Shown here one piece after another: positions 1-64,000 of a stretch of DNA of 64,000 nt. Made by a program: the position numbers and the translations under genes. Origin of the DNA: Escherichia coli (lineage in GTDB: Bacteria > Pseudomonadota > Gammaproteobacteria > Enterobacterales > Enterobacteriaceae). How positions within the stretch are numbered: the stretch's first letter is position 1; the number at the start of each line of letters is the position of its first letter. The notes under the pieces are model-generated. The model made no database searches and had not been told where the DNA came from. It was given only the letters and a program-made list of their open reading frames with translations. The DNA lies in assembly GCF_003334385.1 (NCBI RefSeq), contig NZ_QOWN01000004.1; one strand, given 5' to 3'.

Positions 1-151
1 CTTTCATGTCGACCTTGTAGTATTTAACGAACAGATCGATAACCAGTTTTGTCAGCCATCCTGCCCGCTTGCTTGCGCCCCAACCCGCCAGGCGAGTAAG
101 CCATAGTTTCGGCAGAATGTACTGTAGCGAAAGTTTAAATGAATTTAACAA
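1..151 (-). CDS. psd: phosphatidylserine decarboxylase proenzyme, N-terminal 50 codons only (gene continues beyond window start)
   Basis: Reverse-strand translation reads [50 protein letters not shown], recognised as Psd N-terminus; TTG start at 151..149 preceded by GGAGG; not in ORF track because it has no stop inside the window. Confidence 0.8.
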
Positions 152-183
152 GGTAGCCTCCAGGCCATTGTTTTGTCGTTCCT

Positions 184-205
184 GATCCGGCCTACATGCC
201 GGATC
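184..205. repeat. perfect 8-bp-stem palindrome (gatccggc-ctacat-gccggatc) at the rsgA-psd junction, REP-like
   Basis: inverted repeat read directly in sequence between rsgA stop (248) and psd start (151). Confidence 0.4.
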
Positions 206-247
206 CTGAAAAAAAGGGGACGATTCTAACGACGGTTAGCTTAATTG

Positions 248-1300
248 TCAGTCATCCGTATCAGAAAAGTTTTTACGCGTTTTTACCTGCGCCATGCTTT
301 CCAGAATACGGTGATAGTTTTCGAAACGGGTTTCCGCGATTTTCCCTTCCTCAACCGCTTCCCGGATAGCGCAGCCCGGATCGGTATCGTGTTTGCAATC
401 GCGATATTTACACAGACCTAAATAGTCATGGAATTCGACAAAGCCCTGAGTGATTTGTTCCGGCTCCAGGTGCCAGAGGCCGAACTCACGCACTCCTGGG
501 GAGTCAATCACATCACCGCCGTGCGGGAAGTGATACAGCCGAGCGGCGGTCGTGGTGTGCTGACCGAGCCCCGAGTTGTCAGAGATATCGTTGGTCAGGA
601 TCTCTTTTTGCAGCCCCAGCAACGCATTCAGCAGGCTGGATTTGCCGACGCCAGACTGCCCGGCAAAAATGCTGATGCGCCCGGTCAACGCCTCTTCCAG
701 CGGTTTTAGCCCATCCTGAGTATGGCTGGAAACCATCAATACGCGATAACCGATATTGCGGTAGATATCCATCTGCTCGTTGACGAACGCCATGCCTTCG
801 TCGTCCAGCAGGTCTATCTTGTTGAGCACAATAATCGGCTCAATCTGCAAGGTTTCGCAGGCCACCAGGTAACGGTCGATAATATTGAGCGACAGCTCCG
901 GCAAAATGGCGGAGACAATGACAATCTGGTCGATGTTGGCGGCAATAGGTTTTACGCCGTCGTAGAAATCCGGACGCGTCAACACCGAGGTACGCTCATG
1001 CACCGCTTCCACGATCCCTTTGACATTTACGCCTTCCGCCGCCGGTTTACCCGGACGCCAGACTACGCGGTCGCCGGTTACCAGCGAACGGATGGTACGG
1101 CGAATATTGCAGCGGTGAACGTCGCCATCGGCGGATTCCACATCAGCGTGCATACCAAAGCGGCTGATGACGATACCTTCATCAGGCTCGCCAAACAGAT
1201 TGTCGTCGTAGTCGGGCTTCTCCTTAGACGTTTTAAGACGACGCTGGTGATTGGCGTTCACGCGGCGCTGCTGGCCTTTGGAGAGTTTATTTTTACTCAA
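248..1300 (-). CDS. rsgA: ribosome small-subunit-dependent GTPase A
   Basis: ORF track 248..1333; translation matches RsgA/YjeQ (GTPase motifs GQSGVGKSS); start trimmed to in-frame TTG giving the 350 aa I recall. Confidence 0.9.
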
Positions 1301-1394
1301 TCGTACAGACTCCTGGTCGCCCCTGATGGGCAAAACATCTATGATACACGCAATTGTGGATCAATATAGTCACTGTGAATGGGTGGAAAATAGC

Positions 1395-1940
1395 ATGAGT
1401 GCCAATGAAAACAACCTGATTTGGATCGATCTTGAGATGACCGGTCTGGATCCCGAGCGCGATCGCATTATTGAGATTGCCACGCTGGTGACCGATGCCA
1501 ACCTGAATATTCTGGCAGAAGGGCCGACCATTGCAGTACACCAGTCTGATGAACAGCTGGCGCTGATGGATGACTGGAACGTGCGCACCCATACCGCCAG
1601 CGGGCTGGTAGAGCGCGTGAAAGCGAGCACGATGGGCGATCGGGAAGCTGAACTGGCAACGCTCGAATTTTTAAAACAGTGGGTGCCTGCGGGAAAATCG
1701 CCGATTTGCGGTAACAGCATCGGTCAGGACCGTCGTTTCCTGTTTAAATACATGCCGGAGCTGGAAGCCTACTTCCACTACCGTTATCTCGATGTCAGCA
1801 CCCTGAAAGAGCTGGCGCGCCGCTGGAAGCCGGAAATTCTGGATGGTTTTACCAAGCAGGGGACGCATCAGGCGATGGATGATATCCGTGAATCGGTGGC
1901 GGAGCTGGCTTACTACCGCGAGCATTTTATCAAGCTGTAA
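1395..1940 (+). CDS. orn: oligoribonuclease
   Basis: ORF track 1251..1940; start trimmed to ATG giving [19 protein letters not shown]..., 181 aa as recalled for Orn. Confidence 0.93.
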
Positions 1941-2065
1941 AATTTTTCCTGGTCACGTAAGCGCCGGAATCCACTTGCGGCGGCGTGATTTTGACGCTAA
2001 ATTGAACGTCTTGCTGATAATTTCAGCACTTGAGATAAAAACGCAAAAAAAACTTTTTTGGGGGG

Positions 2066-2093
2066 TTGCAGAGGGAAAGATTTCTCGTATAAT
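2066..2093 (+). promoter_or_regulatory. candidate sigma70 promoter of the tRNA-Gly operon (-35 TTGCAG, 16-bp spacer, -10 TATAAT, GC-rich discriminator GCGCCTCC)
   Basis: hexamers read in sequence about 58 bp upstream of first tRNA; A/T-run upstream resembles an UP element. Confidence 0.55.
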
Positions 2094-2150
2094 GCGCCTC
2101 CCGTAACGACGCAGAAATGCGAAAATTACGAAAGCAAAATTAAGTAGTAC

Positions 2151-2226
<76 letters not shown>

Positions 2227-2262
2227 AAATTTGAAAAGTGCTGCAAAGCACAGACCACCCAA

Positions 2263-2338
<76 letters not shown>

Positions 2339-2374
2339 AAATTTGAAAAGTGCTGCAAAGCACAGACCACCCAA

Positions 2375-2450
<76 letters not shown>

Positions 2451-2719
2451 AATTCTTCTCTCAATAAAATATCCACAGCGACGCGATGCGTTATTGCTGG
2501 TTTTTGTTGTCTCTGACAAACTCTTGTAAACAGAGTTATCCACAGCCTCAGGCTGTAATCTTAATTTCAAAGAAACTTCGCACGGTGAATAGTATTTTTT
2601 TAACCTATTGATAGATAAGTTAAAAATTAAGATTCCGTTTTGTCGAGTCGATCACTTGACGATTTTATTCGTCTTGAATTGCAATGCGTTTTTATTTTTA
2701 TTCACAAGCTGTGGATGAA

Positions 2720-3857
2720 TCAGGCGTCACGCGGTAACCCTTTTTCAATCACCCGAACCAGACGCTGTTTTTTCGGCAATTGCACTTCGACTATGCACGC
2801 ATTTCGTCTCTCTATTTGCTGCGCAATCGCCCACGCTATGTGCTCATCGAGAAGTGGGAGCTCACCTTTACGACTTTCCAGCGCTGTCAAAATCGTTTCA
2901 TCCCAAGGGGCATTGCCTAATGCTACGGCGATATTACGCAGCCAACGCAGGTGACCAATACGACGAATCGCCGATCCTTCCGTGACTTTTAAAAACTTCT
3001 CTTCGCTCCAGGCGAATAACTCAATGAGTTCCGGTGCGTGTAGCGGCTTACGCGGGCTGAAATCCTCTTCTGTGGTGAGTTGTGAATAGCGATTCCACGG
3101 GCAGATAAGCTGGCAGTCATCGCAACCGTAAATACGGTTTCCCATTAACGGTCGCAACTCTTCCGGGATCGCCCCTTCAAGTTCGATGGTGAGATAAGAG
3201 ATACAGCGGCGAGCATCGACGGTATATGGCTCGACGATGGCACCGGTCGGGCAAATCGTCATACAGGCCACGCATTTGCCGCATCCTTCCTCGACTGGTT
3301 GATCCACGGGCAGCGGAATATCGACCAGCAATTCGCCTAAAAAGAAGAACGAACCGGCCTCGCGATTGAGGATAAGTGAGTGCTTACCTGTCCAGCCGAG
3401 CCCAGCTTTTTCAGCTAACGGGCGCTCGAGAATAGGCGCAGAATCGACAAACGGTCTAAAATTCAGCGAAACACAATGTTGCTGAATCATCTCGCCCAGC
3501 TTTTTGAGTCGGTTGCGCAGAAGTTTGTGATAGTCACGGCCCAGCGCATAACGGCTAACATAGCCGAGTTTGGGGTTTTTCAGCGTGCTGGCAAATGCGG
3601 CGTTAGCAGGAAGGTAATTCATCCGCACGCTGATCACGCGCAGCGTACCGGGCAATAACTCATGAGGGCGAGCGCGCAGCATACCGTGACGTGCCATCCA
3701 GTCCATTTCGCCGTGGTATTGTTTGTCCAGCCATGCTTGCAGTTTGGGCTCGGACTCGCTGAGATCGGTATCGGTAATACCTACCTGCTGAAAGCCCAGT
3801 TCCAGCCCCCACTGTTTAATTTTTTGCGCTAACTGATTGAGATCGAGGGGCTCTGAC

Positions 3858-3859
<2 letters not shown>
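2720..3859 (-). CDS. queG: epoxyqueuosine reductase
   Basis: ORF track 2720..3967; start trimmed to ATG giving MSEPLDLNQLAQKIKQWG..., 379 aa; Cys-rich 4Fe-4S ferredoxin motifs CGKCVACMTICP / CDDCQLICP. Confidence 0.9.
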
Positions 3860-5838
<1,979 letters not shown>

Positions 5839-5856
5839 CCTTTGAAAGGTGGCGGG

Positions 5857-7194
5857 ATGATGTATCGCATCAGAAATTGGTTGGTAGCGACGCTGCTGCT
5901 GCTGTGCACGCCGGTGGGTGCCGCGACGCTCTCTGATATTCAGGTTTCTAACGGTAATCAACAGGCGCGGATAACGTTGAGTTTTATTGGCGATCCTGAT
6001 TATGCGTTTAGCCATCAAAGCAAACGCACCGTGGCGCTCGATATCAAACAAACGGGCGTGATTCAGGGACTGCCGTTGTTGTTCAGCGGCAATAATCTGG
6101 TGAAGGCGATTCGCTCTGGAACGCCTAAAGATGCACAAACGCTACGGCTGGTGGTCGATCTTACCGAAAACGGTAAAACCGAAGCGGTGAAGCGGCAGAA
6201 TGGCAGCAATTACACTGTCGTCTTTACGATTAACGCCGATGTGCCGCCACCGCCTCCTCCGCCGCCCGTGGTTGCGAAACGCGTTGAAACGCCTGCGGTT
6301 GTCGCACCGCGCGTCAGCGAACCGGCGCGCAATCCGTTTAAAACGGAAAGTAACCGCACTACGGGTGTTATCAGCAGTAATACGGTAACGCGTCCGGCAG
6401 CGCGCGCGACGGCTAACACTGGCGATAAAATTATCATCGCTATTGATGCCGGACACGGCGGTCAGGACCCTGGCGCTATCGGCCCCGGTGGTACGCGGGA
6501 GAAAAATGTCACCATCGCCATCGCGCGTAAATTGCGTACTTTGCTCAATGACGATCCGATGTTTAAAGGCGTTTTAACCCGTGACGGGGATTACTTTATC
6601 TCGGTGATGGGGCGCAGTGATGTGGCACGTAAGCAAAACGCCAATTTCCTCGTGTCGATTCACGCTGATGCCGCACCGAACCGCAGTGCGACTGGCGCTT
6701 CCGTATGGGTGCTCTCTAACCGTCGCGCCAACAGTGAAATGGCCAGCTGGCTGGAGCAGCACGAGAAACAGTCGGAGCTGCTGGGTGGGGCGGGTGATGT
6801 GCTGGCGAACAGTCAGTCTGACCCCTATTTAAGCCAGGCGGTGCTGGATTTACAGTTCGGTCATTCCCAGCGGGTAGGGTATGATGTAGCGACCAGTATG
6901 ATCAGTCAGTTGCAACGCATTGGCGAAATACATAAACGTCGACCAGAACACGCCAGCCTTGGCGTTCTGCGCTCGCCGGATATCCCATCAGTACTGGTCG
7001 AAACCGGTTTTATCAGCAACAACAGCGAAGAACGTTTGCTGGCGAGCGACGATTACCAACAACAGCTGGCAGAAGCCATTTACAAAGGCCTGCGCAATTA
7101 CTTCCTTGCGCATCCGATGCAATCTGCGCCGCAGGGTGCAACGGCACAAACTGCCAGTACGGTGACGACGCCAGATCGCACGCTGCCAAACTAA
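5857..7194 (+). CDS. amiB: N-acetylmuramoyl-L-alanine amidase AmiB
   Basis: ORF track 5842..7194; start trimmed to ATG ([16 protein letters not shown] signal peptide), 445 aa; Pro-rich linker; amidase_3 domain. Confidence 0.92.
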
Positions 7195-7203
7195 GGACGA
7201 TTG

Positions 7204-9051
7204 ATGCCAATTCAGGTCTTACCGCCACAACTGGCGAACCAGATTGCCGCAGGTGAGGTGGTCGAGCGACCTGCGTCGGTAGTCAAAGAACTAGTGGAAA
7301 ACAGCCTCGATGCAGGTGCGACGCGTATCGATATTGATATCGAACGCGGTGGGGCGAAACTTATCCGCATTCGTGATAACGGCTGCGGTATCAAAAAAGA
7401 TGAGCTGGCGCTGGCGCTGGCTCGTCATGCCACCAGTAAAATCGCCTCTCTGGACGATCTCGAAGCCATTATCAGCCTGGGCTTTCGCGGTGAGGCGCTG
7501 GCGAGTATCAGTTCGGTTTCCCGCCTGACGCTCACTTCACGCACCGCAGAACAGCAGGAAGCCTGGCAGGCCTATGCCGAAGGGCGCGATATGAACGTGA
7601 CGGTAAAACCGGCGGCGCATCCTGTGGGGACGACGCTGGAGGTGCTGGATCTGTTCTACAACACCCCGGCGCGGCGCAAATTCCTGCGCACCGAGAAAAC
7701 CGAATTTAACCACATTGATGAGATCATCCGCCGCATTGCGCTGGCGCGTTTCGACGTCACGATCAACCTGTCGCATAACGGTAAAATTGTGCGTCAGTAC
7801 CGCGCAGTGCCGGAAGGCGGGCAAAAAGAACGGCGCTTAGGCGCGATTTGCGGCACCGCTTTTCTTGAACAAGCGCTGGCGATTGAATGGCAACACGGCG
7901 ATCTCACGCTACGCGGCTGGGTGGCCGATCCAAATCACACCACGCCCGCACTGGCAGAAATTCAGTATTGCTACGTGAACGGTCGCATGATGCGCGATCG
8001 CCTGATCAATCACGCGATCCGCCAGGCCTGCGAAGACAAACTGGGGGCCGATCAGCAACCGGCATTTGTGTTGTATCTGGAGATCGACCCACATCAGGTG
8101 GACGTCAACGTGCACCCCGCCAAACACGAAGTGCGTTTCCATCAGTCGCGTCTGGTGCATGATTTTATCTATCAGGGCGTGCTGAGCGTGCTACAACAGC
8201 AACTGGAAACGCCGCTACCGCTGGACGATGAACCCCAACCTGCACCGCGTTCCATTCCGGAAAACCGCGTGGCGGCGGGGCGCAATCACTTTGCAGAACC
8301 GGCAGCTCGTGAGCCGGTAGCTCCGCGCTACACTCCTGCGCCAGCATCAGGCAGTCGTCCGGCTGCCCCCTGGCCGAATGCGCAGCCAGGCTACCAGAAA
8401 CAGCAAGGTGAAGTGTATCGCCAGCTTTTGCAAACGCCCGCGCCGATGCAAAAATTAAAAGCGCCGGAACCGCAGGAACCTGCACTTGCGGCGAACAGTC
8501 AGAGTTTTGGTCGGGTACTGACTATCGTCCATTCCGACTGTGCGTTGCTGGAGCGCGACGGCAACATTTCACTTTTATCCTTGCCAGTGGCAGAACGTTG
8601 GCTGCGTCAGGCACAATTGACGCCGGGTGAAGCGCCCGTTTGCGCCCAGCCGCTGCTGATTCCGTTGCGGCTAAAAGTTTCTGCCGAAGAAAAATCGGCA
8701 TTAGAAAAAGCGCAGTCTGCCCTGGCGGAATTGGGTATTGATTTCCAGTCAGATGCACAGCATGTGACCATCAGGGCAGTGCCTTTACCCTTACGCCAAC
8801 AAAATTTACAAATCTTGATTCCTGAACTGATAGGCTACCTGGCGAAGCAGTCCGTATTCGAACCTGGCAATATTGCGCAGTGGATTGCACGAAATCTGAT
8901 GAGCGAACATGCGCAGTGGTCAATGGCACAGGCCATAACCCTGCTGGCGGACGTGGAACGGTTATGTCCGCAACTTGTGAAAACGCCGCCGGGTGGTCTG
9001 TTACAATCTGTTGATTTACATCCGGCGATAAAAGCCCTGAAAGATGAGTGA
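7204..9051 (+). CDS. mutL: DNA mismatch repair protein MutL
   Basis: ORF track 7201..9051; [27 protein letters not shown] ATPase N-terminus; 615 aa. Confidence 0.93.
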
Positions 9052-9994
9052 TATCAGTAAGGCGAGCCTGCCTAAGGCGATTTTTTTGATGGGGCCGACG
9101 GCCTCCGGTAAAACGGCGTTAGCCATTGAGCTGCGTAAAATTTTACCAGTAGAGTTGATAAGCGTTGATTCTGCCCTTATTTACAAAGGGATGGATATCG
9201 GGACGGCGAAGCCGAACGCTGAAGAGTTACTCGCCGCGCCGCACCGATTGCTGGATATTCGCGATCCGTCGCAGGCTTACTCGGCTGCTGATTTTCGCCG
9301 CGATGCGCTGGCGGAAATGGCCGATATCACCGCGGCGGGGCGGATCCCACTGTTAGTGGGCGGTACGATGTTGTATTTCAAGGCATTGCTGGAAGGGTTG
9401 TCGCCGCTACCGTCGGCAGACCCGGAAGTACGGGCCAGAATTGAGCAACAGGCGGCAGAGCAAGGTTGGGAGTCATTGCATCGTCAACTTCAGGAGGTAG
9501 ATCCGGTTGCGGCAGCAAGGATTCATCCAAATGATCCACAAAGGCTTTCCCGGGCACTGGAAGTTTTTTTCATTTCGGGTAAAACTTTAACGGAACTGAC
9601 GCAAACGTCAGGAGACGCTCTACCGTATCAGGTGCATCAGTTCGCCATCGCCCCGGCGAGCCGTGAACTGCTCCATCAACGCATTGAGCAGCGTTTTCAT
9701 CAGATGTTGGCTTCAGGTTTTGAAGCAGAAGTCCGGGCGCTTTTTGCCCGAGGAGATTTGCATACGGACTTGCCTTCCATTCGTTGCGTGGGTTATCGCC
9801 AGATGTGGTCTTACCTTGAAGGCGAAATCTCATACGATGAAATGGTTTATCGAGGTGTTTGCGCCACGAGACAGTTGGCGAAGCGGCAGATAACCTGGCT
9901 GCGTGGTTGGGAAGGGGTTCACTGGCTTGACAGTGAAAAACCAGAACAGGCGCGTGACGAAGTATTACAGGTTGTTGGTGCTATCGCAGGCTGA
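9044..9994 (+). CDS. miaA: tRNA dimethylallyltransferase
   Basis: ORF track; 316 aa, P-loop GPTASGKT; overlaps mutL stop by 8 nt. Confidence 0.93.
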
Positions 9995-10067
9995 ATGTGT
10001 ACAATTGAGACGTATCGTGCGCAATTTTTTCAGAATCGAAAGGTTCAAAGTACAAATAAGCATATAA

Positions 10068-10407
<340 letters not shown>

Positions 10408-10463
10408 ACACGGGGAGCCAGCGATCCTGCGTTCCCCGCTGATCTATTTAGAGGGTTATACGC

Positions 10464-11744
10464 TTGTTTGACCGTTATGATGCTGGTGAGCAGGCGGTAC
10501 TGGTACACATCTATTTTACGCAAGACAAAGATATGGAAGACCTCCAGGAGTTTGAATCTCTGGTCTCTTCCGCCGGTGTCGAAGCATTGCAGGTGATTAC
10601 CGGTAGCCGTAAAGCGCCGCACCCAAAGTATTTTGTAGGTGAAGGTAAAGCAGTTGAAATTGCGGAAGCTGTCAAAGCGACGGGTGCTTCGGTCGTTCTT
10701 TTTGACCATGCCCTGAGCCCGGCGCAAGAGCGTAACCTGGAGCGTTTGTGCGAGTGTCGTGTTATCGACCGCACCGGCCTTATTTTAGATATTTTCGCCC
10801 AACGTGCGCGTACCCATGAGGGTAAGTTGCAGGTTGAGCTGGCGCAGCTGCGCCATCTGGCTACGCGCCTGGTGCGTGGCTGGACCCACCTTGAAAGACA
10901 GAAAGGCGGGATAGGTTTGCGTGGTCCGGGTGAAACCCAGCTCGAAACCGACCGTCGTTTGTTGCGTAATCGCATCGTGCAGATACAGTCGCGCCTGGAA
11001 AGAGTTGAAAAGCAGCGTGAGCAGGGGCGGCAATCGCGTATCAAAGCCGACGTTCCTACTGTTTCGCTGGTGGGATATACCAACGCCGGTAAATCTACCC
11101 TTTTCAATCGCATCACCGAAGCGCGGGTCTACGCGGCAGACCAGTTGTTTGCCACCCTCGACCCGACGTTGCGGCGTATTGACGTTGCAGATGTCGGTGA
11201 AACCGTACTTGCAGATACCGTAGGGTTTATTCGCCACCTGCCGCACGATCTGGTGGCGGCATTTAAAGCCACGTTACAAGAGACGCGGCAAGCCACATTA
11301 CTGCTGCACGTCATTGATGCGGCGGATGTGCGTGTACAAGAAAACATCGAAGCGGTGAATACGGTTCTTGAAGAGATCGACGCTCACGAGATCCCAACCC
11401 TGCTGGTGATGAACAAGATCGATATGCTGGAAGATTTCGAACCGCGTATTGATCGGGACGAAGAGAACAAACCGATCCGTGTCTGGCTTTCCGCACAGAC
11501 CGGAGCGGGGATACCACAGCTTTTTCAGGCTTTGACGGAGCGGCTTTCCGGCGAGGTGGCGCAGCATACATTGCGTCTGCCACCGCAGGAAGGGCGTCTG
11601 AGAAGTCGTTTTTATCAGCTTCAGGCAATAGAAAAAGAGTGGATGGAGGAGGACGGCAGCGTAAGTCTGCAAGTTCGTATGCCGATCGTTGACTGGCGTC
11701 GCCTCTGTAAACAAGAACCGGCGTTGATCGATTACCTGATCTAA
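10464..11744 (+). CDS. hflX: ribosome-associated GTPase HflX
   Basis: ORF track; 426 aa; TTG start; G-domain GYTNAGKST. Confidence 0.93.
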
Positions 11745-11829
11745 CGGCGTAGCGTCTGAAGCGTGGAGTCATATCCTCTGGCGTCGAAAGACAACAGGGA
11801 TCACCGCATAACAAATATGGAGCACAAAC

Positions 11830-13089
11830 ATGGCGTGGAATCAGCCCGGTAATAACGGACAAGACCGCGACCCGTGGGGAAGCAGCAAACCTGGCGGCAA
11901 CTCTGAGGGAAATGGAAACAAAGGCGGTCGCGATCAAGGGCCACCTGATTTAGATGATATCTTCCGCAAACTGAGCAAAAAGCTCGGTGGTCTGGGCGGC
12001 GGTAAAGGCACCGGATCTGGCGGTGGCAGTTCATCGCAAGGCCCGCGCCCGCAGCTTGGCGGTCGTGTCGTTACCATCGCAGCGGCAGCGATTGTCATTA
12101 TCTGGGCGGCCAGTGGTTTCTATACCATTAAAGAAGCCGAACGCGGCGTGGTAACACGCTTTGGTAAATTCAGCCATCTGGTTGAGCCGGGTCTGAACTG
12201 GAAACCGACGTTTATCGACGAAGTCAAACCGGTGAACGTGGAAGCCGTGCGTGAACTGGCCGCTTCTGGTGTGATGCTGACGTCGGACGAGAACGTAGTG
12301 CGCGTTGAGATGAACGTGCAGTACCGCGTCACCAATCCGGAAAAATATCTGTATAGCGTGACCAGCCCGGATGACAGCCTGCGTCAGGCTACCGACAGCG
12401 CCCTGCGTGGAGTTATCGGTAAATACACCATGGACCGCATTCTGACGGAAGGTCGTACCGTGATTCGTAGCGATACTCAGCGCGAACTGGAAGAGACGAT
12501 TCGTCCGTATGACATGGGTATCACGCTGCTGGACGTCAACTTCCAGGCTGCTCGTCCGCCGGAAGAAGTAAAAGCGGCGTTTGACGATGCGATTGCCGCG
12601 CGTGAAAACGAACAGCAATACATTCGTGAAGCAGAAGCGTATACCAACGAAGTTCAGCCGCGTGCGAACGGTCAGGCGCAACGTATCCTCGAAGAGGCGC
12701 GTGCGTACAAGGCCCAGACCATCCTGGAAGCTCAGGGTGAAGTGGCGCGCTTTGCTAAACTTCTGCCGGAATATAAAGCCGCGCCGGAAATTACTCGCGA
12801 GCGTCTGTATATCGAGACGATGGAAAAAGTGTTGGGTAACACCCGCAAAGTGCTGGTTAACGATAAAGGTGGCAACCTGATGGTTCTGCCGTTAGACCAG
12901 ATGCTGAAAGGTGGTAACGCCCCTGCGGCGAAGAGCGATAACGGTGCCAGCAATCTGCTGCGTCTGCCGCCAGCCTCTTCCTCCACAACCAGTGGAGCAA
13001 GCAACACGTCGTCCACCAGTCAGGGCGATATTATGGACCAACGCCGCGCCAACGCGCAGCGTAACGACTACCAGCGTCAGGGGGAATAA
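11830..13089 (+). CDS. hflK: FtsH protease modulator HflK (SPFH/band-7)
   Basis: ORF track; 419 aa; Gly-rich N-terminus, TM helix, SPFH domain. Confidence 0.95.
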   Translation: MAWNQPGNNGQDRDPWGSSKPGGNSEGNGNKGGRDQGPPDLDDIFRKLSKKLGGLGGGKGTGSGGGSSSQGPRPQLGGRVVTIAAAAIVIIWAASGFYTIKEAERGVVTRFGKFSHLVEPGLNWKPTFIDEVKPVNVEAVRELAASGVMLTSDENVVRVEMNVQYRVTNPEKYLYSVTSPDDSLRQATDSALRGVIGKYTMDRILTEGRTVIRSDTQRELEETIRPYDMGITLLDVNFQAARPPEEVKAAFDDAIAARENEQQYIREAEAYTNEVQPRANGQAQRILEEARAYKAQTILEAQGEVARFAKLLPEYKAAPEITRERLYIETMEKVLGNTRKVLVNDKGGNLMVLPLDQMLKGGNAPAAKSDNGASNLLRLPPASSSTTSGASNTSSTSQGDIMDQRRANAQRNDYQRQGE

Positions 13090-13091
13090 CG

Positions 13092-14096
13092 ATGCGTAAG
13101 TCAGTTATCGCGATTATCATCATCGTGCTGGTAGTGCTTTACATGTCTGTCTTTGTCGTCAAAGAAGGTGAGCGCGGTATTACGCTGCGTTTTGGTAAGG
13201 TACTGCGTGACGATGACAACAAACCTCTGGTTTATGAGCCGGGTCTGCATTTCAAGATACCGTTCATTGAAACGGTGAAAATGCTCGACGCACGTATTCA
13301 GACCATGGACAACCAGGCCGACCGCTTTGTGACCAAAGAGAAGAAAGACCTGATCGTCGACTCTTACATCAAATGGCGCATCAGCGATTTCAGCCGTTAC
13401 TACCTGGCAACGGGTGGTGGCGACATTTCGCAAGCGGAAGTGCTGTTGAAACGTAAGTTCTCTGACCGTCTGCGTTCTGAAATTGGTCGCCTGGACGTGA
13501 AAGATATCGTCACCGATTCCCGTGGTCGTCTGACCCTCGAAGTACGTGACGCGCTGAACTCCGGTTCTGCGGGTACAGAAGATGAAGTTACTACCCCGGC
13601 GGCAGATAACGCCATTGCCGAAGCGGCAGAGCGCGTAACGGCTGAGACGAAGGGCAAAGTTCCGGTCATCAACCCGAACAGTATGGCGGCGCTGGGTATT
13701 GAAGTTGTCGATGTGCGTATCAAGCAGATCAACCTGCCGACCGAAGTGTCTGAAGCGATCTACAACCGTATGCGCGCCGAGCGTGAAGCGGTAGCGCGTC
13801 GTCACCGTTCACAAGGTCAGGAAGAAGCGGAAAAACTGCGCGCGACTGCCGACTATGAAGTGACCAGAACGCTGGCAGAAGCTGAGCGTCAGGGCCGCAT
13901 CATGCGTGGTGAAGGCGATGCCGAAGCAGCCAAACTGTTTGCTGATGCATTCAGTAAAGATCCGGACTTCTACGCATTCATCCGTAGCCTGCGTGCTTAT
14001 GAGAACAGCTTCTCTGGCAATCAGGACGTGATGGTCATGAGCCCGGATAGCGATTTCTTCCGCTACATGAAGACGCCGACTTCCGCAACGCGTTAA
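13092..14096 (+). CDS. hflC: FtsH protease modulator HflC (SPFH/band-7)
   Basis: ORF track; 334 aa; 2-nt gap after hflK. Confidence 0.95.
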   Translation: MRKSVIAIIIIVLVVLYMSVFVVKEGERGITLRFGKVLRDDDNKPLVYEPGLHFKIPFIETVKMLDARIQTMDNQADRFVTKEKKDLIVDSYIKWRISDFSRYYLATGGGDISQAEVLLKRKFSDRLRSEIGRLDVKDIVTDSRGRLTLEVRDALNSGSAGTEDEVTTPAADNAIAEAAERVTAETKGKVPVINPNSMAALGIEVVDVRIKQINLPTEVSEAIYNRMRAEREAVARRHRSQGQEEAEKLRATADYEVTRTLAEAERQGRIMRGEGDAEAAKLFADAFSKDPDFYAFIRSLRAYENSFSGNQDVMVMSPDSDFFRYMKTPTSATR

Positions 14097-14124
14097 TATA
14101 ACGACTGCGGTACAGGTCAATAAA

Positions 14125-14163
14125 GCCACCGCATCCTCAGGGATGTCGGTGGTTTTCTTTTTC
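14125..14163 (+). terminator. intrinsic terminator after hflC (GC stem ccaccgcatcc/ggatgtcggtgg + T-rich tail)
   Basis: hairpin and TTTTCTTTTT read in sequence. Confidence 0.6.
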
Positions 14164-14177
14164 TATAAGGATAATGA

Positions 14178-14375
14178 ATGAATTCGACAATCTGGCTGGC
14201 GCTTGCCCTGGTTTTGGTACTGGAAGGTTTAGGGCCGATGCTTTACCCGAAGGCATGGAAGAAGATGATCTCTGCGATGACCAATTTGCCCGATAATATT
14301 TTACGTCGTTTTGGCGGTGGACTTGTGGTTGCGGGCGTTGTGGTCTACTACATGTTGAGGAAAACGATTGGCTGA
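14178..14375 (+). CDS. yjeT: small inner-membrane protein YjeT (DUF2065)
   Basis: ORF track; 65 aa, two hydrophobic helices. Confidence 0.85.
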   Translation: MNSTIWLALALVLVLEGLGPMLYPKAWKKMISAMTNLPDNILRRFGGGLVVAGVVVYYMLRKTIG

Positions 14376-14456
14376 ACAAAAAACAGACTGATCGAGGTCA
14401 TTTTTGAGTGCAAAAAGTGCTGTAACTCTGAAAAAGCGATGGTAGAATCCATTTTT

Positions 14457-14473
14457 AAGCAAACGGTGATTTT
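14457..14473 (+). promoter_or_regulatory. candidate PurR operator half-match (AAGCAAACGGTGATTTT) upstream of purA
   Basis: resembles the PurR box core GCAAACG; the second half is degenerate. Confidence 0.35.
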
Positions 14474-14475
14474 GA

Positions 14476-15777
<1,302 letters not shown>

Positions 15778-15981
15778 TTCTGGTACGCCTGGCAGATATT
15801 TTGCCTGCCGGGCGAACAGTGTGATACATTGCTGTGTCGGGTAAGCCATTACGCTATCCGACACAGTGTTAAATCCTCGCTTTTTTCCTTCCCCGAACTG
15901 AAATAAATTAGCGACACAGCTTGTGGCTGGTTTATCATCAATATAAATGTATTTTTTCCCGATTTCCCTTTTGAGGTTGAT

Positions 15982-26232: not shown

Positions 26233-26562
26233 TTATTTACGGTACAAAATGGCTTGTGAATACCACTGTCCTGTCACGATGGTTTCGTCCACCATGACGA
26301 CAACGTAATAATCAGCTTTTGCAGCGACAGCTTTCGCTTTGATTTCTGCTAATGCGTCATCCGGAGAACCCCGAACCATCGTGCTTACGCTACCTATTCG
26401 CTGTAACCCTTGCGTCTGGTCGCGGCGAATCTCTTGCGGATGGTCCGTTACTGGCGGTGCTGGCTGTGGCGTACCTTGCAGTGCGCTACAGGCACTTAAC
26501 ATCAACACCAATAATAAACTGGCAAACCGGTAAATAACGCTATTACGTTTCCTGCTAACCAT
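26233..26562 (-). CDS. bsmA: biofilm peroxide-resistance lipoprotein BsmA (YjfO)
   Basis: ORF track 26233..26661; start trimmed to MVSRKRNSVIYRF..., 109 aa; lipobox LSAC. Confidence 0.85.
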   Translation of the reverse strand: MVSRKRNSVIYRFASLLLVLMLSACSALQGTPQPAPPVTDHPQEIRRDQTQGLQRIGSVSTMVRGSPDDALAEIKAKAVAAKADYYVVVMVDETIVTGQWYSQAILYRK

Positions 26563-26743
26563 AGTGTAGTGCCTTATTAATTTAACTTTGGGGGAATGTT
26601 CCCGAATTGTTACCTGGTACGCGATTTTCGAATGAAAACGTGACGAAAGCGTAACCCACATCTCAACATTATGAACTAATACCGCCAGCAGAAACTTGTG
26701 CTAAGGATTTCTTCATGTCATACCAGACAAAAAGGAGAGACAG

Positions 26744-27493
26744 ATGATTGAAATAGAATCACGCGAGCTGGCAGATATTCCCGTTCTTCATGCTTATCCT
26801 GTCGGACAAAAAGATACCCCGTTACCGTGCGCGATTTTTTATCACGGCTTTACTTCGTCCAGTCTGGTGTATAGCTATTTTGCCGTTGCGCTGGCGCAGG
26901 CTGGTTTGCGGGTGATCATGCCGGATGCGCCCGATCACGGTAGTCGTTTTAGTGGCGACGCAGCGCGGCGGTTAAATCAATTCTGGCAAATCTTGCTACA
27001 AAGTATGCAGGAATTCACTACTTTACGTGCGGCAATAGCCGAAGAAAAGTGGCTGCTTGATGACCGTCTGGCAGTCGGTGGTGCGTCGATGGGCGCGATG
27101 ACGGCACTGGGGATTACCGCTCGCCACCCCACGGTGAGATGTACCGCCAGCATGATGGGATCGGGCTATTTTACATCGCTCGCCCGTTCACTGTTTCCAC
27201 CGCTGATACCTGAAACGGCAGCACAACAGAATGAATTCAATAACATTGTCGCGCCGCTGGCTGAGTGGGAAGCGACAAACCACCTGGAACAACTTGGTGA
27301 CAGACCTCTACTGCTGTGGCATGGCCTCGACGATGACGTTGTGCCTGCCGATGAATCACTACGTTTGCAGCAGGCCTTAAGCGAGACGGGACGGGATAAA
27401 CTGCTAACCTGTTCATGGCAGCCAGGCGTGCGTCACCGCATTACGCCTGAGGCGTTAGATGCTGCAGTGACATTTTTCCGCCAGCATCTTTAA
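26744..27493 (+). CDS. yjfP: alpha/beta-hydrolase esterase YjfP
   Basis: ORF track; 249 aa; GGASMG nucleophile elbow. Confidence 0.88.
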
Positions 27494-28245
27494 ACACGCA
27501 GAATGCTGACCCCTTGCGCTTCCAGTTGTTGCAGGATTTCCGGGTTAGCATTTTTGCCGGTGATCAGCATATCAATTTGATCGGCACGGCTAAAAAGCAT
27601 TCCCGCGCGTTCGCCAATCTTACTGCTATCAACCAGTACCACCAGTTTCCCTACCACGCTCAGCATCTTCTGCTCTGCCATTGCCGTCAGCATATCGGTT
27701 TTATACAACCCTTCTGCTGTCAGTCCTTTGCCGCTGGTAAACATCCAGTGCCCGGCATAGAGACTGTTTTCGCTGCCCTGCGGGCTTAAAGTGATGGACT
27801 GACTTTTGTTGTACTGTCCGCCCATAATGATCACGCTGTCATGTTCTTGATCGATCAGGTAATTTGCCAGCGGTAGATAATTAGTGATGATTTGCACTGG
27901 CTTGCCACACATTTCCCGCCCAAGCAGAAACGCGGTGGAGCCGCAGTTGATGACTACGCTTTCGCCCGGATTAACCAGCTGCGAGGCCGCTTTAGCGATA
28001 CGTACTTTTTCATCGTGATTCTGCGCCTGATGCAGATTCATCGGCGTCCAGCGCGGGCGCTGTTGGGTAATAGCTTCTGCGCCATTGCGCACTTTTTTCA
28101 GTTTGCCGCTTTCGTCAAGTTTATTGATATCGCGTCGCGCAGTGGCAGGCGAAATTCCCAGACGCTCAACGACTTTCTCAACGGTCACAAAGCCCAATTG
28201 TGCGAGCATTTCCAGGAGGATTTGATGTCTTTGTGCTTCAGTCAT
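27490..28245 (-). CDS. ulaR: DeoR-family transcriptional repressor of the ula regulon
   Basis: ORF track; 251 aa; N-terminal HTH. Confidence 0.92.
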
Positions 28246-28352
28246 GAGCTATTCCGATAAAATTTGATTTTTTTAGATGATATTTGAAATAGCCAGGAAA
28301 TACTACGCCGGATAGCGCGAACTACTCCACGCTATCCGGTATAAACGACAGA

Positions 28353-29417
28353 TTACAGGAATGACTTGAACGGCAGATCCGGTTCAATAGTGAAGCAATC
28401 ATCGAAACCACGCGGATAGTGGTACTCGAAGTTGTCTTTATCCAACGGCCAGGTAAATTTGCCGCCAACCTGCCAGATAAACGGCTTGAAGCCATACTTC
28501 AGGCGATCTTTTTTCATCTCCCACAGCACGCGGATCTCTTGCGGATCGGCCTGGAAGTTTGACCAGATATCGTGGTGGAACGGGATAACCACTTTCGCAT
28601 TCAGGGCTTCACCCATACGCAGCATATCGGCGCTGGTCATTTTGTCGGTGATACCGCGCGGGTTTTCGCCGTATGAACCTAAAGCCACGTCGATCTGATG
28701 TTCGTTACCGTGCTTCGCATAATAGTTAGAGTAGTGGGAGTCGCCGCTGTGATACAGGGAGCCGCCAGGCGTTTTGAACAGATAGTTCACCGCGCGATCG
28801 TCCATGCCGTCCGGCAGTACGCCAGCCGCTTTTTGATCGGCAGGCAGGGTGATCAGTGCAGTACGGTCGAAAGCGTCAAGCGCATGAATTTCAATGTCTT
28901 TCACTTTTACAACATCGCCCGGTTTGACCACGATGCAACGCTCTTTCGGTACGCCCCAGCCAATCCACAAATCCACACAGGTTTTCGGTCCAATGAACGG
29001 TACGTCATCAGCACAGTTCTGCATCACAGCAGCAGCGACGTTGACGTCGATATGATCGTTGTGATCGTGAGTCGCCAGTACCGCGTCGACCTGGCGAATC
29101 GCAAACGGATCAAGAACAAACGGGGTGGTGCGCAGGTTTGGCTGCAGTTTTTTCACGCCAGCCATGCGCTGCATTTGGTGACCCTGTTTCATTAACGGGT
29201 TACCGTGACTTTGTTTGCCAGTGCCGCACCAGAAATCAACGCAAACGTTGGTGCCACCTTCCGATTTTAACCAGATCCCGGTGCAGCCAAGCCACCACAT
29301 CGCAAATGTGCCAGGAGCGACCTGTTCTTGTTCAATTTCTTCATTCAACCAGCTACCCCACTCCGGGAAAGTGCTCAGGATCCAGGATTCACGGGTGATA
29401 CTTTTCACTTTACTCAT
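28353..29417 (-). CDS. ulaG: L-ascorbate-6-phosphate lactonase (metallo-beta-lactamase fold)
   Basis: ORF track 28353..29423; start trimmed to [11 protein letters not shown]..., 354 aa; HxHxDH motif ATHDHNDH. Confidence 0.92.
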
Positions 29418-31169
<1,752 letters not shown>

Positions 31170-31184
31170 TAAGGAGTTTTGATT

Positions 31185-31490
31185 ATGACCGTACGTATTC
31201 TGGCTGTGTGTGGCAACGGACAAGGCAGTTCCATGATCATGAAGATGAAAGTGGACCAGTTTTTAACCCAATCAAACATTGACCACACGGTAAACAGCTG
31301 CGCGGTTGGCGAATACAAAAGCGAGTTGAGCGGCGCGGATATCATCATCGCTTCTACGCACATTGCGGGCGAAATCACCGTGACCGGCAACAAATACGTG
31401 GTTGGTGTGCGCAACATGCTCTCTCCTGCCGACTTTGGCCCGAAACTGCTGGAAGTGATCAAAGAGCATTTCCCGCAGGATGTGAAGTAA
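31185..31490 (+). CDS. ulaB: ascorbate-specific PTS EIIB component
   Basis: ORF track 31179..31490; start trimmed to [16 protein letters not shown], 101 aa. Confidence 0.92.
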
Positions 31491-31499
31491 GGACGCGCC

Positions 31500-31964
31500 A
31501 TGAAATTACGTGATTCGCTGGCGGAGAATAAATCCATCCGCCTGCAGGCTGAAGCTGAGACATGGCAGGACGCAGTAAAAATCGGCGTTGACCTGCTGGT
31601 GGCGGCGGATGTTGTCGAGCCGCGTTACTACCAGGCGATTCTGGATGCGGTTGAACAGCACGGTCCGTACTTTGTGCTCGCACCAGGCCTGGCAATGCCG
31701 CACGGTCGCCCGGAAGAGGGCGTTAAGAAAACCGGTTTTGCGCTGGTGACGCTGAAAAAGCCTCTGGAGTTCAACCACGAAGATAACGACCCGGTGGATA
31801 TCCTCATCACCATGGCGGCGGTCGATGCCAACACGCACCAGGAAGTGGGCATCATGCAGATCGTCAACCTGTTTGAAGATGAAGAAAATTTCGACCGTTT
31901 ACGTGCCTGCCGTACCGAGCAGGAAGTACTGGATCTCATTGACCGCACCAACGCGGCAGCTTAA
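31500..31964 (+). CDS. ulaC: ascorbate-specific PTS EIIA component
   Basis: ORF track; 154 aa. Confidence 0.92.
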
Positions 31965-31977
31965 GAAGGAATTGAAG

Positions 31978-32628
31978 ATGTCATTACCGATGTTACAAGT
32001 CGCGCTGGACAACCAGACTATGGATAGCGCCTACGAAACCACTCGCCTGATTGCCGAAGAAGTCGACATTATCGAAGTGGGTACCATTCTGTGCGTGGGC
32101 GAAGGCGTGCGTGCGGTTCGCGATCTGAAAGCGCTTTACCCGCACAAAATCGTACTGGCAGACGCCAAAATTGCCGATGCGGGCAAAATCCTCTCTCGTA
32201 TGTGCTTCGAAGCCAACGCTGACTGGGTGACGGTAATTTGCTGTGCGGATATCAACACCGCCAAAGGCGCGCTGGACGTAGCAAAAGAGTTTAACGGCGA
32301 CGTGCAGATCGAACTGACCGGCTACTGGACCTGGGAACAGGCGCAGCAGTGGCGTGACGCAGGCATTCAGCAGGTGGTTTATCACCGCAGCCGTGACGCG
32401 CAGGCCGCAGGCGTAGCGTGGGGCGAAGCGGACATTACCGCGATCAACCGTCTTTCCGATATGGGCTTCAAAGTCACCGTCACCGGTGGCCTGGCGCTGG
32501 AAGATCTGCCGCTGTTCAAAGGTATTCCGATTCATGTGTTTATCGCTGGTCGCAGCATCCGTGATGCCGCTTCTCCGGTTGAAGCTGCACGTCAGTTCAA
32601 ACGTTCCATCGCCGAACTGTGGGGCTAA
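31978..32628 (+). CDS. ulaD: 3-keto-L-gulonate-6-phosphate decarboxylase
   Basis: ORF track 31825..32628; start trimmed to [12 protein letters not shown]..., 216 aa. Confidence 0.92.
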
Positions 32629-32637
32629 GGAGCGGAT

Positions 32638-33492
32638 ATGTTGTCCAAACAAATCCCGCTTGGCATCTATGAAAAAGCGCTCCCCGCCGGGGAGTGCTGG
32701 CTGGAACGCCTGCAACTGGCAAAAACGTTGGGCTTCGATTTTGTCGAGATGTCGGTAGATGAAACGGACGAGCGCCTGTCGCGCCTCGACTGGAGCCGCG
32801 AGCAGCGTCTGGCGCTGGTGAACGCGATTGTTGAAACCGGCGTGCGCGTGCCGTCCATGTGCCTTTCTGCTCATCGTCGTTTCCCGCTGGGCAGTGAAGA
32901 TGACGCGGTGCGGGCGCAGGGGCTGGAGATTATGCGTAAAGCTATCCAGTTCGCCCAGGATGTCGGTATTCGCGTGATCCAACTGGCGGGCTATGACGTT
33001 TACTATCAGGAAGCCAATAACGAAACGCGTCGTCGTTTCCGTGACGGCCTGAAAGAGAGCGTTGAGATGGCAAGCCGCGCGCAGGTGACGCTGGCGATGG
33101 AGATCATGGATTACCCATTGATGAACTCCATCAGCAAGGCGCTGGGCTACGCGCACTATCTCAACAACCCGTGGTTCCAGCTCTACCCGGATATCGGCAA
33201 CCTCTCGGCGTGGGACAACGACGTGCAGATGGAGTTGCAGGCCGGAATCGGGCATATCGTCGCGGTACATGTGAAAGACACCAAACCGGGCGTCTTCAAA
33301 AACGTGCCGTTTGGCGAAGGCGTGGTGGATTTCGAACGTTGTTTCGAAACGCTCAAACAGAGTGGCTATTGCGGGCCGTACCTGATTGAGATGTGGAGCG
33401 AAACGGCGGAAGACCCGGCGGCAGAAGTGGCGAAAGCGCGTGATTGGGTGAAAGCGCGCATGGCGAAAGCGGGCATGGTGGAGGCGGCATAA
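32638..33492 (+). CDS. ulaE: L-ribulose-5-phosphate 3-epimerase
   Basis: ORF track; 284 aa TIM-barrel epimerase. Confidence 0.92.
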
Positions 33493-34178
33493 TGCAAAAG
33501 CTAAAACAGCAGGTATTTGAAGCCAACATGGAGCTGCCGCGCTACGGGCTGGTGACCTTTACCTGGGGCAACGTCAGCGCTATCGACCGCGAACGCGGGC
33601 TGGTGGTGATCAAGCCCAGCGGCGTTGCCTACGAAACCATGAAAGCGGCCGATATGGTGGTGGTTGATATGAGCGGCAAGGTGGTGGAAGGGGAGTATCG
33701 CCCATCTTCCGACACCGCGACGCATCTCGAACTCTACCGTCGTTACCCGTCGCTTGGCGGCATTGTCCATACCCACTCCACTCATGCCACCGCATGGGCG
33801 CAGGCGGGGCTGGCGATCCCGGCGTTAGGCACCACGCACGCTGACTACTTCTTTGGTGATATCCCGTGCACGCGCGGATTAAGCGAAGAAGAGGTGCAGG
33901 GTGAGTACGAACTGAACACTGGCAAAGTGATTATCGAAACGCTGGGCAACGCCGAGCCGCTGCATACGCCGGGAATTGTGGTGTATCAGCACGGACCGTT
34001 CGCCTGGGGGAAAGATGCCCACGACGCGGTGCATAACGCGGTAGTGATGGAAGAAGTGGCGAAAATGGCGTGGATTGCGCGCAGTATTAATCCACAACTC
34101 AATCACATCGACAGCTTCCTGATGAATAAACACTTCATGCGTAAACACGGTCCTAACGCTTATTACGGGCAGAAGTAG
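33492..34178 (+). CDS. ulaF: L-ribulose-5-phosphate 4-epimerase
   Basis: ORF track 33444..34178; start trimmed to [12 protein letters not shown]..., 228 aa; start overlaps ulaE stop by 1 nt. Confidence 0.92.
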
Positions 34179-34240
34179 AACACGCGCTGCGGAAATTTCC
34201 TTCCTCGGGAGATAACTGGTCTAATTCCGCAGCCGTTTTT

Positions 34241-34267
34241 CAAAAAAAGCCCCCTGAGAAGGGGGCA
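34241..34267 (-). terminator. intrinsic terminator for yjfY (stem gccccct/agggggc, T7 run on minus strand)
   Basis: hairpin read in sequence with A7 on plus strand immediately 5' of it, i.e. a T-run 3' of the hairpin on the minus strand. Confidence 0.7.
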
Positions 34268-34306
34268 AAGCAAACTATGGCAATGTTTCTTTGGTTATAC
34301 CTGGTG

Positions 34307-34582
34307 CTAGCGATAAATATCCGCGCTGGCGTGCATATTGCCGTTACTCCCCGGTTCCCGCATCAGAATCACGTGGTAGTACGTTGCGCCCTGCGCATCT
34401 GTCTCTTCATTTAATGCCTGACGCGCTTCGCTTTCAGTGGCGAAATTATGATTGATATAAATCACGCCTAAGCTTTGCACATCGTCCATATTTCTGGCCT
34501 GGTGGTTATTAATTTCAATGGCTGCCCATGTATTTGCACTTAGCAAAAGCACAGCCAGAAGGGCTAAAACACGGCTGAACAT
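34307..34582 (-). CDS. yjfY: DUF1471 (YhcN/BhsA-like) periplasmic protein YjfY
   Basis: ORF track; 91 aa with signal peptide. Confidence 0.85.
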   Translation of the reverse strand: MFSRVLALLAVLLLSANTWAAIEINNHQARNMDDVQSLGVIYINHNFATESEARQALNEETDAQGATYYHVILMREPGSNGNMHASADIYR

Positions 34583-34782
34583 AGATACCTCCTCGACGGC
34601 TGTTTTTGTGTGCTCTCCTCATGTGGTGATGGTCTGATTTAATTTTAATCACGGATGAAAAAGTTGATGGCGACCATTTCTGATGCAGTTGTTCAAAAAA
34701 ACAGCATGATGAGGTGTGATGAACTTCAAATCAGCGGCTTAGTGGTTATTTGCGAAAGGGGAGATTTATTTCTGCTCTGCCC

Positions 34783-34811
34783 TTGAGTTTAGCAAGGTAT
34801 GTCAGTACTAT
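34783..34811 (+). promoter_or_regulatory. candidate rpsF operon promoter (-35 TTGAGT, 17-bp spacer, -10 TACTAT)
   Basis: hexamers read in sequence about 100 bp upstream of rpsF. Confidence 0.5.
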
Positions 34812-34825
34812 AACGCGTCATTTTT

Positions 34826-34869
34826 CAGCCGACCTTTAACACGTTCCTTGCCTCCCCGGGATTCGGCTG
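34826..34869 (+). promoter_or_regulatory. structured rpsF 5' leader (stem cagccga ... tcggctg), candidate S6:S18 autoregulatory element
   Basis: 7-bp complementary arms 30 nt apart in the 5' UTR; autoregulation of this operon by S6:S18 recalled from the literature. Confidence 0.4.
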
Positions 34870-34891
34870 ACCCAGACAGGAGGCTGAATAA

Positions 34892-35305
<414 letters not shown>

Positions 35306-35311
35306 TTTCTG

Positions 35312-35858
<547 letters not shown>

Positions 35859-35887
35859 TCGGTCACGGTCCATTAATACGACTTTGA

Positions 35888-36349
<462 letters not shown>

Positions 36350-36369
36350 TTCGTTATTCAACGAGACGT

Positions 36370-36404
36370 AAAAACGCCGACCATTGGTCGGCGTTTTGCT
36401 TTTG
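36370..36404. terminator. bidirectional intrinsic terminator between rplI and the accessory operon (stem acgccgacc/ggtcggcgt; T-runs on both strands)
   Basis: 9-bp GC-rich stem flanked by AAAAA upstream and TTTTGCTTTTG downstream. Confidence 0.8.
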
Positions 36405-36460
36405 TAGCGAGCACTTGCAGATATCGATAAGGGCCACAATAAGCAGCCCTACGAAGATAA

Positions 36461-37432
36461 TTACTTAGCTGCCTGAATATCAGCCAGCATTGGGGCAAGG
36501 GCTGGGTTGTCCTTAGCGAAGTTTGCGTACATTGGCTGTACTTTCTCGATAAACGGAGCTTTATCTACCTGGTAGACTTTCACGCCCATTTTATCCAGTT
36601 TTGCAAATTCTTGTTTCTCTTCCTCGCTCCACAAGTCTTTCATGTAGCTCATTGATTCTTTAGCTGCTTTTAATATAACTGCCTGATTTTCCTGGCTAAG
36701 TTTATCAAACGCAGCATTGCTCATCAGAACCACATCGGGAACCATAGTGTGTTCGTCAAGGCTGAAGGATTTTGCCACTTCACCGTGACGCATGGTAGTC
36801 AGCGCCATCACGCTGTTTTCTGCCATATCGACCACACCCTGCTGTAAGGCTGTATACAACTCGCCGTAATCCAGTGGCGTCGGGTTACCGCCCATGACTT
36901 TGATCATTTCAACTGCGCCAGGGCTTGGCTGGACACGGACTTTCATGCCTTTCAGATCGTCTGGTTTCAGTACTGGTTTATTGCCATAGAAACTGCGGGC
37001 GCCTCCATCATAAAAAGTCAGCCCGAAATAACCTTTGCTTTTCGTTGAGTCGAGGATTTTTCTCCCGATATCGCCCTGCATGACCTGATAATAATGATCA
37101 CGATCGCGGAACAAATAAGGCAGGCTAAATAATTTATAGGAATTTTCAAATGCTTCCATTTCTGCCGCATTGGTTTTTACCAGGGGAATAGCGCCAGAAC
37201 GAATCAGCTCCATTGTTTCTCGTTGAGTACCCAATGTTCCATTTGGATAAATACGAATAGTAATATCACCGTTAGAGTACTCTTTGCTCTTTTTCGCAAA
37301 GAACTCCATCGCTTTATGAACAGGATGAGACTTATCCTGATTATGACTCAGTTTTAATGTCACTGCCCAGGACTGGCTTGCGGATAACATAAGAACAGCA
37401 CCGATAATGCCAGCGGATACTTTTATTTTCAT
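36461..37432 (-). CDS. TRAP transporter substrate-binding protein (DctP family), signal peptide present
   Basis: ORF track; 323 aa; N-terminal signal peptide MKIKVSAGIIGAVLMLSASQSWA; DctP-like periplasmic solute receptor; AAGGA SD 8 nt upstream. Confidence 0.85.
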   Translation of the reverse strand: MKIKVSAGIIGAVLMLSASQSWAVTLKLSHNQDKSHPVHKAMEFFAKKSKEYSNGDITIRIYPNGTLGTQRETMELIRSGAIPLVKTNAAEMEAFENSYKLFSLPYLFRDRDHYYQVMQGDIGRKILDSTKSKGYFGLTFYDGGARSFYGNKPVLKPDDLKGMKVRVQPSPGAVEMIKVMGGNPTPLDYGELYTALQQGVVDMAENSVMALTTMRHGEVAKSFSLDEHTMVPDVVLMSNAAFDKLSQENQAVILKAAKESMSYMKDLWSEEEKQEFAKLDKMGVKVYQVDKAPFIEKVQPMYANFAKDNPALAPMLADIQAAK

Positions 37433-37484
37433 AGATGTTCCTTTTCTAATAAATATGGCGGCAGGTGCCGCCAGTGAATGCGCA

Positions 37485-38786
37485 TCAGTAGCCCAGTGCT
37501 CTTGGCAATGCCATACTGATTTGCGGAATATAGGTCACCATTGCCAGCACCAATACCATCACGGCATAGAATGGCAGCATAGGTTTGATAATTTTATTAA
37601 TCGGTAATTTAGATACACTACAACCGACAAATAACACACTGCCTACAGGCGGAGTACAAATACCGATACACATGTTCAGTACCATGACAATACCAAAGTG
37701 AATCGGGTCCATGCCCAGTTCGGTGACAACCGGTAAAAATATCGGCGTAAAAATCAGTACCGCCGGTGTCATATCCATAAAAGTGCCGATAATCAACAGG
37801 ATAATATTGATAATAAGCAGGATTATTATTGGGTTGTCAGAAATAGTGTTAAGCAAATCGAGAATCAGGAAGGGAACGTCAGCGTTTGACATTGCCCATG
37901 ACATACCCATCGAAGAACCAATTAATAACAAGACAATTGCAGTGGTAATAACGGATTCCAGAAATATTTTAGGTAAATCTTTAACTGAGATTTCACGATA
38001 AAGAACCAGTGCAAGGAAAAGGGTATAAATTACTGCAATTGCGGAGGCCTCTGTCGGGGTAAAAATACCACTTAATACACCCCCCATAATTAAAATAATC
38101 AGGAAAATACTGGGGATAGCCATCCATATCGCAACGCCAGCCTGGCGTAAAGTCGGGCGTTCTGGCTTTGGATAACCGCGACGTACCGCGATAATACCGG
38201 CTATTACCATCAGTGCCAGACCCAGCAAAATTCCCGGAACATAACCCGCCAGGAACAGTGCGGCAATAGAAGTACCACCACTGACCAGTGAATAGACGAT
38301 TAACGTATTACTTGGTGGAATAAGCAAACCCGTCGGGGCAGAGGCAACGTTAACCGCAGTACTGAATGCCGGGTCGTAACCCTCTTTAACCTGTTGCGGA
38401 TGCATGACGCCGCCCATCGCAGCCGCCGAAGCCACGGCTGAACCAGAAATTGCCCCGAACAGCATATTGGCGAGAATATTACAGTGGGCAAGTGAGCCTG
38501 GCAGACGACCGCCGAGAATACGGGCAAAGTTGATTAATCGTCGCGCTATTCCTCCATGGTTCATAATGTTGCCAGACAAGATAAAAAATGGGATTGCCAA
38601 CAACGTAAAACTATCTAACCCGGAGGCTAACTTTTGGGAAACCACACTCAATGCTGAGTTGAAATCGAGTTGTGTGGAAATTGATGCCAGTGTCGATAAA
38701 CCAATGGCATAAACAATAGGTACACCTAATGCCAACATAAAAAAGAAGGCACCAAATAACACAATAATCGGTAACCAGTAATCCAT
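37485..38786 (-). CDS. TRAP transporter large permease (DctM family)
   Basis: ORF track; 433 aa highly hydrophobic polytopic protein; GGAG SD upstream. Confidence 0.85.
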   Translation of the reverse strand: MDYWLPIIVLFGAFFFMLALGVPIVYAIGLSTLASISTQLDFNSALSVVSQKLASGLDSFTLLAIPFFILSGNIMNHGGIARRLINFARILGGRLPGSLAHCNILANMLFGAISGSAVASAAAMGGVMHPQQVKEGYDPAFSTAVNVASAPTGLLIPPSNTLIVYSLVSGGTSIAALFLAGYVPGILLGLALMVIAGIIAVRRGYPKPERPTLRQAGVAIWMAIPSIFLIILIMGGVLSGIFTPTEASAIAVIYTLFLALVLYREISVKDLPKIFLESVITTAIVLLLIGSSMGMSWAMSNADVPFLILDLLNTISDNPIIILLIINIILLIIGTFMDMTPAVLIFTPIFLPVVTELGMDPIHFGIVMVLNMCIGICTPPVGSVLFVGCSVSKLPINKIIKPMLPFYAVMVLVLAMVTYIPQISMALPRALGY

Positions 38787-38828
38787 AATTTCTCCATTCC
38801 TACTATGGTTGGTTGTTGTTTGTTATCT

Positions 38829-39329
38829 TTAGAGTGGTTGTTTAAGTTCGGTTAAAACCATATCTATGGTGTATATAATAATAAGTACACCACTAATCGG
38901 GATGCTCATATAGATATATCCCATTTGCCAGCCTAAAGCGGGCGAGGTCTGACCTGAATCGAATGTATCCATCGTTAATAGCCCACCACCATATACCATA
39001 ATGATGGTTGCGAAGATAATAACGATAATCTGAATACACAAAAATAAATGACGTCGGGCTTTTCCTTTCAGCATCATAGGTAGCAGGTCAATCGCCAGAT
39101 GCCGGTTTTGCCCTGCGGTGTATGCCCCACCAAAAAGTCCAAGACAAATAAAGAGCAAACGGCTGAGTTCATCTGTAAAAATACTGGGACTAGTAAATAT
39201 AAATCGTGCAGCCACCTGCCACGTCACACATGCCACGATGATCGCCAAAATGGTAATGTTCAATGCTGCAAGCAGAGCATTAATAGATCTAATTATATTT
39301 CGCATAGTGATTAACCTTTGCAATATCAT
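38829..39329 (-). CDS. TRAP transporter small permease (DctQ family)
   Basis: ORF track; 166 aa, four hydrophobic helices; ATG overlaps stop of the upstream gene (ATGA); alternative start ATG at 39305. Confidence 0.7.
   Translation of the reverse strand: MILQRLITMRNIIRSINALLAALNITILAIIVACVTWQVAARFIFTSPSIFTDELSRLLFICLGLFGGAYTAGQNRHLAIDLLPMMLKGKARRHLFLCIQIIVIIFATIIMVYGGGLLTMDTFDSGQTSPALGWQMGYIYMSIPISGVLIIIYTIDMVLTELKQPL

Positions 39330-64000: not shown

Follow-up and report, generated by a model that had tools for sequence, protein, structure and literature searches.

A probable structural RNA element in the psd-mscM leader of Enterobacteriaceae, conserved in shape rather than sequence

Introduction

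Stabilizing hairpins of the ompA type, which lie in the 5' untranslated region, act only within a few nucleotides of the 5' end of the message. REPs, of which about 600 dispersed copies are found in Escherichia coli, are defined there by a GTAG preceding an imperfect palindrome of 29-37 nt with a conserved AA/GC bulge, the GTAG being intolerant of mutation (PMC8266576). The hairpin described here, between the E. coli genes rsgA and psd, was taken in an initial annotation for a REP-like element of mRNA stability or processing within an rsgA-psd co-transcript. We find that it is very probably a structural RNA element of the psd leader, kept in shape and not in sequence, and neither a REP nor a terminator.

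The psd gene provides the last step in the synthesis of phosphatidylethanolamine, the major membrane lipid of E. coli. Two promoters serve psd-mscM, the sigmaE-dependent psdPsigmaE inside rsgA and the proximal psdP2, which is activated by CpxR and is also the source of basal expression (Hassoun et al., 2021; PMC8138132). In that study a psdP2 fusion was without strong ppGpp or DksA dependence, and the mutagenic primer ebm1808, which converts the sigmaE -10 element TCGAA to TAGAG, identifies that element as positions 438-434 (PMC8138132). The CpxR regulon paper also has psd among the positively regulated genes; the text of Rhodius 2006 does not mention psd, and the SMRT-Cappable-seq and Cappable-seq supplements contain no psd or rsgA entry or coordinate. 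The hairpin is not mentioned in the promoter study, whose fusions reaching the psd start all include it (PMC8138132).

Results

A stem-loop downstream of the psd promoters

Positions 184-205 of the window (the whole 64-kb stretch of DNA that was analyzed, which is K-12-like and whose coordinate x corresponds to NC_000913.3 position 4390209 + x) read GATCCGGC-CTACAT-GCCGGATC on the plus strand (GATCCGGCCTACATGCCGGATC in full). As initially annotated, this is a perfect hairpin, with an 8-bp stem and a 6-nt loop, between the rsgA stop TGA (250-248) and the psd start TTG (151-149), both genes being on the minus strand. The rsgA-psd spacer measures 97 nt, and 32 nt separate the end of the hairpin from the TTG. 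The gene strand carries, in order, the rsgA stop, TAGAAT, CGTCCCC, T7, CAG, the hairpin, AGGAACGACAAAACAATGGCCTGGAGGCTACC and TTG; directly around the stem the minus strand reads T7, CAG, hairpin, AGGAAC, and the plus strand continues 3' of the hairpin with CTG and then A7 (209-215). The earlier description of a T-run before the stem on the gene strand and an A-run after it on the plus strand is therefore accurate. The palindrome has TCAGGA on both sides, which resembles a target-site duplication. Feature coordinates are collected in Table 1.

Table 1. Features of the rsgA-psd region, in window coordinates
Feature	Position	Strand	Details
psd coding sequence, 5' end	1..151	minus	TTG start; runs off the window
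Invariant translation-initiation hairpin	147..172	minus	holds Shine-Dalgarno GGAGG (161-157) and TTG start (151-149); one pair is GU in 59 and AU in 10
Near-invariant, mostly single-stranded tract	167..184	minus	CAGGAACGACAAAACAAU; between the hairpin and the initiation hairpin; its first C (184) is the last stem base
Predicted extended helix	179..210	minus	UUC (210-208) with GAA (181-179), AG/AG internal loop around the core; prediction only
Core stem-loop	184..205	minus	mRNA 5' arm GAUCCGGC (205-198), loop AUGUAG (197-192), 3' arm GCCGGAUC (191-184)
C4 (219-216) and T7 (215-209) runs	209..219	minus	directly upstream of the hairpin; kept across genera, including hairpin-less Erwiniaceae; lengths in E. 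coli C4-5 and T6-7
Near-consensus sigma-70 promoter	223..251	minus	CTGACA (251-246), 17-nt spacer, TAGAAT (228-223); 10/12 matches in promoter scan; predicted start ~216
psdP2 unit	231..286	minus	CpxR box GTAAAAACGCGTAAA (286-272), candidate -10 TAAGCT (243-238), inferred start ~231; from text and primers of PMC8138132
rsgA coding sequence	248..1300	minus	
psdPsigmaE, inside rsgA	428..461	minus	-35 GGAACAA (461-455), -10 TCGAA (438-434), start ~428

The sense RNA of positions 211-178 (34 nt) has a predicted folding energy of -18.5 kcal/mol, with z = -6.7 against dinucleotide shuffles. Perfect 8-bp hairpins number 13 in the 64-kb window, where 6.65 +/- 2.6 are expected from mononucleotide shuffles, and a bare 8-bp palindrome is unremarkable at this scale. 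The more-than-chance status of the element hence comes from the comparative evidence and not from the palindrome alone.

The hairpin is downstream of the published psd promoters and so is part of every psd-mscM 5' leader. It is carried by psdP2 transcripts, by psdPsigmaE transcripts and by any read-through from rsgA. The co-transcript of the initial annotation accordingly stands insofar as read-through would include the hairpin, but the two promoters upstream of it had been overlooked; since psdPsigmaE and psdP2 both lie upstream, the hairpin is primarily a psd-mscM leader element. We placed the P2 start at ~231 from the distances in the promoter study, 41 nt below the CpxR box and 197 nt downstream of the sigmaE start (PMC8138132). 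The promoter scan also found a near-consensus sigma-70 promoter whose -35 element overlaps the rsgA stop codon. The hairpin occupies about +27 to +48 of transcripts starting at ~231, with about 26 unpaired nucleotides before the stem, and about +12 to +33 of those from the putative start at ~216, with 6-11 unpaired nucleotides before it.

Conservation of shape across Enterobacteriaceae

We collected 80 Enterobacteriaceae loci by way of RsgA and extracted their rsgA-psd spacers. A stem-loop is found at the same position in 78 of the 80, 15-23 nt after TA(G/A)AAT and 15-26 nt before CTGGAGG. Stems run from 5 to 10 bp and loops are mostly of 4-6 nt, and the 5' arm comes in 45 different sequences, such as GATCCGGC in Escherichia and Citrobacter, GATCCGACG in Kluyvera, TCCGGCG in Enterobacter, CCCCGC in Klebsiella, GCCTGGTT in Atlantibacter and AGGCTC in Pluralibacter. 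RNAalifold recovers the helix independently from a plain MAFFT alignment of the 69 distinct sequences. Scored for the E. coli structure, the MAFFT alignment has 88.6% of its cells paired, and seven of the eight pairs have changed on both sides. Compensatory cells number 60, compared with 13.5 +/- 3.0 in shuffles, none of 500 shuffles reaching as high a count; the sequences are related, so these shuffle figures overstate independence and are not probabilities, and the case is carried by the 45 arms together with controls in which the pairing partner was slid along the alignment, where 14-51% were paired.

The changes also indicate which molecule is folded. There are 50 G·U pairs among the 529 stem pairs, and in the alignment G·U and U·G are far commoner than A·C and C·A. 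Mean folding energy is -15.1 kcal/mol for the sense strand versus -12.7 kcal/mol for the antisense strand, sense being the more stable in 58 of 70 sequences. The abundance of G·U pairs and the better folding of the sense strand point to selection acting on the mRNA-strand RNA, and a duplex DNA or an antisense transcript would not fit. The RNA-level, gene-strand character proposed in the initial annotation is borne out by the same figures. Compensatory pairing across species on the transcribed strand, by which a conserved structured leader helix is recognized, is present here.

The promoter elements around the stem-loop are conserved as well. A CpxR box was found in 79 of the 80 loci, followed in 78 of these 79 by a TAnnnT hexamer at a fixed distance of 28 nt beyond the box, and TGACA-17-TA(G/A/C)AAT is kept in 77 of 80. 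An insertion of about 24 nt in a group comprising Kluyvera, Pseudocitrobacter, Trabulsiella and Yokenella parts the psdP2 and sigma-70 units and leaves each intact; it moves TGACA-17-TAGAAT away from the rsgA stop with the promoter whole as a unit.

Variation within E. coli and phylogenetic extent

The 76-nt region holding the hairpin has one copy in each of 5426 complete E. coli genomes (5426/5426), and in 4296 of them it is at least 99% identical to the window. We read six divergent E. coli sequences, one of which is a locus of the genome collection (L005). Their loops include ATTTAG (in O157:H7), CTCTAC and ACGTAT, with the stem remaining paired; the lengths of the C-run and T-run differ too, a 3'-arm change in one strain gives a G·U pair, and one pair of the Shine-Dalgarno hairpin becomes U·G. 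Citrobacter amalonaticus has an identical stem with the loop ATGAAC, without GTAG.

The hairpin is present in Cronobacter and Shimwellia, and none was found in the Erwiniaceae that we examined (Erwinia, Mixta and Pantoea), of which Erwinia and Mixta retain TACAAT, the C-run/T-run and the Shine-Dalgarno hairpin. Within Enterobacteriaceae, ERIC-like insertions inside the stem destroy the hairpin in Citrobacter sp. Awk 4 (L037) and Intestinirhabdus alba (L017). It persists in two loci without TAGAAT (L019 and L074). As two lineages tolerate a stem-destroying insertion, the hairpin is not indispensable. From this distribution, the element would have been gained near the base of the Enterobacteriaceae and is probably maintained by selection while being dispensable in some backgrounds.

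Resemblance to REP sequences

The resemblance to REPs is locally strong: of the 16 bases of the REP head TGTAGGCCGGATAAGG, the sense strand matches 15. Compared with the genuine REP at 18944-18979, the plus strand looks like a REP tail (ATCCGGCCTACA) that runs into a REP head (TGCCGGAT). The architecture is not that of a REP. GTAG (195-192, minus strand) is enclosed in the loop between the two stem arms instead of standing 5' of the palindrome; GCCGGAT forms the 3' arm, and no sequence downstream of GTAG plus GCCGGAT pairs with it. The element is 22 nt long, a perfect 8-bp stem with neither an AA/GC bulge nor an inner stem, whereas genuine REPs in the same window, such as that at 18944-18979, have an outer stem, a bulge and an inner stem. 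A covariance model finds one instance in the 64-kb window, with no adjacent inverted partner. The annotation table of NC_000913.3 used here has no REP feature at the locus, but it has none at a genuine REP either, so its silence carries no information.

Membership in a REP family is ruled out by this architecture, by the single-copy status of the 76-nt region and by the variability of the loop, in which GTAG is lost in O157:H7. The REP-like assignment of the initial annotation, read as family membership, thus fails, though as an analogy of function it may hold, and comparison with the REP families turned up none with a matching architecture. The likeness to a REP head is best explained by a GC-rich stem centered on CCGG, to which one E. 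coli lineage has added two or three substitutions in the loop.

Terminator, Rfam and 3'-end searches

A terminator scan of positions 1-1500 on both strands returned 0 sites, in agreement with the earlier statement that the hairpin is not a canonical terminator. What comes after the stem is AGGAAC (gene strand) or CTGAAAAAAA (plus strand); with no U-tract 3' of it in either direction, an intrinsic or bidirectional terminator is ruled out. A search of positions 1-3000 against Rfam 15 (E <= 10) returned three tRNA-Gly genes and a sub-threshold YrlA match, leaving the hairpin unmatched.

The Term-seq tables of Adams et al., 2021 (PMC7815308), which cover three growth conditions, list no psd or rsgA 3' end and none at 4,390,300-4,390,499; this negative is weak evidence from one dataset with abundance thresholds, below which rsgA may fall. 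Neither 3' ends nor decay intermediates, by which a decay barrier would be recognized, appear at the 3' base of the stem in these tables (PMC7815308). Of the transcript ends that the initial annotation suggested looking for, there is therefore no nearby 3' end in that dataset, and the 5' end given by the inferred P2 start is about 26 nt upstream.

Proposed function

Our best explanation of the whole, held tentatively and at slightly less than an even chance, is that the shape-conserved stem-loop of the psd leader acts as a structural RNA decay barrier. The mechanism taken by itself, a barrier to 3'-to-5' exonucleases that marks the boundary between rsgA and psd RNA, is a plausible proposal that we would put clearly below even. 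The stem would act purely by structure, separating the rsgA and psd RNA segments. The A-rich single-stranded leader downstream of it would be open to an endonuclease cut, after which 3'-to-5' exonucleases would stall at the stem and the upstream RNA would be spared; the stem would also supply the psd-mscM leader with a stable folded 5' domain. It would in this way work like a REP or an intercistronic stabilizer without being one.

A ligand that recognizes the stem-loop by its sequence is unlikely, given that both stem and loop vary freely. In silico, the Shine-Dalgarno sequence, start codon and A-rich tract of transcripts from 231, 216 and 428 are predicted to be just as accessible when the stem is deleted or disrupted, so an insulator that would keep the initiation region open finds no support. 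Scanning RNase E gets past simple orthogonal stem-loops with ease (PMC9943677), which weakens the case for an obstacle to such scanning. With the sequence free, predicted accessibility unchanged and RNase E able to bypass, the exonuclease barrier is left as the classic role.

Several other roles were considered and set aside. A riboswitch, a thermosensor or a switch between the stem and the initiation region is ruled out, the initiation region being invariant and the stem not. Protection of the 5' terminus needs a stem near the 5' end and fits at best the putative start at 216. An upstream ORF (AUG at 168-166, encoding MAWRLPC and ending over the psd start, with translational coupling) has an unconserved AUG, which is replaced by AUA, CUA, AAG and UUG; the G/A variation at this position fits the Shine-Dalgarno hairpin rather than an ORF.

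Three observations speak against the exonuclease barrier. No 3' end is listed at the stem in the Term-seq tables of Adams et al., 2021. Insertions that part the psd promoter and leader from the rsgA stop, in the Kluyvera group and in L054, leave the hairpin on the leader side, so that a psd-directed role fits at least as well. The Erwiniaceae and the two lineages with ERIC-like insertions do without the hairpin. A stability element acting by structure only, as the initial annotation partly anticipated, may still be named as the best available guess at function.

Alternative explanations

A psd-directed role could take the form of a psd-specific 5'-UTR platform for post-transcriptional control, in which the stem-loop positions the single-stranded CAGGAACGACAAAACAA tract and the initiation region and tunes Psd/MscM translation rather than upstream decay; it may serve as a ribosome standby boundary or as part of a CsrA or Hfq/small-RNA binding site. 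We consider this, the main rival of the barrier, somewhat unlikely. The way the hairpin follows the psd leader upon insertions agrees with it, as do the confinement of the hairpin-to-CTGGAGG distance to 15-26 nt, the near-invariance of the flanking tract and of the Shine-Dalgarno/TTG hairpin, and the U-run and the A-rich tract that flank the hairpin, one on each side. The leader also has two GGA motifs about 21 nt apart, in CAGGAAC and in the loop of the Shine-Dalgarno hairpin, an arrangement that we take to resemble paired CsrA sites; our literature search found no paper linking CsrA CLIP-seq and psd. But the predicted accessibility of the Shine-Dalgarno sequence, start codon and A-rich tract is indifferent to removal of the stem, the unconserved stem and loop mean that the hairpin itself is not a sequence-specific ligand site, a varying stem can have no conserved pairing with an invariant initiation region, and Erwiniaceae keep the initiation hairpin without the stem-loop. 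An earlier point of action is also conceivable, with the hairpin modulating pausing or promoter escape as it forms in the nascent RNA; here TAGAAT, at about +4 to +9 in P2 transcripts, might be read as a sigma-70 pause element, and transcripts that begin near 216 might slip on the T-run. In 77 of 80 loci TAGAAT, the C-run/T-run and the hairpin do follow one another in a fixed order and at closely similar distances; the homopolymers differ in length from one E. coli sequence to another, and in transcripts from the TGACA-17-TAGAAT promoter the T-run would span about +2 to +8, an early position of the kind that supports reiterative transcription at pyrBI, codBA and upp. Yet the C-run/T-run occurs without the hairpin in Erwinia and Mixta and the hairpin without TAGAAT in L019 and L074, and as each occurs without the other they are separable. 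A hairpin formed after the T-run has been transcribed cannot terminate there, the tables of Adams et al., 2021 contain no premature leader 3' end, and the lack of a strong ppGpp or DksA dependence of the psdP2 fusion also counts against such a role, which on balance is improbable. It is also conceivable that the stem-loop, the invariant C-run/T-run and the invariant CAGGAAC...GGAGG tract together form an undescribed control module for phosphatidylethanolamine synthesis acting after transcription start. The leader might then sense pyrimidine NTP pools via start-site choice or slippage at CCCCTTTTTTT, or CsrA, or Hfq with a small RNA, might bind at the two GGA sites in an arrangement fixed by the hairpin. 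Such a module, quite unlikely in our estimation, would add to the sigmaE and Cpx controls a link between metabolic state and the output of Psd/MscM.

The hairpin could also be a functionless remnant of a degenerate REP/BIME or of a small palindromic insertion, kept by chance or gene conversion, a reading to which the 15/16 match to the REP head, the tail-to-head appearance of the plus strand, the TCAGGA flanks suggestive of a target-site duplication, the absence from Erwiniaceae (and hence a single gain) and the insertion of ERIC-like elements at the same spot all lend something. A neutral copy would decay, however, whereas pairing here has been kept through 45 arms with compensatory and G·U changes; GTAG and the likeness to a REP head are limited to some E. 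coli lineages, the REP-defining architecture is lacking, and we regard a remnant as very improbable. A palindrome acting as DNA, whether as the operator of a dimeric regulator, a cruciform or a site sensitive to Dam methylation, would sit well with a perfect palindrome directly downstream of promoters, a typical roadblock position, and with the GATC at both of its ends, two sites 18 nt apart in E. coli. This is extremely improbable given that the half-site sequence is unconserved between genera, that the GATC sites are missing in Salmonella and Klebsiella, and that the 50 G·U pairs and the advantage of sense over antisense folding indicate RNA and not duplex DNA.

Discussion

Known regulation of psd is transcriptional only, through sigmaE and CpxR. 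A leader helix that covaries across the sampled Enterobacteriaceae suggests a further layer at the RNA level, or a device that uncouples the decay of the rsgA and psd messages. For the interpretation of reporter fusions it is a practical point that those reaching the psd start contain the element (PMC8138132). The locus also illustrates how a hairpin that belongs to one locus and is unrelated to REPs can come to match a REP head strongly over a short stretch, through a few substitutions in its loop. The relevance of the element, to phospholipid homeostasis and mRNA decay, is moderate, and the finding is a modest one, concerning a single simple helix.

Comparison with known systems

With the group-2 REPs of E. 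coli (y, z1 and z2, the components of BIMEs) the hairpin shares being a short GC-rich extragenic palindrome transcribed within mRNA. Its sense strand holds TGTAGGCCGGAT-AGG, the pairing of GCCGGAT with ATCCGGC is the same as in the REP outer stem, and it is presumed to stall 3' exonucleases by means of its stem, as is classically said of REPs. It differs in having GTAG in the loop and GCCGGAT as the 3' rather than the 5' arm, without bulge or inner stem; in being fixed at one locus across genera, whereas REPs are dispersed, variably present and often arranged in BIME arrays of alternating orientation; and in a GTAG that mutates freely within E. coli.

Stabilizing stem-loops without a U-tract in intercistronic or 3'-proximal positions, such as the malE-malF REP and processed Rho-dependent ends, are likewise stable GC-rich hairpins between codirectional genes, do not terminate, and are free in sequence while the stem is kept. 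Unlike them, the psd hairpin has no 3' end at its base in the Term-seq tables of PMC7815308, and it has a promoter between rsgA and itself, so that most RNAs with the hairpin may not contain rsgA. An intrinsic terminator also combines a GC-rich hairpin with a neighboring T-run, but there the U-tract comes within 0-2 nt after the stem, whereas the gene strand here has its T-run before the stem and the other strand an A-run after it.

The 5'-UTR stabilizing hairpins of the ompA type are similar in being stem-loops in the 5' leader of an envelope-related mRNA, and probably differ in their distance from the 5' end, the psd stem being preceded by about 26 nt from the inferred P2 start and by 6-11 nt from the putative start at 216. 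The cis-regulatory leaders in Rfam are, like this one, conserved and covarying structures in the 5' UTR, but it differs from them in being just one simple helix, in which neither a loop nor a bulge is conserved. Not found in Rfam or in the psd literature that we searched, the element is a previously uncharacterized, simple leader helix of a familiar kind.

Overlapping promoter units upstream of psd

The published proximal promoter of psd-mscM, the CpxR-activated P2, overlaps a second promoter unit with its own predicted start (see table), and both units are conserved. In a group comprising Kluyvera, Pseudocitrobacter, Trabulsiella and Yokenella, an insertion of about 24 nt splits the two apart. 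Having two separable, conserved units suggests the presence of two promoters in the published 'P2' fusion, which would account for basal expression independent of CpxR.

Conservation of the tract of C and T residues that follows the second unit extends to Erwinia and Mixta, where the psd-leader hairpin is absent. Within E. coli the tract is of variable length (C4-5, T6-7). Should transcripts begin at the predicted start of the second unit, the T-run would occupy +2 to +8, an arrangement known to permit reiterative transcription.

Features of the psd region and of the other loci examined (window coordinates unless a locus or accession is named)
Feature	Coordinates	Strand	Remarks
Promoter unit 1 (published P2)	within 223-286	minus	CpxR box + TAAGCT; start ~231
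Promoter unit 2	within 223-286	minus	CTGACA-17-TAGAAT; predicted start ~216
CCCC then T7	209-219	minus	directly 3' of TAGAAT
Second GGA, in CAGGAAC	184-178	minus	invariant; ~21 nt upstream of the GGA in the Shine-Dalgarno hairpin loop
Shine-Dalgarno hairpin	172-147	minus	invariant; encloses GGAGG and weak TTG start of psd; GGA in loop
AUG of 7-codon ORF MAWRLPC	166-168	minus	stop overlaps psd start
glyV, glyX, glyY	2151-2447		three tandem tRNA-Gly(GCC) genes
Canonical REP, rnr/rlmB	18944-18979; NC_000913.3 4408900-4409500 (L082)
Insertion in psd-leader hairpin	L037:2573-2765		Citrobacter sp. Awk 4
Insertion in psd-leader hairpin	L017:2590-2960		Intestinirhabdus alba

Translation-initiation region

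The two GGA motifs of the psd leader are spaced in the typical geometry of paired CsrA sites; the literature searched yielded no connection between CsrA and the psd leader. The short ORF MAWRLPC is probably not a genuine leader peptide, because its AUG is not conserved in the other genera compared.

Repeat annotation and family matches

The RefSeq feature table of NC_000913.3 4408900-4409500 marks no repeat feature at the REP between rnr and rlmB, and since a genuine REP goes unmarked there, the table cannot serve to check REP annotation. A match to the Rfam family YrlA across two of the three tRNA-Gly(GCC) genes reached 40 bits, below the gathering threshold of 69, and can almost certainly be put down as a tRNA-like artefact.

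Insertions and a possible origin of the psd-leader hairpin

In Citrobacter sp. Awk 4 and I. alba, the insertion point lies exactly inside the hairpin, 3' of CAGGATCCGC, and the hairpin is exchanged for a far larger structure. Both insertions carry an ERIC-like element (GTGAATCCCCAGGAGC...GTGACTGGGGTGAGCG), recognised by its resemblance to the ERIC primer sequences, and they appear to be two independent events at one common site.

The 18-nt core of the psd-leader hairpin, TCCGGCATGTAGGCCGGA, is flanked on both sides by direct copies of TCAGGA, and this whole segment (window 183-209, minus strand) is missing from Erwiniaceae. Both observations are compatible with an ancient insertion as the source of the hairpin, the TCAGGA pair resembling a target-site duplication.

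Follow-up and report, generated by a model that had tools for sequence, protein, structure and literature searches.

In Escherichia coli, the chromosomal interval between rplI and ytfB can carry three genes for a TRAP transporter that are much richer in AT than the enzyme genes beside them, which raises the question of whether the two parts of this block have different histories. We studied it in a 64,000-nt stretch of DNA (the window) that in this region is 100% identical to the chromosome of E. coli strain 190 (NZ_CP020520.1). The original prediction was that the block may have been assembled from two sources or acquired horizontally, and that the transporter genes may be silenced by H-NS. 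The features of the locus are collected in Table 1.

Table 1. Features of the rplI-ytfB interval and its edges, in window coordinates.
Feature	Position	Strand	Remark
rplI intrinsic terminator hairpin	36371..36397	+	all haplotypes (TRAP, MFS, yjfZ, HipBA) diverge directly after it, at 36403/36404
Haplotype-specific AT-rich segment, GC 0.435	36404..39570	-	TRAP cassette and last ~80 flavoprotein codons
dctP, TRAP substrate-binding protein, 323 aa	36461..37432	-	profile match
GC-rich hairpin between dctM and dctP	37456..37473	-	putative terminator, by pattern only
dctM, TRAP large permease, 433 aa	37485..38786	-	profile match
dctQ, TRAP small permease, 158 aa (RefSeq)	38829..39305	-	longest ORF starts at 39329
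FrdA/SdhA-like FAD-dependent oxidoreductase (flavoprotein), 693 aa	39326..41407	-	residues ~614-693 in swapped segment
Fused family-I acyl-CoA:acetate/3-ketoacid CoA transferase, 513 aa	41404..42945	-	
Enoyl-CoA hydratase/isomerase (crotonase) family protein	42955..43731	-	
Xylose-isomerase-like TIM-barrel protein, AP_endonuc_2	43741..44583	-	annotated as sugar phosphate isomerase/epimerase family
SDR oxidoreductase, NCBIfam PRK12745	44593..45384	-	first gene of the operon
CRP site TGTGATCACTATCGCA in SDR/TetR divergent promoter region	45476..45491	-	identical to the site under the ETEC H10407 ChIP-seq peak
Divergent TetR/AcrR regulator	45597..46244	+	full-length K-12 ytfA; AT-rich (GC 0.395) in all lineages examined

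DctP matches the profiles TIGR00787 (246.5 bits, cut-off 175) and NF037995 (251 bits, cut-off 50), and its N-terminus, MKIKVSAGIIGAVLMLSASQSWA, reads by eye as a putative signal peptide. DctM matches TIGR00786 (458 bits, cut-off 268). The DctQ of the window has a weak match to YiaM (E = 6e-9) and the RefSeq name "TRAP transporter small permease", and PF04290 (DctQ) is recorded for its orthologues in L088, L097, and L098. With the binding protein and both permease genes adjacent, dctPQM is predicted to encode a DctP-type TRAP transporter (TC 2.A.56). For the flavoprotein, no solved relative was detectable by sequence at E <= 1e-10.

The interval from 36461 to 39329 has a GC of 0.437, the lowest of any ~3-kb stretch in the window and within the lowest 1.1% of all its 2,869-nt subsequences (mean 0.516, sd 0.027); the next-lowest one that does not overlap it is at 0.449. 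The GC of dctP, dctM, and dctQ is 0.445, 0.445, and 0.411, and their GC3 is 0.457, 0.442, and 0.396, compared with a GC of 0.50-0.54 and a GC3 of 0.50-0.56 in the five enzyme genes (39326-45384) and a GC of 0.498 in rplI and 0.551 in ytfB. When genes are pooled, GC is 0.441 for TRAP against 0.527 for the enzymes (z = -7.6) and 0.529 for the core genes (z = -9.0), GC3 is 0.441 against 0.531 (z = -4.5) and 0.582 (z = -8.3), and Karlin codon bias, with the core genes of the window as reference, comes to 0.345 for the TRAP genes and 0.169 for the enzyme genes. We used only the pooled codon bias, as per-gene values depend too much on length to rank short genes. The contrast first noticed by eye, with TRAP genes AT-richer than the adjoining enzyme genes and both flanks, is thus borne out by GC, GC3, and codon bias alike. 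Two refinements can be made to its extent: the haplotype-specific AT-rich segment takes in the last ~250-350 nt of the flavoprotein gene (39326-39570 has a GC of 0.396), and the TetR gene at the opposite end of the block is AT-rich like TRAP (GC3 0.398).

A low GC could lack evolutionary meaning if it simply followed from the amino-acid composition of membrane proteins, which is rich in Leu, Ile, and Phe. DctM and DctQ are polytopic membrane proteins, and the gap between the TRAP and enzyme genes is larger at GC1 (0.497 vs 0.621) than at the other codon positions, as this explanation would have it. However, GC3 is largely independent of amino acids and is low as well. DctP, a soluble protein of the periplasm, is AT-rich to the same degree as DctM, the window's core genes for membrane proteins reach a high GC3 (ulaA 0.685, cycA 0.652, ytfF 0.637, paeA 0.629), and the same TRAP genes are GC-rich in Rhodocyclaceae (GC3 about 0.8). 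We consider this explanation very improbable, and as the sole cause membrane-protein composition is largely refuted by GC3.

Of 5,426 complete E. coli genomes, 1,446 have the TRAP cassette, and another 1,685 have in its place an MFS transporter that is unrelated to it, adjoining the same enzyme genes. Genomes with neither haplotype appear to have lost the operon; those that we sampled (K-12, O157, and others) have a deletion and a truncated TetR. K-12 retains this truncated TetR, ytfA, together with a 102-nt relic of the SDR gene, so differential loss of the operon fits better than gain. The left breakpoint between haplotypes lies just past the rplI terminator (Table 1). The right breakpoint is gradual, at ~39570-39680, in the stretch of ~80 codons that ends the flavoprotein gene, and flavoproteins of the TRAP and MFS haplotypes (BL21, L006) share 95-100% identity as far as about residue 613 and 50-70% beyond it. 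The GC step at the edge of the cassette coincides with this recombination junction. The alternative MFS segment, with a GC of 0.445, is about as AT-rich as the TRAP segment, and the other occupants of the slot beside rplI are at 0.42-0.43 (yjfZ) and 0.42-0.45 (a HipBA insert).

Divergence within E. coli also differs between the two parts of the block. Between strain 2014C-3075 and the window, 19 of 3,167 sites differ in the TRAP segment (0.6%) against 272 of 5,685 in the enzyme block (4.8%; Fisher p = 1e-32), an eight-fold gap in this one strain pair, and the window's enzyme block is nearer to that of the MFS-type strain BL21 (98.15%) than to that of the TRAP strain 2014C-3075 (95.2%). We set aside one E. 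coli record (L090, CP125919.1) with an apparently 86% identical DctP, as the locus is riddled with frameshifts and its identity varies from 70% to 100% between bins, suggesting a low-quality assembly. No direct or inverted repeats flank the segment, the annotation of the locus includes no mobility genes (no integrase, tRNA target, or IS element), and no true plasmid copies of the segment were found, the three matches labelled as plasmids being records of 0.37-4.8 Mb. Of the usual marks of a genomic island, the segment has atypical composition, patchy distribution, and incongruent phylogeny and lacks the signatures of mobility. The incongruence is limited to the TRAP segment; for the enzyme block and TetR, the pattern is that of vertical inheritance.

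TetR and the five enzyme genes occupy the same rplI-ytfB interval in five further lineages: E. marmotae, Salmonella, K. oxytoca, K. huaxiensis, and a Jejubacter-like enterobacterium; the sole E. albertii contig (L009) stops inside the flavoprotein gene, short of the flanks. Protein identities over the TetR/enzyme block are 86-98% to E. marmotae and 77-92% to Salmonella and Klebsiella, which is what vertical descent would give, indicating that the enzyme block is not a recent import. Taken with the K-12 relics, this conserved order and level of identity leave horizontal acquisition of the block as a whole unsupported. The contexts in Salmonella and Klebsiella come from exact-protein look-ups; a contig scan with the flavoprotein alignment missed them and had mostly distant relatives among the matches listed. 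In Salmonella and K. oxytoca the transporter position is taken by a second MFS gene, whose product is 51% identical to the E. coli MFS. In Klebsiella the corresponding TRAP/MFS junction falls at about residue 481 of the flavoprotein, so the swap there was a separate event from that in E. coli.

Transporter and enzyme phylogenies are discordant across the Enterobacteriaceae. In neighbour-joining trees, the enzymes of K. huaxiensis group with those of L097 (100% bootstrap), while the TRAP proteins of K. huaxiensis group with those of the Jejubacter-like lineage (100%) and those of E. coli with L097 (94%). With a mapped MFS replacement and an eight-fold difference in divergence in addition to these trees, the suggestion that the block derives from two sources is supported. 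Relative to the enzyme proteins, the TRAP proteins are 0.8-2.2 times as distant within enterics and 0.46 times as distant from a cluster in Rhodocyclaceae (L091), the closest complete outgroup, which already combines TRAP with the same enzymes. Since this outgroup uses TRAP, the MFS genes could be replacements for an original TRAP partner. A core of SDR, TIM-barrel protein, and FrdA-like flavoprotein also occurs in Rhodobacteraceae, Planctomycetota, and Lentisphaerota.

Based on these results, we think it likely that the three AT-rich TRAP genes form a cassette that closes an older, conserved operon and can be swapped by homologous recombination. The rplI-ytfB block would be a catabolic operon under TetR and CRP control, long resident in the Enterobacteriaceae, with the order SDR, TIM-barrel protein, crotonase, CoA transferase, FrdA-like flavoprotein, and transporter. 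Only the promoter-distal transporter position would be exchangeable, holding either the DctQMP TRAP system or, in other strains, an MFS transporter, with one crossover in the conserved rplI end and the other where the flavoprotein gene encodes its variable C-terminal part. The step in GC would then be the junction of two DNA segments with separate histories. The TRAP version may be a high-affinity, binding-protein-dependent alternative, and its low GC may reflect life as a circulating accessory allele, possibly of lower-GC origin, rather than a recent arrival.

The last point is where a competing explanation enters, in which TRAP is ancestral and its AT-richness is intrinsic or actively maintained, held by a persistent force like that acting on TetR. 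Such a force could be an AT bias in mutation, combined with weak selection or weak biased gene conversion on a low-frequency accessory allele, or it could be selection for H-NS binding. The GC3 of TRAP is below that of the enzymes by ~0.08-0.17 in each of the five enterobacterial TRAP lineages examined (E. coli, L008, L097, K. huaxiensis, and the Jejubacter-like lineage) and tracks host GC. TetR, which is syntenic and 87-96% identical across genera, has a GC3 of 0.37-0.58, always well under that of the enzymes. Given that the lag is shared by all five TRAP lineages and by a vertically inherited regulator, AT-richness is a weak clock and a weak sign of recent foreign origin, and composition alone does not prove that the cassette is foreign. 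The pairing of TRAP with these enzymes in the Rhodocyclaceae outgroup and the low GC of every occupant beside rplI also favor maintained AT-richness. No donor lineage for the cassette was found: outside the enterobacteria, the DctP relative of highest identity (76%) belongs to a GC-rich betaproteobacterium and not to an AT-rich organism, and the AT-rich Vibrionaceae have relatives at only 55-61% identity. However, maintenance leaves the discordant trees, the difference between TRAP and enzyme divergence within E. coli, and the mapped MFS replacement unexplained. It is compatible with a cassette swap and competes only with the claim of a low-GC donor, and we regard it as possible but rather unlikely.

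Silencing of the TRAP genes by H-NS as xenogeneic DNA is similarly doubtful. By composition they are a candidate target: a segment GC of ~0.44 in a genome of 0.52 is in the range that H-NS prefers, in ETEC H10407, which has H-NS ChIP-seq data, H-NS occupancy is reported to be inversely correlated with GC (PMC4287617), and the TRAP segment, which makes up 30% of the scanned region, contains 8 of the 13 promoter-like hexamer pairs, a mild concentration. The total of 13 is no excess, however, over the 14.8 ± 3.7 expected from shuffled sequence. In K-12, the AT-rich yjfZ/ytfA spacer is flagged "HNS" by genomic SELEX (PMC3946193), but it has no homology to the promoter region in the window. The operon also has a dedicated TetR repressor, and the TRAP genes are distal in it, behind a promoter region bound by CRP in vivo in a strain with the TRAP haplotype. 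In that strain, ETEC H10407, a high-confidence CRP ChIP-seq peak, the one in vivo observation that we found for this operon, is located at the operon promoter (PMC4287617), over a site identical to that of the window, so the promoter is accessible and not fully occluded.

A replacement of one transporter type by another is known from sugar-acid catabolic clusters. Sialic-acid nan clusters use NanT (MFS), SiaPQM (TRAP), or an ABC system, and hexuronates are taken up by ExuT (MFS) or by a TRAP system. As in those, one conserved enzyme set is paired here with unrelated TRAP or MFS uptake, but here the alternatives segregate in one species at one chromosomal site, with mapped breakpoints, one of them inside an enzyme gene. 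The segment shares low GC, atypical codons, patchy occurrence among strains, and phylogenetic incongruence with the horizontally acquired, low-GC, H-NS-silenced islands of the Navarre/Lucchini model. It differs from them in being a 3.2-kb segment inside an operon, exchanged by homology without integrase, tRNA, IS, repeats, or plasmid copies, and in that its AT-richness is old and common to several genera.

All three transporters are placed by sequence similarity in sugar-acid transporter families: both MFS types match TIGR00893, the D-galactonate transporter subfamily (the E. coli MFS is ACS-family), and the nearest solved relatives of DctP (PDB chains, E = 1e-68 to 1e-71) include binders of galacturonate (4N8Y) and glucuronate (4X8R). 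A Vibrio DctP homologue is in a uxaC/uxuA/kdgK/eda cluster. From family membership, all three probably import the same sugar-acid-like carboxylate. These hexuronate-binding proteins are the closest solved and non-enterobacterial relatives of DctP, but the partner enzymes here are a CoA transferase, a crotonase, and an FrdA-like flavoprotein. Because these are CoA-dependent and flavoprotein-linked steps, and not the Ashwell uronate pathway, the DctP ligand is probably a different one, a cyclic or polyhydroxy carboxylate. A quinate/shikimate-type substrate is a speculation, suggested by the combination of six-membered-ring carboxylates with CoA-dependent dehydration and reduction. The 2,3-diketo-L-gulonate TRAP system of E. 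coli K-12, YiaMNO, is likewise a DctP/Q/M-type system in a catabolic operon and is the best NCBIfam equivalog match, at 290.6 bits for DctM and 36.5 bits for DctQ, far below the cut-offs of 800 and 260; the system described here is a paralogue at another locus with other partner enzymes. In the literature on the cluster we found nothing on the function of the locus, and only the CRP ChIP-seq table was relevant.

A further reading, which we hold to be improbable, is that TRAP and MFS are a long-lived polymorphism across Escherichia and Klebsiella under balancing selection between high-affinity scavenging and low-affinity, high-capacity uptake of the same substrate, feeding a CRP-controlled, CoA-dependent pathway for a cyclic or polyhydroxy carboxylate, with the AT-richness of the cassette and TetR functionally maintained, for example for H-NS-dependent control, and not the fading trace of an import.

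Modular gene swapping at this locus is ordinary but cleanly documented. It is a quantified case of an operon whose internal GC step falls on a real recombination junction. It also illustrates that such a step should not be taken for a sign of recent import, as the lag recurs from genus to genus and a vertically inherited regulator has it too. The K-12 pseudogene ytfA is explained as what is left of the regulator after loss of the operon. For E. coli, the locus represents a widespread catabolic operon, present in ~58% of complete genomes, with a CRP site at its promoter known from ChIP-seq and interchangeable transporters of sugar-acid type, and DctP offers a convenient handle on the identity of its substrate.

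The three TRAP transporter genes are AT-richer than the neighbouring enzyme genes, as the original prediction had claimed, and also than the core genes of the window, with GC and GC3 (z -4.5 to -9.0) and codon usage all differing. Pooled, the TRAP genes have a GC of 0.441 and a GC3 of 0.441, compared to 0.527 and 0.531 for the five enzyme genes and 0.529 and 0.582 for 44 core genes; the z values against enzymes and core are -7.6 and -9.0 for GC and -4.5 and -8.3 for GC3. In pooled codon usage, the TRAP genes lie at a distance of 0.345 from the core, and the enzymes at 0.169. The interval 36461-39329 (GC 0.437) is within the lowest 1.1% among all equal-length windows. The contrast is real and statistically solid.

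Features of the rplI-ytfB locus and the yjfI-yjfM stretch, in window positions
Feature	Position	Strand	Remark
yjfI-yjfM	19762-22630		counted as core here
rplI	35900-36349	+	left flank
rplI terminator hairpin	36371-36397
dctP	36461-37432	-
predicted GC-rich hairpin, then T-rich tract	37456-37473	-	dctM/dctP gap
dctM	37485-38786	-
dctQ	38829-39305	-
FrdA/SdhA-like FAD-dependent oxidoreductase (flavoprotein)	39326-41407	-
fused family-I CoA transferase	41404-42945	-
crotonase	42955-43731	-
xylose-isomerase-like TIM-barrel protein	43741-44583	-
SDR	44593-45384	-
match to H10407 CRP site	45476-45491
TetR-family regulator, divergent	45597-46244	+
ytfB	46228-46866	-	right flank

Amino-acid composition contributes to the contrast (GC1 is 0.497 in TRAP vs 0.621 in the enzymes), but we rejected it as the full cause, as DctP, although soluble, matches DctM in AT-richness and GC3 is also low; native membrane-protein genes of the window have a GC3 of 0.63-0.69. 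The original prediction did not mention that the TetR gene is equally AT-rich (GC 0.395), nor that the AT-rich stretch takes in the final ~250 nt of the flavoprotein gene (GC 0.396). The lowest-GC equal-length window in the 64 kb that does not overlap the TRAP genes, and the second-lowest stretch of ~3 kb, is yjfI-yjfM (GC 0.449; yjfI alone has GC 0.386 and GC3 0.41). Its genes have the same annotated place in the reference strain and were treated as core, so low GC by itself is not diagnostic of accessory DNA.

The region is E. coli chromosome, 100% identical to strain 190 (NZ_CP020520.1), with nine genes between rplI and ytfB, eight on the minus strand and one divergent. Given their small intergenic gaps, the eight minus-strand genes probably form one operon, whose transcription would start between SDR and TetR and reach the transporter genes last. 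The predicted hairpin between dctM and dctP could be an intra-operon attenuator or an mRNA-stabilising structure.

We searched 5,426 complete E. coli genomes for the states of this locus. The TRAP segment occurs in 1,446 of them, while in 1,685 an unrelated MFS transporter takes its position, adjoined by the same five enzyme genes and TetR, and sometimes with yjfZ or a HipBA-like pair beside rplI. In the other genomes only about 14% of the query finds a match; the ones sampled, K-12 (J53) and O157:H7 among them, have yjfZ and a TetR gene truncated at its 5' end. This shortened gene is K-12 ytfA (2087-2488 of the K-12 locus L007), a remnant of the operon's regulator. The K-12 (J53) locus also retains a 102-nt relic of the SDR gene, 81% identical to window 45194-45295. 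In several strains (H1, H2, H56, H59, H81), IS1 insertions lie within the TRAP genes or within the MFS gene, which suggests occasional transporter inactivation. About 1,100 cassette-free genomes have another TRAP substrate-binding-protein gene elsewhere (H70-H80, e.g. ST131 at about 0.73 Mb); its roughly 79-81% identity to dctP across a stretch of 120-150 nt marks it as part of a distinct, paralogous TRAP system.

Homology between the TRAP and MFS haplotypes stops at 36403/36404, directly past the rplI terminator hairpin, and restarts within the flavoprotein gene, where dense mismatches run to 39569 and are gone by about 39680; the flavoproteins are 95-100% identical to about residue 613 and 50-70% thereafter. 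These ends place the exchanged segment at about 36404-39570, which is nearly 36461-39329 plus the flavoprotein tail. The GC step coincides with this recombination junction. The C-terminal ~210 residues of the flavoprotein (about 481-693; 39326-39970) are hypervariable between genera (40-65% identity vs about 90% for 1-480), contain both mapped transporter-swap crossovers (E. coli ~613, Klebsiella ~481), and have no solved homologue detectable by sequence.

An origin of the block from two sources, understood as two histories, is supported by this mapped junction, by unequal divergence within E. coli and by discordant trees. Between strain 2014C-3075 and the window, 0.60% of TRAP-segment sites differ, against 4.78% of those in the enzyme block (Fisher p = 1e-32). 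In its enzyme block the window is nearer to MFS-type BL21 (98.15%) than to TRAP-type 2014C-3075 (95.2%). In neighbour-joining trees (500 bootstraps), the enzymes pair K. huaxiensis with enterobacterium L097 at 100%, while the TRAP proteins group K. huaxiensis with a Jejubacter-like enterobacterium (L098) at 100% and E. coli with L097 and a further enterobacterial TRAP lineage (L008) at 94%; the transporter and enzyme topologies thus conflict at 94-100% bootstrap. The transporter cassette behaves as a recombining module. At the other end of the locus, the TetR and ytfB alleles of 2014C-3075 and ecoli019 (L095, L096) are 75-81% identical in DNA to the window (45385-46866) and those of E. marmotae 90-93%, with the TRAP segments of L095 and L096 >99% identical to the window, which suggests that the ytfB end was introgressed or carries an ancient allele.

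The operon and TetR also lie between rplI and ytfB in six other enterobacteria, where the slot holds any of three transporters.

Slot transporters and GC3 by lineage
Lineage	Slot transporter	TRAP GC3	Enzyme GC3
E. coli (window)	TRAP	0.40-0.46	0.50-0.56
E. marmotae	MFS type 1
Salmonella enterica	MFS type 2
K. oxytoca	MFS type 2
K. huaxiensis	TRAP	0.43-0.52	0.62-0.71
Jejubacter-like (L098)	TRAP	0.60-0.71	0.76-0.79
L097 (short contig ending shortly beyond an EamA gene; rplI flank partly seen)	TRAP	0.54-0.58	0.55-0.68
Rhodocyclaceae (L091)	TRAP, in a complete TRAP-plus-enzyme cluster	about 0.80	about 0.80 (no lag)

With only 51% identity between the two MFS types vs 78-93% for their partner enzymes, the slot has been refilled at least three times. 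In Klebsiella, the TRAP and MFS versions part at about flavoprotein residue 481 instead of 613, which makes that swap an independent event.

Horizontal acquisition of the whole block, the other possibility raised by the original prediction, is not supported for the enzymes and TetR, which look vertically inherited at 86-98% identity to E. marmotae and 77-92% to Salmonella and Klebsiella; loss of the operon by the K-12 and O157 lineages is the better fit. For the cassette, the Rhodocyclaceae TRAP proteins are 65-86% identical to those of E. coli and the enzymes 42-62%, a TRAP/enzyme distance ratio of 0.46 vs 0.8-2.2 within enterics. No donor lineage was found among the DctP relatives compared, the nearest outside the enterobacterial/Rhodocyclaceae clade (Vibrionaceae, Psychromonas, Providencia, Aeromonas) being 55-61% identical. 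TRAP GC3 is below enzyme GC3 in every enterobacterial lineage compared, yet tracks the host. TetR, orthologous throughout, lags further (GC3 0.37-0.58 across all genera examined) although it seems to be inherited vertically, and the slot occupants beside rplI are all AT-rich (MFS segment 0.445, yjfZ 0.42-0.43, HipBA insert 0.42-0.45). Low GC at the slot is therefore no mark of recent import, but of accessory, exchangeable DNA or of DNA kept AT-rich for regulation.

As to H-NS silencing, also proposed originally, H-NS occupancy in ETEC H10407, which has this TRAP haplotype, is reported to be inversely correlated with GC (PMC4287617), and by composition the TRAP segment is a plausible H-NS target. 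Promoter-like sites show no overall excess (13 observed vs 14.8 expected), with 8/13 in the TRAP segment. The 'HNS' flag in K-12 concerns the yjfZ/ytfA spacer (PMC3946193), which is not homologous to the window's promoter region. Besides the divergently encoded putative TetR repressor, the operon appears to be catabolite-controlled, since TGTGATCACTATCGCA, 92-107 nt upstream of the SDR start codon, is identical to the H10407 site under a high-confidence CRP ChIP-seq peak, 'ETEC_4557/ytfA' (PMC4287617). That CRP occupies the promoter speaks against its being fully occluded.

Modular transporter replacement with a compositional mosaic is a well-known kind of event; as far as we found, this locus, its breakpoints, the three-way turnover and the persistent AT lag have no earlier description, although they are not surprising. 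The CoA transferase, crotonase, SDR, TIM-barrel protein and FrdA-like flavoprotein point to a CoA-thioester route, and literature and solved-structure searches on the cluster and its enzymes found no characterised pathway. The SDR/TIM-barrel/flavoprotein trio, or the SDR-flavoprotein pair, recurs beside flavoprotein homologues of 37-59% identity (loci L010-L087) in Brenneria, Pseudescherichia, Mangrovibacter, Phytobacter, Betaproteobacteria, Planctomycetota, Lentisphaerota and Verrucomicrobiota, often lacking CoA transferase and crotonase, and appears to be a widely distributed enzyme module not yet characterised; at many loci of Rhizobium and Rhodobacteraceae, a flavoprotein homologue occurs without the trio. 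The closest solved relatives of DctP include 4N8Y, galacturonate-bound, and 4X8R, glucuronate-bound (PMC11668362), and a Vibrio homologue (61% identity) lies amid uxaC, uxuA, a beta-glucuronidase-type GH2, kdgK and eda. Both MFS types belong to the D-galactonate-transporter subfamily of the ACS family. All three transporters thus come from sugar-acid families, which suggests that they are analogous replacements for one carboxylate substrate.
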